Part shown: positions 1-64,000 of the stretch, in pieces
Layout: each line of letters opens with the position of its first letter
Position numbering within the stretch: the stretch's first letter is position 1
Assembly: GCA_001785445.1 (NCBI GenBank)
Contig: MFTV01000010.1
Location: 101,566-165,565 of the forward strand
Reading direction: 5' to 3'
Source: Candidatus Nomurabacteria bacterium RIFCSPHIGHO2_02_40_30
GTDB lineage: Bacteria > Patescibacteriota > Minisyncoccia > Phycocordibacterales > UBA9973
Length of the DNA stretch: 64,000 nucleotides
Notes under the pieces: generated by a model
What the model saw: only the letters and a program-made list of their open reading frames with translations
Told to the model about the DNA's origin: nothing
Databases searched by the model: none
Position numbers and translations under genes: made by a program

Positions 1-444
1 CCAGTAACTGCCAAAAGCCAAGCCCTAAAAGACTTGATTAAGAATAACTGCAAAAATATAAATGTCTTGAATGTCGGATGTTCACATCTCGAAAATCTTG
101 TAGAACAAGGCATATTGAATGGCGATTATGTAAACAATCTTCTTTTGAAATATTTGGAGGGAATTAAAGATTCTGATGCTGATTGTCTAGTTTTAGGTTG
201 TACGCATTATCCTTTTCTTAAAAAATCTATTGGAAAAATTCTCGGCTCACGGATTCAAATTGTAGATAGCGGGGAAGCTGTTGCCAAGCAAACACGATCC
301 TTGCTTCTTACTAATAAGATGAAAAAAAATCCCAGAAGTAGGGGAGCAAATCTTTATTTTACTACCGGCGATTCAGCCCAATTTTCAAAAGTTGCCTCCA
401 AGTTGTTAAAAAAGAAAGTGAAAGCTAAAAAAGTAAAGATTTAA
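1..444 (+). CDS. murI: Glutamate racemase MurI, C-terminal part. The gene starts upstream of the window; the ORF track's TTG at 34 is internal.
   Basis: Carries the conserved 'LVLGCTHYPFL' MurI active-site motif. The reading frame is open from position 1. Confidence 0.75.
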   Translation, partial: PVTAKSQALKDLIKNNCKNINVLNVGCSHLENLVEQGILNGDYVNNLLLKYLEGIKDSDADCLVLGCTHYPFLKKSIGKILGSRIQIVDSGEAVAKQTRSLLLTNKMKKNPRSRGANLYFTTGDSAQFSKVASKLLKKKVKAKKVKI

Positions 445-485
445 CTCCAGTTGCTTTTTTGGACTTTTTCATATAACATACACTC

Positions 486-644
486 ATGTCACAAGATAGA
501 CTTATAAAGCTAGCCTGCGGGACTTGCAAGCGCATTAATTACTGGTCCAGCAAGAATAAGAAACTGGTAACCGAAAAAATCGAGCTCAAAAAATACTGCA
601 AATGGTGTCGCAAGCAGACCAAGCATAAGGAGGCTAAGAAATAG
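486..644 (+). CDS. rpmG: 50S ribosomal protein L33
   Basis: 52-aa product MSQDRLIKLACGTCKRINYWSSKNKKLVTEKIELKKYCKWCRKQTKHKEAKK with two CxxC pairs typical of L33. ATG at 486, TAG at 642-644. Missed by the ORF track because it is under 60 aa. Confidence 0.85.
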   Translation: MSQDRLIKLACGTCKRINYWSSKNKKLVTEKIELKKYCKWCRKQTKHKEAKK

Positions 645-672
645 ATTTTCTCTCTATTTCTGTTATACTAAA

Positions 673-698
673 GGCGACCTTAAATAGGTCGTTTTTTG
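673..698 (+). terminator. Rho-independent terminator after rpmG
   Basis: Stem cgacct/aggtcg (675-680 / 686-691) followed by TTTTTTGTT. Confidence 0.5.
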
Positions 699-712
699 TT
701 CAATTAGTATTT

Positions 713-785
713 GGGCGATTAGTTAAGTGGCATAACTTCGGTCTCCAAAACCGATGTCGGGAGTTCGATTCTCTCATCGCCCGCC
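713..785 (+). tRNA. trnW: tRNA-Trp (anticodon CCA)
   Basis: Cloverleaf with acceptor GGGCGAT/ATCGCCC, anticodon stem tcggt/accga, loop ctCCAaa, T-loop GGTTCGATTC. The rpmG-tRNA-Trp adjacency is a classic arrangement. Confidence 0.85.
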
Positions 786-846
786 TTATATTTATGAACA
801 CTTTTAAAAATTATACATATAATGCATTTGGACAGCGATAAAAGTT

Positions 847-3090
847 ATGAAATATATTTTTGCCATTATTGGTAGTGTGGTTGTAGCTGTGAGCTTAGTC
901 GCCCTTGGATTTAATATCAGACAAGTGGATCAAGAAAGAGCTACTTTAACGACCAACTTAGAACAACGAGCTTCTTTGCTTGCCGACAGTTTAAAAGAAT
1001 CTGTTGAGCCTTATTATGCTAATTCTATCCAATCCTCTTTCCAAGCTTCCCTTCAAAAGGTGGTCAATAAATTTGCAAATCGTGAACGCTTAGCTGGCAT
1101 AGCTCTTTATGATAATAAAGGAATACTATTAGCTACTTCTTCAGGACTACCAAAAGCCATAATTGAAAATACAAAAATTGTAGCCGAGGCCATGGACAGC
1201 AACACATCAAATAATGATTTTTTTGATACTGAAGGAGAGGACCGTTACGTGCATGTTGACCCTCTGCACAATGATGAAAGTATAGTTGGGGCACTCATGG
1301 TGGTTCAAAACGCCGGATATATAAATGCAAGAATTGGAGAAATATGGAGAGGAAATTTATTGAGATTACTGATCCAAGTAATAATATTTTCAATAACCAT
1401 TTTCATAATTTTGAGATTTTTTGTTTTTCGTCAAGTTATTCGCTTTGTAGAATCCGTGAAAAAAATTAGAATGGGCGAAGGTAAGGAAAGTTTCAAAGAT
1501 GAAGGTAAATATTCCTTTTTTACCCCGCTTGCAAAAGAAATTACTCATATTACAAAAAGTTTATCACAGGCGCGTTTGTCGGCTCAAGAGGAAGCCCGAA
1601 TGCGTCTGGAAAAACTTGATAGCCCATGGACATCTGAACGTCTTTCGGAATTCATAAAAGCCACTTTAAAAGAGAGACCTATTTTTGTGGTATCTAATCG
1701 TGAACCCTATGAACATTATACTAACTCAAAAGGTGAAGTAAGTTATCGAGTTCCTGCTGGCGGAATTGTCACCGCTATTGAACCAGTGATGGTGGCTTGC
1801 AAAGGTACTTGGATTGCTTGGGGCAGTGGAAATGCAGACAAGACAGTTGTTGATAAAGATAATAAAATTAAAGTTCCTCCCCATGAACCAAAATACACTC
1901 TAAAAAGGGTTTGGCTTTCAGACGAAGAAGTGACTGGTTACTATAATGGATTTTCCAATGAAGCAATGTATCCTCTTTGTCTGATGGCACATACTCGTCC
2001 ACTCTTTAGAAAAGAGAACTGGCAAGAGTACAAAAAAGTAAATGGCATATTTGCAAAAAATGTACTCGCAGAGATAAGAGATGTTCAAAATCCTCTTGTA
2101 TTAATTCAAGACTATCATTTAGCGCTTCTACCACAAATAATAAAGAAAAGTAGACCAGATGCTCAAATTGGAATATTCTGGCATGTGCCTTGGCCAAGTC
2201 CTGAAGCTTTTAGTGTTTGTCCGTGGCGTAAAGAAATATTACAAGGAATGCTGGGTGCTGATATTGTAGGTTTTCATATTCAACAGTTTTGTAATAATTT
2301 TATAAATACTGTCGGCAAGGAAATGGAATCTAGATGTGACCTTGAGCAATTTTCAGTAACATATCAAAATCATACCAGTCATATAAAATCATTTCCGATT
2401 GGTATTGCCTTTACTGGTGGAAATGATGATGTAACATTTGATCCGAATGTCAGTAAAAATCTTTTAGAAAAATTAGGAATACATACTAAACATATTGGCT
2501 TGGGAGTTGATCGTCTAGACTATACAAAAGGGCTTTTAGAAAGGTTTAAAGCCTTGGAATTTTTCTTTGACACCTATCCAACTTACAAAAATAATTTTAC
2601 TTTTTTACAAATAGCATCTCCGAGTAGGGAAAGTGTTCCTAAGTATAAGCAATTTAATGCAGATGTGACAAAAGAAGTTGAACGTATAAATACTAAGTTC
2701 AAAACAAAAAATTGGCAACCCATCGTTCTACTTAAAGAATATCATTCACACGAAGAACTGGATCCATTATTTAAGATTGCCAATGTATGTATGGTAACTT
2801 CACTACATGATGGCATGAACTTGGTAGCTAAGGAATATATCGCCGCCCGAGATAAAGAAGATGGCGTTTTGATTCTAAGTCAATTTGCTGGTGCTGTGCG
2901 AGATCTTAAGGGTGCTTTAATAATAAACCCATACAGCGCAGAAGAAACATCAGAAGCAATAAATACAGCTCTCAATATGGCATTACTAGAACAACAAAGA
3001 CGAATGAAGAAAATGCGTGAATCTATTAAAAATTATAATATTTATCGTTGGTCTGCAGAATTTATCAAAGCAGTTACGAGTCTAAGTTAA
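847..3090 (+). CDS. otsA: Membrane-anchored sensor-HAMP domain fused to alpha,alpha-trehalose-phosphate synthase (GT20, OtsA)
   Basis: N-terminal ~270 aa: TM helix (res 4-23), ~150-aa extracytoplasmic domain, second TM (res ~172-195), then a HAMP-like linker. C-terminal ~470 aa is OtsA, with motifs FVVSNREPYEH, GYYNGFSNEAMYPLCLMAHTRP, LVLIQDYHLALLP and IGIFWHVPWPSPE. Confidence 0.8.
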   Translation: MKYIFAIIGSVVVAVSLVALGFNIRQVDQERATLTTNLEQRASLLADSLKESVEPYYANSIQSSFQASLQKVVNKFANRERLAGIALYDNKGILLATSSGLPKAIIENTKIVAEAMDSNTSNNDFFDTEGEDRYVHVDPLHNDESIVGALMVVQNAGYINARIGEIWRGNLLRLLIQVIIFSITIFIILRFFVFRQVIRFVESVKKIRMGEGKESFKDEGKYSFFTPLAKEITHITKSLSQARLSAQEEARMRLEKLDSPWTSERLSEFIKATLKERPIFVVSNREPYEHYTNSKGEVSYRVPAGGIVTAIEPVMVACKGTWIAWGSGNADKTVVDKDNKIKVPPHEPKYTLKRVWLSDEEVTGYYNGFSNEAMYPLCLMAHTRPLFRKENWQEYKKVNGIFAKNVLAEIRDVQNPLVLIQDYHLALLPQIIKKSRPDAQIGIFWHVPWPSPEAFSVCPWRKEILQGMLGADIVGFHIQQFCNNFINTVGKEMESRCDLEQFSVTYQNHTSHIKSFPIGIAFTGGNDDVTFDPNVSKNLLEKLGIHTKHIGLGVDRLDYTKGLLERFKALEFFFDTYPTYKNNFTFLQIASPSRESVPKYKQFNADVTKEVERINTKFKTKNWQPIVLLKEYHSHEELDPLFKIANVCMVTSLHDGMNLVAKEYIAARDKEDGVLILSQFAGAVRDLKGALIINPYSAEETSEAINTALNMALLEQQRRMKKMRESIKNYNIYRWSAEFIKAVTSLS

Positions 3091-3093
3091 AAT

Positions 3094-3858
3094 ATGAAAT
3101 ATGTTTTTAAAGATCTTGCAAATATCAAAAAGAAACTACAGGAATCAAATTTTGTCTTGTTGCTTGATTTTGATTTGACACTTTCTCCACTTGCCAAGAA
3201 TCCCGCCAAGGCAATTCTTCCTAACGATACAAGAATTTTATTAAAAAAACTTTCAAAATATATTCATATCGCAGTTATTACTGGCAGGACCATAAAAGAT
3301 ATAAAAAAAAGAATTAAGCTCAACAGCTTAACATACGTAGGTAATCACGGATTGGAATATGAAGTCGGGGGTGTTGCTAGAAGCAGTCAATTATTAGTTG
3401 AATCTAAAAAAGGATTAAAAGATATAAAAAAGAAATTTTTAAATATAAAAAGAAAATATTCTGGTGTACTTATCGAAGACAAGAAACTTGGCCTCGCTTT
3501 ACATTATCGACTACTTTTGTCCCAAGATAAGTTTGCGTTTATGGCGGATATTAAAAAAATCCAAACAGAAATAAAAAATTATGGTCTTCGTGGAATCCTT
3601 TATAAAAGAACCCTAGAGGTAAGACCGGAGACAAAAGAAGACAAAGGCACAGCTTCGCTGCTCATACTTAAAAAATTTGGCAATCCTAAACAAGTAATTT
3701 ATATAGGAGACGGCAAAACAGACGAAGATGCGTTTCGCGCGTTACCTAAAGGTATAACTATCAGGGTAGGAAAATCCAAACATAGTGTTGCTGAATATTA
3801 TGTAAATAGTACGAAAGAAGTAAAAAAATTTCTCGTTTGGCTATTATATATAGTATAA
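3094..3858 (+). CDS. otsB: Trehalose-6-phosphate phosphatase (HAD-IIB, OtsB)
   Basis: HAD motif I 'LLLDFDLTLSP' and C-terminal 'GDGKTDEDAF'. Sits 4 bp after otsA, so they form an operon. Confidence 0.8.
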   Translation: MKYVFKDLANIKKKLQESNFVLLLDFDLTLSPLAKNPAKAILPNDTRILLKKLSKYIHIAVITGRTIKDIKKRIKLNSLTYVGNHGLEYEVGGVARSSQLLVESKKGLKDIKKKFLNIKRKYSGVLIEDKKLGLALHYRLLLSQDKFAFMADIKKIQTEIKNYGLRGILYKRTLEVRPETKEDKGTASLLILKKFGNPKQVIYIGDGKTDEDAFRALPKGITIRVGKSKHSVAEYYVNSTKEVKKFLVWLLYIV

Positions 3859-3877
3859 AATGTTATAATTCCTATAA

Positions 3878-4150
3878 ATGGAAGAAAGAATTCAAAATTT
3901 AGAAAAAGAAGTTGAATTACTCAAAGAGAGAAATTTAAGAGTGGAGAGTGAAAAGGCTTGGGAAGTAAGCTTAACCAGACGATTATTTATTGCAATTAGC
4001 ACATATATCATTGCTGGTGTTTGGCTTATCGTAATTAATGACAGCTTTCCTTGGCTCAAAGCATTTGTGCCGGCAGTAGGCTATTTGTTTTCTACTCTTT
4101 CTTTGCCCTTTATCAAAAAATGGTGGATTAAAAATCAAAGTAAAAGATAG
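3878..4150 (+). CDS. Hypothetical small membrane protein (N-terminal coiled coil plus two TM helices)
   Basis: ATG at 3878; hydrophobic segments. No recognisable family. Confidence 0.35.
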   Translation: MEERIQNLEKEVELLKERNLRVESEKAWEVSLTRRLFIAISTYIIAGVWLIVINDSFPWLKAFVPAVGYLFSTLSLPFIKKWWIKNQSKR

Positions 4151-4154
4151 TTTC

Positions 4155-4493
4155 CTACTCTCCTTTAAAAGACTGCAGGACAGCGCTTACGACGGCAAGC
4201 ACAATGCCGAAGAGGAATGCTGACAAAAAGCCATCTACTGCAAATCCTGGCACTACGTAGGCTGCAAGCATTATCAAGATGCCATTTATGACTAAGACAA
4301 AAAGTCCAAGCGTCAGAACAGTAAGAGGTAAAGTGAACATTATCAGTATTGGACGCAAGAAAACATTAATAACTCCTAGCACCACAGCTACGATCAATGC
4401 TGACAAAAAGCCATCGACATGCACTCCGGGCAAAACATATGCACTTATTAATATTGCGAGAGCCGACACAACCCAATGTATAATTGTTTTCAT
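4155..4493 (-). CDS. DUF360 / phage-holin-4-like 4-TM membrane protein
   Basis: Internal duplication 'AYVLPGVHVDGFLSALIVAVVLGVIN' / 'AYVVPGFAVDGFLSAFLFGIVLAVVS'. Overlaps the miaA stop by 4 nt (same operon). Confidence 0.55.
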   Translation of the reverse strand: MKTIIHWVVSALAILISAYVLPGVHVDGFLSALIVAVVLGVINVFLRPILIMFTLPLTVLTLGLFVLVINGILIMLAAYVVPGFAVDGFLSAFLFGIVLAVVSAVLQSFKGE

Positions 4494-5368
4494 AATACGT
4501 TTATTATAACATATGTTTTTAATTTGGAAGCATCAAACCATGTAATTTCTTTATCTCTTTTAAACCATGTCTTCTGGCGTTTGGCGTATTTGTGAATTTC
4601 TGAATTTAATTTTTCTAGCATCTCCTTTTTATTAATTTTATTTTGTAAATACAAAGCCATGAATCTGTACTCCAATCCCAATTCCTCCATTCTTTTCCAA
4701 GACAGCCCTTGCTTATGAAGTTTTTTTGCTTCATTTAACATACCCATTTTGATTCTTGTCAGCAGTCTTTTTTCTATTTTATTCTTTAACTTAGCTGTGG
4801 GCAAATATAAGCCAATCTTTATAAAGTTAAACGGAAGCCTTGCTTCCGTTTCTTTTGGTACTTTGCCTAGAGCCTTGGCTATCTCTACGGCTCTAATTAG
4901 CCTGACTTTGTTTTTGGCATCTATAGTTTTCGCTCTTTGCGGATCTAATTTCTTCAATGTTAGAAACAATGTTATCGCAGATTTTGTAACAAGTTGCTTT
5001 CGTAGTTTAATATTTGGCGGAACTTCTGGGAAAATAATGCCCTTGGTAACAGCATCTATATAAAACCCTGTACCACCGCAAATTATCGGAGTCTTGCCTC
5101 TTTTTACAATATCAGCCATGGCTGATATTGCCAGTTTTTGATACTTCACAACAGTGAATTTTATTTTTGGATTTGCTACATCAAGTAGGTGATGTGGGAC
5201 CCCCTCCATTTCTTTTTTGGTGATTTTACCGCTACCTATATTAAGATTTTTATAAACCTGCCTAGAATCAGCAGAAATTATTTCACCGTTTATTTTTTTA
5301 GCAATTTTTACTGCTAGATCGCTTTTGCCTGCAGCAGTTTGCCCTAGAATTACAATAACTTTTTGCAT
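4490..5368 (-). CDS. miaA: tRNA dimethylallyltransferase
   Basis: P-loop 'ILGQTAAGKSDLA' and 'SADSRQVYK' motifs. ATG confirmed at 5366-5368 (minus strand). Confidence 0.85.
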   Translation of the reverse strand: MQKVIVILGQTAAGKSDLAVKIAKKINGEIISADSRQVYKNLNIGSGKITKKEMEGVPHHLLDVANPKIKFTVVKYQKLAISAMADIVKRGKTPIICGGTGFYIDAVTKGIIFPEVPPNIKLRKQLVTKSAITLFLTLKKLDPQRAKTIDAKNKVRLIRAVEIAKALGKVPKETEARLPFNFIKIGLYLPTAKLKNKIEKRLLTRIKMGMLNEAKKLHKQGLSWKRMEELGLEYRFMALYLQNKINKKEMLEKLNSEIHKYAKRQKTWFKRDKEITWFDASKLKTYVIINVL

Positions 5369-6697
5369 CTAAATTCTTTTGATGTCGGCGCCTAGAGCAT
5401 TTAGTTTTTCGACTATGTTTTCATATCCTCGGTCAATGTGATTTGCAGGATCGTTTATAATACTTTTCCCCGGAGCCACCAAACTAGCAAGCAACATATC
5501 TATGCCCGCACGAACATCGTGAGAATTCAATTGACTTGCTTTAAACTTCGTAGGCCCATGTACTTTGGCGCCATAAGTTTCTTTCTTACTGTATTCAGAA
5601 TTATTGAAATTATAATATTTCGCCCCATATCCTTTTGGATGAAAAAGTTCATATCTTAACCCCATTTTTTTTAATTCTCCCAAATATCTCCACCTAGTTT
5701 CAAAAATTCTTTCATGGATAGTTGATTTACCTTTGGCCATATGAGCAAGTAGCAATGTCATGATTGGTTGCCAATCTGTCATGAAGCCTGGATACCAGTC
5801 AGTCACGATTTCTAAGGTTTTTAGTGGTTTGTGGATTTTTTTTATTTTCGCAACATTATTTTTAAAATCAATATCTACGCCTATTTTCTTTAAATCCCCA
5901 ATTAACGGCTCCAACAATTTTTTGTTTGCGTTTTTAACTGCAACTTTTCCACCAGTCATAATAGAAAGAATAATAGCGGTAGCCGCTTCCAAGCGATCAT
6001 AAATTGAAAAAGTTTTAGTTCCACGAAGAAAAGGTTTTACTCCAGTTATTTCTATTACTCTGGGCTCAATTCTTTTTATTTTAGCCCCCATGTCATTCAA
6101 ACATTTTATTAAATTATCAACTTCTGGTTCTGCCGCTGCGTTTTTAAGGACAACTTTTCCTCTGTTGAAAACTGAAGCCAAAATTAAATTTTCTGTTCCG
6201 CAATGAGTATTTTTTTCAAAAGTATAAGTGACGGATTTAGGTCTAGTTGGCATTGAAATTTCCATCACATTATTTTTTTCTTTTTTTATCACCCCCCCAA
6301 GAGCTTTAATACCTTGCAAATGTCTATTGATTGGTCTTTTGCCGATAGCGTCCCCTCTGATTGGATGAAAAGTTACTTTGCCTGTTCTAGCAAGTGTGGC
6401 GCCGATAAAAAGTACAGATTGTCGAGCGGACATTGATTCAAGGGGTATTTCAGAAGAATTGATATATTTGCTTTCAACTTCGATTGAATTTTTACCCGTA
6501 AATCTTACTTTGCATCCAAGTGAAGTGAGTGTATCGATAGTTCTGTAAGTGTCAGAAATTCTTGGAATATTATAAAAAAAACACTTTTCTTTACTAAGAA
6601 GAGCGGCAATTGGAAGTTTCGGACCCGCATTTTTTGCCCCAGAAACAACATAAGTTCCTTTTAATTTTTTTCCACCCCATACAATAAATTGACTCAT
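5369..6697 (-). CDS. murA: UDP-N-acetylglucosamine 1-carboxyvinyltransferase
   Basis: MurA-like sequence starting MSQFIVWGGKKLKGTYVVSGAKNA. The ATG at 6695-6697 is used because the longer ORF-track start (6820) runs through the tRNA-Leu gene. Confidence 0.85.
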   Translation of the reverse strand: MSQFIVWGGKKLKGTYVVSGAKNAGPKLPIAALLSKEKCFFYNIPRISDTYRTIDTLTSLGCKVRFTGKNSIEVESKYINSSEIPLESMSARQSVLFIGATLARTGKVTFHPIRGDAIGKRPINRHLQGIKALGGVIKKEKNNVMEISMPTRPKSVTYTFEKNTHCGTENLILASVFNRGKVVLKNAAAEPEVDNLIKCLNDMGAKIKRIEPRVIEITGVKPFLRGTKTFSIYDRLEAATAIILSIMTGGKVAVKNANKKLLEPLIGDLKKIGVDIDFKNNVAKIKKIHKPLKTLEIVTDWYPGFMTDWQPIMTLLLAHMAKGKSTIHERIFETRWRYLGELKKMGLRYELFHPKGYGAKYYNFNNSEYSKKETYGAKVHGPTKFKASQLNSHDVRAGIDMLLASLVAPGKSIINDPANHIDRGYENIVEKLNALGADIKRI

Positions 6698-6699
6698 AG

Positions 6700-6781
6700 T
6701 GCCGGAGGGGAGAGTCGAACTCCCACGTCTTGCGACACGCGATTTTGAGTCGCGCATGACTACCAATTCCATCACTCCGGC
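6700..6781 (-). tRNA. trnL: tRNA-Leu (anticodon CAA), long variable arm
   Basis: Minus-strand reading GCCGGAGTGATGGAATTGGTAGTCATGCGCGACTCAAAATCGCGTGTCGCAAGACGTGGGAGTTCGACTCTCCCCTCCGGCA. Anticodon stem cgcga/tcgcg, loop ctCAAaa, T-loop GGTTCGA equivalent. Confidence 0.8.
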
Positions 6782-6856
6782 GAATCCACACATTCTACAC
6801 AAACTTATACCTAAAATCAATTTCTAAAATAATTTTTATTATGCTAAAATTACCTC

Positions 6857-7837
6857 ATGTCCAATTTGCATTCAAATTCAATTTTCTGGATTGATACCGA
6901 TAAAATAAAACCAAACCCTTACCAGCCAAGGCGGGACTTTGATGAAGCAACCTTGCGAGACTTGGCTGACTCTATAAAACAATACGGAGTTCTTCAACCA
7001 CTCATAGTTTCTCGCAGCGAAGTCGAAAAAGATGGCGGAGGACTGCAGACCCTGTATGAACTTATTGCGGGAGAAAGAAGACTGCGAGCCGCGAAACTTG
7101 CCGGTGTTTCGCAAATACCGGTTATCATCCGAGAAGGCGATACTGCTTTAATGAAGCTGGAATTGGCAATTATTGAAAACTTACAAAGAGAAGATCTCAA
7201 TGTAGTCGACCGCGCCCGCGCCTTTTTTCGCTTGGTTAGTGAATTTAAGTTTACCCACAACGAAGTTGCCAAGAAAATGGGCCGAAGCAGGGAATATGTT
7301 TCTAACACCCTTAGAATTTTAACCTTACCAGAAGAAATTATAAATGGTCTTTCTGAAGGAAAAATTACTGAAGGACATACAAGGCCAATACTGATGCTCG
7401 CAGACCATCCGCAGGAGCAATTGGTGCTTTTCAAAGAAATTGTCTACAAGAAAATCACGGTGCGCGAAGCAGAGAGACTTGCCAGGAAAATAGCTTTTGA
7501 CCGTGTGCGCAAGAAAGAATTTATGCCTGACCCTGAAATAACCGAACTTGAAGAAGAATTTCAAGAAAAGCTGGGAACTCGAGTGCATATAGACAGGAAA
7601 GAACTAGGCGGTCAGATTAAAATAGATTTTTTCTCTACCAACGACTTGCGAGAAATTTTAGATTTGATACAAAAATCAAATACAGAGAAGAGACCTGAAG
7701 CAATGATGGAAAACCATATTGCCAAAAGTGAAGTAAAAATAGAAAACCAAGAAAAAGCACCTATTGACGACAGAAGTAAAGAAGAGAAAACACAAGATGA
7801 GGCTGACCTTTATAATATTTCTAACTTTAGTGTTTAA
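6857..7837 (+). CDS. parB: ParB/Spo0J-family chromosome partitioning protein with an acidic C-terminal tail
   Basis: ParB box 'LIAGERRLRAAKLAG' and C-terminal dimerisation pattern 'KLGTRVHIDRKELGGQIKIDFFSTNDLREILDLI'. Extended -10 'TGCTAAAAT' upstream. No parA adjacent. Confidence 0.8.
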   Translation: MSNLHSNSIFWIDTDKIKPNPYQPRRDFDEATLRDLADSIKQYGVLQPLIVSRSEVEKDGGGLQTLYELIAGERRLRAAKLAGVSQIPVIIREGDTALMKLELAIIENLQREDLNVVDRARAFFRLVSEFKFTHNEVAKKMGRSREYVSNTLRILTLPEEIINGLSEGKITEGHTRPILMLADHPQEQLVLFKEIVYKKITVREAERLARKIAFDRVRKKEFMPDPEITELEEEFQEKLGTRVHIDRKELGGQIKIDFFSTNDLREILDLIQKSNTEKRPEAMMENHIAKSEVKIENQEKAPIDDRSKEEKTQDEADLYNISNFSV

Positions 7838-7843
7838 ATATTT

Positions 7844-9319
7844 TTAGGATGTGTTACGGCCAAGGGATTTTAGTCTAGTCAGCAAACTGTTTTTCTCCAA
7901 ATAAGACCTTATATGCTTTTTGGCAATTGTTGTTTTGGCGTATTCCAGCCATTTACTGGAAGGGTGCGCATCTTTTTTCGTAACTATCTCTACAATATCT
8001 CTATTTTTTAGTTTTGAAGAAATAAGGGACATTTTGCCATTTATCTTAACTCCGGAAATATGATTGCCGATATCAGAATGGACAGAGTAAGCGAAATCAA
8101 CCGGACTTGAATCTTCCGGCAAATCTATGACATCTCCTCTCGGCGTAAAAATAAAGATACGATCGTTGAAAAAATCCATCTTTAGATGTTCTAGAAATTT
8201 TTTCGGTTCATCCAAAGTAGAGTTGAAATTTTTTAATTCCTCGATCCATTTAAATTGAGATTTGTCATTCACAGCTTTCTTATAGAGACTTTCTTTGTAG
8301 GCAAAGTGCGCCGCGATACCATAAGCCGCCTCGGCATGCATTTCTTTCGTCCTTATTTGGATTTCTACGATTCCGCCTGAACCAGTGAAAATGGTGGTGT
8401 GAATGGAACGATAGCCGTTTGGCTTTGGTAAGGCTATGTAGTCTTTGATTCTGCTTGGGAGCGGAGTCCAGAGAGCATGGATTATACCCAGCACCCTATA
8501 ACATTCCTCAATATTTTCTACCACAACACGCAATGCCACAATGTCGTAGATCTTTTCTATGTCCATATTATATTTTAGGAGTTTTTTATATAAACTATAT
8601 TTGTGTTTTATGCGGTAACTGATTTCATCAACTTTAATTTTGTTTTTCTTGAGCTCTTTCTCAAGCTGTTCTTTTACTTCTTCCAGATATTTATGGTACT
8701 TTTCTTTTTTTTCTTTTATAATTTCTTCCACTTGAGCATATTCTTTTGGATAAGCATAAGGGAAAGCTTCATCTTCGAGTTCACCTTTTAATTTACCCAT
8801 TCCCAAGCGGTTGGCTAGTGGTGCGTATACTTCTATGCTCTCAACAGCAATTCTCTTCCTTTTGTCTTCACGTAAAAATGATAGCGTTCTTAAGTTGTGG
8901 AGCCTGTCGGCAAACTTTATTATAACCACGCGTAAATCGCTTGCCATAGCAACAAAGAACTTTCTCAAACTTTCTACATGCCTTTCGTGCCCGCGATATT
9001 TTAAAGTGCCCAATTTGGTAACGCCATTTATCAAAAAGACAATATCTTTACCAAATTCTTTTTCCAATTCCTCTTCTTTGGTTTTTGTGTCTTCTAGCAC
9101 ATCATGCAAGAGTCCAGCTACTATAGTAATAGTATCCATGCCTAATTTAGCCAAGATTTTTGTAGTTTCAAAAACATGAGTAAAGTATGGGTCTCCAGAG
9201 AGTCTTTTTTGCCCAGAATGGGCATTTAAAGCTATATCATAGGCTTTATTTATGAGTTCTTCCTCTTTTTTGCTCAACCCACCCAACATAAGATCTTTTA
9301 TTTCTTTGACGCTTGCCAT
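7844..9319 (-). CDS. relA: Bifunctional (p)ppGpp synthetase/hydrolase (RelA/SpoT homolog) with HD, synthetase and TGS domains; no ACT domain
   Basis: HD motif 'LLHDVLEDT', synthetase motif 'RIKDYIALPKPNGYRSIHTTIF', TGS-like C-terminus. Confidence 0.85.
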   Translation of the reverse strand: MASVKEIKDLMLGGLSKKEEELINKAYDIALNAHSGQKRLSGDPYFTHVFETTKILAKLGMDTITIVAGLLHDVLEDTKTKEEELEKEFGKDIVFLINGVTKLGTLKYRGHERHVESLRKFFVAMASDLRVVIIKFADRLHNLRTLSFLREDKRKRIAVESIEVYAPLANRLGMGKLKGELEDEAFPYAYPKEYAQVEEIIKEKKEKYHKYLEEVKEQLEKELKKNKIKVDEISYRIKHKYSLYKKLLKYNMDIEKIYDIVALRVVVENIEECYRVLGIIHALWTPLPSRIKDYIALPKPNGYRSIHTTIFTGSGGIVEIQIRTKEMHAEAAYGIAAHFAYKESLYKKAVNDKSQFKWIEELKNFNSTLDEPKKFLEHLKMDFFNDRIFIFTPRGDVIDLPEDSSPVDFAYSVHSDIGNHISGVKINGKMSLISSKLKNRDIVEIVTKKDAHPSSKWLEYAKTTIAKKHIRSYLEKNSLLTRLKSLGRNTS

Positions 9320-9336
9320 AGAACAATTGTAGCATT

Positions 9337-11586
9337 TTATTTCATTTTGTTTAGTCTGTCTGGGCGATAGTTAGAACACTTATTACTACTACACCTTTCA
9401 GGTATAGTTTTTGTGCCTTCCATCATCAAAGACCCGCATTCTTTACAGACGTTGCCTGTAGGTTTGGCTTTGATGGCAAATTTACAGTCAGGGTAATTTG
9501 AACAAGAATAGAAAATTCCAAATCTTCCACGGCGCTCCGAAATGTCTCCCTTTTTACAAGTAGGGCAGATTACTCCAGTGCGTTTTTTTGCTTCTTCAGC
9601 CTCATCTTTCTTAATGAATTTACATTTTGGATAGCGAGAGCAAGAAATAAAGCTACCAGTGCCGTCTCGACGCTGTCGTATAACCAAAACCCCTTTTTCT
9701 TTCGGTTTACCTTTTTTTCCTGCCCCGTTGGAAGTACTCTTTCCTTCGGGGTCTCCACAATCAGGACACATTTCTCCGGTTTCTTTAGGGCCTTTTAATT
9801 CTGTGCCGTCAAGCATGAGGGCACCATCACAATCTGGATATTTGGAGCAAGAATAAAACTTACCTCCCCGTGAGAGTTTGATAATCATAGCGCTGCCACA
9901 TTTCGGACATTTCATATTCTCCGGAGCATCACCCAAGTTTGTAGCCTTTTCCAGCTTCTCTTTTGATTTTACGTCTTTAAGAAATGGTCCGTAAAAATCT
10001 TTCAATGTTTTCTCGTATTCGCGTTCACCTCGAGAAATTTCATCCAATTCATTTTCCATCTCAGCCGTAAAGCTATCAGATATATAACTCATAAAATGTT
10101 TCTCCAAGAAATCTGATACGACTTCACCTGTATCGGTGGGGAATAGTGTTTTACCTTCTTTGTTTACATAGCCTCTCTCTTCTATGGTCCTCATGATAGA
10201 CGCATAAGTAGACGGCCTGCCGATGTCTCTAGCCTCTAGTTCTTTGATTAAACCGGCTTCACTATATCTCCCTGGTGGCTCTGTAAACTTTTCTTCATTA
10301 TTTAGATCAAGTAACTTTAACTCTTCTCCAGTCTTGCAGATAGGCAATTCTACATCATCTCCGCGCGCGTCACTATCTATCGCGAGCCATCCTGGGAAAA
10401 GAAGCCGAGAGCCATTGGCAGTGAAGTCAGGTAATTCCTCATGCCCTTTTATCACCGCAGAAATTTTTGTTTTTAATAACTTTGCATCAGTCATCTGAGA
10501 AGAGATGGCTCGATCCCAAATTAGTCTATAGAGTCTGTCTTGGTCATCGCTACCAGCGGTAAGATTTTCTACATGTGTGGGACGAATAGCTTCGTGCGCT
10601 TCTTGAGCATTCTTGGATTTGGTTTTATAAATTCTGGCTTCAGCATATTCCTTGCCGTATTTTTTCTCCACGAAATTAATTATTTGAGTTTGCGCCACTG
10701 TGCCCAAGTTTGTACTGTCTGTTCGCATGTACGTTATATGTCCGGCTTCATAAAGTTTCTGCGCTATTTGCATTGTGCGTGAAGGGGAATAGCCGAGGCG
10801 TGAACTTGCAGTCTGCTGAAGAGTGGAGGTGGTAAATGGGGCGCGAGGGGAGCGTTTTTGCTCAGACTCTTTAACCGCACTTACAATCCAAGTGCCATTT
10901 TTTCCTTCAGTCATTATTTTCTCAACTAGTTTCGGGTCTCTCGGTTCTTCACTACACTCTAAAGTTATTTTGTCTCTCTTTATTGTTTCGAATAAACCAA
11001 ATATTCTCCAAAATTTTTCCGGAACAAAAGCTCGTATTTCTCTTTCTCGTTCCATAATTATACGCAATGCAGGAGACTGCACACGGCCAGCCGAGAGTCC
11101 GTAGCGTACCTTTTTCCAAATCAAACCAGAAAGGTCGTAACCAACGAGGCGATCTAATACTCGGCGCGCTTCTTGAGCTTTGCGTAAGTGAGTGTCTATT
11201 TTTCTCGGGTTTTGCAATGCTTCTTCTACGGCTTCTTTAGTTATCTCGTGAAAGGTGACTCGCGCTATCGGCGCTTTCACTTTTTTGTCTTGTTTCAAAA
11301 GTGTCTCTATGTGCCAAGCTATCGCTTCGCCTTCACGATCGGGGTCGGTAGCCAAAAGAACATCAGTCGCCTTTTCTGCCAACCCTTGCAGTTCGTGGAC
11401 AACTTTTTCTTTACCTTTAGAAACTTCGTAATGGGGGATAAAGCCACCTTCTATGTCGATGGCAATTTTATTTGATTTGGGTAAATCACGCACATGCCCC
11501 ACAGATGCGCGAACAGTAAATGCGCCTTCGAGATATTTCTCAATAGTTTTTGCTTTTGATGGTGATTCCACTATTAATAATTTCAT
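9337..11586 (-). CDS. topA: DNA topoisomerase I
   Basis: N-terminal Toprim 'MKLLIVESPSKAKTIEKYLEG' and several C-terminal Zn-ribbon CxxC...CxxC repeats. Confidence 0.9.
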   Translation of the reverse strand: MKLLIVESPSKAKTIEKYLEGAFTVRASVGHVRDLPKSNKIAIDIEGGFIPHYEVSKGKEKVVHELQGLAEKATDVLLATDPDREGEAIAWHIETLLKQDKKVKAPIARVTFHEITKEAVEEALQNPRKIDTHLRKAQEARRVLDRLVGYDLSGLIWKKVRYGLSAGRVQSPALRIIMEREREIRAFVPEKFWRIFGLFETIKRDKITLECSEEPRDPKLVEKIMTEGKNGTWIVSAVKESEQKRSPRAPFTTSTLQQTASSRLGYSPSRTMQIAQKLYEAGHITYMRTDSTNLGTVAQTQIINFVEKKYGKEYAEARIYKTKSKNAQEAHEAIRPTHVENLTAGSDDQDRLYRLIWDRAISSQMTDAKLLKTKISAVIKGHEELPDFTANGSRLLFPGWLAIDSDARGDDVELPICKTGEELKLLDLNNEEKFTEPPGRYSEAGLIKELEARDIGRPSTYASIMRTIEERGYVNKEGKTLFPTDTGEVVSDFLEKHFMSYISDSFTAEMENELDEISRGEREYEKTLKDFYGPFLKDVKSKEKLEKATNLGDAPENMKCPKCGSAMIIKLSRGGKFYSCSKYPDCDGALMLDGTELKGPKETGEMCPDCGDPEGKSTSNGAGKKGKPKEKGVLVIRQRRDGTGSFISCSRYPKCKFIKKDEAEEAKKRTGVICPTCKKGDISERRGRFGIFYSCSNYPDCKFAIKAKPTGNVCKECGSLMMEGTKTIPERCSSNKCSNYRPDRLNKMK

Positions 11587-11676
11587 GCAAGGCTAAGTAT
11601 TACACGAAAATCAAATTCTCGTCAAATTTCTGTCAAAAAAAGCTTGTGTCATAAGCTAAAAATAGGCTCCCTAAAC

Positions 11677-11705
11677 TTGACAAACATCGTAAATTATGCT
11701 ATACT
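11677..11705 (+). promoter_or_regulatory. Near-consensus sigma70 promoter (TTGACA, 17-nt spacer, TATACT)
   Basis: TTGACA at 11677-11682, 17-nt spacer, TATACT at 11700-11705. 'AAAGGA' RBS lies 9 nt before the ATG at 11756. Confidence 0.5.
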
Positions 11706-11755
11706 CCTTATTGGCTTCAGAAATACAGAACTCACTCACGAAAGGACCTACGAAA

Positions 11756-12190
11756 ATGCGAAGATTCGGTTTGTTCATTGCTACATTCCTGTTTGTCGGT
11801 CTTGGATCAGCGATGGCAGCGACTAAGTGCGAGGCTGCTAACGCTCGTCTTTTGGATGCGCAGATCACAGCGAAAGCTTCTTATAAGGCTGCTGTTGCGA
11901 AACGTGATGCCGCACTAAAAAAGTATGAAGACAACCTCGATCTCGCGCAGAAAGCGGGACGAATTCCTACAGAGCCGATCGAGAAGACCGACTTCAGTGA
12001 ACTCGAAAAAAAGGTTGATGAGGTGTGCGAGAAGGAAGTTGCACAGCTCGTCAATCAATGGGTCATCGTAACTAATCAGCTCGTGGCCGCACTTTGTCGC
12101 AACGACGCTGACAATAGAGCGTGTGCGAATCTCCGAGAAGTGGTCGACAGTATAAAGGCCATCAATTCTAAGGACAAGGCTGGCAACTAG
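11756..12190 (+). CDS. Small secreted cysteine-containing helical protein, hypothetical, GC-atypical
   Basis: ATG at 11756 with an RBS. Signal peptide MRRFGLFIATFLFVGLGSAMA|A. Mature ~120 aa with 4 Cys. Local GC ~50% against ~37% flanking. The ORF track's upstream extension (11696) lacks an RBS. Confidence 0.5.
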   Translation: MRRFGLFIATFLFVGLGSAMAATKCEAANARLLDAQITAKASYKAAVAKRDAALKKYEDNLDLAQKAGRIPTEPIEKTDFSELEKKVDEVCEKEVAQLVNQWVIVTNQLVAALCRNDADNRACANLREVVDSIKAINSKDKAGN

Positions 12191-12301
12191 CATCTAAAAA
12201 GTGACGCTCTGACACTTCAACATCAGAGCAACGGGTCGATAGGTCCCGAGAAACTATCAGAAAGCCAGTAGCCTTTAGTCGGGTTGTACTGGTTTTTTTA
12301 T

Positions 12302-13168
12302 TTATATTAATTTAATCTCACCCATTTCTTCCTTAATTAATTCTTTTATTTCCATTACAGATAGGATGGCGTTGGCGGTCGGAGTTGGGAATTTCATTGC
12401 TCTGATTAAATCATCTCTTCCCATAGGTTCACGAAGCAAGTCCACCACCTTTTTTTCTTCCGGCGATAAATCTAAAAATAATTTTGCTTGCTTTTCTTCA
12501 TCTTTTGGTTTTTCAAAACCCAGAGCTTCCAAAACATCTTCCGCGCAGGTTACGGGAGTTGCGCCTTGGTGCAATAATTTATTCGTGCCTTTGGAGTTGG
12601 GAGAAAATATTGAACCTGGAACCACTAATAAATCACGATTGTATTCTGTGGTGAGCCTTGCAGTAATAAGGGTGCCGGATCTTTCTTCCGCCTCTATTAT
12701 TAACGTTGCTTTTGAAATGCCGGCCATCAACCTGTTTCTCATGGGGAAGCTCCATTGGGTAGCTTTGAAAGTAGGTTCAAATTCTGATATTAAACATCCA
12801 CCATTTCCTACAATTTCTTCCATAAGTCTTACATTTGTTTTAGGGTACATTGCTTCAGCGGATAGCCCGGAACCTGGGAATACTAAAGTTTTTAACCCTA
12901 CCTGCATTGCCTTTTTGTGGGCGATAGTATCTATGCCCATAGCAAAACCGGAAACGACGGCTATAGGATAACCCTTTAATCCCGCAATTATTTTCTCGCA
13001 AGCTTCCCTGCCGTACGAAGTAAATTTACGCGAACCAACAACGCATAAATATATTAAATTCTCGGTAGGTAGCTCACCGATAATCCAGAGGTCGGCTGGA
13101 GGTTGAGGTATCTCCAAGAGTGCTTTTGGAAACTTATTTTTAGCCAACTTTTTGATTTCCACATACAA
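12302..13168 (-). CDS. dprA: DNA processing protein DprA/Smf
   Basis: Motif 'VVGSRKFTSYGREACEKIIAGLKGYPIAVVSGFAMGIDTIAHKKAM'. Start is TTG (13168) or GTG (13162); there is no in-frame ATG. Confidence 0.8.
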   Translation of the reverse strand: MYVEIKKLAKNKFPKALLEIPQPPADLWIIGELPTENLIYLCVVGSRKFTSYGREACEKIIAGLKGYPIAVVSGFAMGIDTIAHKKAMQVGLKTLVFPGSGLSAEAMYPKTNVRLMEEIVGNGGCLISEFEPTFKATQWSFPMRNRLMAGISKATLIIEAEERSGTLITARLTTEYNRDLLVVPGSIFSPNSKGTNKLLHQGATPVTCAEDVLEALGFEKPKDEEKQAKLFLDLSPEEKKVVDLLREPMGRDDLIRAMKFPTPTANAILSVMEIKELIKEEMGEIKLI

Positions 13169-13185
13169 TAGTATATAGTATATAT

Positions 13186-14451
13186 ATGTTAGACATCAAA
13201 TTCATTCGTGAAAACAAAGATATAGTGCAGGCAGGCGCCAAGAAAAAGCATACTGATATAGATATTGAAAAGCTTGTTACGCTTGATGACGAACGCCTGA
13301 AAGAACTAAAAGAAGTCGAAGACTTACGGGCAGAAGTAAATAGAGTCTCTAATGATATATCTCGCAATCAGGACTCGGCGCTCAAAATTCAACTCATAGA
13401 AGAAATGCGTATTGTTAAGGAAGATATTAAAGTCAAAGAAGGAAAATTGAAAGAAATAATAACAGAGTGGCAAGTTCTAATGTTGCAAGTTCCGAATGTA
13501 CCGGATATGAGTGTGCCCGAAGGATCGGGTGAAGATGAAAACAAAGAACTCCGGACATGGGGTGAAAAACCAGTCTTTAGTTTTGAACCCAAAGATCACA
13601 TTGAGATAATGACCAAACTCGATATGGCTGATTTTGAGCGTGGAGTTAAAGCACACGGCTTTAGAGGGTATTTTTTGAAAAACGACGGGGCATTACTGTC
13701 GTGGGCCATATGGAATTATGCGCAGGAATTTTTTCTGAAAAAAAATTTTAGTCCTTTTATTCCTCCGGTTATTTTAAATAAAGAGCATTTTTTCGGTACA
13801 GGACATCTACCAGGTGGAGCAGAAGATATCTTTCAAACCCAAGATGGTCAATATTTGGCCGGTACGGCCGAAGTACCAATGATGGCTTACCACGCAAGTG
13901 AAATACTTTCGGAGAAAGACCTGCCGAAACGTTATCTTGCTTTCTCTCCGTGTTTCAGAAGAGAAGCAGGTGCCCATTCCAAGGATGTAAAAGGTCTTAT
14001 TCGCGTGCATGAGTTTTATAAATTGGAACAGCTCGTTCTATGCAAAGCAAGTCATGAAGAGTCGGTAAAATTCCACGAAGAATTAAATCGTAACACTGAA
14101 GAATTTATAGAATCTCTTGGAATCCCTTATAGACAAGTTGTAATATGCACTGGGGATTTAAAAGGGGCTCATGTTAAATCATACGACACAGAGCTTTGGG
14201 TACCAAAAGAAGGGAAATATCGGGAGATAGCAAGCGCATCTTATTATCATGATTTTCAAACCCGCAGATTTGGCATTCGCTATCGTGACCAAGAAGGAAA
14301 AATACATTACGCGCATTCACTAAACGCTACCGCGATTCCTACCCCACGAATTCTGGTTTCTCTTATAGAAAACTACCAACAGGCAGACGGTTCTATAAAG
14401 ATTCCGGAAGTTTTAAGAAAATACCTAGGAGGAAAAGAATTTATAAAGTAA
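13186..14451 (+). CDS. serS: Seryl-tRNA synthetase
   Basis: N-terminal 'MLDIKFIRENKDIV' coiled-coil arm and class II core. Confidence 0.9.
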   Translation: MLDIKFIRENKDIVQAGAKKKHTDIDIEKLVTLDDERLKELKEVEDLRAEVNRVSNDISRNQDSALKIQLIEEMRIVKEDIKVKEGKLKEIITEWQVLMLQVPNVPDMSVPEGSGEDENKELRTWGEKPVFSFEPKDHIEIMTKLDMADFERGVKAHGFRGYFLKNDGALLSWAIWNYAQEFFLKKNFSPFIPPVILNKEHFFGTGHLPGGAEDIFQTQDGQYLAGTAEVPMMAYHASEILSEKDLPKRYLAFSPCFRREAGAHSKDVKGLIRVHEFYKLEQLVLCKASHEESVKFHEELNRNTEEFIESLGIPYRQVVICTGDLKGAHVKSYDTELWVPKEGKYREIASASYYHDFQTRRFGIRYRDQEGKIHYAHSLNATAIPTPRILVSLIENYQQADGSIKIPEVLRKYLGGKEFIK

Positions 14452-14457
14452 AATAGC

Positions 14458-15252
14458 ATGAAAAAGAGGAATGTTTTAAATTCTCCACGTCTCTTAGCGC
14501 TAAAAAGGCGCAAGCGAAGAACTGTTTTGAGTAAAATATTACTTTTATTAGTTGTACTTTTGGCAATCTTGGGAAGCCTTGCTTATATTTTTCGCATTCC
14601 TAGTTTAAATATTAAGTCGGTAGAAATAGATGGCACTAGAGTAATAGATGCAGATACTATTAGAGCGAATATAGAAAAAGAGATTGCCGGTAACTATCTC
14701 TGGATTTTACCAAAAACAAATATATTTTTGTATCCAAAAAGTAAAATTAAAGAGGAACTTAGTAAGAGTTTTAAGAGATTAAAGAATATAGATGTCTCTA
14801 CTTTAAATAATACTGTACTCAAAGTAACTGTCTTTGAAAGGGAAGCCAAATATTTGTGGTGTGAGACGGAGGAAAAATGCTACTTCATGGATGGAGACGG
14901 TTTTATTTTTGATGAGGCTCCGTATTTTTCCGGCGAGGTTTATTTTAGATTTTATGGTTCGAGTAACGGAGACTTTGTGAAGTTATTTCCATTTAAAAAA
15001 ATAATTGAAGATATGGGACTGAAGCCCATCGGGTTATCAATATTAGAAAACAGCAATGTTGAAATGTTTCTCTCCGGTAAAAGTAAGCCAAAAATAATCT
15101 TCAATGCGACTTCTGATTTTCAAAAAATAGCAGAAAACTTGCAGGCAGCCCTTGCCACCGAGCCACTACGCTCTGATTTTAAAAATAAATATTCATCTCT
15201 TTTGTACCTTGACTTGCGGTACGGAAATAAGGTCTACTTCAAGTTCAAATGA
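14458..15252 (+). CDS. FtsQ/DivIB-like cell division protein (N-terminal TM plus POTRA-like domain)
   Basis: Basic N-terminus, one TM helix, then a beta-rich extracytoplasmic domain. Assignment rests on architecture only. Confidence 0.45.
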   Translation: MKKRNVLNSPRLLALKRRKRRTVLSKILLLLVVLLAILGSLAYIFRIPSLNIKSVEIDGTRVIDADTIRANIEKEIAGNYLWILPKTNIFLYPKSKIKEELSKSFKRLKNIDVSTLNNTVLKVTVFEREAKYLWCETEEKCYFMDGDGFIFDEAPYFSGEVYFRFYGSSNGDFVKLFPFKKIIEDMGLKPIGLSILENSNVEMFLSGKSKPKIIFNATSDFQKIAENLQAALATEPLRSDFKNKYSSLLYLDLRYGNKVYFKFK

Positions 15253-16208
15253 TTAACCTAGGGTTCTGGGGAGAAATTAAAAAGCCGATTTTCTGCCTTG
15301 CGCCGATGGCAGACGTCACCGACTGCGCTTTCAGGCAGATAATTGCGAAATATGGTAAACCGGATGTTTTTTGGACAGAATTTGTATCAGCAGATGGATT
15401 GTGTAGTGCTGGCAGAGAAAAACTTTTAGTTGATTTTATCTACAGCGAAAACGAAAGACCAATGGTAGCTCAAATTTTCGGATCTAAACCGGAAAACATA
15501 AAGAAAGCTTCGGAACTTTGTAGAGAGCTTGGTTTTGACGGAGTAGATATAAATATGGGATGCCCTGATAAATCTATCGAGAAGCAGTGCGCCGGCGCAG
15601 CTATGATGAAAAATCCTCAACTTGCTCGGGAAATTATTCGTGCGGCCAAAGAAGGCGCAGGTGATTTGCCAGTGTCTGTGAAAACTCGCATTGGTTACAA
15701 TAAAAATGAAATTGAAACTTGGATAAGGGAGCTGTTGTCGGAAGATATAGCGGCGCTTACGGTGCATTTGCGTACCCGTAAAGAAATGTCTAATGTTCCT
15801 GCGCACTGGGACTTGATGAAAAGAATAGTTCAAATTAGAAATGAAATGAAGAAAAAAACTTTAATACTAGGCAATGGCGATGTCTTAAATTTAGAAGATG
15901 CGAAAAGAAAAGTGGAGGAGACAGGCTGCGACGGAGTGATGCTCGGTAAAGCAATCTTTGGTAACCCGTGGTTGTTTGCTGAAAAAGTTCCATCTATTAA
16001 AGAGAAGCTCGAAGTCATGATAGAACACACCAAGCTTTTTGAAAAAATGCTGAGTGGGCATAAAAACTTCGCCATTATGAAAAAACATTACAAAGCATAT
16101 GTGAATGGTTTTGATGGGGCGAAAGAGCTTCGAGTGAAACTCATGGAAGCTGAGAATGCTCTTCAAGTAGAAAACATAGCTAATGATTTTTTAGGTAAAA
16201 TAGAGTAG
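15249..16208 (+). CDS. dus: tRNA-dihydrouridine synthase
   Basis: Motif 'CLAPMADVTDCAFRQI' and TIM-barrel Dus motifs. Confidence 0.8.
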   Translation: MINLGFWGEIKKPIFCLAPMADVTDCAFRQIIAKYGKPDVFWTEFVSADGLCSAGREKLLVDFIYSENERPMVAQIFGSKPENIKKASELCRELGFDGVDINMGCPDKSIEKQCAGAAMMKNPQLAREIIRAAKEGAGDLPVSVKTRIGYNKNEIETWIRELLSEDIAALTVHLRTRKEMSNVPAHWDLMKRIVQIRNEMKKKTLILGNGDVLNLEDAKRKVEETGCDGVMLGKAIFGNPWLFAEKVPSIKEKLEVMIEHTKLFEKMLSGHKNFAIMKKHYKAYVNGFDGAKELRVKLMEAENALQVENIANDFLGKIE

Positions 16209-16217
16209 AATAAAAAT

Positions 16218-17255
16218 ATGCATGATTTGGCGTTATATCGTAAATACAGACCGAAAAAGTTTAAGGAGGTTCTGGGGCAGAACCACATCGTAGATGTCTT
16301 AGAGAGTTCTGTGGAGACAAATAAAGTCTCCCATGCATACCTTTTCGTAGGTTCGAGGGGAACAGGGAAAACTTCCGTGGCAAGAATTTTTGCTACAAGT
16401 ATTGGGGTTTCAATAAATGACATGTACGAAATAGATGCCGCCTCGAATAGAGGAATTGAAGATATTAAAGAGTTGCGTGATGGTGCACGAGTATTGCCTT
16501 TTGATTCTAAATATAAAGTTTATATCATTGATGAAGTGCACATGCTCTCGAAGGATGCTTGGGGAGCGCTACTTAAAACTCTAGAAGAGCCACCAAAGCA
16601 TGTAATATTTATTTTAGCTACCACTGAAATGCAAAAAGTGCCGGAGACTATTATTTCTCGCTGTCAGGTTTTTGTTTTCAAAAAAGCCACGGACACTGTC
16701 AATAAAAAGATGCTCATTGATGTTGCCAAAAAAGAAGGGTTTGAACTGGATGCTGGGTCAGCAGAGCTTCTCGCAATCTTGGCGGACGGCTCGTTCCGAG
16801 ATGCTCTTGGTGAACTTCAGAAAGTTGTGAACTTTAGCAAAGGAAAGAAAATAAAAATTGAAGATGTGGAGAAAATAACCGGCGCTCCAAAGACAGTACT
16901 CGTGAATAATTTTATTTCCGCAATCGCTGAAAAAAATCTAGAGAAGGGAATAGGAGTTGTCCAGAAAGCATCGGCAGAGAACCTAGACATGAAGTTATTT
17001 TTGAAACTTATAGTGTCGAAGCTACGTTTAGCTATAATTTTGCGCTATGCGCCAAAATTAAAAAATGAAATGGTAGGGGATTTGAGTGAAGCTGATATTG
17101 AATTCCTGCAAAACGTAGTCAAAACAGATAAAGAAGGCATGCTTCGTTCAGGGGCATTGGCTATTTTACTTGAAGCGTACCAGAATATAGACAATGCATT
17201 CATCGCCGAGCTGCCCCTCGAGCTTGCATTGGTTAAGATACTCGGCAAAGAATAA
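16218..17255 (+). CDS. dnaX: DNA polymerase III subunit gamma/tau, short form (345 aa)
   Basis: Motif 'YRPKKFKEVLGQNHIV', Walker A 'GSRGTGKTSVARI', Walker B 'IIDEVHML', sensor 'ISRCQVF'. Confidence 0.75.
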   Translation: MHDLALYRKYRPKKFKEVLGQNHIVDVLESSVETNKVSHAYLFVGSRGTGKTSVARIFATSIGVSINDMYEIDAASNRGIEDIKELRDGARVLPFDSKYKVYIIDEVHMLSKDAWGALLKTLEEPPKHVIFILATTEMQKVPETIISRCQVFVFKKATDTVNKKMLIDVAKKEGFELDAGSAELLAILADGSFRDALGELQKVVNFSKGKKIKIEDVEKITGAPKTVLVNNFISAIAEKNLEKGIGVVQKASAENLDMKLFLKLIVSKLRLAIILRYAPKLKNEMVGDLSEADIEFLQNVVKTDKEGMLRSGALAILLEAYQNIDNAFIAELPLELALVKILGKE

Positions 17256-17264
17256 GCTTAATAG

Positions 17265-17291
17265 GAAAACTCGTCAGTGGGGTGCTGACGA
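17265..17291. other. Perfect 8-bp hairpin just downstream of dnaX
   Basis: Stem ctcgtcag / ctgacgag around loop tggggtg. No T-run follows. Lies at the boundary of a GC-atypical segment. Confidence 0.4.
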
Positions 17292-17330
17292 GTTAGATAT
17301 TGCAGGCCATCAAACCCCAGGCCAGTTTAC

Positions 17331-17621
17331 TTAAACGAGAGCAGAAGTGACCCCCTGCGCCGTTTTAACGAATTCGTCGTAGCTCACGCCCTTTCCTGTA
17401 ACCACGGTTCTATCCAGATCGGGATCGTACACAGCAGGATAGATCGTGACTTTGGAGAATGAACCGACGTTTCCTTCCATAACCGTCTTGAGGTTGTGGA
17501 CCCAGGCGCGTTCAATGCCTGATGAACTTTTGCGGTTTTTCTTGTGGATGGGTTTTCGAGATCTACTGATGAAATCCAGATAGCCCACTTGGATGACGAA
17601 ACCTGCGGCTTTTTCTGCCAT
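17331..17621 (-). CDS. Hypothetical 96-aa protein on a GC-rich (~50%) segment; no recognisable family
   Basis: ORF with likely start MAEKAAGF at 17621. Composition is clearly different from flanking DNA. Confidence 0.3.
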   Translation of the reverse strand: MAEKAAGFVIQVGYLDFISRSRKPIHKKNRKSSSGIERAWVHNLKTVMEGNVGSFSKVTIYPAVYDPDLDRTVVTGKGVSYDEFVKTAQGVTSALV

Positions 17622-17766
17622 TGGCGTCTTTCCTCTTTTCCTTTTCGAGATTACTGTCAGCCTAAAAAACAAGGAACAAACAGTTAAGGAAACAATAGTA
17701 GAGAATCATGTTTATGTCAACAGTTAGATTTCAACCTGTATTTATGCTATAACTTAAGCGTTATAT

Positions 17767-17840
17767 TGGGATATCGTCTAATGGTAGGACAGAGGCCTTT
17801 GAAGCCTTTAATCGTGGTTCGAATCCATGTATCCCAGCAA
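17767..17840 (+). tRNA. trnQ: tRNA-Gln (anticodon TTG)
   Basis: Acceptor TGGGATA/TATCCCA (7 perfect pairs), anticodon stem gaggc/gcctt, loop ctTTGaa, T-loop GGTTCGAATCC. Resembles canonical bacterial tRNA-Gln. Confidence 0.8.
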
Positions 17841-17952
17841 TAAGGAATATCCGTATAGGAAAGGCGCTCTCGAAGCTAAAGGGCGGAATGCGTCGACCTT
17901 GTTGTTGGGCTGGTTGCAGTCATCGTTAAAATAAATCTGATATAATGTCCTT

Positions 17953-18411
17953 ATGAAAGAATTAGCGCCAGATGTAAACTCGCAAGAGCATTGGGAGAAT
18001 ATATTAGAGAAAAAGAGGATGCCGGCAGAGCTTCCATTTGAATCTGTGCGGGCAAAAAGGGTAGGAATCGACCTTGTATCTTTGGACTTGGTTGACTCTG
18101 AAGCCGAAGCATTTGCAAATAAACTAAGAGAGGAAGGACCGAATAACGTCCCAATGGAATTCCCAGAAAGTATGGGCGAAGTGATTTCTGAAATAGAAAG
18201 CCTAAAAGAAGCTTTAGTAACGCAAAATATTCCAGAACAAGAAATACATTTAACTATTCACACATCATGTGTCAACGACCAAGATTGCATAATATTATTC
18301 CATAATAATGGCAATAAATATCACTTTAATACAAAAGATATAAAAGGGTATACGAGAGAAAAAATGGTTGAGAGTCTAGCTTCGCACAATATTGCTTGTG
18401 GTGAAAAATAA
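17953..18411 (+). CDS. Hypothetical acidic protein
   Basis: ORF only. Moderately GC-elevated. Confidence 0.35.
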   Translation: MKELAPDVNSQEHWENILEKKRMPAELPFESVRAKRVGIDLVSLDLVDSEAEAFANKLREEGPNNVPMEFPESMGEVISEIESLKEALVTQNIPEQEIHLTIHTSCVNDQDCIILFHNNGNKYHFNTKDIKGYTREKMVESLASHNIACGEK

Positions 18412-18413
18412 AT

Positions 18414-18875
18414 ATGAATAACAAACTAAAAATAATAATTTCTATACTTCTACTACTTGTTATCGGTTATACTATAGGTACTTCTACCAGGAAAATTTCT
18501 GAAGAAGAAATAAAAACAATAGAGGAAAAAGTTACTTACGACAGAGCGTCTACGGATTTGATTGTGGTAAACCTTCCGTTTCCGGGGGCAGTCACGGGTA
18601 AAGAATTCAGCGTCATAGGCAAAGCCCGCGGAGTATGGTTTTTTGAGGCTTCATTCCCTATTGATGTTTTAGACAAAGATGGCAAAATTTTAGTGCAGAC
18701 TTTTGCCACAGCGCAAGGGGAGTGGATGACAAATGACTTTGTGCCATTTAAAGGAGAAGTGAAAGTACCCGAGTCTTACATAGGTCCTGCAACACTTATA
18801 TTAAGAAAAGACAACGCATCCGGTCTGCCGGAACATGATGCATCTGTATCATTCCCATTTGTTATAGAATATTAA
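18414..18875 (+). CDS. Gmad2 (immunoglobulin-like, GerM-associated) domain protein with N-terminal membrane anchor
   Basis: Motifs 'GKARGVWFFEASFPIDVLDKDG...GEWMTNDFVPF' match the Gmad2 family signature. Confidence 0.55.
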   Translation: MNNKLKIIISILLLLVIGYTIGTSTRKISEEEIKTIEEKVTYDRASTDLIVVNLPFPGAVTGKEFSVIGKARGVWFFEASFPIDVLDKDGKILVQTFATAQGEWMTNDFVPFKGEVKVPESYIGPATLILRKDNASGLPEHDASVSFPFVIEY

Positions 18876-18877
18876 TT

Positions 18878-19171
18878 ATGAAAAAAGTTAACATAGATAA
18901 CCTAAGAGGCACAGAATTTCAGAAAAAGGTATGGAAAGAAATTCTTAAAATTCCCGAAGGTGAAACAATTACTTATAAAGAACTGGCGAAGCGTATTGAG
19001 AAACAAAAAGCTATCAGAGCAGTAGCTAATGCTGTGGGAGCTAATCCTGCGCTTGTACTTATCCCGTGCCACAGAGTTGTTAGGAGTGACGGTTCACTTG
19101 GTGGGTATTCAGGTAAAGGTGGAATTAAAACCAAGCTCAAACTTTTAAATAAAGAAGGGGTTGCATTTTAA
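18878..19171 (+). CDS. ogt: Methylated-DNA--protein-cysteine methyltransferase, DNA-binding domain
   Basis: Active-site motif 'LIPCHRVV'. Confidence 0.75.
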   Translation: MKKVNIDNLRGTEFQKKVWKEILKIPEGETITYKELAKRIEKQKAIRAVANAVGANPALVLIPCHRVVRSDGSLGGYSGKGGIKTKLKLLNKEGVAF

Positions 19172-19200
19172 TTTTTTGTAGAAAATGCTAGAATAAATTT

Positions 19201-19629
19201 ATGCAAAACAAAATTACAAAAGAAGATATGCGTAGCTTGGCTCCAGCTATTGTGCGAGTGGGTGTATCTGTTGTTTTTATTTGGTTCGGTTATCAGCAGC
19301 TCATTGATGCCAGCTCTTGGACAGTCTTGGTGCCCTCTTGGGTCACGTCGTTTTCTGGCACAAATGCGGTTAGTTTTATTTATTTGAATGGTATATTTGA
19401 AGTTGTTTTTGGTATATGTTTGCTCTTAGGACTATTTACCAAAACTGTGGGTTTCTTACTTGCCCTGCATATGCTCCATATAACATATTTAGTAGGATAC
19501 AATGACGTGGGGGTACGGGATTTTGGTCTATCGCTCTCAACAATAGCGGTATTTCTGCACGGGGCTGACTCTTGGTGTGTTGATAAATATTTAACGAAGG
19601 TAAACCTACCTTCTGCGCGCCATCTCTAG
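19201..19629 (+). CDS. DoxX-like 4-TM membrane protein
   Basis: Hydrophobicity pattern and size. Confidence 0.4.
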   Translation: MQNKITKEDMRSLAPAIVRVGVSVVFIWFGYQQLIDASSWTVLVPSWVTSFSGTNAVSFIYLNGIFEVVFGICLLLGLFTKTVGFLLALHMLHITYLVGYNDVGVRDFGLSLSTIAVFLHGADSWCVDKYLTKVNLPSARHL

Positions 19630-20202
19630 ATTATGTAACGTTTTTTCTCTGACCAGTTCTCTAAAATCTAGGTCTTCCTTGTATTGAATAGGCACTAAAT
19701 TGGGGCAGTCTTTTAAACTAACGTCATTTAGAAATTTAGGTTTATCATCAAAAAAAACTACTTGCTCATCTTTATGGCTCGCGCATATCATAGAAATTAT
19801 TTCGTTTTTGCTTTCTGTAACCACATATGTTTGAGAAAAATATATGGACACCCCGCTCCTGTCCAGTTTGTCTTGTTGAAATTCTTTTCCACCATAAGTT
19901 ACTAAATAGCAATTATTTTTTCCCAATCTTTCTATCTCATCCAGTAATTCATTATTTATAAAGTTCGGGCATTCAGACATTATCTCTTCGTAAATATCTT
20001 CCATCTTTTTATCTATCTTTCCGCGCTTAAGCAAAGTAGAGATGAAGTTTTTTAACGAAAACTCCTTTTCACGAACTTCTGTGTAATATGTTTCCGCCAC
20101 AGTACGAGAGATACCAGCTTTTTCTAAACACTTATATATGTGCTCTTTAAACTGCTTGGTATTATTGAACAACACGTCATCAAAGTCAAAAATGTATTTC
20201 AT
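19606..20202 (-). CDS. HAD-superfamily hydrolase
   Basis: Motif I 'IFDFDDVLF'. Translationally coupled to yvcK upstream. Confidence 0.55.
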   Translation of the reverse strand: MKYIFDFDDVLFNNTKQFKEHIYKCLEKAGISRTVAETYYTEVREKEFSLKNFISTLLKRGKIDKKMEDIYEEIMSECPNFINNELLDEIERLGKNNCYLVTYGGKEFQQDKLDRSGVSIYFSQTYVVTESKNEIISMICASHKDEQVVFFDDKPKFLNDVSLKDCPNLVPIQYKEDLDFRELVREKTLHNLEMARRR

Positions 20203-20203
20203 A

Positions 20204-21058
20204 TTATTTTTTATTTATTATTTTACTAATAGCTTGTGCCAACTTGGACGAATCATGACGAATAAGACTTCTTTTCATTATATCTCCAGATATTGGTATT
20301 ATAGTTTCTTTAGATCTAAGGGGGGCTTCACCTTTAATTAAATTGTCTACTGGTCTTCCTAGATAAAATTCCAGTTTATCCAAATAGGTATTTGTATCTT
20401 CTCCTTTTAAATTTTCTATAGCGATAACTTTCCCTCGACTTTTTAATAAAGATTCTTTAAATCCTTCTACGATTAGATTAGGTACAATGGAACCATAAAA
20501 ATTTCCAGGACAAATTACTATATAATCTGCTTCCTGAATTGCCTTTGCAGCTTTTGGATTTAGTTGCACTTTATTCCTATAAAAAATTTTCCTCACATCT
20601 ACAATTTTCAAATCACTGGTACTGATTTTACTTTCACCCTCTATTTTTTGACCGTTGGTAAGTAGAACACCCAATTGTGCATCATCTAAAGTAACAGGGA
20701 TAATAGTACCTTTTGGTTTTAGAAATTTCGTAGCTATTTCTAAGGCTTCCTCAAAATTTCCTGTTAACTTTTCCAGACCAGCTATAAACCAATTTCCAAT
20801 CATGTGACCATCTGTATTTCTATGTTTTAAAAACTCATACATTTCTGTATTAAGAGTAAGAGCGGAGAAACATTGCCTAATATCTCCCATTGGATGAACT
20901 CCAAATTTCTCTCGTAGAATACCAGTAGAACCACCATCATCTGCCATAGATGCAACTGCGAAAATAGAAATATTTGTAATGTTTTTTAATCCAGATAGTA
21001 GCCTGTAGCTACCTGTACCGCCACCTATAGTAACGATATTTTTAACTTTAGATTGCAT
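20204..21058 (-). CDS. yvcK: YvcK/CofD-family (UPF0052, gluconeogenesis factor) protein
   Basis: Motifs 'VTIGGGTGSYRLLSGL' and 'MADDGGSTGILR'. Confidence 0.75.
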   Translation of the reverse strand: MQSKVKNIVTIGGGTGSYRLLSGLKNITNISIFAVASMADDGGSTGILREKFGVHPMGDIRQCFSALTLNTEMYEFLKHRNTDGHMIGNWFIAGLEKLTGNFEEALEIATKFLKPKGTIIPVTLDDAQLGVLLTNGQKIEGESKISTSDLKIVDVRKIFYRNKVQLNPKAAKAIQEADYIVICPGNFYGSIVPNLIVEGFKESLLKSRGKVIAIENLKGEDTNTYLDKLEFYLGRPVDNLIKGEAPLRSKETIIPISGDIMKRSLIRHDSSKLAQAISKIINKK

Positions 21059-21104
21059 TTGTAGATATTAGCCTAAATTGCTAATTTTTGCTATTGTAAT
21101 TCGT

Positions 21105-22949
21105 ATGTGTGGCATCGTTGGATACATTGGCAAAAAACAGGCCTACCCGGTTCTAATCAAAGGATTGGAACGGCTGGAGTACCGTGGCTATGACTCTGCG
21201 GGAGTAGCACTTTTAGAGAATGGTGCTTTTTCGGTATACAAGAAAAAGGGTAAAGTAGCAGAATTGTCGAAATTTGTAAAAAATAAAAATATCAAGAATT
21301 TTTCCGGTGGAGTTGGCATAGCGCATACTCGCTGGGCAACTCATGGCATTCCATCAGACAGAAACGCTCATCCACACTTATCTAATAATGGGGACATTGT
21401 TATAGTGCACAATGGAATAATCGAAAATTATCTTTCGATAAAAAAAGTTCTATTAAAAAAGAATTATAAATTTAAATCTGATACGGATACCGAAGTTTTA
21501 GCAAACTTAATCGAAGATATAAAAAATAATGCGAAGGTAAGTATTGATGAGGCGGTACGTCTAGCACTTTTACAGGTGACCGGAGCTTACGCGATTTTAG
21601 TATTGTCGAAAGATGAACCGAACACGATGGTAGTGGCAAAAATAGGTTCTCCTGCCGTGGTAGGAATAGGCAAAGGGGAGTTTTTCGTAGCTTCTGACGC
21701 CACGCCAATTGTTGAACATACGAAAAAAGTGGTGTATTTGGAAGATAGGGAAATAGCTATAATAAAAAACGGCAAACTTAGAATAAAAACCATAGATAAT
21801 AAAATAAAAAATCTTTATGTCCAGAAACTTGAAACAAAAATCGAAGAACTGGAAAAGAACGGTTTCCCTCATTTTATGCTCAAGGAGATATTTGAACAGC
21901 CGGAATCACTGCGCAACACAATGCGAGGAAGAATTCTGGTGGATAAAGGTGGCATTAAATTTGGCGGATTGGAGAAATTTGGAAAAGAGCTTCGCTCACT
22001 GAAAAGTCTCACTATCACAGCTATGGGCACCGCACGTTTTACCGGTCTTGTCGGTGAATACGCATTTGAAGAACTAGCAAAAATCCCTACAAAGGTTGAA
22101 TACAGCTCTGAATTTGCTTACCGTGATGCGTCGGTTGACATAAACACGGGGTTTATTGCAATTTCACAATCCGGAGAGACTGCCGATACTTTAAATGCCG
22201 TTAAGGAAGCTAAAAGAAAAAATATGTTGACTTTGGGTGTAGTAAACGTCATCGGTTCAAGTATTGCTAGAGCCGTAGACGCTGGTATTTACAACCATGC
22301 AGGGCCGGAAACAGCTGTAGCAAGTACTAAAGCTTCGACTTCGCAAGTGCTTATTCTCATCATGCTTGCCGTTTATCTAGGGAGAATGCGTGATTTATCA
22401 AAGGCTAAAGCTCAAGAGATCTTAAAAGAAATGCAAAGACTTCCGAATTTAGCAGAAAAAATTCTAAAAAATGCCAATGAAATAAAAAAACTTGCGAAAA
22501 AATACAGCAAAAATAATAATTTCTTTTTCCTTGGTCGCAAATATAATGCCGGAGCTGCCATGGAAGGGGCATTAAAGCTCAAAGAATGTTCTTACATTCA
22601 TGCCGAAGGAATAAATGCCACCGAGCTCAAACACGGACCGCTTTCACTGATTGATAAAAATTTCCCATCACTTGTTATAGCACCGAATGACAGTATGTAT
22701 GAAAAAAGCAAAACTGGAATTCAAGAAATAAAAGCTCGCGGCGGGCGTGTGATAGCCGTCGCCACTGAAGGCAACAGGGAGATTAAAACAATCGCTGATG
22801 ATGTAATTTATATTCCAAAAACTCTTGAGATTCTGACTCCGATTCTGGCTTTTATTCCAATGCAACTCTTTGCCTACTATATAGCGGTTGAACGTGGTAA
22901 TGATGTCGATAAGCCAAGGAATTTGGCAAAGTCTGTAACAGTGGAATAA
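21105..22949 (+). CDS. glmS: Glutamine--fructose-6-phosphate aminotransferase
   Basis: Starts MCGIVGYIG (Ntn Cys). Two SIS domains. Ends ...SVTVE. Confidence 0.9.
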   Translation: MCGIVGYIGKKQAYPVLIKGLERLEYRGYDSAGVALLENGAFSVYKKKGKVAELSKFVKNKNIKNFSGGVGIAHTRWATHGIPSDRNAHPHLSNNGDIVIVHNGIIENYLSIKKVLLKKNYKFKSDTDTEVLANLIEDIKNNAKVSIDEAVRLALLQVTGAYAILVLSKDEPNTMVVAKIGSPAVVGIGKGEFFVASDATPIVEHTKKVVYLEDREIAIIKNGKLRIKTIDNKIKNLYVQKLETKIEELEKNGFPHFMLKEIFEQPESLRNTMRGRILVDKGGIKFGGLEKFGKELRSLKSLTITAMGTARFTGLVGEYAFEELAKIPTKVEYSSEFAYRDASVDINTGFIAISQSGETADTLNAVKEAKRKNMLTLGVVNVIGSSIARAVDAGIYNHAGPETAVASTKASTSQVLILIMLAVYLGRMRDLSKAKAQEILKEMQRLPNLAEKILKNANEIKKLAKKYSKNNNFFFLGRKYNAGAAMEGALKLKECSYIHAEGINATELKHGPLSLIDKNFPSLVIAPNDSMYEKSKTGIQEIKARGGRVIAVATEGNREIKTIADDVIYIPKTLEILTPILAFIPMQLFAYYIAVERGNDVDKPRNLAKSVTVE

Positions 22950-22959
22950 AATATAATAT

Positions 22960-23295
22960 ATGAACATAACCTCAAAAAAAGAGAATAAGGCGTATGCAAT
23001 AAAAATTGTGGCAGAAGAAAACGGTAATATTTTAGGTGGAGCCTATTTATATATTATGTTTAATGATTTACACACCAAGCCGTTTGGGTTTTTAGAGAAT
23101 GTTTTTGTTAAAGAGGAGTATCGTGGAGGAGGCATCGGTTCTAAATTAGTTGAGGCTGTGATAGAAGAAGCAAAAAAGCAAGGTTGCTACAAAATAATTG
23201 GTACAAGTCGTAATACTAACTCTAAAGTTCATGATTTCTATAAAAAACTAAACTTTAAGGATTATGGTAAAGAATACAGAATAGATTTAATTTGA
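22960..23295 (+). CDS. GNAT-family N-acetyltransferase
   Basis: Acetyl-CoA-binding motif 'RGGGIGSKLVEAVIEEAKKQG'. Confidence 0.6.
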   Translation: MNITSKKENKAYAIKIVAEENGNILGGAYLYIMFNDLHTKPFGFLENVFVKEEYRGGGIGSKLVEAVIEEAKKQGCYKIIGTSRNTNSKVHDFYKKLNFKDYGKEYRIDLI

Positions 23296-23309
23296 TATAA
23301 TGCAAACAT

Positions 23310-24254
23310 ATGGAAAAGATTTTAGTAATTGGCGCATGCGGGCAAATAGGAGTGGAGCTGACTTTGGCTCTGCGAGAAAAATACGGCAATGAAAATGTGA
23401 TAGCCTCTGATATTCGGGAAGAAAGTGAAATTCTTAAGGGTACAGGCCCTTTCGTCGTCCTTGACGCCATGGACCACGAAGCGACTAGAGCCTTGGTAAA
23501 AAAAGAGAGTATAACTACCATTTACTTGCTGGCGGCTCTTCTCTCTGTGACTGGTGAAAAAAATCCTGCTTTATGTTGGGGTTTAAATATGGGAGCCTTG
23601 AGGCAAATTCTTGACTTAGGTATAGAAGAAAAATTAAAAATATTTTGGCCTAGCTCTATTGCTGTTTTTGGAGCAACTACTCCACAGGATAACACTCCCC
23701 AAAAAACAATTATTGAACCAACAACTATGTATGGCATCACTAAATACGCCGGAGAACTTTTATGTCAATACTACAATAAACGCCTTGGGCTTGATGTGAG
23801 GAGTGTGCGCTACCCGGGGCTAATCAGTTGGAAAACCGAGCCGGGAGGAGGAACTACTGACTACGCTGTAGAAATATTTTATGGAGCTCTCAAGGAGGGC
23901 AAGTATACTAGTTTTCTTTCAGAAAATACCTACTTGCCAATGATGTACATGGACGATGCTATTGCTGCCACACTTCAAATAATGGAAGTATCCAAAGAAA
24001 AAATAAAAATAGCGATGGCTTACAACTTGTCGGCTATAAGTTTTTCACCAAAAGAAATTGCCGAAGCTATAAAAAAACAAATTCCCAATTTTGAGATAAG
24101 CTATGCTCCAGATTCTCGCCAAGCTATTGCTGATTCTTGGCCACAAAGCATTGATGACAGCTCTGCGCGCGCAGATTGGGGCTGGAAACATGAATACGAT
24201 TTATCAAAGATGGTAGACACAATGCTAAAGAATTTAAAAGAAAAGTTAAAATAG
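23310..24254 (+). CDS. tdh: NAD-dependent epimerase/dehydratase-family L-threonine 3-dehydrogenase (SDR-type TDH)
   Basis: Rossmann motif 'VIGACGQIG'. Sits 3 bp upstream of kbl, the canonical tdh-kbl pair. Confidence 0.65.
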   Translation: MEKILVIGACGQIGVELTLALREKYGNENVIASDIREESEILKGTGPFVVLDAMDHEATRALVKKESITTIYLLAALLSVTGEKNPALCWGLNMGALRQILDLGIEEKLKIFWPSSIAVFGATTPQDNTPQKTIIEPTTMYGITKYAGELLCQYYNKRLGLDVRSVRYPGLISWKTEPGGGTTDYAVEIFYGALKEGKYTSFLSENTYLPMMYMDDAIAATLQIMEVSKEKIKIAMAYNLSAISFSPKEIAEAIKKQIPNFEISYAPDSRQAIADSWPQSIDDSSARADWGWKHEYDLSKMVDTMLKNLKEKLK

Positions 24255-24257
24255 TTT

Positions 24258-25484
24258 ATGTATTCTAAAAAACTGGTTGAAAATATAGAAAATGAATTGG
24301 AGGCTTTGAAAGGAGCTGGGAAGTTCAAGGTAGAAAGAGAACTTGAAGGAGCGCAAGGTGCAGAAGTAAATATTGCTGGTAAGAAGGTTTTAATGTTCGC
24401 CTCAAATAATTATTTGGGTTTAGCGAATCATCCAGAAATTATAAAAGCCAGCAAGGAAGCTGTGGACAAATACGGCTTTGGTCTTTCTTCGGTTAGATTT
24501 ATCGCTGGCACAGAAACAATACACAAGACTTTGGAAAAAAAGTTAGCAGAATTTTTAGGTACAGAAGATGCCATTCTTTACTCTACGAACTTTATGGCCA
24601 ATTTAGGATTTTTTGCCACCATGACCAATGAAGCTTTCGGTGACGAGACGAGCCATCTAGATGCAATCTATAGTGACGAACTGAATCATGCCAGCATCAT
24701 TGACGCTTTCAAGCTTTGTAAAAAAGAAAATGTAGTAAAGAGAATTTATCCGCACGGTGATATTCCAACGCTCGAGCAAATGCTAGAAGAAGACAAGAGC
24801 AAGAATTACAGATTTAAAATAATCGTAACTGACGGAGTTTTCTCAATGGAAGGGTATTTAGCGAATTTACCGGAAATAAAAAAGCTTGCAGAAAAATATG
24901 AGGCACTGCTTTTCGTAGATGATGCTCATGCAGTAGGAGTACTTGGCAAAACTGGGGCTGGCACACCGGAGTATTACGATTTGCATGGCAAAATTGATAT
25001 TCTGTCAGGAACTTTCGGCAAAGCGCTCGGCGGAGCAATTGGCGGATATATTGCCGGTAAGGCTGAAATAGTAGAACTACTTCGCCAGAAATCTCGTACT
25101 TATCTTTTCTCAAACTCTTTACCTCCTTCTGTAGTCATGGCATCAATTAAAGCGTTAGACTTATTAAAAGAAGAGCTGGAACTTTTAAATAAAGTTATAG
25201 AAAATTCAGAATACTTTAGAGAGGAAGTAAAAAAGTTAGGCTTCAATGTTTTGGAAGGCAACCACCCTATAGTCCCTGTGATGCTAAGTGACGCAGGGCT
25301 GACACAGAAAGTGAGTAGAAAGTTATTAGATAATGGACTTTATGTGGTGGGGCTTTGGTTTCCAGTTGTGCCGGAAGGTGCCGCCCGACTACGCTTTCAA
25401 ATCTCTGCTGCGCACACAAAAGGACAAATCGACCAAGCCATAGAGATAATGCGAGAGGTTGGCAAAGAAATGAAAATAATATAA
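24258..25484 (+). CDS. kbl: 2-amino-3-ketobutyrate CoA ligase (glycine C-acetyltransferase)
   Basis: Motif 'FASNNYLGLANHPEI' and PLP-lysine region 'SGTFGKALGG'. Confidence 0.85.
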   Translation: MYSKKLVENIENELEALKGAGKFKVERELEGAQGAEVNIAGKKVLMFASNNYLGLANHPEIIKASKEAVDKYGFGLSSVRFIAGTETIHKTLEKKLAEFLGTEDAILYSTNFMANLGFFATMTNEAFGDETSHLDAIYSDELNHASIIDAFKLCKKENVVKRIYPHGDIPTLEQMLEEDKSKNYRFKIIVTDGVFSMEGYLANLPEIKKLAEKYEALLFVDDAHAVGVLGKTGAGTPEYYDLHGKIDILSGTFGKALGGAIGGYIAGKAEIVELLRQKSRTYLFSNSLPPSVVMASIKALDLLKEELELLNKVIENSEYFREEVKKLGFNVLEGNHPIVPVMLSDAGLTQKVSRKLLDNGLYVVGLWFPVVPEGAARLRFQISAAHTKGQIDQAIEIMREVGKEMKII

Positions 25485-25495
25485 AGTGTATTTAT

Positions 25496-28429
25496 ATGAT
25501 TTCACGGATATATGTAATGCCTAAAGATAAGGGTACACGGGCAGATTCTTACCTTATTGACTCTAAATTGTCCTTAAAAGAACTCACGAAGCTGGCTAAT
25601 GCCCTTACGAATCCGATTCTAGAAAAATATTATATAAATGAACCCCTGAAAGTGGGGAATTTTTCTTATGCGATTGAAATAGGTTATAAACCGGGAGTAA
25701 CGGATAACGTAAGTCACACTGTTAAAGAAATTGCTACAGATTTACTTAACTTGAAAAAGCACACGGACTTTCAAGTATATACTTCCAAGATTCTTTTCAC
25801 TTCCGGCAATAAAGAAAGGACAGAAAAATTTGCTCTTGAATTGTATAATCCGCTTATTGAGCGAGCCAATATAGCGCAGATTAAAAACGGAAAAATAAAT
25901 TTTCCCAATAAAGCTCCAAAGGTAATTCTTGAAAAAAGAAAACTGGTTGTAAAAGTTCCGCTTAATGTTTCCGATGAAGAACTTATAAAGATAGGAACTT
26001 TGGGAATCAAAGAAGGGAATATTCGGCGCGGGCCGCTGGCGCTCGACTTAGCTTCAATGCACGCCATAAAAGAATACTTTGCCAAACTAAAAAGAACACC
26101 AACGGACATTGAGCTTGAAGCTTTGGCGCAGACATGGTCGGAACACTGCAAGCACACTATTTTTGCGAATCAGATAGATGATATACAAGAAGGGCTATAC
26201 AAGACTTATATAAAAGGAGCGACAAATCTTATCCGTAAACAAAAAAGAGAGAGAGGTCAGCAGGATTTTTGCGTTTCTGTTTTTTCTGATAATTCCGGTG
26301 GAATAATTTTTGACAAAGATTTCTTAATAACCCACAAAGTTGAAACACACAACTCTCCTTCTTTCTTAGATCCGTTTGGAGGAGCTATTACCGGCATTGT
26401 GGGAGTGAATCGCGACACGATAGGCTTCGGGCTGGGGGCTAAGCCAGTGGCTAATACTTACGGATTTTGTTTTGGCGAACCGGACGAAAAAAGGCATCTA
26501 TATTTAGATAAAGAACAAAAGCAAAAAATGCTCCTGCCAAAACGAATCATGGATGGTGTGATAAAAGGCATAAACGTTGGGGGGAACTGCTCTGGTATTC
26601 CGACTATTTCCGGATTTGTAAAATTTGACGAAAGATACAGAGGTAGGCCACTTGTGTTCGCCGGAACAGTAGGATTGATACCGAAAAAAATTGGAGCAAG
26701 ACTTTCTCATGAAAAAAAGGCAAAACCTAGGGACTGTGTCGTAATCATTGGGGGTAGAACAGGAGCAGATGGTATCCATGGAGCCACATTTTCTTCTGTT
26801 GCCACAGATTTTAATTCACCGGCCACGGCAGTGCAAATTGGTGACCCGATAACCCAGAAAAAGTTAAGTGATGCAATAATAAAAGAAGCCCGAGATATGA
26901 ATTTATATAACAGCATCACGGACATCGGTGGCGGTGGAATGTCTTCTTCGGTAGCAGAAATGGCTAAAGAGTCCGGCGGGGTTAAAGTTGATTTGGAAAA
27001 AGTTCCGCTAAAATATCCGGGGCTTCGGCCGTGGGAAATATGGATTTCAGAATCACAGGAACGCATGACTCTCGCTGTGCCGAAGAATAAAATAAAAAAA
27101 CTTTTCAAACTTTTGGAAAGTCGTGAAGTGGAAGCTACGGTAGTGGGAGAATTTACCAATTCCGGCAAGTGTGTGCTCTATTACAAAGGTAAAAAAATAA
27201 TGGACATGGACATGGAGTTCTTACATAACGGACTACCAAAGCATCATTTAAGAACCTCACCCCCGCCCGCGTTAGCAGACCTCCCCCTCTCCTTGGCAAG
27301 GAGAGGGGCTAGAGGTGAGGTATACACAAAAGATCTTGAGAATTTACTTGGAAGTAAAAATCTAAATGGATTTTCTTTCATCTCCGAACAATATGACCAC
27401 GAAGTGCAGGGATCATCTGTGCTAAAACCTCTTTCGGGTCCGGGACGTATCAACACTGACGCCCAAGTTTTCCGTCCAGTTTTAAATTCAAACAAAGGAG
27501 TTGTATTGTCATCTGCACTTTATCCTTCGTATGGAGACATCAGCACCTACGACATGGCTGCTTGTGCGCTTGACACTACTGTTCGAAACGCAGTTGCTTC
27601 TGGCGGCACTCTTTCTCACCTCGCTATATTAGACAACTTCTGTTGGTGCTCTTCGTATGACAAAACACGGCTATATCAGCTCGTAGAAGCTGTAAAAGCC
27701 TGTTATGACTACGCTGTGGGCTATGGCACCCCATTTATTTCTGGCAAGGACAGTATGTTTAATGATTTTAAGGGTTATGACGAGAAGGGTAATCCTGTGG
27801 CCATTTCTATCCCTCCGACGCTTCTAATATCTGCCATAGGGGTAGTGTCGGACTTTTATAAAGTTGTTTCGCCGGAATTCAAAAATGCGGGAGATATAAT
27901 ATATTTGCTAGGAGAAACTCATGATGAACTTGGAGCAAGTGAATACTATAAGATGCTTGGAGAAATTGAAAATAACCCCGCACCAGAGCAAGCTCGGTAC
28001 GGGGCAAGTGTTCCGAAAGTTAACTTAGAAAAAAATCTAAAAACATATCTGGCGCTGGAAAAAGCGATTCAAAAAGAATTGTTGAATTCTTCTCTTTCTG
28101 TAACTTCCGGAGGCTTCGGAATTGCATTGGCAAAAGCCTGTGTTGGCGGAATGCTCGGATGTAAAATAAATGTAGAAAGCATGTCTGCGGGCTCAAATTC
28201 GGCCATGGTGAAGCTTTTCTCTGAAAGCCAAGGGAGGGTATTGGTATCCGTACCTCCTAAAAATACAAGGGAATTTGAAAAAATATTTAAGGATATATCG
28301 AATGCCAGGCTCGGAACAGTTTCCAAAGACAACAAATTTATAATAACAGAAGATAATAAAAAAATAGTGGATTCGTCCGTAAAAAAGCTGTACGACATTT
28401 ATCATAAGTTTTCCAATTCAATGCAATGA
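25496..28429 (+). CDS. purL: Phosphoribosylformylglycinamidine synthase, PurS-PurL fusion (977 aa)
   Basis: ATG at 25496; the ORF-track start at 25355 would overlap kbl. N-terminal ~120 aa is PurS-like, followed by the PurL AIRS domains. Contains an in-frame GC-rich palindromic insert at 27279-27316. Confidence 0.85.
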   Translation: MISRIYVMPKDKGTRADSYLIDSKLSLKELTKLANALTNPILEKYYINEPLKVGNFSYAIEIGYKPGVTDNVSHTVKEIATDLLNLKKHTDFQVYTSKILFTSGNKERTEKFALELYNPLIERANIAQIKNGKINFPNKAPKVILEKRKLVVKVPLNVSDEELIKIGTLGIKEGNIRRGPLALDLASMHAIKEYFAKLKRTPTDIELEALAQTWSEHCKHTIFANQIDDIQEGLYKTYIKGATNLIRKQKRERGQQDFCVSVFSDNSGGIIFDKDFLITHKVETHNSPSFLDPFGGAITGIVGVNRDTIGFGLGAKPVANTYGFCFGEPDEKRHLYLDKEQKQKMLLPKRIMDGVIKGINVGGNCSGIPTISGFVKFDERYRGRPLVFAGTVGLIPKKIGARLSHEKKAKPRDCVVIIGGRTGADGIHGATFSSVATDFNSPATAVQIGDPITQKKLSDAIIKEARDMNLYNSITDIGGGGMSSSVAEMAKESGGVKVDLEKVPLKYPGLRPWEIWISESQERMTLAVPKNKIKKLFKLLESREVEATVVGEFTNSGKCVLYYKGKKIMDMDMEFLHNGLPKHHLRTSPPPALADLPLSLARRGARGEVYTKDLENLLGSKNLNGFSFISEQYDHEVQGSSVLKPLSGPGRINTDAQVFRPVLNSNKGVVLSSALYPSYGDISTYDMAACALDTTVRNAVASGGTLSHLAILDNFCWCSSYDKTRLYQLVEAVKACYDYAVGYGTPFISGKDSMFNDFKGYDEKGNPVAISIPPTLLISAIGVVSDFYKVVSPEFKNAGDIIYLLGETHDELGASEYYKMLGEIENNPAPEQARYGASVPKVNLEKNLKTYLALEKAIQKELLNSSLSVTSGGFGIALAKACVGGMLGCKINVESMSAGSNSAMVKLFSESQGRVLVSVPPKNTREFEKIFKDISNARLGTVSKDNKFIITEDNKKIVDSSVKKLYDIYHKFSNSMQ
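27279..27316. repeat. GC-rich perfect inverted repeat inserted in frame within purL
   Basis: Arms cccctctccttg (27284-27295) and caaggagagggg (27297-27308), 1-nt centre, flanked by outer acctc/gaggt. GC over 65% in a ~37% GC gene. Encodes 'SPPPALADLPLSLARRGARGEV'. Confidence 0.6.
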
Positions 28430-29187
28430 AAAATAAAAAACCCAAAATAATAATAATGTCAGGCTATGGACTCAACTGTGAGGAAGAAACTAAGTTTGCT
28501 TTTGATTGGGCGGGTGGAAACGCTGACATTATACATATCAACGACTTGATTGCTAAACCAAAAATGCTGAAAGAATACCAAATTCTTGTGTTCCCCGGAG
28601 GTTTTGCTTACGGTGACGACACGGGAAGCGGCAAGGCTTATGCCAATAAATTTAAGAATCACCTATTAAAAGAGCTATGTGAGTTTTTATCTCGAGACAC
28701 TTTGGTGATAGGAATATGTAACGGATTCCAGATTATAACTAATCTTGAAATAGTTCCCGGCGCGTTGACATATAACAAGAACGGTAAATTCATAGACCGT
28801 TGGCTTGATTTAGAAACAAGAAATAGCACCAGTCCTTGGCTTAAGGGTATAAAGAAAATATCTATACCTATAACCCACGGGGAGGGAAGATATATTACTA
28901 ATCCAAAAGAGTACAAAACTTTAAAGAAAAATGAACAGATAGCATTCCTTTATGCAAAAGGTGATATTTATAAATTCCAAAATTTAGAACATAACCCAAA
29001 TGGCTCACAATATGACATCGCTGGAGTTTTAGCATATAATGGTAGGGTTCTGGGTATGATGCCTCATCCAGAAAAAGCTATATTTGCGCATCAAAGCCCT
29101 TTATGGTACAAGAATAAAAAGGTTTCGAAAGAAGGGCAAGGGCTACAAATTTTTAAGAACGGGGTTAATTATTTTAAAGATAGATGA
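28426..29187 (+). CDS. purQ: Phosphoribosylformylglycinamidine synthase I (glutaminase subunit)
   Basis: Class I GATase motifs: 'GICNGFQ' (nucleophile Cys) and 'HPE'. Confidence 0.85.
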   Translation: MKNKKPKIIIMSGYGLNCEEETKFAFDWAGGNADIIHINDLIAKPKMLKEYQILVFPGGFAYGDDTGSGKAYANKFKNHLLKELCEFLSRDTLVIGICNGFQIITNLEIVPGALTYNKNGKFIDRWLDLETRNSTSPWLKGIKKISIPITHGEGRYITNPKEYKTLKKNEQIAFLYAKGDIYKFQNLEHNPNGSQYDIAGVLAYNGRVLGMMPHPEKAIFAHQSPLWYKNKKVSKEGQGLQIFKNGVNYFKDR

Positions 29188-30575
29188 ATGAATTAAAAGA
29201 GAAATGTGGAATCGTAGGCATATACGGTAAGGATTTACCTATATCTAGGCTGGCATTTTTCGGATTGTTTGCCTTGCAACACAGAGGTCAAGAAGCATCC
29301 GGTATTACGACAAGTGACGGTAAAAAATTATATACCCATAAAGGCGCAGGGTTGGTACCTCAAGCATACACAGAAAAAAGTATCCAAAACTTAAAAGGCT
29401 ATTTAGGAATAGGGCATAACAGATATTCAACCTCTGGTGGTAAAGCCCTCGACCACGCTCAACCGGTTGTGAAAAAAGATTTTGCTCTAGCTCATAATGG
29501 CAACTTGCCAAGTGTAAAGGCTCTTAAAGAATTTCTTTTGTCAAAAAAAGCTTTGCAAAAAAATCGTATGGACTCCGAACTCATAACTGATGCCATAGAT
29601 TTTTATATTAAAAAAGGAGAAACAATAGAGCAAGCTGTTAAAAATGTTTTTCCACTACTGACCGGCTCTTTTTCGCTGGTTATGATGGATAAGGACACAC
29701 TAGTTGCCGTGCGTGATTCATATGGAATGCGTCCTTTGGCATTAGGAAAAATCGGCAAAGGTTATGTAGTAGCCTCCGAGACATGTGCGCTTCAGACTAT
29801 TGGCGCAACATTCCTGCGAGAAGTAAAAGAAGGGGAAATGATTGTAATCAATAGTAAAGGAATAAAAAGCACGCAATTAGCCAAGCCGACTCCAAAACAC
29901 GACATTTTTGAATACGTTTATTTTGCCCGACCGGACAGTGTGCTAAACGGTAAGTTAATATATGAAGTTAGAAAAAACTTTGGAAAGGAACTGGCTCGTG
30001 AATTTAAGTTAAAAGTTGACGCTGTAGTGCCAGTGCCGGACACAGCTACGTCTGTGGCTTTGGGTTATAGTGAAATTTCAGGCATTCCTATCGAAATGGC
30101 TTTGATCAAAAATCGTTATGTACATAGAACTTTCATAGAGCCGGACCAGAAATCCCGTCGTAACAGCGTGGCGCTCAAGCTTATTCCTCTGCCGCAAGTG
30201 TTAAAAGGTAAAAAAATAGTATTAATAGATGACTCTATTGTAAGGGGAAATACGTGCAGAAAATTAGTCAAAAGACTCTTTGACGCAGGGACAAAAGAGG
30301 TACACCTTTTAATATCTTCTCCGCCGGTGCGTTTTCCGGACTTTTACGGTATCGACACTCCCGACCAAAAAGAACTTATTGCCTCGCATAAAACTGTGGA
30401 AGAAATCCGTAAATTTATCGGCGCCACAAGTTTGCACTTTTTATCTCTTGGCGGTCTTATAAAATCTATCGGCCTGCCAAGGAATCAACTTTCTCTTTCA
30501 TTGTTTAACGGAGTGTACCCAATTGATTTAAAAGAACGAAAGAAAGAAATAAATTATGATGTTCCAAAAAACTAA
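29184..30575 (+). CDS. purF: Amidophosphoribosyltransferase
   Basis: Ntn 'CGIVGIYG' and PRTase domain. Confidence 0.85.
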   Translation: MNELKEKCGIVGIYGKDLPISRLAFFGLFALQHRGQEASGITTSDGKKLYTHKGAGLVPQAYTEKSIQNLKGYLGIGHNRYSTSGGKALDHAQPVVKKDFALAHNGNLPSVKALKEFLLSKKALQKNRMDSELITDAIDFYIKKGETIEQAVKNVFPLLTGSFSLVMMDKDTLVAVRDSYGMRPLALGKIGKGYVVASETCALQTIGATFLREVKEGEMIVINSKGIKSTQLAKPTPKHDIFEYVYFARPDSVLNGKLIYEVRKNFGKELAREFKLKVDAVVPVPDTATSVALGYSEISGIPIEMALIKNRYVHRTFIEPDQKSRRNSVALKLIPLPQVLKGKKIVLIDDSIVRGNTCRKLVKRLFDAGTKEVHLLISSPPVRFPDFYGIDTPDQKELIASHKTVEEIRKFIGATSLHFLSLGGLIKSIGLPRNQLSLSLFNGVYPIDLKERKKEINYDVPKN

Positions 30576-31125
30576 AACGTCCAAAAAGACTAAATTAGCA
30601 CTTTTGGTTCACGAAGGAGGTACTCAAACTAATCTAAAAGCAATACGGGAGGCGATTGATAATGCTAGAATAAATGCTGAAATTTCTGCGGTAATTTCTG
30701 ATAGCCAAGATGCGACACCAATACTGGAGAGAGTGTCTCCAGACTATATATGTCTTGCTGGTTGGAAAAAAATTATTCCCGACGAAATAACTGAAAAATA
30801 CGCAAATAAAATACTGAACATACATCCAGGTTTAATTCCGGATATAGTGGACGGAAAAGTATTAAATCCTGACAATACCAAAGCTTTATGGAATAAGGGA
30901 ATGTACGGCAATAAAGCCATACAAAATTTCTTAGACCAAAAAGCCACTTACGCAGGCTCATCTCTCCATTTTTTAACTAACGAATTTGATTTTGGTCCGG
31001 TACTAGGAAAAACTTTTGAAAAAATTGAACCCGACGATACTGTGGAATCCTTATATGCTAGACTTAAGAAAAAAGAAAATGAACTTTATGTGGAAGTTTT
31101 AGAAAAATTATGCAAAACAAGTTAA
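30556..31125 (+). CDS. purN: Phosphoribosylglycinamide formyltransferase
   Basis: Motif 'ILNIHPGLIPD'. Confidence 0.8.
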   Translation: MMFQKTKTSKKTKLALLVHEGGTQTNLKAIREAIDNARINAEISAVISDSQDATPILERVSPDYICLAGWKKIIPDEITEKYANKILNIHPGLIPDIVDGKVLNPDNTKALWNKGMYGNKAIQNFLDQKATYAGSSLHFLTNEFDFGPVLGKTFEKIEPDDTVESLYARLKKKENELYVEVLEKLCKTS

Positions 31126-32417
31126 AAATTTTAATAATTGGCGCTGGTGGGGGACGGGAGCATGCACTAGGCTGGAAAATAGCCCAGTCGGGAAGAGCGG
31201 GAGAATTATTTTTCGCCAGAGGTAATGCAGGTACAGCGCAGATTGGCACCAACTTGGATATAAAAGAGACAGATACATCAGCGCTTTCAAATTTTGCAAA
31301 AGAGGAAAAAATAGATATTACTTTGGTAGCATCAGATGATGCGCTAGCAGCTGGAGTGGTAGATGAATTCAGGCAAGCTGGTTTAAAAATCTGGGGCCCA
31401 ACAAAAATAGCATCGAAATTAGAATGGTCAAAAGCATTTGCTAAAGACTTTATGCAGAGACACGACTTGCCTACAGCAAAATTTAGAGTTTTCAATAATT
31501 TTGAAAAGGCAAACGAATACCTCAAAGAGCAACCATTGCCTATTGTAGTAAAAGCAGATGGTTTGGCTTTGGGTAAAGGCGTGGTGATTTGCCATAGTGT
31601 TGAAGAAGCATATGGAGCCCTAGAAAATATAATGGTAAAAAAGATATTCGCAGATTCAGGCAATACCGTAGTCATAGAAGAATTCCTAGTCGGACCAGAG
31701 ATCTCAATTCATGCGTTGTCAGATGGAAAAAATTATGATATTTTTCCTCCTTCGCAAGATCATAAGAGAATAGGTGAAAACGACATGGGACCAAATACTG
31801 CAGGCATGGGCACCATCGCTCCACTGCCATTTGTAGATGAAGAAATAATGAAAAAGATAGATAAGGACATAATCGCTCCCACCTTAGAAGCTATGAGAAA
31901 AGAAGGAACTCCTTTTGAAGGCATACTATATCCGAGCCTTATGCTCACTAAAGATGGTCCAAAGATTATAGAATTTAACGCACGCTTTGGTGACCCAGAA
32001 GCACAAACTTATATGAGGCTTTTAGATACTGATTTATTAGATATTATTGAGGCCTGTGTTGATAAAAAATTAAACAAGACAAAAATTAAATGGAAAAATA
32101 GCTTTGCCTGCAATATTGCGCTGGCCTCAGGCGGATACCCAGGAAACTATATAAAGGGTAAAATAATTTCTGGTATTGAAGAAGTTAAATTGCAAAAAGA
32201 TATAATAATTTTTCACGCTAACACAAAAGTCGAAGGAGAAAAATTAGTCACCAGTGGCGGACGAGTGCTCGGAATTTCAAGTGTTGGCGATACTCTTGTC
32301 GAGGCACTTGCTAAAGCCTACAAAGCTATAGAGAAAATCTCGTTTGAAGGGATGCAATACAGAAAAGATATAGGAAAGTCAGCTCTTGATTTGGAAAAAA
32401 CTAATTATCCCAATTAA
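31110..32417 (+). CDS. purD: Phosphoribosylamine--glycine ligase
   Basis: Motif 'ILIIGAGGGREHALGWKIAQS' and ATP-grasp. Confidence 0.85.
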   Translation: MQNKLKILIIGAGGGREHALGWKIAQSGRAGELFFARGNAGTAQIGTNLDIKETDTSALSNFAKEEKIDITLVASDDALAAGVVDEFRQAGLKIWGPTKIASKLEWSKAFAKDFMQRHDLPTAKFRVFNNFEKANEYLKEQPLPIVVKADGLALGKGVVICHSVEEAYGALENIMVKKIFADSGNTVVIEEFLVGPEISIHALSDGKNYDIFPPSQDHKRIGENDMGPNTAGMGTIAPLPFVDEEIMKKIDKDIIAPTLEAMRKEGTPFEGILYPSLMLTKDGPKIIEFNARFGDPEAQTYMRLLDTDLLDIIEACVDKKLNKTKIKWKNSFACNIALASGGYPGNYIKGKIISGIEEVKLQKDIIIFHANTKVEGEKLVTSGGRVLGISSVGDTLVEALAKAYKAIEKISFEGMQYRKDIGKSALDLEKTNYPN

Positions 32418-33720
32418 AAAACTGGTCTCGGTCCGGACCGGTGCCGACTGATACAATTTTAACATTAAGGTCAGAAAGTTTCTTTTGAATGTAATTTAAA
32501 TAAGAAGTCAACTCTTTCGAAACTTTTCTTTTACTTTTGACTCCATAATTAGCATATCCCCAGCCCGGCATGTTTTCTGTGACTACGTCCGTCACTTGAT
32601 TTAAGTAAAGCGGAAATTCTTTTAAGGTTTTTTTATTTTGTTTATATCCGGTTACAACTTTTATTTTGTCACTTAGGCAAATATCGGCTTTATTTATAAA
32701 AATCTTATTAGCTCCAGAAAGTCCGATAGCGTAGCGTAATGCAAATAAATCGAGCCAGCCGCACATTCTGGGGCGTCCAGTGGTGGCGCCAAATTCATTC
32801 CCCGCATCTCGAAAGAGTTTTTCTATTTTATCGTCTTTCATTCGGCTTGGGAAACTTCCAGAGCCGACTTTGGTGGTATAGGCTTTTATAACTCCATAAA
32901 TGTTTTTTAGAGCAGTATGAGGCACACCCAGCCCGAGGCATACATTCGCTGGCAGGGTATTAGAACTTGTAACGTTAGGGTAATCTCCGAAATCCACATC
33001 TAGCATGACCGCTTGCGCCCCTTCGGCTAAAATATTTTTTCCTTCTCTTAATCTTTTTTGTATTGAAAAAGACACATCGCAAATTTTTAATTTTTTTAGT
33101 TCTTTTAAAGCTTCTAACCATTTAGTTCTGGCTTCTTTTATTTTTTGCTCCGGTATTTCAAAGCCATACTCTTTCTTGTACATCTTTAAAAGATTCATGT
33201 GGAACTTTGAAAGTATTGCTTCTTTTTTAGTAAAATCCGGCGACAGCACATCACCGACTAAAAGCACTCTCCTCGCTCGCACGTCGCTATAAGTGGGTCC
33301 TATGCCTCTCGAAGTAGTGCCTATTTGAGTTCCGAGCTTTTTTCTTCTGTACTCGTCGGCCTGGTCCAAAAATATATGCAAATACGAAACCAGCTTGGCG
33401 CGGTTTGAAATATAAAGTCGAGGAGTTACATTGAAGCCCAAGCTTTTTAGTTCTGAAATCTCTTTAATCAAAGATATGGCGTCCACCACCACGCCATTAC
33501 CCACATAAAGTTCTATTCCTTTTTGAAAACATCCGGAGGGCACAATATGCCCGACGAAAGTTCTGTCTCCTAGCTTCAAAGTATGACCCGCGTTTGCTCC
33601 ACCTTGGAAACGAGCAACCCCAGAATAAGCTCCGTGAGATAAAAGTTCATCTATATTTTTGCCTTTCCCTTCATCTCCCCACTGTAAACCGACAACAACG
33701 TCAATAAATCCTTTTTTCAT
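32401..33720 (-). CDS. purA: Adenylosuccinate synthetase
   Basis: Motif 'VVVGLQWGDEGKGK'. Confidence 0.9.
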   Translation of the reverse strand: MKKGFIDVVVGLQWGDEGKGKNIDELLSHGAYSGVARFQGGANAGHTLKLGDRTFVGHIVPSGCFQKGIELYVGNGVVVDAISLIKEISELKSLGFNVTPRLYISNRAKLVSYLHIFLDQADEYRRKKLGTQIGTTSRGIGPTYSDVRARRVLLVGDVLSPDFTKKEAILSKFHMNLLKMYKKEYGFEIPEQKIKEARTKWLEALKELKKLKICDVSFSIQKRLREGKNILAEGAQAVMLDVDFGDYPNVTSSNTLPANVCLGLGVPHTALKNIYGVIKAYTTKVGSGSFPSRMKDDKIEKLFRDAGNEFGATTGRPRMCGWLDLFALRYAIGLSGANKIFINKADICLSDKIKVVTGYKQNKKTLKEFPLYLNQVTDVVTENMPGWGYANYGVKSKRKVSKELTSYLNYIQKKLSDLNVKIVSVGTGPDRDQFFNWDN

Positions 33721-33723
33721 AAT

Positions 33724-35214
33724 TTAGCTTCCTGTGCTGTAGTTAGGGGCTTCTTTGGTAATGATAACATCGTGCGGATGGCTCTCTTCTATTCCAGAGT
33801 TTGTGATTCTAACAAACTTGGCTTTTTTCTGCAGAGTTTTAATATCTTTTGCTCCGCAGTACCCCATACCAGCTCGTAGCCCTCCTACTAGCTGGTACAT
33901 TACTTCAGAAAGTCCACCCTTAAAAGAAACTCGGCCAACAATCCCTTCGGGCACGAGTTTCTTAATATCATCTTCTGTATCTTGGAAGTATCTGTCTTTA
34001 GAGCCGAGCTGCATTGCGTCAATAGAGCCCATGCCACGATAAGTTTTATATTTTCTGCTTTCGTAAATCACTGTTTCCCCGGGAGATTCTTCAACTCCGG
34101 CAAAAAGCGAGCCGGCCATCACAGAGCTGGCTCCAGCCGCAATGGCCTTTGGTATATCTCCGGTAAAACGAATTCCTCCGTCGGCAATAACTGGCACACC
34201 TGAATTTTTAATAGCTTGCGCAACTTCATATACGGCAGAAAATTGAGGATAGCCTACGCCAGTAATAATACGAGTAGTGCAGATTGACCCCGGCCCTATG
34301 CCGACTTTTACGGCATCGGCTCCGGCCTTTACCAAGTCTTTGGCTCCCTCTCCCGTTGCCACATTACCAACTATAACTTCTAATTTCGGGAATTCTTTTT
34401 TTATTTTCTTCAACATTTGAATTACTCCTTTTGAATGGCCATGGGCGGTGTCGATGACTACTACATCAACTCCATTTTTGTCTAAAATTTTTACTCTCTC
34501 TAAAGTATCTTGTGCTACTCCAACTGCCGCACCTACCCGCAGACGCCCTAAGCTGTCTCTGCAGGAATTCGGTCGAGATTTTACTTTCATTATGTCTTTA
34601 TAAGTTATAAGACCAATGAGTTTATTTTGTTTATCAACTAAAGGCAACTTTTCAACTTTATGCTGTGTTAGTATTTTTTCTGCTTCTGCTAAATCCGTAC
34701 CGAGACTACCTGTTACTAAATTTGTCTTAGTCATAACTTCTAAAACAGTAAGTTCTAAATTTTCCTGAAATCGTAAATCGCGATTAGTTAAAATTCCCTT
34801 CAAGACCATGTTTTTATCAACTATCGGAATACCCCCAATTTTATTTTCTTTCATAATATCAAGAGCTTCCTTTAGTAAGGCATGTCCTTCTAAAGTTATG
34901 GGGTCGTGAATCATGCCACTTTCAGAACGCTTAACTTTGCGGACTTCTTCTGCTTGCTTTTCCTTACTCATATTTTTATGAATAATGCCTATGCCTCCTT
35001 CCTGTGCCATAGCTATGGCCAATGCTGCTTCAGTAACAGTATCCATAGCGGCGGAAACGATCGGAACATTTAGTTTTATCTTTTTAGTCAGATTTGAAGA
35101 TATGTCAACTTCTCTAGGTAAGACTTCCGAGTACAAAGGCACTAGGAGAACATCGTCATAAGTAAGGCCTTCTTTGAAATTTTCGCTTATTGTTCCTTTT
35201 GTTTTGGAAGTCAT
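33724..35214 (-). CDS. guaB: IMP dehydrogenase (with CBS pair)
   Basis: N-terminal '[10 protein letters not shown]', catalytic '[11 protein letters not shown]', CBS domains. Start placed at MTSKTKG (ATG 35212-35214). Confidence 0.9.
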
Positions 35215-35281
35215 AATGTATATTATGTATATTAACATAAAATTTGAGTAAGGCAATTATTGTGCTAATATGGTTTATTAT

Positions 35282-36778
35282 ATGAAAAAGAAAATCACTT
35301 CAGCGTTGATTTCAGTTTTCAGCAAAGATGGACTTGAAGATATTGTAAAGCTCCTTTCTAAACACGGAGTAAAGATTATTTCTACAGGTGGTACTGCCGA
35401 ATTTATACGTAAACATAATATATCCGTGACTGAGGTAGAAACTATTGCCAAATTTCCGGCAATTTTTGGTGGCAGAGTTAAAACACTTCAACCGCAAATT
35501 TTTGGTGGCATTTTAAATAGGAGAGACAACAAAGAAGACCAGAAGGAAAAAGCTGAACATAAAATAGAAGACATAGACTTAGTAATTGTAGATTTGTATC
35601 CATTTGAGGAAACACTTGCAAGTGGTGCGAATGAAGAAAACATTATTGAAAAAATTGATATAGGAGGAATATCTCTTATTCGCGCGGCAGCTAAAAACTT
35701 TAATGATGTAGTTGTAATATCATCAAAACATCAATACCAAGAGCTAACTAATATATTGAACTTAGGAAATGAAACAAGTCTGGAAGAACGCAGAAAGTTT
35801 GCCGGTGCTGGGTTTGAAGTAACAAGCAAATATGATGCTGCGATAAGAGGATATTTCCAAGGCACATCACTGCGTTATGGAGAGAATCCACATCAAAAAG
35901 CGGAGTTTGTGGGGAACTTGGAAGAAAGTTTTACCCAACTTCACGGAAAAGAACTTTCTTATAATAATCTCATAGACACAGAAGCTGCAATTTTGACGGT
36001 GACTGATTTCCAAAAGCCTGCTTTCGCTATTATCAAACACATGAATGCTTGTGGCCTTGCTGTCAGGGAAGAAGGGGAATTATTTGAAGCTTATAAGGCC
36101 GCCTATGATGCAGACCCTGTCTCAGCATTTGGTGGCATACTCGCGGCCAACAGAACTATTACTGAAGACATCGCCAAACTTATCAAAGAAGTTAAACTTT
36201 TTATCGAAGTAATAATTGCTCCAGACTTTTCGAAAGAAGCTCTAGCTATATTAATGGAGAAAAAAGATTGCCGAATTTTAAAATGGAATAATCCAAACCT
36301 GCCAACAAAACAAAATCGTACTTGCTTTACCGGAATTTTGTCGCAAGACCGAGATACACACGTGGAAACAGGAGAGGACTTAACAGTAGTGACGAAACGC
36401 GCGCCGGACGAAAGAGAAAGAAAAGATTTATTAATTGCCGCAGTGACTACAAAACATTTAAAATCAAATTCTGTTGCGTTGGTGAAAGATGGCACGCTTC
36501 TTGCTATGGGTTGTGGGCAAACTTCGCGCATTGATGCCTTAAAGCAGGCAATAGATAAAGCCCAAAGAATACAGCAATTTGGATTCTCACTTCAAGGTGC
36601 AGTGCTCTCTTCGGAAGCATTCTTTCCATTTCCTGATTGTGTAGAATTGGCTGCTAAAGTGGGAGTTACTGCCGTAATTCAGCCAGGAGGCTCGAAAAAC
36701 GACCAAGCATCCATAGACATGGCTGACAAATATAATCTGGCAATGGCAACAACTGGGTTTAGACATTTCAAACATTAA
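35282..36778 (+). CDS. purH: Bifunctional AICAR transformylase / IMP cyclohydrolase
   Basis: Motif 'ALISVFSKDGLEDIVKLLSKHGVKIISTGGTA' (MGS-like) plus AICARFT domain. Confidence 0.9.
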   Translation: MKKKITSALISVFSKDGLEDIVKLLSKHGVKIISTGGTAEFIRKHNISVTEVETIAKFPAIFGGRVKTLQPQIFGGILNRRDNKEDQKEKAEHKIEDIDLVIVDLYPFEETLASGANEENIIEKIDIGGISLIRAAAKNFNDVVVISSKHQYQELTNILNLGNETSLEERRKFAGAGFEVTSKYDAAIRGYFQGTSLRYGENPHQKAEFVGNLEESFTQLHGKELSYNNLIDTEAAILTVTDFQKPAFAIIKHMNACGLAVREEGELFEAYKAAYDADPVSAFGGILAANRTITEDIAKLIKEVKLFIEVIIAPDFSKEALAILMEKKDCRILKWNNPNLPTKQNRTCFTGILSQDRDTHVETGEDLTVVTKRAPDERERKDLLIAAVTTKHLKSNSVALVKDGTLLAMGCGQTSRIDALKQAIDKAQRIQQFGFSLQGAVLSSEAFFPFPDCVELAAKVGVTAVIQPGGSKNDQASIDMADKYNLAMATTGFRHFKH

Positions 36779-36821
36779 TTTTTTAGCTTGTATCATTTTG
36801 TAAAAATGCTAGAATAATTTT

Positions 36822-37340
36822 ATGACAAAAAACCCGAAGGTAGGCATTATTATGGGCTCAGATACGGATTTAGCAATCTTTGCTGAATCAGGAGGAATAC
36901 TTGAAGAATTCGGAATTCCTTATGAAATCACAGTGGCCTCAGCTCATCGCGCGCCTAATTTAGTCCATAAATATATTACGACCGCTAAAGCTCGCGGAAT
37001 TAAAGTTATCGTAGCTGGCGCAGGCGGCGCAGCGCACTTAGCCGGAGTGTGCGCCTCTCTGACAACACTTCCAGTCATCGGAGTCCCAACTAAAGCGAAA
37101 ACTTTAGACGGGCTTGACTCTTTGCTTTCAACAGCCCAGATGCCTCCAGGAGTGCCAGTAGCCACCGTCGGCATCAATGCCGGAAAAAATGCCGGAATTT
37201 TAGCTGTTCAGATATTGGCAACAAGTGATAAAAATCTGGAAGAGAAATTGGTTGTATATAAAAACAAACTTGAACAAGACAATAAAACAAAAGGAGAAAA
37301 ATTAGGAAAAATCGGCTATAAAAAATATTTAGATAAATAA
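36822..37340 (+). CDS. purE: N5-CAIR mutase / AIR carboxylase
   Basis: Motif '[11 protein letters not shown]...ASAHRAP'. Confidence 0.85.
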
Positions 37341-37342
37341 AA

Positions 37343-38464
37343 ATGACGAACAAAAAAAATGAATACGCAAAGGCGGGTGTAGATTATACTGTCATGGAGC
37401 CATTTAAGATGGCGATGATTGAAGCCGGTAAAAAAACACTAAAATTCCCCAATAAAAGGGGAGTCTTTATAAATAAAGATGCAACACATGCCCATGGCGC
37501 AGTATTTGAATATCGTGGTAAAGAGCCACATATTTGGTGCCAAACACAGGAAGATCTAGGAAATAAAAACTGGATTGCCGAATGGATGTATCAAAAAACT
37601 GGCAAATCTTATTACGAATCCATAGCTATCGACACAGCACTGATTGTGGTAAATGACGTCATAGCCCAGGGCGCTATGCCGGTGGTTTTCACAGATCAAC
37701 TGGAAGCAAGTAGAAGCGATTGGTATAAAGATAAAAAACGAGCGCAAGATTTCGCAAATGGTTTTCTAAAAATCTGCCGTGAAGTAGGCATGGCTCTGCC
37801 GGCAGGAGAATCTGCCAGCGTAACTTATATAATAAATCCAAAAGCTCCGGTTAAAGAAATAGTCAGCTTGAGCGGTTCAGTCATCGGAATAGTGACGCCT
37901 AAAGAAAATTTAATTACTGGTCAAGATTTGACTGTCGGTGACCATATTATCGGCGTAGCTTCTTCGGGACTTCACGCCAACGGAATTAGCTTAGTTATTA
38001 AAAAAGCACTCGAACTCCCCAAACAATTTTTAACAAAGCTCCCGAATGGCAAGACTCTGGGCGAAGAAGCGCTTATTCCTACCCGCTCATACGTAGCTCT
38101 GATTGAAGCCTTGCTTAAAAATAAAATAAAAATTCACGCTCTACTCCCAGGGACAGGGGATGGAGTAGGTAAAATTGCTTTTGATAAGAGACCATTTACT
38201 TACAGAATTCATTCTTGGCTTAGTATTCCGCCTTTGTTTAAATTTTTTCATGAACAGTTAAAAATTTCGCTTGAGAATTGTCTGAAAACTTTCAATTGGG
38301 GAGTAGGGTATTACATTTTTGCCCCAAAAGAAGAAGTTGCTAAAATACTAAAAATCGGTGAAGATAAGGGGTACGTAATGGCGGACGTGGGTATTGTAGA
38401 AAAGGGCAAGCGACAAGTTATTTTCGAACCGGAAAAAATTATTCTGATGCCGCCGGGGAAATAA
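37343..38464 (+). CDS. purM: Phosphoribosylformylglycinamidine cyclo-ligase (AIR synthase), divergent
   Basis: Regions 'VNDVIAQGAMPVVFTDQ' and 'ASSGLHANGISLVIK' match PurM core motifs. The N-terminus is atypical. Confidence 0.7.
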   Translation: MTNKKNEYAKAGVDYTVMEPFKMAMIEAGKKTLKFPNKRGVFINKDATHAHGAVFEYRGKEPHIWCQTQEDLGNKNWIAEWMYQKTGKSYYESIAIDTALIVVNDVIAQGAMPVVFTDQLEASRSDWYKDKKRAQDFANGFLKICREVGMALPAGESASVTYIINPKAPVKEIVSLSGSVIGIVTPKENLITGQDLTVGDHIIGVASSGLHANGISLVIKKALELPKQFLTKLPNGKTLGEEALIPTRSYVALIEALLKNKIKIHALLPGTGDGVGKIAFDKRPFTYRIHSWLSIPPLFKFFHEQLKISLENCLKTFNWGVGYYIFAPKEEVAKILKIGEDKGYVMADVGIVEKGKRQVIFEPEKIILMPPGK

Positions 38465-38472
38465 TTATGAAT

Positions 38473-38537
38473 CCCGTTAGAAATCAACTAACGGGAAATT
38501 AAAAGAGAAAATTATAAATGTTAAAATTTCTAACGGG
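38473..38537 (+). promoter_or_regulatory. Alternative-pairing hairpin element in the purM-purC leader
   Basis: Segment 'cccgttag' (38473-38480) is complementary to two downstream copies of 'ctaacggg' (38488-38495 and 38530-38537). The second copy abuts the purC ATG. Confidence 0.3.
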
Positions 38538-39470
38538 ATGAATATACTAAAAGAAACAAATTTTAACAACTTGGGGAAAAAATATACTGGTAAAGTTAGA
38601 GATGTTTATATCCAGAATGACAAAATTATAATGGTTTCCACTGACAGATATTCCGCTTTTGACCGCAATCTGGCGCTCATTCCTTGTAAGGGACAAGTTT
38701 TAACTCAAGTTACTGATTTTTGGTTTAATCAAACTAAAGATATAGTACAAAATCACGTTATTGAAATACCAGACCCAAATACAGTAGTAGCTAAAAAATG
38801 CACCGTGTTGCCAGTGGAGATGGTAGTGCGCGGCTACATTACCGGAGTTACTGGAACTTCCACTTGGACTCTATACCAAAAGGGGCAGAGAGACTTCGGG
38901 GATTTTGTTTTGCCTGACGGAATGAAAAAAAATCAAAAACTGGATAAACCGGTCATAACTCCTACGACGAAACACGAAGCTCACGACAGGCCCTTGACTA
39001 GCAAAATTATTTTAGAAGAAAAAATGATGTCACCGGAGATTTGGCAAAAAATTTCTGATATCTCTTTGAAGCTTTTCGCCCGCGGGCAGGAAGTTGCCTT
39101 AAATAGGGGACTGATTCTGGTAGACACTAAATACGAATTTGGTTTAGATAAAAATAACGAGATAATGCTGATAGACGAGATTCATACGCCGGACTCTTCT
39201 AGGTACTGGCAGGCGGACTCATATAAAGGTAGAATTGAGCAAGGTTTAGAGCCAGAAAATTTTGATAAGGAGTTTCTGCGCTTGTGGTTTAAAGATAACT
39301 GCGACCCGTATAAAGATGAAAAACTTCCAGAAGCGCCAGTGGGGATGGTGACTGAACTTTCCCGAAGATATGTAAAAATTTGCGAGCAAATTACTGGAAT
39401 TCCTTTTCAAATGGAAAATGGAGACATCGGGAAGAGGATAGAGGATAATCTAAAAAAATACGCAATATAA
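38538..39470 (+). CDS. purC: SAICAR synthetase
   Basis: Motif 'YTGKVRDVY'. Confidence 0.85.
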   Translation: MNILKETNFNNLGKKYTGKVRDVYIQNDKIIMVSTDRYSAFDRNLALIPCKGQVLTQVTDFWFNQTKDIVQNHVIEIPDPNTVVAKKCTVLPVEMVVRGYITGVTGTSTWTLYQKGQRDFGDFVLPDGMKKNQKLDKPVITPTTKHEAHDRPLTSKIILEEKMMSPEIWQKISDISLKLFARGQEVALNRGLILVDTKYEFGLDKNNEIMLIDEIHTPDSSRYWQADSYKGRIEQGLEPENFDKEFLRLWFKDNCDPYKDEKLPEAPVGMVTELSRRYVKICEQITGIPFQMENGDIGKRIEDNLKKYAI

Positions 39471-39483
39471 AATTACTGATAAT

Positions 39484-40842
39484 ATGTCACTAAATTCAAT
39501 TTCACCAATAGACGGACGCTATGAAAAACAGACTTCTATTTTGTCTCCTTTTTTTAGCGAGAAAGCATTAATGCAGTATAGAGTAATTGTGGAAGGTGAG
39601 TACTTTATTGCCCTTTCGTTATTAAGAAAAACATCTTTGAGGAAATTTAGCAACACAGAGATAAAAAAAGTCAGAAGTTTATACAGGCTTTCTTCTAAAG
39701 ACTTCGAGCATATAAAAAATATCGAACAAAAAACAAATCATGATGTAAAAGCAGTGGAGTACTTTTTAAAAGAAAAACTGGCCAAAACATCCCTTAAAAA
39801 AAGCGTGGAATGGATTCACTTTGGTTTGACGTCCTATGATATTAACACTGTTGCCCGGGGGATGATGCTCGGTGACGCTTTGGAAAAAGTTATTATTCCA
39901 AAAATCATCTTGTTAACAAAAAACATCAATACTATCTCTAAAAAATACAAAGCTTTGCCCATGCTCTCGCGCACCCATGGCCAGAGCGCTTCGCCCACCA
40001 CCTTCGGCAAAGAAATGAAAGTTTTTGAGCAAAGATTAAAAAAACAAACTGACATACTGGAGTTTGTAAGGATATCAGTAAAGTTTAGCGGCGCTACCGG
40101 CAACTTTAATGCACATCATGTAGCTTACCCGAAAGTTGACTGGATTAAATTCGCCAAAAGTTTTATAAACAGTTTAAATAAAAATAGAAAAATCAAACTG
40201 GAGTTAAATTTGCCGACAACCCAGATAGACCCGCATGACAGGGAAATAGAAATTTTTGATTGTTTGCGCAGAATCAATACTATTCTAATAGATTTTAATC
40301 AGGATATTTGGCATTATATTAGCGACGAATGGCTGGTGCAAAAAGTTATCAAAGGCGAAGTAGGCTCTTCCGCTATGCCGCACAAAGTTAACCCCATCAA
40401 TTTCGAAAACAGTGAAGGTAATTTAGGTTTGGCGAATGCTCTTCTTAATTTCTTTTCTAATAAACTGCCAATTTCTCGTCTGCAAAGAGATTTGTCAGAC
40501 TCTACCGTAGAGCGAAACTTCGGTTCAGCTTTGGCTTACTCTTTAATAGCATATGAAAATTTGTTAAAAGGCCTTTCAAAAATTGATGTTAATAAACATA
40601 AAATGGCTAAAGACTTAGACAATCACCCAGAAGTAATTACCGAGGCTATGCAAACGATACTTCGGCGCGAAGGTGTAGCCATGCCGTATGAAAAATTAAA
40701 AGAATTGACTCGTGGTAAAAACATAACAATGGGTGATATTCATAAATTTATTGATACTTTGAAAGTGAGTATTGAGGTAAAAAAAGAGTTAAAAAAAATT
40801 ACTCCTGCGAACTACATAGGTTTAGCTTCAAAACTGGTATAA
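39484..40842 (+). CDS. purB: Adenylosuccinate lyase
   Basis: N-terminal 'SPIDGRY' plus fumarate-lyase signature region. Confidence 0.85.
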   Translation: MSLNSISPIDGRYEKQTSILSPFFSEKALMQYRVIVEGEYFIALSLLRKTSLRKFSNTEIKKVRSLYRLSSKDFEHIKNIEQKTNHDVKAVEYFLKEKLAKTSLKKSVEWIHFGLTSYDINTVARGMMLGDALEKVIIPKIILLTKNINTISKKYKALPMLSRTHGQSASPTTFGKEMKVFEQRLKKQTDILEFVRISVKFSGATGNFNAHHVAYPKVDWIKFAKSFINSLNKNRKIKLELNLPTTQIDPHDREIEIFDCLRRINTILIDFNQDIWHYISDEWLVQKVIKGEVGSSAMPHKVNPINFENSEGNLGLANALLNFFSNKLPISRLQRDLSDSTVERNFGSALAYSLIAYENLLKGLSKIDVNKHKMAKDLDNHPEVITEAMQTILRREGVAMPYEKLKELTRGKNITMGDIHKFIDTLKVSIEVKKELKKITPANYIGLASKLV

Positions 40843-40848
40843 TGGTTT

Positions 40849-41685
40849 ATGACACTTAAAAAAGCTCTAATTTTTGTGTTGATAATAAATTCTCTGTTTG
40901 GAGCTTGTAGAGCATATGCCCAAAGTTCCAACGCCGGTTTTGTGCCCGGAAATATCTGGTATTCTCTGGACCCATTTCTCGAAGGAGATAAGATAAAAAT
41001 ATATACCTTGATTTTCAACCCTGACCCTAGAGAATTATCAGGTACTGTGGTATTTTTTGATAACAGTGTCTTCTTGGGTAAAAAAGATTTCACTGCTCCG
41101 GCTAAAGGTGTTAAGGACGTATCGATAGACTGGACGGCCACAGTTGGAACTCACAATATTTTCGGTAAAATTGAAAATGCTAAGTTTCTGGTGGCTAAAA
41201 ACAAGTACGAAGAAGTGTACTTGGCGGAAAACGAAACAAGTAAAAGCTCGCGCACGGTCAGCAAAAAAATAGTTGCAAAAATAATTGATACAGCTGATGC
41301 AAGCACAAAGATATCTGACTCTATTGTAAACAAGGCTGGCAACGCTATTTCTGATTCGGTGGAAAATGTTAAAGAAGCAGTTGTAGCTAAAATACCGCAG
41401 TTTGTAGCGAAGCCTTTAACTTTAACCGGAAATGTAATTGAGGGCTGGCGTTCCAGTGTAGGTACTGCCTCGGAAAATAAAAAAGAAGTGGTTCAAACTG
41501 ATATTGAAAAAATAAAGAAGGGAAGTACAAAAAACGATAGTAAATTTTTAGAACCTTTTAAATATGTGGAGCTTTTCTTTTTTACCGTTTTATCTTTTAT
41601 TTTTAATAGTAAATTTATATTTTACAGTATTCTATTTATTATTTTAGCTTTAATTCTGCGTTATATATGGAATTTAATTTTTTAA
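40849..41685 (+). CDS. Hypothetical secreted/envelope protein (signal peptide, Lys/Ala-rich middle, C-terminal TM helices)
   Basis: ORF, signal peptide 'MTLKKALIFVLIINSLFGACRAYAQ'. Confidence 0.4.
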   Translation: MTLKKALIFVLIINSLFGACRAYAQSSNAGFVPGNIWYSLDPFLEGDKIKIYTLIFNPDPRELSGTVVFFDNSVFLGKKDFTAPAKGVKDVSIDWTATVGTHNIFGKIENAKFLVAKNKYEEVYLAENETSKSSRTVSKKIVAKIIDTADASTKISDSIVNKAGNAISDSVENVKEAVVAKIPQFVAKPLTLTGNVIEGWRSSVGTASENKKEVVQTDIEKIKKGSTKNDSKFLEPFKYVELFFFTVLSFIFNSKFIFYSILFIILALILRYIWNLIF

Positions 41686-41936
41686 TTCGATTTTTGGCTT
41701 GTATGCTGCTCATAGCGTCAATACTTTTTATGCCTTTTGGGGTATCCATGATTTTGGCATTAGCGGGCATGGTTTACTTTTCTTTATTCTTTGAAGCCGT
41801 ACTCGCTTTTTTCCTGTCAGACCTGCTGTATGGAGTGGCAGAAGGTAAGTACTTTGGTATATATTTTACTTTGCTTTCGATTTTATTTTTAATCATAGTG
41901 GAATTACTAAAAAAGAGACTGAAATTCTATCCTTGA
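41667..41936 (+). CDS. Hypothetical small multi-TM membrane protein
   Basis: Hydrophobic ORF overlapping the previous gene's stop. Confidence 0.3.
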   Translation: MEFNFLIRFLACMLLIASILFMPFGVSMILALAGMVYFSLFFEAVLAFFLSDLLYGVAEGKYFGIYFTLLSILFLIIVELLKKRLKFYP

Positions 41937-41943
41937 GTCTTGT

Positions 41944-43674
41944 ATGATAAGAAAAATGTTCAAAAAAAAGAATAGTGACAAACACTTTTTCGTGGAGCCC
42001 GACGAGATTTTTCTTGACTCAAAAAATTTGCAAAATTTTGACCGTCAGCAATTCGAGGGACGAATAGAAAAATCAATACCTAAAAAGAACATTTTATTTC
42101 TTGGGATTTTATTCCTGCTTTTTTCTGTAACATTTGGCAGCCGTCTGATATATCTGCAAATCCAAAAAGGGGAAGCGTACTTGAAAAGAAGCGAAAATAA
42201 TATTTTAGACAAAGTTATTATCTTTACCGAGAGAGGAATAATCTATGACAGAAATAATGTAAAGCTGGCTTGGAACAGTAGAAATTCGGACGTTGGACGT
42301 CTGAATTCCGGACGTCCAACGTCCGAATCTGAAAACATGCCTATTCGCACATACATGTCACCCGGATTTTCTCATGTATTGGGTTACGTTAGTTACCCAG
42401 CCAAAGACAAGGACGGCAACTATTGGCAAACTGAATTTATGGGTAAAGACGGCTTAGAAAAAGAATACAACGACAAAATCAAAGGAGAAAATGGCTCAAA
42501 AATAATAGAAATAAATGCGTTAAAAGAAATAAATTCCGAAAATATCATAAACATTCCAAAACGAGGGAATAACTTGGTTACAAGTATTGACTCAAAAATT
42601 CAGAAAGAATTGTTTACTTTAATTAAAAATCTGGCAGAAAATAATAACTTTACCGGTGGAGCTGGGATAATAATGGATGTCAGAAATGGAGAAATACTGA
42701 CTTCTACCAGCTTCCCAGAATATAATTCCGAAACTTTATCTCTTGGAGAAGATATATCAGCGATCAATAAGTATATAAACGATAAAAGAAAATTCTTTAT
42801 GGATAGAACTGTTTCCGGACTTTATACTCCAGGCTCGATCGTTAAGCCATTTTTCGCGCTTGGAGCTCTAACTGAAGGCATTATTGACCAATATAAAAAA
42901 ATTCTTTCGACTGGTTCCATCTCAATCCCAAACCCTTATTTTAAAGACCAAAAGACTGTTTTCAAAGACTGGAGAGTAAACGGCTGGACAGATATGAGGG
43001 AGGCTTTGGCTGTTTCTTCTGATGTTTACTTTTACTCTATTGGCGGGGGCTACGGCGACCAAAGAGGCCTTGGTATAACCAATATTGGCAAGTATGCCAG
43101 CCTCTTCGGCATTGGAGAAGCAACTGGGATTGATTTGCCGGACGAAAAAAAGGGCACCATCCCGTCTCCGCAATGGAAAATAGAAAATTTTCAAGGAGAC
43201 CCTTGGCGCATTGGAGACACTTATCATACGGCTATCGGACAATATGGATTCCAAGTTACTCCGGTAGAAATAGTCCGCGCCGTAGCGGCTATAGCAAGTT
43301 ATGGCAAAATGTTAACTCCGCATTTTATACTCAATGACAAAGAAAAGGAAAATAAAACTTCTACAGTCAACTTAAAAAAAGAATACTTTGACATTGTGCG
43401 TGAAGGAATGAGAAAAGCAGTGACAACGGGCACGGCGACAATACTGAATGTGCCCTATGTGCATGTCGCTGTGAAAACCGGAACAGCAGAGCTCGGAGTG
43501 GCTAAAAATAAAGTGAACTCTTGGGTGATGGGCTTCTTGCCGTACGAAGACCCTAAGTACGCTTTCGTGATTATTATGGAGTCGGGCCCCTCGACCGGCG
43601 GCGCTAATGCGTCTTCTGTCATGCGAGGTCTCTTGGACTGGATGTACCTTAACACACCGGAATATTTCGATTAA
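41944..43674 (+). CDS. Penicillin-binding protein 2 / peptidoglycan D,D-transpeptidase
   Basis: N-terminal TM, dimerisation domain, transpeptidase motifs 'SIVKP' (SxxK) and 'KTGT'. Contains an in-frame GC-rich palindrome at 42284-42328. Confidence 0.8.
   Translation: MIRKMFKKKNSDKHFFVEPDEIFLDSKNLQNFDRQQFEGRIEKSIPKKNILFLGILFLLFSVTFGSRLIYLQIQKGEAYLKRSENNILDKVIIFTERGIIYDRNNVKLAWNSRNSDVGRLNSGRPTSESENMPIRTYMSPGFSHVLGYVSYPAKDKDGNYWQTEFMGKDGLEKEYNDKIKGENGSKIIEINALKEINSENIINIPKRGNNLVTSIDSKIQKELFTLIKNLAENNNFTGGAGIIMDVRNGEILTSTSFPEYNSETLSLGEDISAINKYINDKRKFFMDRTVSGLYTPGSIVKPFFALGALTEGIIDQYKKILSTGSISIPNPYFKDQKTVFKDWRVNGWTDMREALAVSSDVYFYSIGGGYGDQRGLGITNIGKYASLFGIGEATGIDLPDEKKGTIPSPQWKIENFQGDPWRIGDTYHTAIGQYGFQVTPVEIVRAVAAIASYGKMLTPHFILNDKEKENKTSTVNLKKEYFDIVREGMRKAVTTGTATILNVPYVHVAVKTGTAELGVAKNKVNSWVMGFLPYEDPKYAFVIIMESGPSTGGANASSVMRGLLDWMYLNTPEYFD
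42284..42328. repeat. GC-rich perfect 18-bp inverted repeat inserted in frame within the PBP2 gene
   Basis: Arms attcggacgttggacgtc (42284-42301) and gacgtccaacgtccgaat (42311-42328), 9-nt spacer tgaattccg. Encodes 'RNSDVGRLNSGRPTSE'. Confidence 0.6.
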
Positions 43675-43692
43675 TTTGCATTTTTCACCTTC

Positions 43693-43938
43693 ATGAAATA
43701 CAATATATCCATGAAAAAAGCTTACATACTTTTAGTTTTAGGCATCTGGGTGGCAGTTTTGCCATATTTAGGTTTTCCATATTCTTGGAAAGATATTTTA
43801 TTTACCATTACCGGTCTGGGATTAATTTGTTTAAGCTATATTATGTACAAAGAATCTAAAAAAGAAGAAATTACTCCGGAGAAAATTTTTGATAATTTTT
43901 CAGAAAATCTTGATAGCATCGGCGAAGAAAAAATATAA
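43693..43938 (+). CDS. Hypothetical small membrane protein
   Basis: Two hydrophobic helices. Confidence 0.3.
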   Translation: MKYNISMKKAYILLVLGIWVAVLPYLGFPYSWKDILFTITGLGLICLSYIMYKESKKEEITPEKIFDNFSENLDSIGEEKI

Positions 43939-43950
43939 TAACATATAACA

Positions 43951-45162
43951 ATGCAAAATTTTTCAAAAACAAGACATATTGCCACTGTCACTTTGCTTGT
44001 TGCCATATTTTTCATCTGGGGTGTTTATCTAGGCATACATAAAAAATCAGAAATAGAGAAAGTCGTGGGTCTTGCCGGAAAAGAGACGCTGGTGACCACA
44101 AAAGCTGACTTTTCTCCTTTTTGGAAGACTTGGAATACTATCAACGAAAAATATCCAAAAGCGAGCACAGTGGAAGACCAGAGTAGGGTCTATGGCGCTA
44201 TTTCAGGGCTCGTGGACTCACTAAATGACCCATATAGCGTGTTTTTCGGCCCAGATGAGGCAAAGTCATTCGAAGAGGAAATAGCCGGTAATTTCAGCGG
44301 AGTCGGCATGGAAGTAGGCATAAAAGACAAGACACTTACGGTCATAGCGCCTCTTAAAGACACCCCTGCCTATAGGGCAAATATTAAGCCCGGCGATAAA
44401 ATTTTAAAGATTGATAAAACAGTCACCACAGGCTTGAGTATAGAAGATGCCATTAAACTGATGCGCGGAGAAAAGGGCACAACAGTGATACTTAGTATTT
44501 CCCGCGAAGGGAGAAAAGACCCGATAGAAATGAAAATCGTACGAGATACTATCAATATACCGACTCTCGATACCGAGTTGCGGAAAGACGGCATCTTTAT
44601 AATAAGGCTTTATAGTTTTTCGGGCAACTCAACCAACCTTTTCCGTGAGGCTATGAAAAAATTTGCGGAGTCTGGAACCGATAAAATGCTCTTGGATTTA
44701 CGGGGAAACCCCGGAGGGTATTTAGAGGCCGCTGTTGATATAGCAAGTTGGTTCCTGCCATCACAGAAAATAATCGCAACCGAGGACTATGGTAACAATA
44801 AAAAAGCGGAAGTTTTCCGAAGTAAAGGCTACAATATATTTAACGACAAACTAAAATTTGTAATTCTGATAGATGGCGGGTCCGCATCAGCATCCGAAAT
44901 AGTTGCCGGCGCCATGCGAGACCACGGACGCGCCAAGCTGGTGGGGAGTCAAAGTTTTGGCAAAGGCTCGGTACAAGAGGCGATAAAGATAACTCCGGAC
45001 ACTCTTTTGAAAATAACAGTAGCTAAATGGCTGACACCAAATGGAACTTCTATCTCTGAAAAAGGACTGACTCCTGACTATGTGGTAGAATTTACTCCGA
45101 AAAATATTAATGATAAAAAAGATGTACAATTAGAGAAAGCAGTGGAAGTATTGCTACAATAA
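43951..45162 (+). CDS. ctpA: Carboxyl-terminal processing protease (S41) with PDZ domain
   Basis: Motifs 'GVGMEVGIKD', PDZ, 'LDLRGNPGGYLEAAVDIASWF', 'DGGSASASEIVAGA'. Confidence 0.8.
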   Translation: MQNFSKTRHIATVTLLVAIFFIWGVYLGIHKKSEIEKVVGLAGKETLVTTKADFSPFWKTWNTINEKYPKASTVEDQSRVYGAISGLVDSLNDPYSVFFGPDEAKSFEEEIAGNFSGVGMEVGIKDKTLTVIAPLKDTPAYRANIKPGDKILKIDKTVTTGLSIEDAIKLMRGEKGTTVILSISREGRKDPIEMKIVRDTINIPTLDTELRKDGIFIIRLYSFSGNSTNLFREAMKKFAESGTDKMLLDLRGNPGGYLEAAVDIASWFLPSQKIIATEDYGNNKKAEVFRSKGYNIFNDKLKFVILIDGGSASASEIVAGAMRDHGRAKLVGSQSFGKGSVQEAIKITPDTLLKITVAKWLTPNGTSISEKGLTPDYVVEFTPKNINDKKDVQLEKAVEVLLQ

Positions 45163-45166
45163 TGCT

Positions 45167-45610
45167 ATGCGAGTAATTTTTTTAAAAGATGTGCCGAGAG
45201 TGGGGAGAAAGTACGACATAAAAGAAGTCAATGATGGCTACGCTATGAATTTTTTATTGCCGAGAAAGTTGGCCATGACAGCAACTCCAAAAGCTGTGGC
45301 AGAATTGGAATTAAAGAAGAAAGAAATTGTCATCGAAAGGGAAGTGCAAGAAAACTTGCTTCTTAAAAATCTGGAAGAAATAAAAGATAAAGTCCTTCAC
45401 ATGACTGGCAAAACTGACGAGAAAGGACATTTATTTTCCGGAATCCGCGCTAGAGATATAGTGGAAGCCATGAAGACAGAATATCACGCCGACATAAATG
45501 AAGGCGCCATAAAACTCGAAAAACCAATTAAAGAAATAGGAGAGTTTACTATTCCACTTGAAATCCAAGGCAAAAAATCTTTCTTCAAGCTTGTGGTGGA
45601 GAAAATCTAA
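45167..45610 (+). CDS. rplI: 50S ribosomal protein L9
   Basis: Motif '[32 protein letters not shown]'. Confidence 0.85.
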
Positions 45611-45879
45611 ATAACGTTTACTACTTTTTTTACTAAAGTCTTTCCGTTAAAAGAAGTCTTGCGACGAGAGCCGAATTTGACAGTGCCGTCTTTGAGGGCG
45701 AATAGGGTATGGTCCACGCCTATGCCGACATTGTTGCCAGCCATAATGACTGTGCCACGCTGACGGACGATAACAGAGCCTGCTTGAGCACTTTGGCCAT
45801 CAGTTCGTTTAATACCTAGGTATTTTGGGTTTGAGTCTCTTAAATTTTTGGCCGTTCCGCCGGCTTTTCTATGTGCCAT
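45607..45879 (-). CDS. rpmA: 50S ribosomal protein L27
   Basis: Motif '[24 protein letters not shown]'. Confidence 0.9.
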
Positions 45880-45899
45880 ATATTTGTGTTAAAATAATT

Positions 45900-45927
45900 A
45901 CATAATACATTACGTAATGTATTATGT
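45900..45927. promoter_or_regulatory. Perfect 28-bp palindrome centred on TTACGTAA, in the divergent rpmA / Ada-like promoter region
   Basis: acataatacaTTACGTAAtgtattatgt is its own reverse complement. The same core motif recurs at 61365-61398. Confidence 0.45.
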
Positions 45928-45946
45928 AACCAATATAGACTAATAT

Positions 45947-46339
45947 ATGGAAAAAATCAAGACATTCTTGGAAAGCGACAAGGGTAAAGACATAATGATA
46001 GTTACCATCGTCATTTTGGTGGGCTTAGGCTCATTTGAGCTAGGTAGACTATCTAAAGAAGGAAATGGCTCGAGGGGAGTCAAAATTGAGTATACGGAGG
46101 ACGTAAGTAATCAGCAAGCAGGGAATGTAATTTCAGCCATAGAATCTTCTAGTCTTTTGCAAAATACTGAAGTAGCAAATTCTGCTGGCAAAAACTTTTT
46201 TGCTTCCAACAGGGGAACTAAATATTATTCCATCGGCTGTTCAGCCGGCAAAACTATTAAGCAAGAAAACAGAGTCTACTTTGCAACAAGTGAAGCTGCC
46301 CAAAGGGCAGGGTATGAGCTTAGTAGCTCGTGTAGGTAA
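45947..46339 (+). CDS. Membrane-anchored protein with Ada-like Zn-binding (methylphosphotriester repair N-domain-like) domain
   Basis: C-terminal 'KYYSIGCSAGKTIKQENRVYFATSEAAQRAGYELSSSC' resembles the Ada N-terminal metal-binding domain pattern. One N-terminal TM helix. Confidence 0.45.
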   Translation: MEKIKTFLESDKGKDIMIVTIVILVGLGSFELGRLSKEGNGSRGVKIEYTEDVSNQQAGNVISAIESSSLLQNTEVANSAGKNFFASNRGTKYYSIGCSAGKTIKQENRVYFATSEAAQRAGYELSSSCR

Positions 46340-46350
46340 ATAGATATCGT

Positions 46351-46438
46351 GTCGCACAATATATGTTTTGGGTCGTTATCTACGACCTAAAACATGGCGC
46401 CCATTGTGCGACATTTCAAATGCTCGCACAATGTGCTT
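46351..46438. other. Highly structured intergenic element between convergent genes, with three copies of CGCACAAT
   Basis: Nested helices gtcgcacaat/attgtgcgac (46351-60 / 46403-12) and atgttttgggtcg/cgacctaaaacat. Then gcaca-a-tgtgc plus TTTTT, a plus-strand terminator-like hairpin. Confidence 0.35.
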
Positions 46439-46452
46439 TTTGGGATTAAAGA

Positions 46453-48348
46453 CTATGAGAAAAGCTTGAGGTCTTTCGTTAGCGCGTCTACTTTGGACTT
46501 AGGGCCAAAGATGAGGAGACCGAGGAAGTCGATATCTTTTTGCGACTTCATTTGAGTTTGCTCGGCAACTTTTTTATCATTTGTGGTTTCAATCATCTCT
46601 CGGGTAAAGTGAGCAATCTCTAAGCCCTCCCCTTGCGCCTTGTCAGAAAGCGCCCAAATGGCATCCGAAGAGTCGGCAGTCTTTATCATAATTGCATGCT
46701 GAATATTTAATTTTATATTTTTGTCATCTTTGGTTTTTATCGAATCAAATTTGAAAAGTTTTTTCTGTGAACGGGCGCCAAAAGCAGCTGATAGATGAGC
46801 TACGGTATTCATTATCTGCCATGGCTCCAGTCCGGCGCCGGAGTTTACTATGGCTGTAGCCACATACATTTCCTTAATTTTATTTTTCTCGTCGTCAATA
46901 GGTTTCATCAGTGGAAATATTTGGGTTTCTCGGATGGGTTTATCCATTAAGAAACTGAAAAGGCGTTCACTGAAGCCGTGGCCAGCGGTAGGAGGCATTC
47001 CGTACTCTAATGCCTCAACGAAGTCATGGTCCGTCATTTGGGCTTCGGTATCCCCTGCTTCACGCAACTTTTCTTGATCTCTAAATCGTTCTAGCTGGTC
47101 TATTGGGTCATTAAGTTCGCTATATCCTTGTCCCACTTCACTTCCAGCAATAATAAAATGAAAACGTTCTGTAACATCTGGATTATCAGGCGAAGACTTT
47201 GATAAAGGAGAAGTAATTTTAGGCTCATTTACCAGAATAGCTGGTCCGCCAATATTTTTACGGCAATGTTTCCATAAAGAATCAATCAAGCGCGCTTTAT
47301 TATCTGCTTCGTAGTCCACGCCTAATTCTTTTAACTTTATTTCGATTTCTTTTTGGTCTGCTTTTTCGATATTGATTTTCAATTGTTTCTCTATTTCTTT
47401 GGTATAATCTATAAGAGGCCACTCTAAAGCAAGGTCAACGTCAAAACCATTTATCTTAAATTTCAGGGTGCCGAAAGTTTCCTGCGCCACGTATCGGTAG
47501 CATTTCTGTAAAAATTTATACATATCTTCATAGTTAGCATAAGCCCAATAAGCTTCACATTGAGTATAGTCTTGCAAATGCTCCGGAGACATGCCTTCGT
47601 TGCGAAAAATTCTGCCGATTTCAAAAGTCTTCGGAATTCCGGCAACCATTAACTTTTTTTGCCAGAGTTCTCCTGCTGATATTCTAAGATAAACATCTAA
47701 GTCCAAAGCATTATGATGCGTTTTAAATGGTGTAGCATCTGCCCCTCCGGTAGTAATCTCTAAAACCGGTGTTTCCACCTCTAGAAAACCATTCTTCAGA
47801 TGAAATTCTCTGACAGCATTCCAAAAGAGAGCTTTTTTCCTTACTATTTCTTTGGCTTCAGGATTAAAAAGGATGTCTAGGTATCTCTGACGAAATCTAG
47901 TCTCGTAATCCTGCAAACCATGCCATTTTTCTGGTAGCGGTTTCAAGCTCTTAGAAAGCATATGCCAGTCTGTGGCCTCAAGAGTCTTCTCCCCTCTTTT
48001 GGTCGTAAAAAAATTTCCTTGAATCTCTACGAAGTCGCCAATATCCACAACTTCATTAAAGAAGTTAAACTTTTCGCCGCCCAAAACATCTTTTTTAAGC
48101 AAGCCCTGAAAAGTTCCGGTGCCGTCGTTTAAAGTTATAAAAATAATAGCGCCTTGTCCGCGTATAGACATAACACGTCCGGCAATCCATTTAATTTCTT
48201 TATTTTTTTCCAGAGTGTCAAAATTTAAAGTAGCCTCATGTAATGCAAGCTCTCTACTTGACTCTGCGGGATATGGATTTACACCTTTACTCTTCAAGAG
48301 CTCAAGTTTTTTTATTCTCGTATCTCTAATTTCATCAATTGAAGACAT
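46453..48348 (-). CDS. lysS: Lysyl-tRNA synthetase (class II) with ~150-aa C-terminal extra domain
   Basis: N-terminal OB anticodon-binding domain, class II motifs, canonical end '...RLFSFLMDKPIRETQIFPLMKP', then an additional ~150 aa. Confidence 0.85.
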   Translation of the reverse strand: MSSIDEIRDTRIKKLELLKSKGVNPYPAESSRELALHEATLNFDTLEKNKEIKWIAGRVMSIRGQGAIIFITLNDGTGTFQGLLKKDVLGGEKFNFFNEVVDIGDFVEIQGNFFTTKRGEKTLEATDWHMLSKSLKPLPEKWHGLQDYETRFRQRYLDILFNPEAKEIVRKKALFWNAVREFHLKNGFLEVETPVLEITTGGADATPFKTHHNALDLDVYLRISAGELWQKKLMVAGIPKTFEIGRIFRNEGMSPEHLQDYTQCEAYWAYANYEDMYKFLQKCYRYVAQETFGTLKFKINGFDVDLALEWPLIDYTKEIEKQLKINIEKADQKEIEIKLKELGVDYEADNKARLIDSLWKHCRKNIGGPAILVNEPKITSPLSKSSPDNPDVTERFHFIIAGSEVGQGYSELNDPIDQLERFRDQEKLREAGDTEAQMTDHDFVEALEYGMPPTAGHGFSERLFSFLMDKPIRETQIFPLMKPIDDEKNKIKEMYVATAIVNSGAGLEPWQIMNTVAHLSAAFGARSQKKLFKFDSIKTKDDKNIKLNIQHAIMIKTADSSDAIWALSDKAQGEGLEIAHFTREMIETTNDKKVAEQTQMKSQKDIDFLGLLIFGPKSKVDALTKDLKLFS

Positions 48349-48357
48349 TTTTAATTT

Positions 48358-48825
48358 TTAGGACACACTTATTATTTTATAATTAACTAGTCCGTTAGGA
48401 GTTTTAAAAGATATTTTATCACCTTTTCTCCTGCCAAAAAGCGCTTCGCCAAACGGAGACCGGTTAGAAATTTTACCTTCGGCCATGCTAGCCTCTTCAG
48501 AGCCTACGATAGTATAAGTTTTTGTTTCCTTACTTCTCTCTTTTTGCACGACTACTTTAGAACCAACCTCTACCACTTCCCCACCTCCGCCACTCACCGT
48601 CTGTGAAGACTGCAAAATTTGTTCTATTTTTGTAATTCTCTCTTCGAGCTTGCCCTGATCTTCGCGAGTCTGATGATATTCCGCATTTTCCGACAAGTCA
48701 CCCAATGATTTCGCGTACTCCAAAGCTTCCAAAATTTCTTTTCTTTTCGGTCCTTTTAATTCTTTCAGCTCTATTTCCAACGCATGCCTTTTCTCTTTAG
48801 TTATATAGTCTCCCGCTTGCTGCAT
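48358..48825 (-). CDS. greA: Transcription elongation factor GreA
   Basis: Motif 'LGDLSENAEYHQTREDQGKLEERI' and FKBP-like C-domain. Confidence 0.85.
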   Translation of the reverse strand: MQQAGDYITKEKRHALEIELKELKGPKRKEILEALEYAKSLGDLSENAEYHQTREDQGKLEERITKIEQILQSSQTVSGGGGEVVEVGSKVVVQKERSKETKTYTIVGSEEASMAEGKISNRSPFGEALFGRRKGDKISFKTPNGLVNYKIISVS

Positions 48826-48862
48826 AATCTTATAATCTTATATTTTTTTAGCCAAAAGTCAA

Positions 48863-50044
48863 TTAAATTGAGCGTAAAATACCATTTTTGCCTATTAAAA
48901 TTTCACGTGGCAGTTCTCTGCTATTGTAGCGTGAAGCCATTACATAGCCATAAGCACCTGAATTTTTAATAGCCAGAACATCTCCGACCTTTGGTTTGCT
49001 GATCTTTCTGTCTCTGCCGAAAACATCTCCGGATTCACATATATTTCCGGCTACATCAACTTTTATAATTGCTCCTTTAATTTTGTTTGCATTTATGATT
49101 TCGTGATGAGAACCATACATGGCAGGACGAAGTAAATGATTAAAGCCTGTGTTTATTCCTACAAAAGTACGTTTTGGATTTGTTTTTATCTCGGTAACAT
49201 TGGCCAATAAGGTTCCTGCTTCAGCAACCAAGAATCTTCCGGGCTCTAGAATCATATTCAACTCTCGGCCGTATATTTTGGAAAAATTATTCATTTTTCT
49301 TGTCATTTCTTGTCCTAATAATTTTAAATTTAAATTTTTATCTTTCGGTAAATAAGGAATACCTAATCCCCCGCCGAAATCCAACGATTCCAGTTCGGAA
49401 AAATCTTTTGCCGTCTCAAGCAACTTATCGAAGGCTTTTAGTAAAATTTTACTATCCAGAACATTGGAACCAATATGCTGATGCAAGCTGACAATTTGTA
49501 ATTTATATTTTTTCGCCAATTTTTTAGCTTGTGACAAGTGTTCGAGAGGAATTCCAAACTTGCTCATAACTCCTCCGGTAATGACATGGCTATGGTGCCC
49601 AGCACCGATACCTTGATTTATGCGTATACCGATTTTGCCATTTGGATTCAACTTTCCATACAGCTCAATTTGTGACAAAGAATCCAGATTAACTTTAATG
49701 TTATTTTTTATCACAAAAACCATTTCTTCTTCGGTTACCGAACTCGAAGTATATAAAATATCTTTAGATTTAAAACCGACCTTCAGTGCTGAAGTTATTT
49801 CTCCCCTACTCACTGTTTCTATCTTTGCTCCCAAGTGTAGTAATAACTTCAAAATAGAAATATTTGTGTTTGCTTTGCAGGCATAGTGTATATGAAACTT
49901 GTGATATAGCATATTTTTTATTAATTCCAAATACCTTTGCCTGATAACATCAGCTTCGTAAACATATAAAGGTGTGCCAAATTTTTTGGCCAACGTAGTG
50001 GAAGAATACTTTCCAAAATATAATTTATTATTCTTAGTATGCAT
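48863..50044 (-). CDS. lysA: Diaminopimelate decarboxylase (fold-III PLP enzyme)
   Basis: PLP-lysine region 'YACKANTNISILKLL'; the 'GGGLGIP' and 'ESGD' motifs are consistent with alanine-racemase-fold decarboxylases. Sits in a lysine biosynthesis context. Confidence 0.75.
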   Translation of the reverse strand: MHTKNNKLYFGKYSSTTLAKKFGTPLYVYEADVIRQRYLELIKNMLYHKFHIHYACKANTNISILKLLLHLGAKIETVSRGEITSALKVGFKSKDILYTSSSVTEEEMVFVIKNNIKVNLDSLSQIELYGKLNPNGKIGIRINQGIGAGHHSHVITGGVMSKFGIPLEHLSQAKKLAKKYKLQIVSLHQHIGSNVLDSKILLKAFDKLLETAKDFSELESLDFGGGLGIPYLPKDKNLNLKLLGQEMTRKMNNFSKIYGRELNMILEPGRFLVAEAGTLLANVTEIKTNPKRTFVGINTGFNHLLRPAMYGSHHEIINANKIKGAIIKVDVAGNICESGDVFGRDRKISKPKVGDVLAIKNSGAYGYVMASRYNSRELPREILIGKNGILRSI

Positions 50045-50139
50045 ACTGCAAATATATCAGCCTTGTTTGTGAAAGTTAATTTTTTTAACGTTTATGTAAT
50101 AAATTAGACTTTTTGTAAAATCTGTGATATTATTAAACA

Positions 50140-50799
50140 ATGATAAAAATTCAGCCTATTGTAAGGAATATAGTTATGAGTGAGCTCGAAGCCTATGTGG
50201 CATTAACCAACGGCTACATGAATATGAGCAGTTATGCGCACAGAATACGTCCCCTAGTGGAAGAACATGCCAAAAAACAAGTAACCATTACCAGCCTCGT
50301 AGTTTCCTTATCGCGCCTGCGTAAAGAGTTTAAAAAAGAAAAGCCACTTATTCAAGAAGTTGTCATCGCTAATATCACTACCAAGCTGCCGCTGACAGAC
50401 ATTGTGTATGAAAATACTGACAGCATAATTAGCAAACTCGAGTCCTTTCATAAAAAAATTTCTATTTCACGTGAAGATTTTTTCACTACCACTATAAGTA
50501 CCACTGAACTCAATATTATTTGTTCATCGAACATTGCTGGCAAGGTATTAAAACATTTCGGCATCAAGCCAAAGTTCACTGCGCAGAATCTGGCGGCAGT
50601 CGGCATCTCATTCAGTGAAAAACAATTCACTATTCCAAATACACTTTTTTCTTTATATTCCGTCATCGCCCGAGCGCGTATCAACATCATTGAAGTGGTC
50701 TCGACATATACAGAACTAATTTTCATCATCGAAGAAAAAAACTTCAGCCAAACCGTAGCCCTATTTTCCGAACTGCACCGGAAAGTAAACAGAGAATAA
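50140..50799 (+). CDS. Stand-alone ACT-domain protein (aspartokinase regulatory-domain-like), paralog A
   Basis: C-terminal 'PNTLFSLYSVIARARINIIEVVSTYTELIFIIEEKNFSQTVALFSELH' fits the aspartokinase ACT pattern. About 60% identical to the 56572-57237 product. Confidence 0.5.
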   Translation: MIKIQPIVRNIVMSELEAYVALTNGYMNMSSYAHRIRPLVEEHAKKQVTITSLVVSLSRLRKEFKKEKPLIQEVVIANITTKLPLTDIVYENTDSIISKLESFHKKISISREDFFTTTISTTELNIICSSNIAGKVLKHFGIKPKFTAQNLAAVGISFSEKQFTIPNTLFSLYSVIARARINIIEVVSTYTELIFIIEEKNFSQTVALFSELHRKVNRE

Positions 50800-50945
50800 A
50801 ATCTACCATCTCGAACATATGTAAAAGATAGTAGATAGTTGTGAATTTACGCATATGCGTGATTTCACAACAAAAATGTTTAAGTATTACTAATACAATA
50901 GCAACGGCCGTGGTTATTGTGATAATAACAATAATATTAAATTAA

Positions 50946-51740
50946 TTAGACCACTTCCACTATACCGCTGAAAACGGACACGGCGGGGCCGCGCATGATT
51001 ATGTCGCCTTGTTCGTTTTCAGACATATATAATTTTCCGCCCGGTAATTCTATGATGAGTTCTACATCAGCGTTTTTATATTTCCTAGCTGCCGCGTACA
51101 CTGCGCAGGCTCCTGTACCACAGGCAAGAGTCGCCCCGCATCCCCTCTCCCAGACTTTTACTTTAAATTCGTTAGAACTTTTTTGCTCCACAAACTCAAC
51201 ATTTATTTTATTTGGAAAAATTTTATTGTTTTCTATCTTAGGACCCAGTGTAGGTAAGTCATATTTGTCCAAATCTTTTACAAAAGTTATGGCATGTGGG
51301 TTGCCGACAGAAACAAAATTAAAATCGAATCCTTCTAATTTTGTATTTTTATCCGGAAAATCTGTGTGCACAAAAACAGCTTTCCCCATATTTACCGAAA
51401 AAGTATGGTCATCATTATATTTTATTTCTTTTGTACCTGCGCGTGTATCTATTGTAAATTTAGTTTTATTTTTTGAAAAATTGTCTTTCAAAAATTTTGC
51501 TACACAGCGCACACCGTTTCCGCACATCTCGGCTAGTGTTCCATCAGAATTATAATAATTCATAAAGCAGTCCCCTTTTTCTGAAGATTCAACTAAAATA
51601 ACGCCATCACCTCCTATGCCTTTATTTCTGTCACAGAGAAAAATAATTTGCTCTTTTGATAAAACAATTTTCCCATTTATATTATCAATGACTACAAAGT
51701 CGTTCCCCAGTCCATGCATTTTTGTAAAGCCTATATTCAT
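50946..51740 (-). CDS. dapF: Diaminopimelate epimerase
   Basis: Motif 'FTKMHGLGNDFVVID' and two catalytic Cys regions. Confidence 0.85.
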   Translation of the reverse strand: MNIGFTKMHGLGNDFVVIDNINGKIVLSKEQIIFLCDRNKGIGGDGVILVESSEKGDCFMNYYNSDGTLAEMCGNGVRCVAKFLKDNFSKNKTKFTIDTRAGTKEIKYNDDHTFSVNMGKAVFVHTDFPDKNTKLEGFDFNFVSVGNPHAITFVKDLDKYDLPTLGPKIENNKIFPNKINVEFVEQKSSNEFKVKVWERGCGATLACGTGACAVYAAARKYKNADVELIIELPGGKLYMSENEQGDIIMRGPAVSVFSGIVEVV

Positions 51741-52639
51741 ATATGTATTAAAGTTCCTTCAGATTCTAAGTCCCAAAACGGCCTTACTTGCAGAGGAATT
51801 TTTTTCTCTTTTACTTCCCTTAAAGTTTTCGGATGTACCAAGCCAACAGCATTAAACTCCAAATGTTTTTCAAAATCGTCATAGGTTATAAAATCTATTT
51901 TTTGGACATTTTCATTGCCGGCTAGTTTGGGATTTTTGTCCATAACCCCCGGCACATCTTTCCAAAGAACTACTTTGCTCGCATTCATAAGATTGCCCAG
52001 AATCCCCGCAGTGTAGTCGCTACCCTCGCGTCCCAGAGTCGTCATGCCTTCTTCGCAAAAACCGATAAATCCCTCGGTGACAATGTTTTTATGCGTAATA
52101 AATATTTCTTCTTTTATTTGTACTTTTAGATTTTCATTGGTGGCTTTTTTATCAACATTCGCGATATTAAAATTCGAATCTGTCTTGAGGAAATCAGTCG
52201 CATGGACAAGCTTGTTTTTTATACCAACATGAGAAAGGTATTCGCTGGCAACCAAAGAGCTCAATATTTCCCCATAGGGAACAATTTGGTCATAAATAAA
52301 CTTTTTATCTTCGCCTCGCCCTATTAAATACAGTCTCTCTTGCATCTTTTTAAAAAGATCTTCAATTATGCCGAAGGTCACATGCCCCTCGGGAAAAAGA
52401 TCTCGCGCAATTTCCAAATGAAAAGCTTTTAATTCATGCATTATCTTGCTACTTTCATTGGTGTCTCCACTCGCATAATTATGTAATATTTTTTCTAAGT
52501 TGTTTGTGGTCTTGCCAAAAGCGGAAAATACATTCATGGAATTTCCATGAATGTGCTTCTCGAAAGTTTTCGGCAAATGTCTGATGGCTTTAGCACTACT
52601 CATAATTCCGCCACCAAATTTGTTTATAATTAAGGACAT
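51737..52639 (-). CDS. lysC: Aspartokinase, catalytic amino-acid-kinase domain only (no ACT domains)
   Basis: Motifs 'INKFGGGIMSS' and 'LGREGSDYTAG'. Ends '...EGTLIHI' where ACT domains normally begin. Start placed at 52639 (MSLIINKFGG) to avoid overlapping asd. Confidence 0.8.
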   Translation of the reverse strand: MSLIINKFGGGIMSSAKAIRHLPKTFEKHIHGNSMNVFSAFGKTTNNLEKILHNYASGDTNESSKIMHELKAFHLEIARDLFPEGHVTFGIIEDLFKKMQERLYLIGRGEDKKFIYDQIVPYGEILSSLVASEYLSHVGIKNKLVHATDFLKTDSNFNIANVDKKATNENLKVQIKEEIFITHKNIVTEGFIGFCEEGMTTLGREGSDYTAGILGNLMNASKVVLWKDVPGVMDKNPKLAGNENVQKIDFITYDDFEKHLEFNAVGLVHPKTLREVKEKKIPLQVRPFWDLESEGTLIHI

Positions 52640-52643
52640 AATT

Positions 52644-53651
52644 TTATATAAGGTTATTATTACACAAGTACTCGGCAATCTGCACTGCATTCGTGGCAGC
52701 GCCTTTGCGCAGATTGTCCGCCACGATCCACATATTTAGGGTTTTAGGATTTGATTCGTCACGGCGGAGCCTGCCGACAAAAACTTCATCCTTTCCTTCT
52801 GCATATATGGGCATGGGATATTTTAAATTCTGCACATCGTCTACAACCACAACTCCAGGCATTTCGGAAAGTAATGACCTTACTTTTTCCAGATCATATT
52901 CTTCTTTGAACTCCACATTCACTGACTCCGAATGCCCGCCGATAACTGGAATCCGAACAGCAGTGGTAGTTATACATATGCTTTCATCACCTAAAATTTT
53001 TCTGGTTTCATTTTCCATTTTCATTTCTTCTTTGGTGTAGCCGTTTGGAAGAAAAATGTCAACTTGGGGAATTAAATTTAAGTCAATCGGGTAGGCATAC
53101 GCCATCTCACCCTCTACTCCTCTCCTTTCATTCATGAGCTGGTCCACTGCGCCTTTCCCTGTACCGGTAACTGACTGATAGGTGGAGACAACTATTCTTT
53201 TTATTCCAAACTCTTTATGGAGCGGATAAAGCGCGAGAACCAATTGCGTCGTCGAACAATTCGGTTTGGCAATAATTTTGTCTTCTTTGGTTAAAATACT
53301 GCCATTTACCTCAGGTATTATAATTTTTTTAGAAGGATCCAGCCTCCACGCCGAAGAACTATCAATCACTATTGCGCCAGCTTCCACGAAAAATGGAGCC
53401 CACTCCAGAGATACTGCCGAACCAGCGGAAAAAAAAGCGATGTCCGGCTTCCCTGCTAGCGCATCTTCGATGGAGATGATTTTATGCGACACTCCGTTAA
53501 AAGTTATTTCTTTGCCAACTGATTTTTGGCTTGCTATTGGAAGCAACTCTGAAACAGGAAAATTTCTTTCTTCCAAGATTTTTAGTATAGTCCTGCCGAC
53601 AAGACCGGACGCTCCAATTATTGCAACTTTTTTCTTATTATTATTTAGCAT
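52644..53651 (-). CDS. asd: Aspartate-semialdehyde dehydrogenase
   Basis: Motif 'VAIIGASGLVGRTILKIL' and catalytic Cys region 'KPNCSTTQLVLAL'. Confidence 0.85.
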   Translation of the reverse strand: MLNNNKKKVAIIGASGLVGRTILKILEERNFPVSELLPIASQKSVGKEITFNGVSHKIISIEDALAGKPDIAFFSAGSAVSLEWAPFFVEAGAIVIDSSSAWRLDPSKKIIIPEVNGSILTKEDKIIAKPNCSTTQLVLALYPLHKEFGIKRIVVSTYQSVTGTGKGAVDQLMNERRGVEGEMAYAYPIDLNLIPQVDIFLPNGYTKEEMKMENETRKILGDESICITTTAVRIPVIGGHSESVNVEFKEEYDLEKVRSLLSEMPGVVVVDDVQNLKYPMPIYAEGKDEVFVGRLRRDESNPKTLNMWIVADNLRKGAATNAVQIAEYLCNNNLI

Positions 53652-54883
53652 TATAATTTTAAATTCTTTTGTATACTTTTAACCGCTTTTATTATATTTT
53701 CTCTGTGCCCGAAAGCAGTCAAACGCAAATAGCTCTCCCCTTCGGAGCCAAAACCAGAGCCGGGCGTACCCACAACATATGCTTCTTCCAATAATTTGTT
53801 AAAAAACTGCAAAGAACTTAAATTACGCGGAGTTTTAACCCAGATATATGGCGCATGTTCTCCGCCAAAAACTTTCAAGCCAAGTTTCTGTAAAGCTTTC
53901 TTTATGAGCATCGCATTTTTCATATAGTAACCAACTAAATTTTTACTTTCTTTTTGACCGGCAGGTGATAAAACCGCCAAGGCGCCTTCTTGAGATATAT
54001 TAGACGCTCCATTGAACATAGTGCCCTGCCGTCTGCTCCACAAACCGTTAACTATGCCTTTTTTTGTCTTTTCAATAACTAAATCCATCGGCACTACCGT
54101 CCACCCTAATCGCACACCCGTAAACCCCGCCCACTTGGAAAAACTATTAACTTCTATGGCGCACTTTTTGGCTCCGGGTATTTCGTAGATGCTTTTTGGT
54201 AAAGATTTGTTTGATATGTATTCGACGTAAGTGGCATCGAAAATTATTACCGCTTTGTTCTTTAGAGCATAATCTACAAAAGCTTTTAATTGCTTTCTTG
54301 TAGCGGCAGAGCCGGTAGGGTTATTGGGATTACAAAGATAAATTATATCCACTTTTTGTTTTGGAGGGTTTGGCACAAAATTATTTTTTTCATTACATGC
54401 CATATACACCAGGCCTTGATATTTTCCGTTGACGCATTTTCCAGTCCTACCTGATATAACCGCAGTATCTAAATATGCCGGATACACAGGGTCCGAAATT
54501 GCTACGACATTATTCAAACTAAATATTGACTGTATATTTGCCAAGTCTGTTTTGGCTCCATCATTGATAAAAATTTCTTGCATCCTCAAGCTAATGTTTC
54601 TTTTTTTATAAAAATTCACCAACGCAGTTAATAGTCTCAAATTCCCCTCTTTGCCTTCGGCGTCTTGGTAGCCTATATATGTTTTAACGTTCCCAAGCCT
54701 TTTTACTCCTTCGTGCAATCCTTTAATGACGGTAGGAGTTAAAGGCTCTGTGGTATCACCAACTCCGAGCTTTAGAACCTCTACACTGGGATTTTTTTTC
54801 ATAAACTCCTGCGTCAGTTTGGAAACCTCGCCAAATAAATATCCTTTTTGCAATTTATTGTAATTTTTATTAATGGTGGCCAT
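53651..54883 (-). CDS. dapL: LL-diaminopimelate aminotransferase
   Basis: Class I aminotransferase with N-terminal 'KLQKGYLFGEV', characteristic of DapL. PLP-lysine region 'SFSKWAGFTGVRLGW'. Confidence 0.7.
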   Translation of the reverse strand: MATINKNYNKLQKGYLFGEVSKLTQEFMKKNPSVEVLKLGVGDTTEPLTPTVIKGLHEGVKRLGNVKTYIGYQDAEGKEGNLRLLTALVNFYKKRNISLRMQEIFINDGAKTDLANIQSIFSLNNVVAISDPVYPAYLDTAVISGRTGKCVNGKYQGLVYMACNEKNNFVPNPPKQKVDIIYLCNPNNPTGSAATRKQLKAFVDYALKNKAVIIFDATYVEYISNKSLPKSIYEIPGAKKCAIEVNSFSKWAGFTGVRLGWTVVPMDLVIEKTKKGIVNGLWSRRQGTMFNGASNISQEGALAVLSPAGQKESKNLVGYYMKNAMLIKKALQKLGLKVFGGEHAPYIWVKTPRNLSSLQFFNKLLEEAYVVGTPGSGFGSEGESYLRLTAFGHRENIIKAVKSIQKNLKL

Positions 54884-54885
54884 TA

Positions 54886-55797
54886 TTATTTTATCAACTT
54901 TAACTCTTTCAAGACTTTCTCTATGATAGGCCTATTTTTTTCTTCGATAAAAGTTAACGGCAATCTGAAACTTTCTGTGATAAGCCCCATTTGGGCCAGA
55001 GCCGTCTTTACCGGAATGGGATTAGACTCGATAAAGTTAACATTCATCAAGTCAAGAAGTTTATAGTGTAATTTCTTTGCTTCTTCTAATTTACCTTTGA
55101 GAGCGCAGTGAATCATGTCAGAAAATAATTTTGGGGTCTCGTTACAGACCACAGAAATACAGCCTTTGCCTCCAAGAGCAATAAGAGGCAATGCCAAGGC
55201 ATCATCACCAGATAGAACGACAAAGTTTTTAAGATTTTTGGAACCGTTTTTTGCTTCGTTTATAATTTCCATCATCTGGTTTAATGAACCGGAGGCTTCT
55301 TTGACTGCTACAACTTTTGGCACTTCTCGCGCTATTTTGATAATAGCTCCCGGCTGTATATTAGAACCGGTTCTCCCGGGAACATTGTAAATAATGATAG
55401 GCAGATTCACAGCTTTTGAGATTGCTTTAAAGTGAAGCACCAGACCGGCAGGAGTCGGCTTGTTGTAGTAAGGCGTTACGTGAAGCAGACCGTCCACTCC
55501 GGCGGACTTGGCCAGCTTAGAAAAGTGAATCGCTTTTTTAGTATCATTGGAACCGGCTCCGGCAATGACCGGAATTCTTCCTGCAACTTTTTTTACTACT
55601 GTTTTTACAACAGTAATATATTCTTCATCGTTGAGCGTAGCTGCTTCTCCAGTGGAGCCGGCAACCACAATGCCATCCACTCCGCCTTTGAGCTGATATT
55701 CAACCAACTTCTCCAATGCCGGTAAATCCAAATCTCCATTTTTCTTAAATGGTGTGACTATTGCCGGAATTGAGCCAAAAAATTTTATTTTTTTCAT
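54886..55797 (-). CDS. dapA: 4-hydroxy-tetrahydrodipicolinate synthase
   Basis: Motif 'GSIPAIVTPF' and Schiff-base Lys region. Start placed at MKKIKFFG (55797), giving no overlap with dapB. Confidence 0.85.
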   Translation of the reverse strand: MKKIKFFGSIPAIVTPFKKNGDLDLPALEKLVEYQLKGGVDGIVVAGSTGEAATLNDEEYITVVKTVVKKVAGRIPVIAGAGSNDTKKAIHFSKLAKSAGVDGLLHVTPYYNKPTPAGLVLHFKAISKAVNLPIIIYNVPGRTGSNIQPGAIIKIAREVPKVVAVKEASGSLNQMMEIINEAKNGSKNLKNFVVLSGDDALALPLIALGGKGCISVVCNETPKLFSDMIHCALKGKLEEAKKLHYKLLDLMNVNFIESNPIPVKTALAQMGLITESFRLPLTFIEEKNRPIIEKVLKELKLIK

Positions 55798-55798
55798 T

Positions 55799-56476
55799 TT
55801 ATATTTTGAATAAATGTTCAAAAGGATACATCCCTTTTTTGTTACTAATAAATTTGGTAGCTAATAATGCCCCTTTGGCAAATCCCATTCTACTGTATGC
55901 TTGATGAGAAAATGTGATGCCATCAGCGACGCTGTCGAACACCACTTCGTGGAAACCTGGGTTTCTGCCCGCACGAATTGAAGTAAAGTTTAATCCATTG
56001 ACTTTGCTCGCAATTTTCAAGGCAGTACCGGAAGGACTGTCGAGCTTGGCTTTGTGGTGAACTTCCAGCCCATACACATCATAATCCGGAAATTTAGCAA
56101 AAAGCGAAGAGGCAAAATCCATTATCTTGAAAAATATATTTACTCCCACCGAAAAATTCGGACTGTAGACTAAACCTATTTTATTTTTGCTGACTAATTT
56201 TTTTACGGTATCCATTTTGTCATACCACCCAGTGGTGCCTATGACCATATTCACGCCGAGCTTTCCTACTTGCTCTATATTCTTTATAACCACATCCGGT
56301 GAAGTAAAGTCTATGGCAACATCTGCTTTTTTAATACCTTCTACGTCCAGCTTGTCATTTATATTTTTATAACTCACTGAAACCACTTCAAAATCTCGAG
56401 AATCTTCACATAGAGCATTCACTTCTTTACCCATTTTTCCAAAGCCAATTAAGGCAATTTTTATTCTACTTTTCAT
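55799..56476 (-). CDS. dapB: 4-hydroxy-tetrahydrodipicolinate reductase
   Basis: Motif 'IKIALIGFGKMGKEV' and 'EVHHKAKLDSPSGTA'. Confidence 0.8.
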   Translation of the reverse strand: MKSRIKIALIGFGKMGKEVNALCEDSRDFEVVSVSYKNINDKLDVEGIKKADVAIDFTSPDVVIKNIEQVGKLGVNMVIGTTGWYDKMDTVKKLVSKNKIGLVYSPNFSVGVNIFFKIMDFASSLFAKFPDYDVYGLEVHHKAKLDSPSGTALKIASKVNGLNFTSIRAGRNPGFHEVVFDSVADGITFSHQAYSRMGFAKGALLATKFISNKKGMYPFEHLFKI

Positions 56477-56571
56477 TTATATATAGGATAACAAGTATAT
56501 TAGTAGAAGTTAAATTTTTTAACATTAACACTGTTATTGCAACTTTTTGTTAAATCTATTAGAATATCAGC

Positions 56572-57237
56572 ATGATAAAAATACAGTCAGCTGTGCGAGA
56601 TATAGTGCTAGAAGAAATAGAGGCTTATTTTGCCCTAACCAACGGCTACATGAATATGAGCAGTTATGCGTACCGGATAAAGTCAAAGGTAGAGTTACTC
56701 ACAAAAAAGCACACAACTATAGCGAGTTTGGTGGTTTCCCTCTCCCGCCTTGCGAAAGAACTGAAAAAAGAGAGACCGCTGATACATAAAGTAGCAATAA
56801 AAAATATTACTACCAAACTTCCACTCACGGAGATAGCTTATGAAAATAGTACCAAATTCATTGAGAAGTTGGAATCATTGCATAAAAATATTTCTGTATC
56901 TGCAGAAGACTTTTTTACTACAACTATTGGCACCACAGAAATCGATATTATTTGCTCGTCTAATCTGGAGGCTAAAATTTTGAAACATTTCACTATGAAA
57001 CCGAAGTGGGTAAACCATAACTTTGCCGCCATCGGAGTTTCTTACGGTCCGGAAGTTTTCGGCACTCCAAATGTTTTTTTCTCCCTTCTCTCGGTAACTG
57101 CTCGCGCCCGCATCAACATAGAAGAGCTGGTCTCCACGCCCACCGAGCTCATCTTCATCGTGGCCGAAGCTGACTTCGGCAGAACCGTGGCTCTGTTTTC
57201 AGAGTTGCACAGAGAAGTAAACAATGATAACCTATAA
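56572..57237 (+). CDS. Stand-alone ACT-domain protein (aspartokinase regulatory-domain-like), paralog B
   Basis: Same architecture as the 50140-50799 product. Shares an identical 34-nt stretch 'aaccaacggctacatgaatatgagcagttatgcg'. Confidence 0.5.
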   Translation: MIKIQSAVRDIVLEEIEAYFALTNGYMNMSSYAYRIKSKVELLTKKHTTIASLVVSLSRLAKELKKERPLIHKVAIKNITTKLPLTEIAYENSTKFIEKLESLHKNISVSAEDFFTTTIGTTEIDIICSSNLEAKILKHFTMKPKWVNHNFAAIGVSYGPEVFGTPNVFFSLLSVTARARINIEELVSTPTELIFIVAEADFGRTVALFSELHREVNNDNL

Positions 57238-57242
57238 TTTAT

Positions 57243-57476
57243 ATGGCAAAAACAGTAATAGAAATTAGGAAGAAACCAAACGAAAACAACGCCAGTATTT
57301 TGCGCCGTTTTTCTCGCAGAATTCAGGAATCCGGAATTATTCGCAACGTGAAAAGCGCTCGCTACAACGTCAGAAAAGAATCCAAACTAAAAGTGAAAAA
57401 CAGCGCCCTAAAAAGAATGGCCAGGAGATATGAAATAGAGAAACTCAAGAAGCTCGGCAAGATGGCAACCAAGTAG
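57243..57476 (+). CDS. rpsU: 30S ribosomal protein S21
   Basis: 77 aa, basic, pattern 'LRRFSRRIQESGI...ARYNVRKESKLK...ALKRMARR' typical of S21. Confidence 0.7.
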   Translation: MAKTVIEIRKKPNENNASILRRFSRRIQESGIIRNVKSARYNVRKESKLKVKNSALKRMARRYEIEKLKKLGKMATK

Positions 57477-57480
57477 TAAT

Positions 57481-57891
57481 ATGTTTGATAAAGTCAAAAA
57501 TGACATCTTGGGCAAAGATTATGACCTTTCTATAGCATTTGTTAGTGAAAAAAAATCTAGAGAACTAAATAAAAAATGGAGATATAAAGACAAGGCGACT
57601 AATGTCTTGTCTTTCTCTTTACGTAAAGACACGGGGGAGCTTGTGTTATGCAACGCTGTAATTAAAAAGGAAACAAAAAAGTTCGACAAAACTTTTCCGC
57701 AATTAGTCGGTTTTTTAGTTATCCACGGCATGCTTCATTTGAAAGGTATGCGACATAGTAGTACAATGGAGAGAGCAGAAAAAAAATACTGTAAAAAATA
57801 TGGTAAGAAATATTTCAGTAGGAATAGACGTGGGCTCCGGAACGACGAGAGTCGTAGTGGGAGAGTTCGTAAAAGGAGAAAAAAATCCTAA
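57481..57891 (+). CDS. ybeY: Endoribonuclease YbeY (rRNA maturation factor)
   Basis: Zn motif 'HGMLHLKGMRH'. The basic C-terminal tail overlaps the ftsA start by 92 nt. Confidence 0.7.
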   Translation: MFDKVKNDILGKDYDLSIAFVSEKKSRELNKKWRYKDKATNVLSFSLRKDTGELVLCNAVIKKETKKFDKTFPQLVGFLVIHGMLHLKGMRHSSTMERAEKKYCKKYGKKYFSRNRRGLRNDESRSGRVRKRRKKS

Positions 57892-58960
57892 AATTATTGG
57901 CGTGGGCGAGGCTGAAACTTCGGGACTGCGACATGGCTATGTGATTGACGCAAATTCCGCATTAATTTCAATAAAAAATGCGGTGGCAAATGCAGAGAAA
58001 ACTTCTGGAATAAAAATAAAGCGAGCATTTGTCAGTGTCAGTGGCAGTACCCTGCGGGGAGAAACTGGCTCCGGTGGAGTTATCATATCCAAGGCTGACG
58101 GCGAGGTAACTACCCTTGACATAAACAAAGCATTGGAAGATTGTGAAAACAACTTAAATTTGGGAAATAAGAAAGTTATTCATGTCTACCCTGTTTCCTT
58201 CCGACTTGACGGTAAAGAGGTGCTGGGCCGACTAGAAGGCATGCGTGGCACCAGGCTTGAAGTAAAAGCTCTTTTTGTTACTTATTCTATCCAGCACTTG
58301 GAAGACTTAATAGCGGTAATTGCCGAAGCTGGAGTGGAAACCATAGACGTCATCGCCTCCCCTGTAGCGCTCGCTAACATAGCTTTAACGGAAAAACAGA
58401 AAATAGTGGGAGTGGCGCTGGTTGATATCGGAGAGGAGACAACGTCACTTTCTGTTTTTGAAAATGGAAAATTGATATCAATTTTTACTTTTTCTATAGG
58501 CTCAACGGATATTACGAATGATATTGCTTTGGGATTTAAAATTCCACTTGATGTAGCCGAAAAATTAAAACGCGGAGATAATGCCGAAGAATTTTCAAAG
58601 AAAAAATTAGATGAGTTTATCGAGGCACGCTTGTCTGATATTTTTGAATTGATAGAAAATCATTTAAAAAAGATAAAGAGATCGGGGCTATTACCGGCCG
58701 GTATCATCTTTGTCGGTGGCGGCGCGAATGTAAGAGGGCTGGTAGAGTTGTCAAAAATGGTGCTGAAACTCCCCTCTGCCATGGGAACAAGTGAGATTTT
58801 CAGTAATTCGAAAACCAAGCTTCGTGACTGTTCTTGGTTTACTGTTCTGGGGCTTTTAGCATCCAAAGACAATGACGGCTATTCTGAAAATTCATTTGTT
58901 AACTTTTATAAAGATCTAAAAAATGCACTAAAATCAAGCATAAAACAGCTACTGCCGTAG
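57800..58960 (+). CDS. ftsA: Cell division protein FtsA
   Basis: Actin-fold N-terminus 'ISVGIDVGSGTTRVVVGE' and later 'IIFVGGGANVRGL'. Confidence 0.85.
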   Translation: MVRNISVGIDVGSGTTRVVVGEFVKGEKNPKIIGVGEAETSGLRHGYVIDANSALISIKNAVANAEKTSGIKIKRAFVSVSGSTLRGETGSGGVIISKADGEVTTLDINKALEDCENNLNLGNKKVIHVYPVSFRLDGKEVLGRLEGMRGTRLEVKALFVTYSIQHLEDLIAVIAEAGVETIDVIASPVALANIALTEKQKIVGVALVDIGEETTSLSVFENGKLISIFTFSIGSTDITNDIALGFKIPLDVAEKLKRGDNAEEFSKKKLDEFIEARLSDIFELIENHLKKIKRSGLLPAGIIFVGGGANVRGLVELSKMVLKLPSAMGTSEIFSNSKTKLRDCSWFTVLGLLASKDNDGYSENSFVNFYKDLKNALKSSIKQLLP

Positions 58961-59084
58961 CTTCGCTAGTTTTCAACTTTTAATTTTTAATTTTTAAAAA
59001 GCAGATAATTTGCTTTTTTTTGCTCTAGTGCTAGTATGTCTCCTATAAAGTCATATACATATTATCAATTATAAGAACACATTT

Positions 59085-60254
59085 ATGCCAAAAATCAATC
59101 AAGCAATAGAGAGTTTCGCCCGTATTATGGTCATCGGAATAGGCGGGTCAGGCAAGAATGCCATTAACCATATGATAAATTCTAAGGTTAAGGGTGTAAG
59201 TTTTATTTGTATGAATACCGACACGCAGGACTTGCACCACTCGCTCGCTGAGAAGAAAATTCACATAGGGAAAAATCTTACCAAGGGCTTGGGCGCCGGC
59301 ATGGACCCGGAAATCGGAAAAAAAGCCGCTGAAGAAACTAAATCGGAAATCCAAGATGTCATCAAGGGAGCTGATATGATATTCATCGCTTGTGGCATGG
59401 GCGGAGGCACGGGCACAGGCGCCGCGCCGATAGTAGCTCGCGCAGCTAAAGAACAAGGAATATTGACAGTGGCAGTTACCACCAAGCCTTTCTTTTTTGA
59501 AGGCAACCACCGAATGAAAATCGCGGAAAAAGGCATTGAGGAATTGGCCAAAGATGTGGACGCTATCATTACAATTCCAAATGACAAGTTACTGCAATTA
59601 TCTGAAAAAAATACAAATTTTAAAGACGCTTTCGCCAGATGCGATGATGTACTAAGGCAGGCCGTAGAAGGCATTTCCGACTTGATAACCACCCCCGGTA
59701 TTATAAATGTTGACTTCGCAGATATCCGAGCTATTATGTCCGATGCCGGTAGCGCGCTTATGGGTATAGGCCTTGCTTCCGGTGAAAAACGCGCTGAAAA
59801 AGCGGCGCTTCAGGCTATCAATTCTCCCCTTTTAGAAGTCTCTATAAATGGTGCCAAGGGTGTCCTCTTTGCCATTTCCGGCGGAGAAGACGTAACAATC
59901 CAAGAAATTCAAGAGGCTGCTAAAATAATCACCGAGTCAATTGACAAAGATGCGAAGGTGATATTCGGCACAATTAAGGATGAGAAATTGAAAAAGGGTG
60001 AATTAAAAGTCACAGTCATAGCTACCAGCTTCACGGCTGATGCACCTCGCAAAAGTCTTTTTACGGGAACCCTGTTAAAAGAAGAAAATGCGGCTATGGC
60101 TAAAAAGGAGATACATAACAGCATCCAGAGCGGAAGTACCAGCAGTGATTTTTTTAAGAAAGATAAAAAAGCAGAAGTGGAAGAAATAGTTATTGAAGAC
60201 GACGGAGACGACTGGAGCGCTGTTCCAGCATTTTTGAGACGTAAGAAGAATTAG
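59085..60254 (+). CDS. ftsZ: Cell division protein FtsZ
   Basis: Motifs 'IGIGGSGKNAINHM' and 'GGGTGTGAAPIVA', plus a C-terminal conserved peptide. Confidence 0.9.
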   Translation: MPKINQAIESFARIMVIGIGGSGKNAINHMINSKVKGVSFICMNTDTQDLHHSLAEKKIHIGKNLTKGLGAGMDPEIGKKAAEETKSEIQDVIKGADMIFIACGMGGGTGTGAAPIVARAAKEQGILTVAVTTKPFFFEGNHRMKIAEKGIEELAKDVDAIITIPNDKLLQLSEKNTNFKDAFARCDDVLRQAVEGISDLITTPGIINVDFADIRAIMSDAGSALMGIGLASGEKRAEKAALQAINSPLLEVSINGAKGVLFAISGGEDVTIQEIQEAAKIITESIDKDAKVIFGTIKDEKLKKGELKVTVIATSFTADAPRKSLFTGTLLKEENAAMAKKEIHNSIQSGSTSSDFFKKDKKAEVEEIVIEDDGDDWSAVPAFLRRKKN

Positions 60255-60392
60255 AGGAAGTTTTTGAAACAAGCTTTTGTAGGGGTTTCGAGGCTGGCGA
60301 GCCGAGAACTTCAGAGTTTTTTAAGCTTCAAAAAACTCGTACCGAAAAAAGCTTTGTTTCAAAAACTTCTTTACATAGTGTATACTAAATAT

Positions 60393-61364
60393 ATGACTTA
60401 CGATTTAATTATTATCGGGGGTGGACCGGCCGGCGCGGCGGCGGCAGTTTACGCTGCTCGTAAAAGACTACAGACGCTCTTTATTACCAGCGAGTGGGGC
60501 GGGCAAAGTGTAGTCTCCGAGCAAATTTACAACTGGATTGGCACCACTTCCCTCTCGGGAAATGAATTAGCAGAAAATTTTAAAAAGCATGTATTGGCAA
60601 ATGCCATAGGTACTGAAAACCTGAAAGAGGCTGAAGATTTGGGCTCTACGCTTTTAGTAAAAGAAGGTGAAAAAGTAATTTCTCTCACAAGGACAGTCCT
60701 TGAAAATTCCTTTGAAGTTACAACAGAAAATGGCGAGAAATTTTTAGCTAAGACAATTCTAATAACTAGCGGCAGCGGTAGAAGAAAACTTGAGGCAAAG
60801 AATGCCGACAGACTAGAACATAAAGGACTCACTTACTGCGCCTCTTGCGACGGGCCTCTTTTTACCGGTCAGGATGTCGCGGTAGTGGGCGGCGGGAACG
60901 CTGGGTTTGAAACTGCTGCCCAGCTTCTGGCCTATTGTAAATCCGTAACCCTTCTGCACCGTAGTGAGTCTTTTGATAAAGCTGATGAAATTACCGTTGA
61001 TAAAGTTTTGAAAAACCCAAAAATGAAAGCGGTAAAAAATGTGGAAATTTTGGAAATACAAGGCGATAAATTTGTCGAAGGAATAGTATATAAAGACAGA
61101 GCTACCAGCCAAGAAACAGAATTGAAGGTCTCCGGTATTTTCGTGGAAATCGGGCAAATTCCAAATACTAACTTTGTGAAAGATTTGGTTCCGCTTGACG
61201 AAATCGGACGTATAAAAATAAATCCGTTAAATCAAAAAACTTTAGTCCCCGGCATCTGGGCTGCCGGCGACTGCACTGATGTGCTCTATCATCAAAACAA
61301 CATCGCCGCCGGTGATGCCGTCCGCGCCCTCGAAGATATTTATTTGGCAATTCATACTAAATAG
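60393..61364 (+). CDS. trxB: Thioredoxin reductase-like FAD/NAD(P) oxidoreductase
   Basis: Motif 'YDLIIIGGGPAGAAAAVYAAR', redox 'CASCDG', second Rossmann 'VAVVGGGNAGFETA'. ATG at 60393; the ORF-track start 60264 is a 5' over-extension. Confidence 0.8.
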   Translation: MTYDLIIIGGGPAGAAAAVYAARKRLQTLFITSEWGGQSVVSEQIYNWIGTTSLSGNELAENFKKHVLANAIGTENLKEAEDLGSTLLVKEGEKVISLTRTVLENSFEVTTENGEKFLAKTILITSGSGRRKLEAKNADRLEHKGLTYCASCDGPLFTGQDVAVVGGGNAGFETAAQLLAYCKSVTLLHRSESFDKADEITVDKVLKNPKMKAVKNVEILEIQGDKFVEGIVYKDRATSQETELKVSGIFVEIGQIPNTNFVKDLVPLDEIGRIKINPLNQKTLVPGIWAAGDCTDVLYHQNNIAAGDAVRALEDIYLAIHTK

Positions 61365-61398
61365 TTACGTAATCTATTACGTAATACATTACGTAACC
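61365..61398. promoter_or_regulatory. Tandem array of three TTACGTAA palindromic octamers at 12-bp spacing
   Basis: gTTACGTAAtctaTTACGTAAtacaTTACGTAAcc. Lies directly after the trxB stop and ~25 bp upstream of the -35 of the riboswitch promoter. Confidence 0.45.
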
Positions 61399-61420
61399 AA
61401 ATACTTTTCCACAGATTTAA

Positions 61421-61448
61421 TTGACAGGTTTAGATAAAAGCATAAACT
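61421..61448 (+). promoter_or_regulatory. Putative sigma70 promoter for the cobalamin-riboswitch operon
   Basis: TTGACA at 61421-61426, 16-nt spacer, TAAACT at 61443-61448. Confidence 0.4.
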
Positions 61449-61464
61449 TAGTATGTTCCTTTAA

Positions 61465-61645
61465 TAATTTAAAAGAAGTGATTGGGGAAACTGGTTAGAT
61501 TCCAGTACAGTGCCGCTACGGTAAGCCCACGACTTTGTGTCGGGGACAAGTCCGATTACCAATCATTTTTGTTTTTCCCGAGCAGGATATCCTCTTTCGT
61601 TTTTTTACGAAAAAGACTGTAAATTCTGCCCGCAGCAGGATTTTT
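61465..61645 (+). ncRNA. Cobalamin (B12) riboswitch
   Basis: Core 'GGGGAAACTGGTTAGATTCCAGTACAGTGCCGCTACGGTAAGC' matches the cobalamin riboswitch consensus. 'GACAAGTCCGATTACC' is a B12-box-like element. Sits in the 5' leader of a DUF4430 gene; the AGGA RBS is 10 nt before the ATG. Confidence 0.6.
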
Positions 61646-61648
61646 TTT

Positions 61649-62008
61649 ATGTCTAAAAATAATAAAAAATTATATACCGGCCTTGTTATTATTTTACTCT
61701 TTTTTGCTTTTGTTCTAGTTCCCTCTTTTAAAAAAGAAAGTCAGATATCGGATTCAATAATATCCCCTGTAAAATTTGCTCCTAATACTCTTCTGTACGA
61801 TGCTCTGGTGCAAGAAGAAAAAGAAGGTAGAATAGACTTTTCTGGAAAAATGTACCCTAATCTCGGATTTTTTGTAACAGACATTGGAACACTGCATTCT
61901 GGTAACGGTAAAAACCTTATTTATTATATTAACGGCAAAGAAGCGGCTGTCGGCGTTTCTTCCTACAAGCTCAAAGATGGCGACGTCATTGAGTGGAAAT
62001 TGGAATAA
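61649..62008 (+). CDS. Membrane-anchored DUF4430 (transcobalamin beta-domain-like) protein
   Basis: Start MSKNNKK (ATG 61649). TM 'LYTGLVIILLFFAFVLV'. DUF4430-like C-terminus 'LIYYINGKEAAVGVSSYKLKDGDVIEWKL'. Confidence 0.55.
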   Translation: MSKNNKKLYTGLVIILLFFAFVLVPSFKKESQISDSIISPVKFAPNTLLYDALVQEEKEGRIDFSGKMYPNLGFFVTDIGTLHSGNGKNLIYYINGKEAAVGVSSYKLKDGDVIEWKLE

Positions 62009-62035
62009 AACAAGGCTAAGTCTTGTCAAAATTTT

Positions 62036-64000
62036 ATGAAGAAAAAAATATTAAAAATAGGTTTTAGTTTTCTAACAATTTTATTTTTGGGAAGCTTTTT
62101 TGCATCAACAACATTCGCAGCGAATGATGCCTCGGCTATAATTTCCCCCACTGCGGCTTCTACGAACCAAAATCAAACATACACATACACTGTGACCAAC
62201 GGCAGTGCCTCCACTGCCAATCTTGGTTCAGTAGAGATTGTCTTGCCATCCGGATTCGGAACTCCTTCTTCTATAAGTATTTCTTCCGTATCATCCAGTA
62301 AGACATGGTTATTAGGTTCTACCGACGGATATACTAACGGCTTCAATGCATCTACAAGTAAAATTGGAATACAAGCCAGTGGAGCTAGTGATAAGCTCGA
62401 TGTAAACGAATTTGTGGCAGTGCAAGTCACCTCCACTGCGCCCTCTAGCGCGGGGTCGTATGAATGGACTGCTTCTCCCCTTGCTAATCTGGGTTTTAGC
62501 GGCACTCTTTTTAATTTAACTTCTTCGCAACCCACTGTAAATGTTACCGCTCCTGTAACGGTAACGTTCATAATTAGAAATGGCGACACTGTTCTTTACA
62601 ATGGATCCGTCGCTCTTCCCGCTTCAGGCACTGTGTCAATTACCGATTCAAATAGTGTGGCTCATAATGTAAATACCAGAAGTGTCTTGGCTATTTTGAA
62701 AAATATCGATGATGCCAGTAGCGACTTTTCAATTTCCAATTTGCAATACTTTAACTCATTCAATTCGTTTTATCTTAAATGCATACTGCCGAACGGCAGC
62801 TCGGAACTTTGTGATAATTGGCAGTACGCTGTGGGTAGCGTTACTCCCTTCTCTAGTATTGATGCTAGTATACTCTCCGGCGGAGAAACAGTGGGGATTT
62901 ATTTTGGCAACTCGCATCAGCTTGTACTTTCTGCCAACACCATTATTACTGGCGGGTCGTTAAATGTAGCCGCACAATCGTATGACTATGCAAATAATAC
63001 TTGGAATCCACTTACTGGAGTAAATGTGGGTGTAACCTTGCCGAATCCTAATGACCCATGGAGCCCGATTGTTGTTTCGACCCACGCAGTCGATAGCCTT
63101 GGAAATACAAATATTTCACTGTCAACTATAAACACATATACCATTGGCATTGCGGAAGATTTTTATTTTCCTTCTTATAGCCTTACAGTTTCTCCGGTGC
63201 CAAGTGGCACCGGAGGCGGAGGAGCAGTTGTAACACTGCCGTCATCTTTTGACACCTCAAATGCAATTGCTTATTTAAAAAGTGTGCAAGGCGCTGATGG
63301 CTCACTTGGTGACTCTCTTCTCTATAGCGATTGGGCGGCAATTGCTTATGGAGCCCTAAATGTGACTGGTAGCCCAAAAGATAAGCTCCTCACTTACTTT
63401 GATTCTAATAATACAATAAGTTCCCTCTTGACCGACAATGAAAGACATGCCATGGCGCTTCTGGCTCTTGGGCAAAATCCTTATTCATATAACGGCGTAA
63501 ACTATATTAATGCTATCATCAACAGCTTTGACGGCACGCAATTCGGCGACGCAAATTTGATAAATGACGACATCTTCGCGCTTATTCCCCTGGCAAATTC
63601 CGGCTATACTGTAAAGGACGAAATAATTATTAAAGATGTTAATTTTTTAATTTCCAAACAAAAAACAAACGGCTCCTGGGAAGAAAGTGTGGACATAACA
63701 GCGGCGGCAATTCAAGCCTTAAAATCTTTTGAATCCATTGCTGGCATTTCTGGCGCTCTCACAAAAGCGACTGACTATATTATAAGTAAGCAAATTAATG
63801 ACGGCGGCTTTGGAGGTATTTACTCTACAAGCTGGGTAATGCAAGCCATGAGCGCCCTTGGCACGTCGTGGAGCAAGAATAACCACACCCCCATGGACTA
63901 CCTTGCTCTACAGCAGGTAGCAGACGGAGCCGTACTTCCCTCATCCGAAACTCTGCAAAATCGCATTTGGGCTACAAGTTATGCAGTTACGGCGACTTCT
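62036..64000 (+). CDS. Large secreted transcobalamin-like protein: signal peptide, Ser/Thr-rich domain, DUF4430 domain, alpha/alpha-toroid repeats. 3' end truncated by the window.
   Basis: Open frame from ATG 62036 to the window end, with no stop; hand-translated. Signal peptide 'MKKKILKIGFSFLTILFLGSFFASTTFA'. DUF4430-like 'CDNWQYAVGSVTPF...GGETVGIYFG'. Toroid repeats 'ISKQKTNGSWEE' and 'ISKQINDGGFGG'. Not in the ORF track because it has no stop in the window. Confidence 0.6.
   Translation, partial: MKKKILKIGFSFLTILFLGSFFASTTFAANDASAIISPTAASTNQNQTYTYTVTNGSASTANLGSVEIVLPSGFGTPSSISISSVSSSKTWLLGSTDGYTNGFNASTSKIGIQASGASDKLDVNEFVAVQVTSTAPSSAGSYEWTASPLANLGFSGTLFNLTSSQPTVNVTAPVTVTFIIRNGDTVLYNGSVALPASGTVSITDSNSVAHNVNTRSVLAILKNIDDASSDFSISNLQYFNSFNSFYLKCILPNGSSELCDNWQYAVGSVTPFSSIDASILSGGETVGIYFGNSHQLVLSANTIITGGSLNVAAQSYDYANNTWNPLTGVNVGVTLPNPNDPWSPIVVSTHAVDSLGNTNISLSTINTYTIGIAEDFYFPSYSLTVSPVPSGTGGGGAVVTLPSSFDTSNAIAYLKSVQGADGSLGDSLLYSDWAAIAYGALNVTGSPKDKLLTYFDSNNTISSLLTDNERHAMALLALGQNPYSYNGVNYINAIINSFDGTQFGDANLINDDIFALIPLANSGYTVKDEIIIKDVNFLISKQKTNGSWEESVDITAAAIQALKSFESIAGISGALTKATDYIISKQINDGGFGGIYSTSWVMQAMSALGTSWSKNNHTPMDYLALQQVADGAVLPSSETLQNRIWATSYAVTATS

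What the first reader, a model, noticed from the sequence alone, without database searches (positions are those of the whole stretch)
46453..46905. Lysyl-tRNA synthetase with a ~150-aa C-terminal add-on domain, possibly PTH2/DUF2000-like
The class II LysRS core ends at the canonical '...IFPLMKP'. The protein then continues for ~150 residues ('EMYVATAIVNSGAGLEPWQIMNTVAHLSAAFGAR...IAHFTREM...'). The 'hydrophobic beta-strand, Gly-rich loop, H-L-S-A-A' layout loosely resembles peptidyl-tRNA hydrolase 2 / DUF2000 folds. It could be a cis-acting tRNA deacylase, editing or hydrolase domain fused to the synthetase.
Basis: inference. Interest (0 to 1): 0.5.

Follow-up and report, generated by a model that had tools for sequence, protein, structure and literature searches.

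The report
LysRS with tethered Pth2-fold DUF2000 domain
The lysine-charging enzyme of this tiny-genome (CPR) bacterium carries an extra C-terminal domain with the fold of a peptidyl-tRNA hydrolase; the add-on is real, conserved and widespread in CPR bacteria and DPANN archaea, its function has never been tested, and it most likely hydrolyses wrongly acylated or blocked tRNA-Lys.

Summary

The protein is 100% identical to GenBank "lysine--tRNA ligase" of Candidatus Nomurabacteria. The same in-frame fusion occurs in 78 of 80 fetched loci, from at least 141 GTDB species, including DPANN archaea. The domain is under purifying selection. It is exchanged between lysS genes as a cassette and is absent from the closest LysRS cores.

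The Pth2 catalytic Lys/Asp pair is not conserved. DUF2000 has its own near-invariant Asn514/His518/Met585/Asp591 set on the corresponding structural elements. Sister architectures (LysRS-DUF2000-AlaXM, LysRS-B3_4-DUF2000, LysRS-DUF2000-HDIG) and neighbourhoods of stand-alone copies (ND-AspRS, GNAT, YbaK deacylase, HDIG) point to acyl-tRNA 3'-end chemistry.

The best reading is a cis-acting acyl-tRNA(Lys) hydrolase, for editing or recycling. This is inferred, not shown. I found no literature on it.

The parts
46453..48348 (-). lysS-DUF2000 fusion gene (631 aa plus stop); 100% identical to GenBank lysine--tRNA ligase of Candidatus Nomurabacteria (KKR02198.1/KKR21013.1)
   Evidence: ORF; Pfam and NCBIfam; identity
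47959..48189 (-). OB-fold anticodon-binding domain (residues 54-130)
   Evidence: PF01336, E 2.3e-14; coordinates checked
46906..47907 (-). Class II (D/K/N) catalytic core (residues 148-481); ends at '...IFPLM'
   Evidence: PF00152, E 7.9e-62; TIGR00499 444 bits against cut-off 427.6
46867..46905 (-). Lys/Glu-rich flexible linker (residues 482-494, 'KPIDDEKNKIKEM')
   Evidence: pLDDT below 50 for residues 479-490 in the full-length AF2 model, pTM 0.64; length and sequence vary in homologues
46456..46866 (-). DUF2000 domain with Pth2 fold (residues 495-631): four-stranded sheet plus helices, with an extra beta-hairpin at 535-547
46795..46809 (-). Codons for Asn514...His518 at the N-terminus of helix 1, the near-invariant core of the putative active or binding site. 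His518 aligns with the invariant helix-1 His of Pth2.
   Evidence: 100%/99% conserved in fused and 100%/97% in stand-alone DUF2000; hhalign; coordinates
46576..46608 (-). Codons for Phe581-Thr-Arg-Glu-Met585...Asp591 ('FTREMIETTND'), the second conserved element. It lies at the position of the Pth2 'DAGxT' catalytic loop.
   Evidence: Met585 conserved 100%/93% and Asp591 99%/76%; alignment; coordinates
48358..48825 (-). greA, immediately upstream (9-nt gap), probably co-transcribed. The greA-lysS pair is conserved.
   Evidence: Pfam; greA adjacent in 51 of 80 fused loci and in an unfused relative

Best explanation
The gene encodes a functional class II lysyl-tRNA synthetase. Its C-terminus carries, on a roughly 12-residue flexible tether, an independently folding DUF2000 domain with the Pth2 (peptidyl-tRNA hydrolase 2) fold.

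The most likely role is a cis-acting esterase, or at least a binding site, for the acylated CCA-3' end of tRNA(Lys). After or instead of productive charging, the 3' end would swing into a pocket formed by the strand-1/helix-1 loop, the N-terminus of helix 1 (Trp510, Asn514, His518) and the 'FTREM...D' loop (Met585, Asp591). There a wrong acyl group would be hydrolysed. That group could be a non-cognate amino acid mischarged by LysRS, or an N-blocked or peptidyl moiety. The same enzyme could then recharge the freed tRNA(Lys).

What is shown: domain identity, fold, conservation, selection, distribution, modularity, and association with other aminoacyl-tRNA deacylase domains. What is inferred: tRNA 3'-end binding, hydrolytic activity and substrate. 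The chemistry must differ from Pth2, because the catalytic Lys/Asp pair of Pth2 is absent. His518, assisted by Asn514 and Asp591, is the candidate general base.
For: 1. Fold. 2GAX and Pth2 are the only strong structural neighbours, and there is profile-profile homology to Pth2.
2. A conserved polar site. Asn514, His518 and Met585 are about 100% conserved in both LysRS-fused and stand-alone DUF2000, with Asp591, Phe581, Gly615 and Thr624 also conserved. By the hhalign register and the predicted secondary structure, these residues sit on the elements that carry the Pth2 active site.
3. Fusion specificity. In the representative library, DUF2000 is fused to LysRS in dozens of 50%-identity clusters and to no other aaRS. 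The fusion is in frame in 78 of 80 genome loci.
4. Sister architectures add known aminoacyl-tRNA editing modules to the same chain: LysRS-DUF2000-AlaXM (L054, P0068), LysRS-B3_4-DUF2000 (P0093), and an HDIG domain of the TIGR00295 type (L008, L013, L045, L031).
5. Stand-alone DUF2000 genes in CPR and other small genomes lie beside related genes: non-discriminating AspRS-GNAT-DUF2000-GNAT-YbaK-type deacylase (L091); ND-AspRS 3 kb away (L094); a LysRS-like gene 2.8 kb away (L099); an HDIG gene plus gatCA (L093); and dapF, overlapping (L095).
6. Purifying selection on the domain.
7. A flexible tether, as in other cis-editing or appended aaRS modules (my own knowledge).
8. The domain is not basic (mean pI about 6.8), which argues against a non-specific RNA-binding appendage.
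9. tRNA(Lys) is the species whose sequestration as peptidyl-tRNA limits growth of E. coli pth mutants (Heurgue-Hamard 1996, as cited in PMC11994314). This gives a rationale for a Lys-specific recycling module.
Against: - No biochemical data exist for any DUF2000 protein (no paper found).
- The Pth2 catalytic residues are not conserved. Sso Lys18 and Asp86, invariant in five solved Pth2, align with Gln511 and about Arg583.
- Atu0240 itself has Phe at the His518 position.
- The closest LysRS cores (81-85% identity) lack the domain, and one of them has no DUF2000 gene next to lysS. The domain is therefore dispensable for LysRS function.
- At least one genome with the fusion also has a canonical Pth1 within 8 kb (L043), so it is not simply a Pth1 replacement.
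- Stand-alone DUF2000 genes on proteobacterial and actinobacterial plasmids sit next to AraC regulators and LysE/DMT/MFS exporters, not next to tRNA genes. One DUF2000 is fused to a fatty-acid desaturase (P0155).
- I had no model coordinates, so I could not verify that the conserved residues cluster in a pocket, nor whether that pocket can reach the aminoacylation site.
Confidence: 0.5

Rival explanations
1. Non-catalytic tRNA-handling domain. DUF2000 binds the acceptor end of tRNA(Lys) or Lys-tRNA(Lys) without hydrolysing it. It would raise tRNA affinity, protect the ester bond, or hand the product on to another factor. This would be a degenerate Pth2 fold kept as a binding module.
For: The Pth2 catalytic Lys/Asp pair is missing. 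The domain is dispensable in close relatives. Some chains add a genuine editing domain (AlaXM, B3_4) next to DUF2000, as if DUF2000 alone did not provide hydrolysis.
Against: Near-invariant Asn/His/Met/Asp across fused and stand-alone members looks like a catalytic constellation rather than a docking surface. The domain is slightly acidic or neutral (pI about 6.8), unlike typical appended tRNA-binding domains. Stand-alone copies are widespread in organisms with ordinary LysRS.
Confidence: 0.17
2. Small-molecule enzyme or sensor not acting on tRNA. DUF2000 would bind or hydrolyse a lysine- or adenylate-related metabolite, such as a non-cognate aminoacyl-adenylate, Ap4A made by LysRS, or a basic amino-acid ester or analogue. 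Alternatively it would sense an amino acid and modulate LysRS.
For: Stand-alone genes on plasmids of nine genera sit beside an AraC-family regulator in 7 of 9 cases. They sit beside a LysE-family, DMT or MFS transporter in 5 of 9 cases. HDIG phosphohydrolase is fused or adjacent and NUDIX hydrolases are nearby. Both families include Ap4A hydrolases (my own knowledge). dapF-DUF2000 genes overlap in L095. A fatty-acid desaturase-DUF2000 fusion exists.
Against: The only fold relatives are enzymes that act on the acylated 3' adenosine of tRNA. The co-fusion partners AlaXM and B3_4 and the neighbour YbaK are all aminoacyl-tRNA deacylases. The HDIG subtype found here also matches the HD part of an archaeal tRNA methyltransferase model (PRK12703), which again points to tRNA.
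Confidence: 0.2
3. Dedicated replacement for peptidyl-tRNA hydrolase. In these reduced genomes the fused domain would be the cell's only Pth activity.
For: Pth2 fold. The tRNA(Lys) starvation phenotype of pth mutants (PMC11994314, reference 5). No Pth1 gene in the 64-kb window.
Against: L043 carries a Pth1 homologue (tblastn E 5e-21) 8 kb from a LysRS-DUF2000 gene. Very close relatives have no DUF2000 on LysRS. The Pth2 catalytic residues are absent. The window covers only a small part of the genome, so the absence of Pth1 in it says nothing.
Confidence: 0.05
4. Annotation or assembly artefact: a missed stop, a frameshift, or a chimeric contig joining lysS to a separate DUF2000 gene.
For: Some database entries of 119 aa called 'DUF2000 family protein' look like separate genes.
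Against: The ORF is continuous. The identical protein is found on 74 contigs. The junction is in frame in 78 of 80 loci from independent assemblies. The 119-aa 'stand-alone' gene that was examined (L081) is itself produced by a run of N at a scaffold gap inside a fused gene.
Confidence: 0.01

Closest known systems
Atu0240 of Agrobacterium tumefaciens (PDB 2GAX), the structural-genomics representative of Pfam DUF2000 (PF09391)
   Different: Atu0240 is a free-standing 135-aa protein of unknown function. It has only 17-19% identity to the window domain and has Phe where the window domain, and about 97% of family members, have His518. The window copy is covalently tethered to LysRS.
Pth2 peptidyl-tRNA hydrolases (PF01981): archaeal Pth2 (1WN2, 1XTY, 2ZV3, 3ERJ, 1RLK) and human PTRH2/Bit1 (1Q7S)
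   Different: There is no PF01981 hit. The GKGK loop Lys and the DAGxT Asp, invariant in solved Pth2 and reported as catalytic in S. solfataricus Pth2 (my own knowledge of Fromant et al. 2005), are replaced. DUF2000 has an extra beta-hairpin and an extra helix. Pth2 is a free-standing enzyme, not part of a synthetase.
Cis- and trans-editing modules of aminoacyl-tRNA synthetases: AlaX/tRNA_SAD, PheRS B3/B4, YbaK/INS
   Same: An appended or neighbouring hydrolytic module that proofreads the acylated 3' end is the architecture proposed here. These same modules are found on the same polypeptide as DUF2000 or next to it.
   Different: No sequence or fold similarity to any of them. To my knowledge, class II LysRS has no known post-transfer editing domain. 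No activity has been shown for DUF2000.
Other LysRS fusions: LysX (MprF-LysRS) of mycobacteria, and Microgenomates LysRS with a C-terminal PheRS-B2-like OB domain
   Same: LysRS is used as a platform for an added module. CPR lineages are known to shuffle aaRS domains (PMC9437257; PMC5370408).
   Different: The added domains and their logic differ: LysX consumes Lys-tRNA for lipid lysinylation, and B2 is an RNA-binding OB fold. Neither is a Pth2-fold domain.

Membership tests
Bacterial class II lysyl-tRNA synthetase (TIGR00499 lysS_bact / PRK00484) | Whole-protein score above the curated equivalog or subfamily cut-off | tested here: met
   TIGR00499 scores 444.3 bits against 427.6. PRK00484 scores 494.3 against 468. 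Both cover residues 6-483.
Bacterial class II lysyl-tRNA synthetase (TIGR00499 lysS_bact / PRK00484) | N-terminal OB anticodon-binding domain plus class II D/K/N catalytic core with intact motif 2 and motif 3 arginines | tested here: met
   PF01336 at 54-130 and PF00152 at 148-481. R249-N-E-G and R462 are invariant in 47 fused homologues.
Bacterial class II lysyl-tRNA synthetase (TIGR00499 lysS_bact / PRK00484) | Lysylation of tRNA(Lys) | not testable with these tools
   Needs an aminoacylation assay. It is also unknown whether this is the only LysRS of the genome, since only 64 kb were seen.
DUF2000 (Pfam PF09391) | Pfam HMM score above the gathering threshold over nearly the full model | tested here: met
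   77.3 bits against 25, model positions 10-132 of 133.
DUF2000 (Pfam PF09391) | Fold of the family's solved member, 2GAX | tested here: met
DUF2000 (Pfam PF09391) | Family-wide conserved residues (Asn/His on helix 1, Met and Asp after strand 4, C-terminal Gly/Thr) | tested here: met
   N514, H518, M585, D591, G615 and T624 are all present.
Pth2 peptidyl-tRNA hydrolase (PF01981) | Pth2 alpha/beta fold | tested here: met
Pth2 peptidyl-tRNA hydrolase (PF01981) | Match to the PTH2 sequence family | tested here: not met
   No PF01981 hit at E<=1. The DUF2000 profile does not retrieve any Pth2 chain from the PDB by HMM. Only profile-profile comparison detects the relationship.
Pth2 peptidyl-tRNA hydrolase (PF01981) | Catalytic Lys of the GKGK loop and Asp of the DAGxT loop (Sso Lys18/Asp86) | tested here: not met
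   Both are invariant in five solved Pth2. They align with Gln511 and about Arg583 in the window protein. The alignment is low-confidence around the Asp.
Pth2 peptidyl-tRNA hydrolase (PF01981) | Hydrolysis of N-blocked aminoacyl- or peptidyl-tRNA | not testable with these tools
   Needs an enzyme assay or pth(ts) complementation.
Known aaRS editing-domain families (AlaX/tRNA_SAD, B3_4, YbaK/INS, CP1, DTD) | Sequence or fold homology to one of these families | tested here: not met

The most novel reading that the evidence does not exclude
DUF2000 would be a previously unrecognised class of acyl-tRNA hydrolase built on the Pth2 scaffold with a different catalytic set (Asn/His/Met/Asp, which resembles the residues used by the unrelated bacterial Pth1). 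Fused to LysRS, it would give class II LysRS its first post-transfer proofreading or recycling site: it would clear mischarged, N-acetylated or peptidyl-tRNA(Lys) in cis. It would spread as a recombining cassette among CPR bacteria and across the domain boundary into DPANN archaea.
Probability: 0.35. Interest if true: 0.75.

Novelty: new variant of a known kind. Interest (0 to 1): 0.55.

Why it matters
To my knowledge, class II LysRS is treated as a synthetase without a post-transfer editing domain. Its known proofreading is pre-transfer cyclisation of homocysteine, homoserine and ornithine. A conserved Pth2-fold module tethered to LysRS in at least 141 species of CPR bacteria and DPANN archaea would therefore add a new element to translational quality control. 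This holds whether the module edits mischarged tRNA or recycles blocked tRNA. These organisms have minimal genomes and few tRNA gene copies.

It would also assign a function to a Pfam DUF whose structure has been available since 2006. The hypothesis is directly testable with standard deacylation assays. If the domain proves to be non-catalytic, or to act on a metabolite instead, the fusion still marks a functional link between DUF2000 and lysine/LysRS biology that is not described in the literature I could search.

Tried and rejected
- **Direct sequence search against the PDB.** The single domain sequence gave only noise. A family profile was needed to retrieve 2GAX, and Pth2 was reached only by hhalign and fold search.
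- **Literature.** Searches for DUF2000, PF09391, Atu0240, 2GAX, 'Pth2-like', and LysRS combined with CPR/DPANN found nothing on this domain or fusion. PMC6514570 does not mention it. PMC2253226 is not held.
- **Stand-alone 119-aa DUF2000 genes as evidence of a split gene.** Rejected. The one examined (L081) is produced by an N-run scaffold gap inside a fused gene.
- **Pth1 replacement.** There is no Pth1 in the window, but 64 kb is uninformative. L043 has Pth1 near a fused lysS. Whole-genome co-occurrence could not be tested because only +/-10 kb around a match can be fetched.
- **Lysine biosynthesis as a general neighbour of fused lysS.** Rejected. The dap/lys cluster beside lysS in the window appears in 0 of 80 other fused loci, apart from single isolated asd and dapL hits.
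- **Vertical co-inheritance of core and domain.** Rejected. Their identities are uncorrelated (r = -0.17) and the genes are mosaic.
- **AFDB50 fold search.** Not available.
- **Full-length AF2 model.** It returned only pLDDT and pTM. No coordinates were available, so the domain-to-active-site geometry and the clustering of conserved residues could not be measured.
- **Intrinsic terminator scan downstream of lysS.** It found none.
Full report
**1. The observation**

Window 46453-48348 on the minus strand is one uninterrupted ORF of 631 codons. Pfam places an OB anticodon-binding domain at residues 54-130 and the class II D/K/N catalytic core at 148-481. It places DUF2000 (PF09391) at 506-630, scoring 73 bits on the full protein and 77 bits (E 1.3e-21) on the domain alone, against a cut-off of 25. 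NCBIfam's LysRS models score above their curated cut-offs over residues 6-483.

The extension is therefore real, sits where stated, and is far beyond chance.

It is not a missed stop. The identical 631-aa protein is deposited as lysine--tRNA ligase of Candidatus Nomurabacteria (KKR02198.1, KKR21013.1 and others) and was seen on 74 contigs. In 78 of 80 related loci from species-representative genomes, the DUF2000 region is in frame with a LysRS core.

**2. What the add-on is**

An AF2 model of residues 477-631 has mean pLDDT 85.
- Foldseek against the PDB returns Atu0240/2GAX (E 9e-10, TM 0.72/0.81), then only Pth2 enzymes at E of about 2e-5: 1Q7S, 3ERJ, 2ZV3, 1WN2, 1XTY and 1RLK.
- A 32-sequence DUF2000 profile hits 2GAX at E 4e-22.
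- hhalign of that profile against five solved Pth2 sequences gives 79% probability and E 1.5e-5 over 111 columns.

The full-length model (pLDDT 82, pTM 0.64) has pLDDT below 50 for residues 479-490. The domain is therefore an independently folding unit on a flexible Lys/Glu-rich tether.

**3. It is not simply a Pth2**

In the hhalign register, His518 aligns with the invariant helix-1 His of Pth2. The GKGK-loop Lys and the DAGxT Asp align with Gln511 and about Arg583. These two residues (Sso Lys18 and Asp86) are invariant in the five solved Pth2. Their catalytic role is from my own knowledge of Fromant et al. 2005.

DUF2000 has its own conserved set. Across 107 domains, Asn514, His518 and Met585 are about 100% conserved in both LysRS-fused and stand-alone members. 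Asp591, Phe581, Trp510, Asp541, Gly615 and Thr624 follow. By the secondary structure, these residues lie on three elements: the strand-1/helix-1 loop, the N-terminus of helix 1, and the loop after strand 4. These are the same elements that form the Pth2 active site. That mapping is an inference from the alignment; I had no coordinates.

The Asn/His/Met/Asp combination resembles the residues used by the unrelated bacterial Pth1: Asn10, His20 and Asp93 (PMC4929431), and an Asn/His/Asn/Met set (PMC11994314). This is a lead, not a test. The domain is not basic (mean pI about 6.8).

**4. Distribution and evolution**

A scan of 185,579 species genomes found 141 that encode a relative. This number is limited by the search pattern. 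The 80 loci kept are labelled Paceibacterota, Nomura-, Zambryski-, Doudna-, Peregrini-, Gracili- and Moranbacteria, 'Saccharibacteria' and others.

Seventeen loci carry archaeal labels: Woese-, Nano- and Aenigmarchaeota, generically labelled archaeal MAGs, and the complete chromosome CP060218.1. greA precedes lysS in 51 of 80 loci. None of the archaeal-labelled loci appears in the part of that list the output printed. I did not otherwise verify the taxonomic labels.

The library of cluster representatives at 50% identity holds 118 DUF2000 relatives of the window domain. Many are LysRS fusions of 600-700 aa.

The domain is under purifying selection, with pN 0.14-0.19 against pS of about 0.8. 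It is nevertheless modular.
- The window's closest LysRS cores (81-85% identical) are 484-487 aa without DUF2000. One of them has greA-lysS followed by no DUF2000 gene.
- Core identity and domain identity are uncorrelated among 52 fused homologues (r = -0.17). P0162, for example, is 86% identical in the core and 49% in the domain, while P0186 is 56% and 76%.
- Sliding-window comparison shows mosaic lysS genes.
- GC3 of the domain-coding part (0.45) exceeds that of the core (0.34).

The DUF2000 module therefore behaves as a cassette that is gained, lost and swapped by recombination. This fits the domain shuffling already noted for CPR synthetases (PMC5370408).

**5. Functional clues**

(a) Fusion partner. 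Apart from one fatty-acid desaturase fusion (P0155), LysRS is the only partner seen.

(b) Some chains carry further modules:
- LysRS-DUF2000-AlaXM, in L054 and P0068. The AlaXM model scores 149 bits.
- LysRS-B3_4-DUF2000, in P0093.
- LysRS-DUF2000-HDIG, in L008, L013, L045, L031, P0048 and P0050.

AlaX and B3/B4 are established aminoacyl-tRNA editing folds.

(c) Contexts of a stand-alone DUF2000 subfamily of about 140 aa, found in CPR and other small-genome lineages:
- ND-AspRS, GNAT, DUF2000, GNAT and a YbaK-type deacylase, all co-directional (L091).
- DUF2000 followed by GNAT (L092).
- An HDIG gene of the same TIGR00295 type directly upstream, with gatCA nearby (L093).
- ND-AspRS 3 kb away (L094).
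- A LysRS-like gene of 715 aa 2.8 kb away (L099).
- dapF overlapping DUF2000 (L095).
- tgt 1.5 kb away (L098).
- Three other contexts were uninformative.

Three of ten loci have a class IIb synthetase within 3 kb. By my rough estimate the chance expectation is about 2% per locus.

(d) Stand-alone DUF2000 genes on plasmids of nine proteobacterial or actinobacterial genera look different. An AraC-family regulator is adjacent in 7 of 9 cases. A LysE-family, DMT or MFS transporter is adjacent in 5 of 9. This points to amino-acid or analogue homeostasis rather than directly to tRNA.

(e) A fused lysS coexists with a Pth1 homologue 8 kb away in L043. The module is therefore not merely a substitute for Pth1.

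**6. Mechanism**

The best-supported reading (confidence about 0.5) is a cis-acting hydrolase, or at minimum a binding site, for the acylated CCA end of tRNA(Lys). It would remove non-cognate amino acids or N-blocked or peptidyl groups, so that the attached synthetase can recharge the tRNA.

The Lys specificity has two possible rationales.
- E. coli LysRS is reported to mischarge several amino acids and to lack a post-transfer site (my own knowledge of Jakubowski's work).
- The growth defect of E. coli pth mutants is starvation for Lys-tRNA(Lys) (Heurgue-Hamard 1996, cited in PMC11994314).

The GNAT neighbours raise the more specific idea of N-acetyl-aminoacyl-tRNA as the substrate. From my own knowledge, GNAT toxins acetylate aminoacyl-tRNA and Pth reverses this. 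I did not test it.

The rivals are:
- a non-catalytic tRNA-handling module (0.17);
- a small-molecule enzyme or sensor acting on aminoacyl-adenylate, Ap4A or a basic amino acid, suggested by the HDIG, NUDIX, AraC and LysE contexts (0.2);
- a sole Pth replacement (0.05);
- an artefact (0.01).

**7. Novelty**

The protein and its Pfam architecture are already in public databases. However, I found no paper on DUF2000 or on this fusion in 8 million full texts. An appended quality-control module on a synthetase is a known kind of system. A Pth2-fold DUF2000 on LysRS is an undescribed variant of it. Interest is moderate (0.55): the identification is solid and the distribution is striking, but the function is inferred.

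Noticed in passing
window 48863-56476 (- strand): A complete DapL-type lysine pathway cluster lies directly upstream of greA-lysS on the same strand: dapB 55799-56476, dapA 54886-55821, an aminotransferase 53651-54883, asd 52644-53651, aspartokinase 51737-52690, dapF 50946-51740 and lysA 48863-50044. In a close relative with an unfused LysRS, ftsA/ftsZ abut greA instead. None of 80 other fused loci has this cluster next to lysS.
   Followed up: partly
window 46340-46452: The 113-nt spacer between the convergent genes (an Ada-Zn-binding-like ORF and lysS) holds nested inverted repeats: 46350-46360/46403-46413, 46363-46376/46382-46395 and 46399-46411/46424-46436. It also holds a 21-nt direct repeat (46352 and 46424). 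The scan found no canonical intrinsic terminator. The spacer may be a bidirectional terminator or a small structured element.
   Followed up: partly
window 61437-61581 (+): A cobalamin riboswitch match (RF00174, 36.6 bits against 31.5) lies just downstream of a thioredoxin-reductase-like gene in this CPR-type genome.
   Followed up: no
L010, L013, L017, L024 (CP060218.1, complete chromosome), L028, L030, L032, L035, L042, L046, L050, L052, L054, L058, L068, L074, L078: Seventeen loci labelled as DPANN or other archaea carry a bacterial-type class II LysRS fused in frame to DUF2000. The domain is 50-57% identical to the window's. This suggests transfer of the whole fused gene between CPR and DPANN. 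greA is found next to lysS in 51 loci, and none of these archaeal-labelled loci appears in the printed part of that list. The taxonomic labels were not independently verified.
   Followed up: partly
L008:8555-11074, L013:8561-11059, L045:8519-11077, L031:9599-11107; L054:8151-10790; P0093; P0068: Longer LysRS chains exist: LysRS-DUF2000-HDIG (about 840 aa), LysRS-DUF2000-AlaXM (880 aa) and LysRS-B3_4-DUF2000 (906 aa). The HDIG subtype (TIGR00295-like, also matching the HD part of the archaeal Trm56 model) recurs as a separate gene directly upstream of a stand-alone DUF2000 in L093.
   Followed up: partly
L091:2159-5514: A Saccharimonadales contig carries a tight co-directional cluster: non-discriminating AspRS, a GNAT acetyltransferase, DUF2000 (overlapping the GNAT by 8 nt), a second GNAT, and a YbaK-type aminoacyl-tRNA deacylase. 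It could be an uncharacterised aminoacyl-tRNA acetylation and deacylation module.
   Followed up: partly
L083-L086, L088-L090 (plasmids of Pantoea, Klebsiella, Vibrio, Streptomyces, Acidiphilium, Acinetobacter, Alteromonas): Stand-alone DUF2000 genes in free-living bacteria are almost always paired with an AraC-family regulator, and often with a LysE-family or other small-molecule transporter. This is a conserved three-gene module that is not described in the literature I could search.
   Followed up: partly
P0161/P0162/P0163/P0165/P0186 (homologues of window 46453-48348): lysS genes of related Paceibacteria are mosaics. The anticodon-binding domain, the catalytic core and the DUF2000 module each have different nearest relatives, which indicates frequent intragenic recombination.
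   Followed up: yes
L081:122-2100: Database proteins of 119 aa named 'DUF2000 family protein' or 'lysyl-tRNA synthetase' that start at 'MNT(I/V)AHL' look like gene-calling artefacts. The one examined (P0032, in L081) follows a scaffold-gap run of N inside a fused lysS.
   Followed up: yes
P0044 (238 aa); P0155 (568 aa): P0044 joins a MutL/HATPase N-terminus, a DUF2000 fragment and a ligase BRCT end, so it is probably an assembly chimera. P0155 is a fatty-acid-desaturase-DUF2000 fusion and is the only non-LysRS partner seen.
   Followed up: no
window 45947-46339 (+): A small ORF (130 aa) has an N-terminal hydrophobic segment and a C-terminal Ada-type zinc-binding motif (PF02805, E 1.2e-5). It is convergent with lysS.
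   Followed up: no

Follow-up and report, generated by a model that had tools for sequence, protein, structure and literature searches.

The locus analysed here raises the question of how lysine synthesis could be regulated in a bacterium whose aspartokinase has lost its regulatory ACT domains, and of what two paralogous genes flanking the lysine operon contribute to this regulation. In the window, that is the whole 64,000-nt stretch from Candidatus Nomurabacteria bacterium RIFCSPHIGHO2_02_40_30, the genes concerned are arranged as follows:

50140-50799, plus strand: parA, 219 aa, A-type paralog
56572-57237, plus strand: parB, 221 aa, B-type paralog, with the architecture of parA
50946-56476, minus strand: dapB-dapA-dapL-asd-lysC-dapF operon (LL-DAP aminotransferase route)
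55799-56476, minus strand: dapB
54886-55821, minus strand: dapA
53651-54883, minus strand: dapL (TIGR03542, 531 bits)
52644-53651, minus strand: asd
51737-52690, minus strand: lysC, aspartokinase catalytic domain only
50946-51740, minus strand: dapF
46453-50044, minus strand: lysA-greA-lysS apparent operon, divergent from parA
48863-50044, minus strand: lysA, ATG at 50044
48358-48825, minus strand: greA
46453-48348, minus strand: lysS-DUF2000

Every enzyme of the dap/lysC operon was confirmed with Pfam and NCBIfam. parA is divergent from lysA(-greA-lysS), whose genes are separated by 37 and 9 nt, and parB is divergent from the dap/lysC operon; these two operons are their presumed targets. All ORFs, including the paralogs flanking the lysine operon on the opposite strand, lie where the original prediction had placed them.

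The lysC product has 317 aa when counted from the first ATG; its start is likely Met18, at 52639, which gives 300 aa. In Pfam, LysC matches AA_kinase (PF00696) alone (97.9 bits). NCBIfam aspartokinase models align to it over their N-terminal ~290 positions only, and it falls below all cut-offs of the full-length models because the C-terminal ACT domains are absent. Its alignment to M. jannaschii aspartokinase (3c1m) covers residues 4-298, includes the aspartokinase signatures KFGG and GREGSDYTA (GRxGSDY type), and stops exactly at the start of the 3c1m ACT domains, the C-terminus of LysC being EGTLIHI. As had been claimed, C-terminal ACT regulatory domains were found in LysC neither with Pfam or NCBIfam nor in the 3c1m alignment. 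The overlap of the lysC stop with the start of dapF leaves no space in which a lost ACT region could lie, and LysC orthologs in related genomes are likewise short (291-338 aa). The closest full-length relatives of LysC are Bacteroidota-type aspartokinases; it is 37-41% identical to 416-aa aspartokinases.

An aspartokinase-type tandem ACT module is found instead in Par, at residues ~76-219. parB matches positions 226-403 of the TIGR00656 aspartokinase model (E 0.0011), and sequence profiles together with fold searches, which used the whole chain and were dominated by the ACT module, show a sensor that is specifically aspartokinase-like and not a generic ACT. It is homologous to the tandem ACT module of alpha2beta2-type aspartokinase beta subunits, so that the predicted ACT-like nature of the paralogs' C-termini holds. 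The proposed profile check gave a mixed outcome: 66 of the 119 family members match ACT_7 (PF13840) at E<0.01 (best 4.4e-8), but its gathering threshold of 27 bits is missed by both window proteins (parA, 17.9 bits; parB, no match). Stand-alone tandem ACT_7 proteins (1zvp, 1zhv) are among the structural neighbours of Par. No similarity was detected between the Par ACT module and the C-terminus of the Bacteroidota-type aspartokinases closest to LysC. As the module is beta-subunit-like and unlike that C-terminus, it is unlikely to have arisen simply by fission of this lysC.

Par is not made of ACT domains only. Residues 1-65 form a separate, basic, non-ACT domain, for which structure prediction confidently models four helices; the original prediction had missed it. 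This domain contains an HTH-like motif, A21-x3-G25-x-L-N-x-S-A-Y-A-x2-I36, plus K46 and the invariant R59. In an alignment of 119 sequences, its near-invariant columns are N28, A33, I36, K46, L57 and R59, those of the ACT part being only P166 and E192; judging from this alignment, conservation across the family is highest in the N-terminal domain. When 60 N-terminal fragments were searched, none of the known DNA-binding families was matched significantly: there were only weak matches, to DUF7523 from seven fragments (best E 0.0021), to ThermoDBP-RP_arch from four and to GntR from one. Among full-length members, 5 of 119 match DUF7523 (best E 1.3e-5), whereas Pfam gave no such match for ParA, ParB or a Bathyarchaeia relative, and a sequence search of the PDB returned nothing for this domain.

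The lack of significant similarity to known DNA-binding domains, and the presence of 1zvp and 1zhv among the structural neighbours, would fit ACT proteins that bind a small molecule and act by contacting a further regulator or an enzyme, much as GcvR, itself a tandem-ACT protein, acts on GcvA by protein-protein contact. Any palindromes at the par promoters would then be promoter elements, UP elements or sites for another factor. That the most conserved region is the basic N-terminal domain and not the ACT part argues against it, and the upstream regions also bear on it. They contain the following elements, the promoters being putative ones from a promoter scan:

50105-50133, plus strand: putative parA promoter, TAGACT-17-TATTAT, with a preceding TG
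50051-50079, minus strand: putative lysA promoter, TTAACT-17-TATATT, with a preceding TG
56537-56565, plus strand: putative parB promoter, TTGCAA-17-TAGAAT
56494-56522, minus strand: putative dapB-operon promoter, TTAAAA-17-TATACT
50114-50129, unstranded: O1-A, candidate operator TGTAAAATCTGTGATA, extending over the parA promoter spacer and -10
56548-56563, unstranded: O1-B, candidate operator TGTTAAATCTATTAGA, overlapping the parB promoter spacer and -10
50075-50089, unstranded: O2-A, palindrome GTTAATTTTTTTAAC, overlapping the -35 hexamer of the lysA promoter
56509-56523, unstranded: O2-B, palindrome GTTAAATTTTTTAAC, overlapping the -35 hexamer of the dapB promoter

In the putative parA promoter, the end of the -10 lies 6 nt ahead of the ATG, which would make the parA mRNA leaderless or close to it. 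The same distance separates the putative -10 from the ATG of parB and of lysA (at 50044), and the layout of the par promoters is kept in related loci. Of the two divergent promoters, the putative dapB-operon one is weaker. O1-A ends 10 nt before the parA ATG, and O1-B, which matches the family palindrome at 11 of 14 positions, ends 8 nt before that of parB. This family palindrome is a 16-bp element, TGTAATA-N2-TATTACA (Paceibacteria form, TGTAAAATCTGTTAGA), that overlaps the gene's own promoter family-wide. Among 67 unique upstream regions from Paceibacteria, 61 have an O1-like site, the homologous TTTTTGTAAAATCTGTTAGAAT. In 367 kb around distant members (26-46% identical), TGTAATANNTATTACA occurs 37 times at a stringency of at least 12/14 positions, with 35 copies at most 100 nt upstream of a family gene start and 27 at most 12 nt. 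Palindromes and genomes are both AT-rich. In the window, the generic consensus of the family does not stand out. The motif enclosing O1, CTTTTTGTWAAATCTRT, has copies without mismatch only at parA and at 56543 in the 64 kb.

O2-A and O2-B each start 39 nt upstream of their O1. GTTAA-N5-TTAAC occurs twice in the 64 kb, for 0.16 copies expected, and in this window both O2 and the motif enclosing O1 are unique to the two par promoters. O2 is kept in 50 of 67 related upstream regions, and its 39-nt offset from O1 is fixed in 44 of 46. It may be a second operator, but could equally be a UP element or the -35 of the divergent promoter. Its resemblance to an AT-rich UP element and its overlap with promoter hexamers speak for the contact hypothesis, and O1 and O2 could be bound by another protein. 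However, the palindrome follows the gene across lineages at 26-46% protein identity and with differing neighbours, and its dyad symmetry and position are kept while the -35/-10 hexamers shift by ~10 bp between lineages. As its place holds while the hexamers shift, it appears to be conserved for something beyond promoter function. We consequently consider action by protein-protein contacts alone to be unlikely.

Our results also bear on the view, put forward in the original prediction, that the paralogs are detached allosteric subunits of LysC. Par belongs to an uncharacterised family common in ultra-small (CPR) bacteria, with ~1290 clusters at 50% identity, CPR-wide; its close relatives alone make up >120 clusters at 90% identity, vs ~39 for the ACT-less LysC clade. 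Some members are annotated as 'aspartokinase' by one source. In other Paceibacteria, the A-type gene pairs with lysA and the B-type gene with the dap operon, the same operon being divergent from B-type genes in other genomes. The B-type gene adjoins a lysC-containing operon in about 14 genomes, and two loci (L042 and L049) have it directly divergent from lysC-dapF. Elsewhere, the divergent neighbour of close B-type orthologs (72-84% identity) is a cysteine-synthase/CBS-like (cysK-like) gene; this holds at 18 loci of as many species, and lysC is absent within 10 kb of them. Other members are divergent from (i) dapB-dapA alone (for a 27-31%-identical member), (ii) SSAT-like GNAT acetyltransferases, (iii) a GNAT plus histone-deacetylase-family gene pair, (iv) class I LysRS, or (v) argG-argH, for an archaeal relative. 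Within +/-10 kb or on single contigs, aspartokinase is usually absent near par-family genes. Such a divergent arrangement, with varied operons of a common metabolic theme, is typical of a divergently transcribed regulator.

According to the subunit view, the paralogs would dock on the ACT-less LysC, with the N-terminal domain as docking module, and confer sensitivity to Lys, Thr or DAP; they would correspond to the LysC beta subunit, but encoded in trans. The specifically aspartokinase-like sensor (including its TIGR00656 match), the loss of ACT domains by this lineage's aspartokinase, the parB-lysC neighbourhoods and the 'aspartokinase' annotation all speak for it. Nevertheless, co-transcription of par genes with lysC was seen neither in the window nor in related genomes, parA is linked to lysA instead, the cysK-like neighbourhoods have no lysC within 10 kb, and distant members adjoin GNAT genes, LysRS or dapBA alone. 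Beta subunits, moreover, pair with ACT domains of the alpha chain, which this LysC does not have, and the Par ACT module is unlike the C-terminus of its closest full-length relatives. With an additional N-terminal domain, divergent genes, a family much larger than the ACT-less LysC clade and a family-specific palindrome on its own promoter that this view leaves unexplained, we regard it as a decidedly unlikely account.

Concerning the two paralogs themselves, an ungapped alignment of ParA and ParB over 219 aa shows 66% identity (E 2e-105), and their DNA is 65% identical; their paralogy is thus as proposed, at a higher identity than the ~60% given. They also share an identical stretch, of 35 nt and not 34:

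50204-50238 and 56636-56670, plus strand: stretch identical between parA and parB

It codes for (L)TNGYMNMSSYA, the turn and the start of the putative recognition helix, and encodes the most conserved motif of the family, LTNGYMNMSSYA. The gene conversion that it was thought to betray finds weak evidence here: for 9 identical synonymous codons in a row, p is about 0.03, but this is the most conserved motif, and orthologs of other genomes use nearly the same codons for it. A- and B-type orthologs coexist in other Paceibacteria and, from these comparisons, the duplication is old and conserved, so that two effector specificities, as originally suggested, can still be envisaged.

Altogether, our preferred reading, to which we give a probability of roughly 0.6, is that ParA and ParB are autoregulated one-component transcription factors with an aspartokinase-like sensor, responding to lysine or a related ligand. 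Par would dimerise via its ACT module, as aspartokinase beta subunits do, and the dimer would bind the 16-bp palindrome O1 over its own, probably leaderless, promoter, and probably also O2, 39 bp upstream, over the -35 of the divergent promoter. An amino-acid effector bound at the ACT interfaces would change the affinity of Par for DNA; judging from gene context, L-lysine is the most likely one, or else a closely related compound such as DAP. ParA would control lysA(-greA-lysS) and ParB dapB-dapA-dapL-asd-lysC-dapF, the sign of this regulation presumably being that of an end-product control, exerted at transcription for a pathway whose aspartokinase lost its own allosteric domain.

A further model would have Par as a dual-function 'trigger' regulator: a DNA-binding repressor that, once loaded with lysine, also binds and inhibits LysC or is titrated by it, as TnrA and GlnR interact with glutamine synthetase in Bacillus. 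It would couple enzyme feedback and transcription, and it unites the aspartokinase-derived sensor and the loss of the kinase ACT domains with the operator-like palindromes and the divergent synteny. Most family members, however, are not near an aspartokinase, and a plain transcription factor is the more parsimonious model; we regard this one as very unlikely. Just as speculative is the evolutionary scenario in which, in Patescibacteria, the allosteric module of aspartokinase moved off the enzyme to become the sensor of a dedicated transcription-factor family, feedback on lysine synthesis being shifted by this from allostery to transcription. Such a factor, in the strongest version, once lysine-loaded, would also dock on the ACT-less aspartokinase and inhibit it in trans. 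One protein would then provide both enzyme-level and gene-level feedback, and the A and B paralogs might heterodimerise or sense different end products.

These proteins can finally be compared with known systems. LysC is, like the Thermococcales ACT-less aspartokinases (TIGR02078 'AspKin_pair', PRK08373), an amino-acid-kinase domain only, and it matches these models at E 1e-18 to 1e-26, below their cut-offs; it is nevertheless closer to AKIII-/Bacteroidota-type enzymes and is not encoded as an adjacent pair. The stand-alone tandem ACT_7 proteins (VC0802, 1zvp; Atu0741, 1zhv) and the arginine sensors CASTOR1/2 are, unlike Par, without an N-terminal helical domain and, to our knowledge, make protein-protein contacts or have no assigned function. 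DUF7523, for which we know of no assigned function either, is the only Pfam family repeatedly touching the Par N-terminal domain, through weak matches from a minority of members, none of them from the window proteins or the Bathyarchaeia relative.

The tandem ACT fold of Par has its homologue in the regulatory C-terminus of aspartokinase, which forms the beta subunit (LysC-beta) of the alpha2beta2 enzymes of C. glutamicum (3aaw/3ab4), T. thermophilus (2dt9/2zho), M. tuberculosis (3s1t/4go5) and P. aeruginosa (5yei). LysC-beta is translated from an internal lysC start, is identical to the ACT module of the alpha chain, without any extra domain, and pairs with it in the alpha2beta2 enzyme (3aaw, 5yei). 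In contrast, the par genes are separate, on the opposite strand and divergently transcribed, Par has a 65-residue N-terminal helical domain, and the kinase has no ACT module for pairing.

The other comparison is with transcription factors that have an ACT-type sensor, namely Lrp/AsnC (HTH plus RAM), NikR (ribbon-helix-helix plus ACT-like) and TyrR/PhhR (N-terminal ACT). Profile searches with the window proteins, the 119 members and the 60 N-terminal fragments found no sequence similarity of Par to these regulators. Its N-terminal domain is an unclassified four-helix one with weak DUF7523 similarity only, and its sensor is an aspartokinase-type double ACT (ACT_7/ACT_9), unlike the single RAM or NikR-type domain of Lrp/AsnC and NikR. 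Par would nonetheless resemble all of them in the fusion of a small DNA-binding domain, here a putative one, to a dimerising ACT-type sensor. Autoregulation, which we propose for Par too, is found in these regulators, among them LysM of Sulfolobus, a lysine-responsive member of the Lrp type, and their genes frequently lie divergent from operons for amino-acid biosynthesis, as the par genes do here.

The paralogous genes parA (A-type) and parB (B-type) flank dapF, lysC, asd, dapL, dapA and dapB, all on the minus strand, with lysA, greA and lysS further left. The open reading frames and gene order of the original prediction are confirmed in the window, as is the observation that the two paralogs enclose the operon of an aspartokinase devoid of ACT domains. 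Every lysine-pathway enzyme is confirmed by Pfam and NCBIfam, the LL-DAP aminotransferase matching TIGR03542 with 531 bits.

50140-50799, plus strand: parA, its product sharing 100% identity with a hypothetical protein from strain RIFCSPLOWO2_02_40_28
56572-57237, plus strand: parB
50045-50139 and 56477-56571: intergenic regions upstream of parA and parB, 95 bp each
46453-48348, minus strand: class II lysyl-tRNA synthetase with a fused C-terminal DUF2000 (residues 506-630), apparently the closing gene of an operon, lysA-greA-lysS (intergenic distances 37 and 9 nt), that runs divergently from parA
45900-45927: perfect 28-nt intergenic palindrome ACATAATACATTACGTAATGTATTATGT; on one side lies an L27-like ORF of the minus strand, on the other a 130-aa ORF (45947-46339) carrying an Ada zinc-binding domain

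The absence of ACT domains from the aspartokinase is real. The amino-acid-kinase domain is the sole match in LysC, and its alignment with the M. jannaschii aspartokinase reaches residue 298, where the ACT domains of the latter begin. As the lysC stop overlaps the dapF start, no hidden ACT remnant is possible there, and the LysC orthologs of related genomes are likewise about 300 aa long. The closest full-length relatives are Bacteroidota aspartokinases of ~416 aa (37-41% identity).

The 25-kDa Par proteins are, for their part, truly homologous to the regulatory module of aspartokinases: their ACT module resembles the beta subunits of the alpha2beta2 type, and TIGR00656 is also matched, although all matches obtained with single sequences (Pfam, NCBIfam, PDB) are sub-threshold. 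From such a resemblance, the Par proteins had been read as detached allosteric subunits of a split aspartokinase. The homology and the ACT-less kinase on which this reading was built both stand, but the detached subunit is not the best interpretation. At the profile level, no similarity was found between the ACT module and the C-terminal part of the Bacteroidota-type aspartokinases nearest to LysC, which argues, if weakly, against a simple fission of lysC. The par family also exceeds the clade of ACT-less LysC, with more than 120 clusters (90% identity) at least 67% identical to parA versus about 39 clusters in that clade. The whole family amounts to ~1290 clusters at 50% identity, labelled "hypothetical" or misannotated "aspartokinase".

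The neighbours of par genes point in the same direction. In other Paceibacteria, B-type orthologs are found divergent from the dap/lysC operon; A-type orthologs diverge from lysA, with several genes between them and lysC. Among the 71 species-level loci of the synteny sample, 18 carry a B-type ortholog (72-84% identical to parB) divergent from a cysteine-synthase/CBS-like gene (L016, L019, L020, L027, L029, L030, L033, L038, L039, L043, L044, L048, L054, L056, L057, L061, L065 and L069); no lysC lies within 10 kb on either side at these loci, and dapF often follows that gene. The neighbour encodes a PLP enzyme of ~305 aa (cysteine-synthase/cystathionine-beta-synthase-like) on the minus strand, just upstream of position ~10001. 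More distant members (26-46% identical, one identified as Dojkabacteria) are divergent from (i) dapB-dapA alone, (ii) SSAT-like GNAT acetyltransferases of the thialysine/diamine type, (iii) a GNAT and histone-deacetylase-family pair, or (iv) a class I lysyl-tRNA synthetase. The cysteine-synthase/CBS-like and SSAT-like neighbours suggest a theme of lysine analogues or diamines, and divergence from such varied operons argues for a family of regulators with a lysine/diamine theme rather than for an enzyme subunit. Separately, a Bathyarchaeia relative (L071, 5968-6639, plus strand; 25% identical, alike in length and architecture) diverges from argG-argH and is preceded by an inverted repeat of its own, TTTTTGG-N10-CCAAAAA, so that other amino acids may also be sensed within the family. 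In several Paceibacteria (L001, 7414-7977; L003, 10715-11278; L007), the gene directly 3' of the B-type paralog codes for a 187-aa PaaX_M-domain protein; no such gene directly follows parB in the window.

Both par intergenic regions share two elements, the candidate operator O1 at the par promoter and the palindrome O2 nearer the divergent gene. Consensus promoter scans place putative promoters around them:

50109 and 56543: motif CTTTTTGTWAAATCTRT, enclosing O1, without mismatch at these two window sites only
50075-50089 and 56509-56523: O2, GTTAA-N5-TTAAC, the only two sites in 64 kb versus 0.16 expected
parA putative promoter: TAGACT-17-TATTAT
parB putative promoter: TTGCAA-17-TAGAAT
lysA putative promoter, opposite strand: TTAACT-17-TATATT
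dapB putative promoter, opposite strand: TTAAAA-17-TATACT

O1 spans the spacer and -10 of the putative par promoter, and O2 overlaps the -35 of the divergent one. Over 67 unique upstream regions, the Paceibacteria consensus reads aAaGTtAAnTTTTTTAACATT ... TTtngACTtTTTGTaAAATcTGTTAgAATa, then 5-7 nt, then ATG; an O1-like element is present in 61 and an O2-like element in 50 of them, and of 46 O2-to-O1 offsets, 44 are exactly 39 nt. Distant members have the homologous element as a clear dyad, TGTAATA-N2-TATTACA, that lies directly against the start codon. A generic inverted-repeat score over the last 40 nt upstream did no better than on shuffled AT-rich DNA and was replaced by a motif-specific scan: in 367 kb of distant-member loci, the dyad is matched 37 times with no fewer than 12 of its 14 positions; 35 of these matches lie upstream of a family gene at a distance of at most 100 nt, and 27 at most 12 nt away. 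There the -35/-10 hexamers are displaced by ~10 bp relative to the palindrome, which argues that the dyad is kept for a reason other than recognition by RNA polymerase.

A role at the RNA level was also considered. As an RNA hairpin, the Paceibacteria palindrome would be too degenerate (10-11 of 14 positions), with a loop of only 2 nt, and regulation of the lysine operon by RNA was set aside, since no lysine riboswitch or other Rfam family is found near it. A cobalamin riboswitch aptamer (RF00174; its 36.6 bits exceed the gathering score) lies at 61437-61581 on the plus strand of the window. For parA, parB and lysA, the -10-like hexamer ends 6 nt before the ATG, suggesting leaderless mRNAs, and no Shine-Dalgarno sequence is present. 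In seven Paceibacteria genomes (L017, L022, L024, L045, L054, L062 and L064; upstream of the family gene, ~9900-10000), a segment of ~80 nt with a hairpin (GTCCCGTAC...TACGGGA) separates the conserved promoter and operator from the start codon, so that transcripts of these copies would carry a long leader and not be leaderless.

Conservation within the Par proteins is concentrated in the basic N-terminal domain, where most near-invariant columns lie (N28, A33, I36, K46, L57 and the invariant R59), with only P166 and E192 in the ACT part. The structure model used was built on a 119-sequence alignment (an earlier, poor 24-sequence model, pLDDT 62, was discarded). In the sequence of the N-terminal domain, helices 2 and 3 are linked by an Ala-x3-Gly-hydrophobic pattern that we read as reminiscent of a helix-turn-helix. 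Pfam searches with 60 N-terminal fragments gave weak matches to DUF7523, ThermoDBP-RP and GntR, which are hints only; profile search of this domain found no PDB match, the BFVD fold search, made with the whole chain, retrieved giant-virus ACT proteins only, and literature searches found nothing on the par family or DUF7523. The 35 nt identical in parA and parB encode the most conserved motif, (L)TNGYMNMSSYA, i.e., the turn and the start of helix 3. Elsewhere, 42% of shared-residue codons are identical, and a run of nine identical synonymous codons has a probability of about 0.03. Gene conversion had been proposed for this stretch, but in the orthologs of other genomes the nucleotides of this stretch are almost the same; conversion is thus unproven and unneeded, and selection together with codon preference explains most of the identity.

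A dyad travelling with its gene and a small basic helical domain as the most conserved part are the signature of an autoregulator. We therefore propose, with a confidence of about 0.6, that par genes form a new family, found across the CPR, of autoregulated transcription factors with an aspartokinase-type sensor for lysine or a related ligand. DNA binding, the ligand and the sign of regulation are what we infer, and a Par-LysC contact would stand on the same footing. The recurrent contexts (lysA, dap operon, lysyl-tRNA synthetase, lysine/diamine-type acetyltransferases) suggest lysine or one of its close analogues. As ParA and ParB differ mostly in their ACT part, two effector specificities could exist; their nearly identical putative recognition helices could allow cross-binding or heterodimers.

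CPR/Patescibacteria have few recognisable transcription factors and, to our knowledge, almost nothing is known of their gene regulation. The present analysis defines the par family and the domain architecture of its proteins, together with a candidate operator (TGTAATA-N2-TATTACA) and a plausible class of ligand, and warns against annotating par genes as aspartokinase subunits. A Par dimer would bind O1, and probably also O2 four helical turns away, repressing its own promoter and controlling the divergent one, while an amino-acid effector at the ACT interfaces would shift the equilibrium; lysA-greA-lysS would be under the control of parA, and the dap-lysC operon under that of parB. Dimerization could occur via the ACT module, in the manner of aspartokinase beta subunits, and Par would then be a concrete example of the allosteric module of an enzyme being reused as the sensor of a transcription factor, in a lineage where the enzyme itself has lost it.

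Follow-up and report, generated by a model that had tools for sequence, protein, structure and literature searches.

Two intergenic sites in a 64,000-nucleotide stretch of DNA (the window) from a Candidatus Nomurabacteria bacterium are copies of one element, in which the unit RTTACGTAAY plus two variable bases is repeated three times to build a palindrome of 32-34 bp. Array 1 lies between the divergent rpmA and Ada-like genes, and array 2 follows the stop codon of a trxB-like gene. Arrays of the same design occupy intergenic, often stop-proximal positions in many Patescibacteria and in some Bacteroidales. With reserve, a hairpin or cruciform element that marks gene boundaries is favored here over a site for a gene-specific regulator.

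Array 2 consists of three exact copies of TTACGTAA (61365-61372, 61377-61384 and 61389-61396) at an exact 12-bp period, in the order TTACGTAA-tcta-TTACGTAA-taca-TTACGTAA-ccaa (61365-61400). A reading of the sequence alone, made before this analysis, had noticed the three phased copies, and they are confirmed, with a true start at 61365, one base from where that reading had put it. Array 1 is also built of three 12-bp steps and reads TTACATAA-taca-TTACGTAA-tgta-TTATGTAA-ccaa (45898-45933); its central unit is an exact TTACGTAA (45910-45917), and its outer units carry mirror-image CG>CA and CG>TG changes. The sequence-only reading had described this site as a perfect palindrome of 28 bp (45900-45927), and the palindrome is indeed perfect but 32 bp long. 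In array 2, the palindrome that includes the flanks (61364-61397) is interrupted by one C/C mismatch, located in the spacers. Both arrays thus hold three TTAYRTAA units with an exact 12-bp period followed by CCAA, and the flanks acaTTACGTAA and GTAACC(AA), which had been claimed for both sites, are correct by sequence. The gene map bears out that both sites are intergenic, and the proposal that they represent a non-random motif and a single kind of element holds, both being three-unit, 12-bp arrays beyond chance expectation. The features of the two sites, together with a related class of arrays discussed below, are collected in Table 1.

Table 1. Coordinates of the arrays, of the features around them and of the arrays upstream of MarR-type genes. 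Positions without a locus prefix are those of the window.
Feature	Position	Strand	Remark
Array 1	45898..45929	.	32-bp perfect palindrome, arms of 16 nt, 100% complementary
Array 2	61365..61396	.	with flanks a 34-bp near-perfect palindrome (61364-61397), 95% complementary
CCAA flank	45930..45933; second copy 61397-61400	+	common to both arrays; direct sequence reading
Isolated TTACGTAA	57619..57626	+	within ybeY-like coding region; outside any array
rpmA (ribosomal protein L27)	45607..45879	-	start codon 18 bp from array 1
Ada zinc-binding domain protein gene	45947..46339	+	start codon 17 bp from array 1
trxB-like FAD-dependent disulfide oxidoreductase gene	60264..61364	+	array 2 at its 3' end
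Sigma-70-like promoter TTGACA-16-TAAACT	61421..61448	+	24 bp 3' of array 2; consensus match only
Cobalamin riboswitch RF00174	61437..61581	+	36.6 bits; precedes DUF4430 gene
MarR-type arrays	L062:5825-5856, L099:1203-1234, L085:3663-3694, L051:6516-6547, L064:6175-6206		
MarR-type arrays, further	L068:3146-3177, L020:1016-1047, L070:322-353, L083:2986-3017, L050:6764-6795		
MarR-type arrays, rest	L111:2742-2773, L014:6321-6352, L081:1482-1513		

The counts of the motif in the window exceed expectation. TTACGTAA is present in five copies where 1.06 are expected, a number attained by 1 of 100 shuffles; for TTAYRTAA, 19 copies compare with an expectation of 7.95, and none of 100 shuffles attains 19. 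The two-unit pattern yields four exact matches against an expectation of 0.49 even when two mismatches are allowed. The motif had been said to appear nowhere else in the window, which is contradicted by a fifth exact copy at 57619-57626; this copy probably arose by chance. A total of 444 kb from about 80 related genomes contains a single TTACGTAA, where a Markov model predicts 0.9, and lacks two-unit arrays altogether. An apparent avoidance of single sites (0 against 8.1 expected by base composition) vanished under the Markov expectation (1 against 0.9). The genome-wide frequency check proposed by the sequence-only reading could be approximated only; by that measure, chance would produce the 8-mer rarely, and individual genomes seem to contain few arrays. 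The view that an AT-rich 8-mer came to lie at both sites by chance fits the isolated copy, but it has to contend with exact triple phasing found twice in 64 kb, where about one single copy is expected, with the absence of arrays from 444 kb of related DNA and with dozens of identical designs in other genomes. Window counts, phasing and recurrence elsewhere rule out a chance origin of the arrays, and we give that view practically no credence.

Recurrence was established by a scan for TTAYRTAA-N4 x3 in one GTDB genome per species (185,579 species), which returned at least 120 loci. Among the matches listed, about 41 are exact TTACGTAA triples of 3-5 units, mostly from Patescibacteria (Saccharibacteria, Moraniibacteriota, Nomurabacteria, Daviesbacteria, Doudnabacteria, Peribacteria and Paceibacterota), with some from Bacteroidales, including one on a 3.36-Mb contig, and a parallel TTATATAA class is present in Saccharibacteria and Harrisonbacteria. 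Among the same matches, 147 of 167 units are preceded by A or G (A116/G31/T19/C1) and 148 of 167 are followed by T or C (T104/C44/A18), so the unit is properly RTTACGTAAY plus two nucleotides. Wherever the listed matches contain units beyond the ascertained triple, these are always exactly 12 bp apart. The loci fall into three classes: arrays upstream of MarR-type genes, palindromic arrays of Patescibacteria and Bacteroidales, and unrelated plain direct tandem repeats. The window arrays are members of the second class. The matches listed include at most 4-5 loci per genome, and the window holds two arrays in 64 kb; in 275 kb around the ascertained arrays there are neither further arrays nor single TTACGTAA sites.

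A BLAST search with the arrays gave no match to plasmids and only three weak partial matches to phages, within Bacillus phage dUTPase genes. Other 8-mer palindromes at a 12-bp period were compared in viral contigs only, not in cellular genomes, where TTACGTAA x3 gave one match, TTTCGAAA x3 none and TTAGCTAA x3 one. TAACGTTA x3 occurs in 36 phage contigs (L214-L249) as a coding repeat of four codons (for example GGT AAC GTT ACA, encoding G-N-V-T), and these matches are therefore unrelated to the intergenic arrays.

Palindromic arrays are intergenic in the genomes that bear them, among the matches listed. Arrays of the CG class lie in 27 tandem, 8 convergent and 2 divergent contexts, and 24 gene ends against 10 gene starts fall within 20 bp of an array, again among the matches listed; these counts rest on our own ORF calls and the excesses are modest. 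At two loci on a single Nomurabacteria scaffold (L113, pyrD > array < glycerate kinase, and L116, fmt > array < hpf), the convergent gap consists of essentially the array alone, and at two others (L002 and L105) the array adjoins a canonical terminator. Clustering of neighboring proteins revealed no recurrent family within 2.5 kb of CG-class arrays, a procedure that overlooked the MarR-type class because its units are mostly non-CG, and no functional theme was apparent among 40 genes downstream of arrays.

The surroundings of array 2 allow its position to be assigned. The array begins one base past the trxB stop codon (TAG, 61362-61364) and covers about -57 to -88 relative to the predicted promoter; downstream of the riboswitch lie the DUF4430 gene and a gene for a cobalamin-binding-like surface protein. 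The sequence-only reading had taken the array as a regulatory site upstream of the riboswitch promoter. The closest TrxB relatives are 84% identical, and five independent assemblies representing the species all have array 2 in unaltered form. In strain L125, identity to the window is 99.9% as far as a point about 100 nt upstream of the trxB stop, beyond which the two sequences diverge. L125 carries a two-unit array, AG-TTACGTAA-TGTA-TTACGTAA-CT, immediately 3' of trxB, the next gene being an abhydrolase, and its DUF4430 promoter has no array. Since L125 keeps an array after trxB in front of another downstream gene, array 2 belongs to the 3' end of trxB and the proposed tie to the riboswitch promoter falls; in annotation, an array after trxB should not be assigned to the cobalamin-riboswitch promoter. 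Comparison of L125:11029-11760 with window positions 61365-61400 identifies L125 as a recombinant with the abhydrolase gene inserted right behind the array, so that the break in homology coincides with the array itself.

The array is not conserved at this position in more distant relatives: of 80 related loci (66-82% identity), 79 have a trxB 3' end that can be read, and a TTACGTAA array is absent from all of these ends; many have other hairpins or canonical terminators directly past the stop. In some Nomurabacteria relatives (L171:3950-3989, L172 and L174), a 40-bp perfect palindrome of A and T only, AAAAAGTTATAATATATTATATAATATATTATAACTTTTT, is centered on TTATATAA and starts one base before the end of the trxB stop codon, which is the position of the window array. 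Several families of perfect or near-perfect palindromes of 45-54 bp and higher G+C content were also seen about 300 nt into related Nomurabacteria trxB orthologues (L141:3382-3426, L147:3299-3343, L175:3278-3331, L190:3269-3316 and L204:3291-3339), and a palindrome of this type is found in the window at 42284-42328, in the variable loop of a PBP2-like gene, as an in-frame insert relative to homologues. These coding-region palindromes look like in-frame insertions of the Rickettsia RPE type. A further group of hairpins occupies window positions 50800-50945, the convergent gap between ORFs 50140-50799 (+) and 50946-51740 (-), where three unrelated long hairpins devoid of T-runs fold with -38.8 kcal/mol (z -5.3). 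The third of them (ACAATAGCAACGGCCGTGGTTATTGT) has a relative directly 3' of the trxB stop in L204:4014-4061, and the ACAATAGCAACGGCCGTGGTTATTGT type constitutes a second family of repeated hairpins at gene ends.

Just past the right end of the window, behind the gene for the cobalamin-binding protein, a defense-type cluster (L121:14338-18755) encodes a HinfI-like restriction enzyme with an N6/N4 methyltransferase, LexA, a ThsB-like TIR protein and a caspase-like peptidase. GATC is strongly under-represented both in the window (observed/expected 0.42) and in relatives (0.55, L127-L206), a deficit that suggests restriction pressure on GATC in the lineage.

The center of array 1 is the midpoint of the 67-bp gap between rpmA and the Ada-like gene, and the array overlaps the only possible promoter space of this divergent pair. 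In strain L209, whose Ada-like protein is 93% identical, unit 1 is TTACGTAA and unit 3 is TTATGTAA. The outer-unit changes of the window (CG>CA, CG>TG) restore a perfect palindrome and create a TATTAT -10-like hexamer on each strand, where a promoter scan matches it to ATTACA or GTTACA at a distance of 17 bp. The rpmA/Ada-like gaps of relatives at 75% protein identity contain no array, and a look-up of the exact L27 protein returned the same gene context only. The 45898 array is likewise lineage-specific.

The palindromic symmetry of the arrays extends beyond the motif. Of 42 CG-class arrays among the matches listed, 18 have a second spacer that is the reverse complement of the first, where 3.5 would be expected and none of 5000 permutations reaches that number; direct spacer identity is found in 11 of the 42 against 2.75 expected, and 13 of 29 perfect arrays go on pairing for at least 3 bp within flanks that are unrelated. 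The stems predicted for the arrays measure 14-17 bp, with folding energies of -11.6 to -20.3 kcal/mol and z scores of -3.6 to -6; RNA folds of -11.6 kcal/mol (z -3.6) are predicted for array 2 and of -13.3 and -16.4 kcal/mol for array 1. Only 3-4 of the 14-16 pairs of a stem are G-C, and no clear U-tract follows, T making up 41% of the next 12 nt in the CG class and 48% in the TA class, so these stems are not canonical intrinsic terminators. A terminator scan of the window called neither site, and Rfam returned only noise-level matches to miRNA hairpins at site 1. Imperfect arrays show no sense-strand G.U bias (10 G/T against 11 A/C mismatches, a result that is negative or underpowered), and this lack of RNA-strand asymmetry would place the symmetry at the DNA level.

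Convergent positions, symmetry that reaches beyond the motif and the want of orthologous conservation, of a coherent regulon and of single sites leave a gene-specific regulator site poorly supported. We tentatively infer instead that a hairpin or cruciform is the functional form. In many Patescibacteria and some Bacteroidales, the element would mark gene boundaries rather than particular genes, and its action would most likely be structural, a transcribed or supercoil-extruded array folding into an A/U-rich stem of 14-17 bp with a few central C-G pairs. Array 2 would then most likely be a stem-loop at the end or boundary of the trxB transcript, terminator-like, mRNA-protecting or insulating, and not an operator of the riboswitch promoter, while array 1 would be the same element filling a divergent gap, where it necessarily overlaps both promoters and may have been partly co-opted. 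Several observations sit uneasily with a boundary hairpin. A pure hairpin does not explain why the 8-mer, its R/Y flanks and the 12-bp period recur across phyla; there is no clear U-tract and no G.U bias, and some arrays stand beside canonical terminators; a role at 3' ends is impossible for site 1, between divergent starts; the preponderance of convergent over divergent contexts (8 against 2) and of stops over starts is modest and depends on our own ORF calls; and template-switch mutation within palindromes could yield mirror symmetry without selection.

This last process also has a part in a different explanation, in which the arrays are neutral or selfish DNA, either a self-complementary minisatellite or a remnant or target of a mobile element. 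They would be tolerated at gene ends and in convergent gaps, where insertions do least harm, and homogenized by slippage and palindrome-driven template switching, and the -10-like hexamers of site 1 would be incidental. The sporadic, lineage-specific presence of the arrays agrees with this, as do cases in which one genome has identical, identically flanked copies (L113/L116, L031/L036 and the CCAA at both window sites), the difference in unit number between strains (3 against 2), the homology break with gene insertion or deletion exactly at the L125 array, the enrichment of direct as well as inverted spacer identity, the homogeneity of units within an array and the want of a functional theme in downstream genes. 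No transposase or recombinase recurs nearby, however, the copy number is low, unlike that of REP or MITE families, and a core shared across phyla would require a recognizing enzyme or strong convergence. Moreover, two arrays in the same genome frequently have different spacers, so that simple copy-and-paste is not the rule, and the identity of array 2 in five independent assemblies indicates that it is not hypervariable. We consider a neutral or selfish origin unlikely.

A second class of loci bears on the alternative that the arrays are bound by a protein. Among the matches listed, TTAYRTAA x3 lies 0-131 bp upstream of an orthologous MarR-type gene at 13 loci, 11 in Bacteroidota and 2 in Alphaproteobacteria (Table 1). 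Twelve of the 13 genes encode fusions of about 317 aa of a MarR winged helix-turn-helix (wHTH) domain to a GNAT acetyltransferase, and one (L081, Rhizobium) encodes a stand-alone MarR protein of 183 aa. These arrays are probably the autoregulatory operator of an uncharacterized regulator family, for which they offer a testable candidate; we found no paper on this association. Searches with tblastn and hmmsearch detected no homologue of the MarR-type protein in the window or at any Patescibacteria locus, and no wHTH was found among the window proteins scanned. The sequence-only reading had considered the site of a dimeric regulator plausible. The 13 loci supply a wHTH precedent for TTAYRTAA units at 12 bp, but orthologous conservation and regulon coherence do not bear the suggestion out.

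In its general form, this alternative holds that the arrays bind a sequence-specific dimeric protein encoded elsewhere, such as a MarR-type winged-helix or RHH/antitoxin-like protein, with adjacent dimers on successive palindromes at 12-bp spacing. At site 1, both divergent promoters would be repressed; at site 2, the protein would either target the promoter 24 bp downstream or stop transcription that runs on from trxB. Strict retention of RTTACGTAAY and of the 12-bp period across phyla and the direct precedent of the MarR-type loci argue for such binding and are the reasons for which it is kept, and it gains further from the overlap of site 1 with the sole promoter space, the location of site 2 upstream of a predicted promoter (about -57 to -88), the DNA-level symmetry without RNA-strand asymmetry and the 12-bp center-to-center spacing known from the YefM and RelB operators. 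Against it, arrays stand between convergent genes without promoter space, are not conserved at orthologous positions and precede heterogeneous genes; no regulator is encoded near any Patescibacteria array or among the window proteins scanned, and no single sites are seen in the 275 kb around arrays. Binding requires neither mirror-image spacers nor a palindrome that reaches past the units into the flanks, and MarR-type operators have neither feature; the L125 array stays after trxB despite a different downstream gene. We rate binding by a dimeric regulator as somewhat unlikely.

A variant would reconcile the conservation of the core across phyla with the non-promoter positions, both of which would be explained if the arrays were sites of an unrecognized sequence-specific DNA-binding or DNA-processing protein of many Patescibacteria and some Bacteroidales that marks gene boundaries. 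Such a protein may be a roadblock terminator or insulator, a centromere or nucleoid anchor, or the recombinase of a novel type of tiny palindromic mobile element; we regard its existence as quite doubtful. Much less probable still are centromere-like or nucleoid-organizing sites, for instance targets of an orphan ParB-family protein. A ParB is encoded in the window, yet no canonical parS with up to 3 mismatches is present; the arrays are palindromic with an ACGT center and seemingly few per genome, and one (L004) lies 83 bp upstream of a parB gene. Nevertheless, their sequence and geometry are unlike those of 16-bp parS and of NBS sites, the window arrays are 39-54 kb from parB, a single parB adjacency in about 50 loci is at chance level, and no clustering is shown. 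Identity with parS itself was rejected, the 16-bp TGTTNCACGTGAAACA-type palindrome being absent from the window and from 1.48 Mb of further loci. The ParB-family gene of the window (6857-7837) has no adjacent parA.

Patescibacteria have small genomes, few known regulators and almost no mapped cis-elements. The arrays provide an easily searchable landmark of gene boundaries across many classes of Patescibacteria and in Bacteroidales. If they end or insulate transcripts, they would help to delimit transcription units in bacteria for which growth in isolation is not possible, and if a protein recognizes them, that protein would represent a new and widely shared DNA-binding specificity. When the literature was searched for TTACGTAA and ATTACGTAAT, the only matches were primer sequences and studies of eukaryotic bZIP proteins, and searches for palindromic repeats of Patescibacteria returned only TIGR-Tas; no paper describing the arrays was found.

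Several known systems resemble the arrays in part. To our knowledge, the bZIP family has no bacterial counterpart. The eukaryotic PAR-bZIP/NFIL3 site RTTAYGTAAY (PMC10941009) has the same 10-bp consensus, a match that we treat as a coincidence of a simple palindrome. TIGR (Tas) guide arrays have box C/D motifs around spacer pairs and an adjacent tas gene (10.64898/2026.09.09.750476); the present arrays have no box C/D motifs and no Nop-domain gene nearby, and this kinship was rejected. An SOS box was likewise rejected: LexA-like motifs of Bacteroidetes are GGA-N5-TCC and CTAA-N5-TTAG (PMC8565304), and the upstream region of lexA in the same organism has the inverted repeat GATAACCT-N10-AGGTTATC instead.

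Like the MarR-type operators, the window arrays have three TTAYRTAA units at an exact 12-bp period. The units of those operators are mostly TTACATAA or TTATATAA, with asymmetric spacers and TAAC-NN-GTTA cores, and do not form long palindromes, whereas the window arrays are perfect or near-perfect palindromes with no such gene nearby. MetJ met-boxes (AGACGTCT) have an 8-bp period, and the operators of the YefM and RelB antitoxins are spaced 12 bp from center to center. The arrays share with these systems the 2-5 short palindromes, the ACGT-type center and fixed phasing, with a 12-bp step of the YefM type. However, MetJ, YefM and RelB operators lie in the promoter of the regulated or autoregulated operon, and the arrays often follow stops or separate convergent genes, and no gene for an RHH protein or antitoxin adjoins them. 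With intrinsic terminators, the arrays have in common a stem-loop right after a stop (site 2), a place at which trxB of relatives has canonical terminators; they differ in an A/U-rich stem, a conserved sequence, the want of a consistent U-tract and one copy in a divergent gap.

The REP and BIME elements of Enterobacteria and Pseudomonas are short extragenic palindromes at 3' ends, in convergent gaps and inside operons. REPs vary from species to species, are present in hundreds of copies and go together with RAYT transposases. Neither the window proteins scanned nor the neighborhoods of arrays yielded a RAYT or Y1 transposase. Unlike REPs, the arrays seem to be few per genome, are built as 12-bp tandems and have a single TTACGTAA core across phyla. 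Like REP and BIME, they are extragenic, capable of forming stem-loops, situated at 3' ends and between convergent genes, independent of gene family, lineage-specific and not conserved at orthologous positions. Except in copy number and in the conserved core built of tandem units, which set them apart, it is REP-type palindromes that the arrays most resemble in their behavior.
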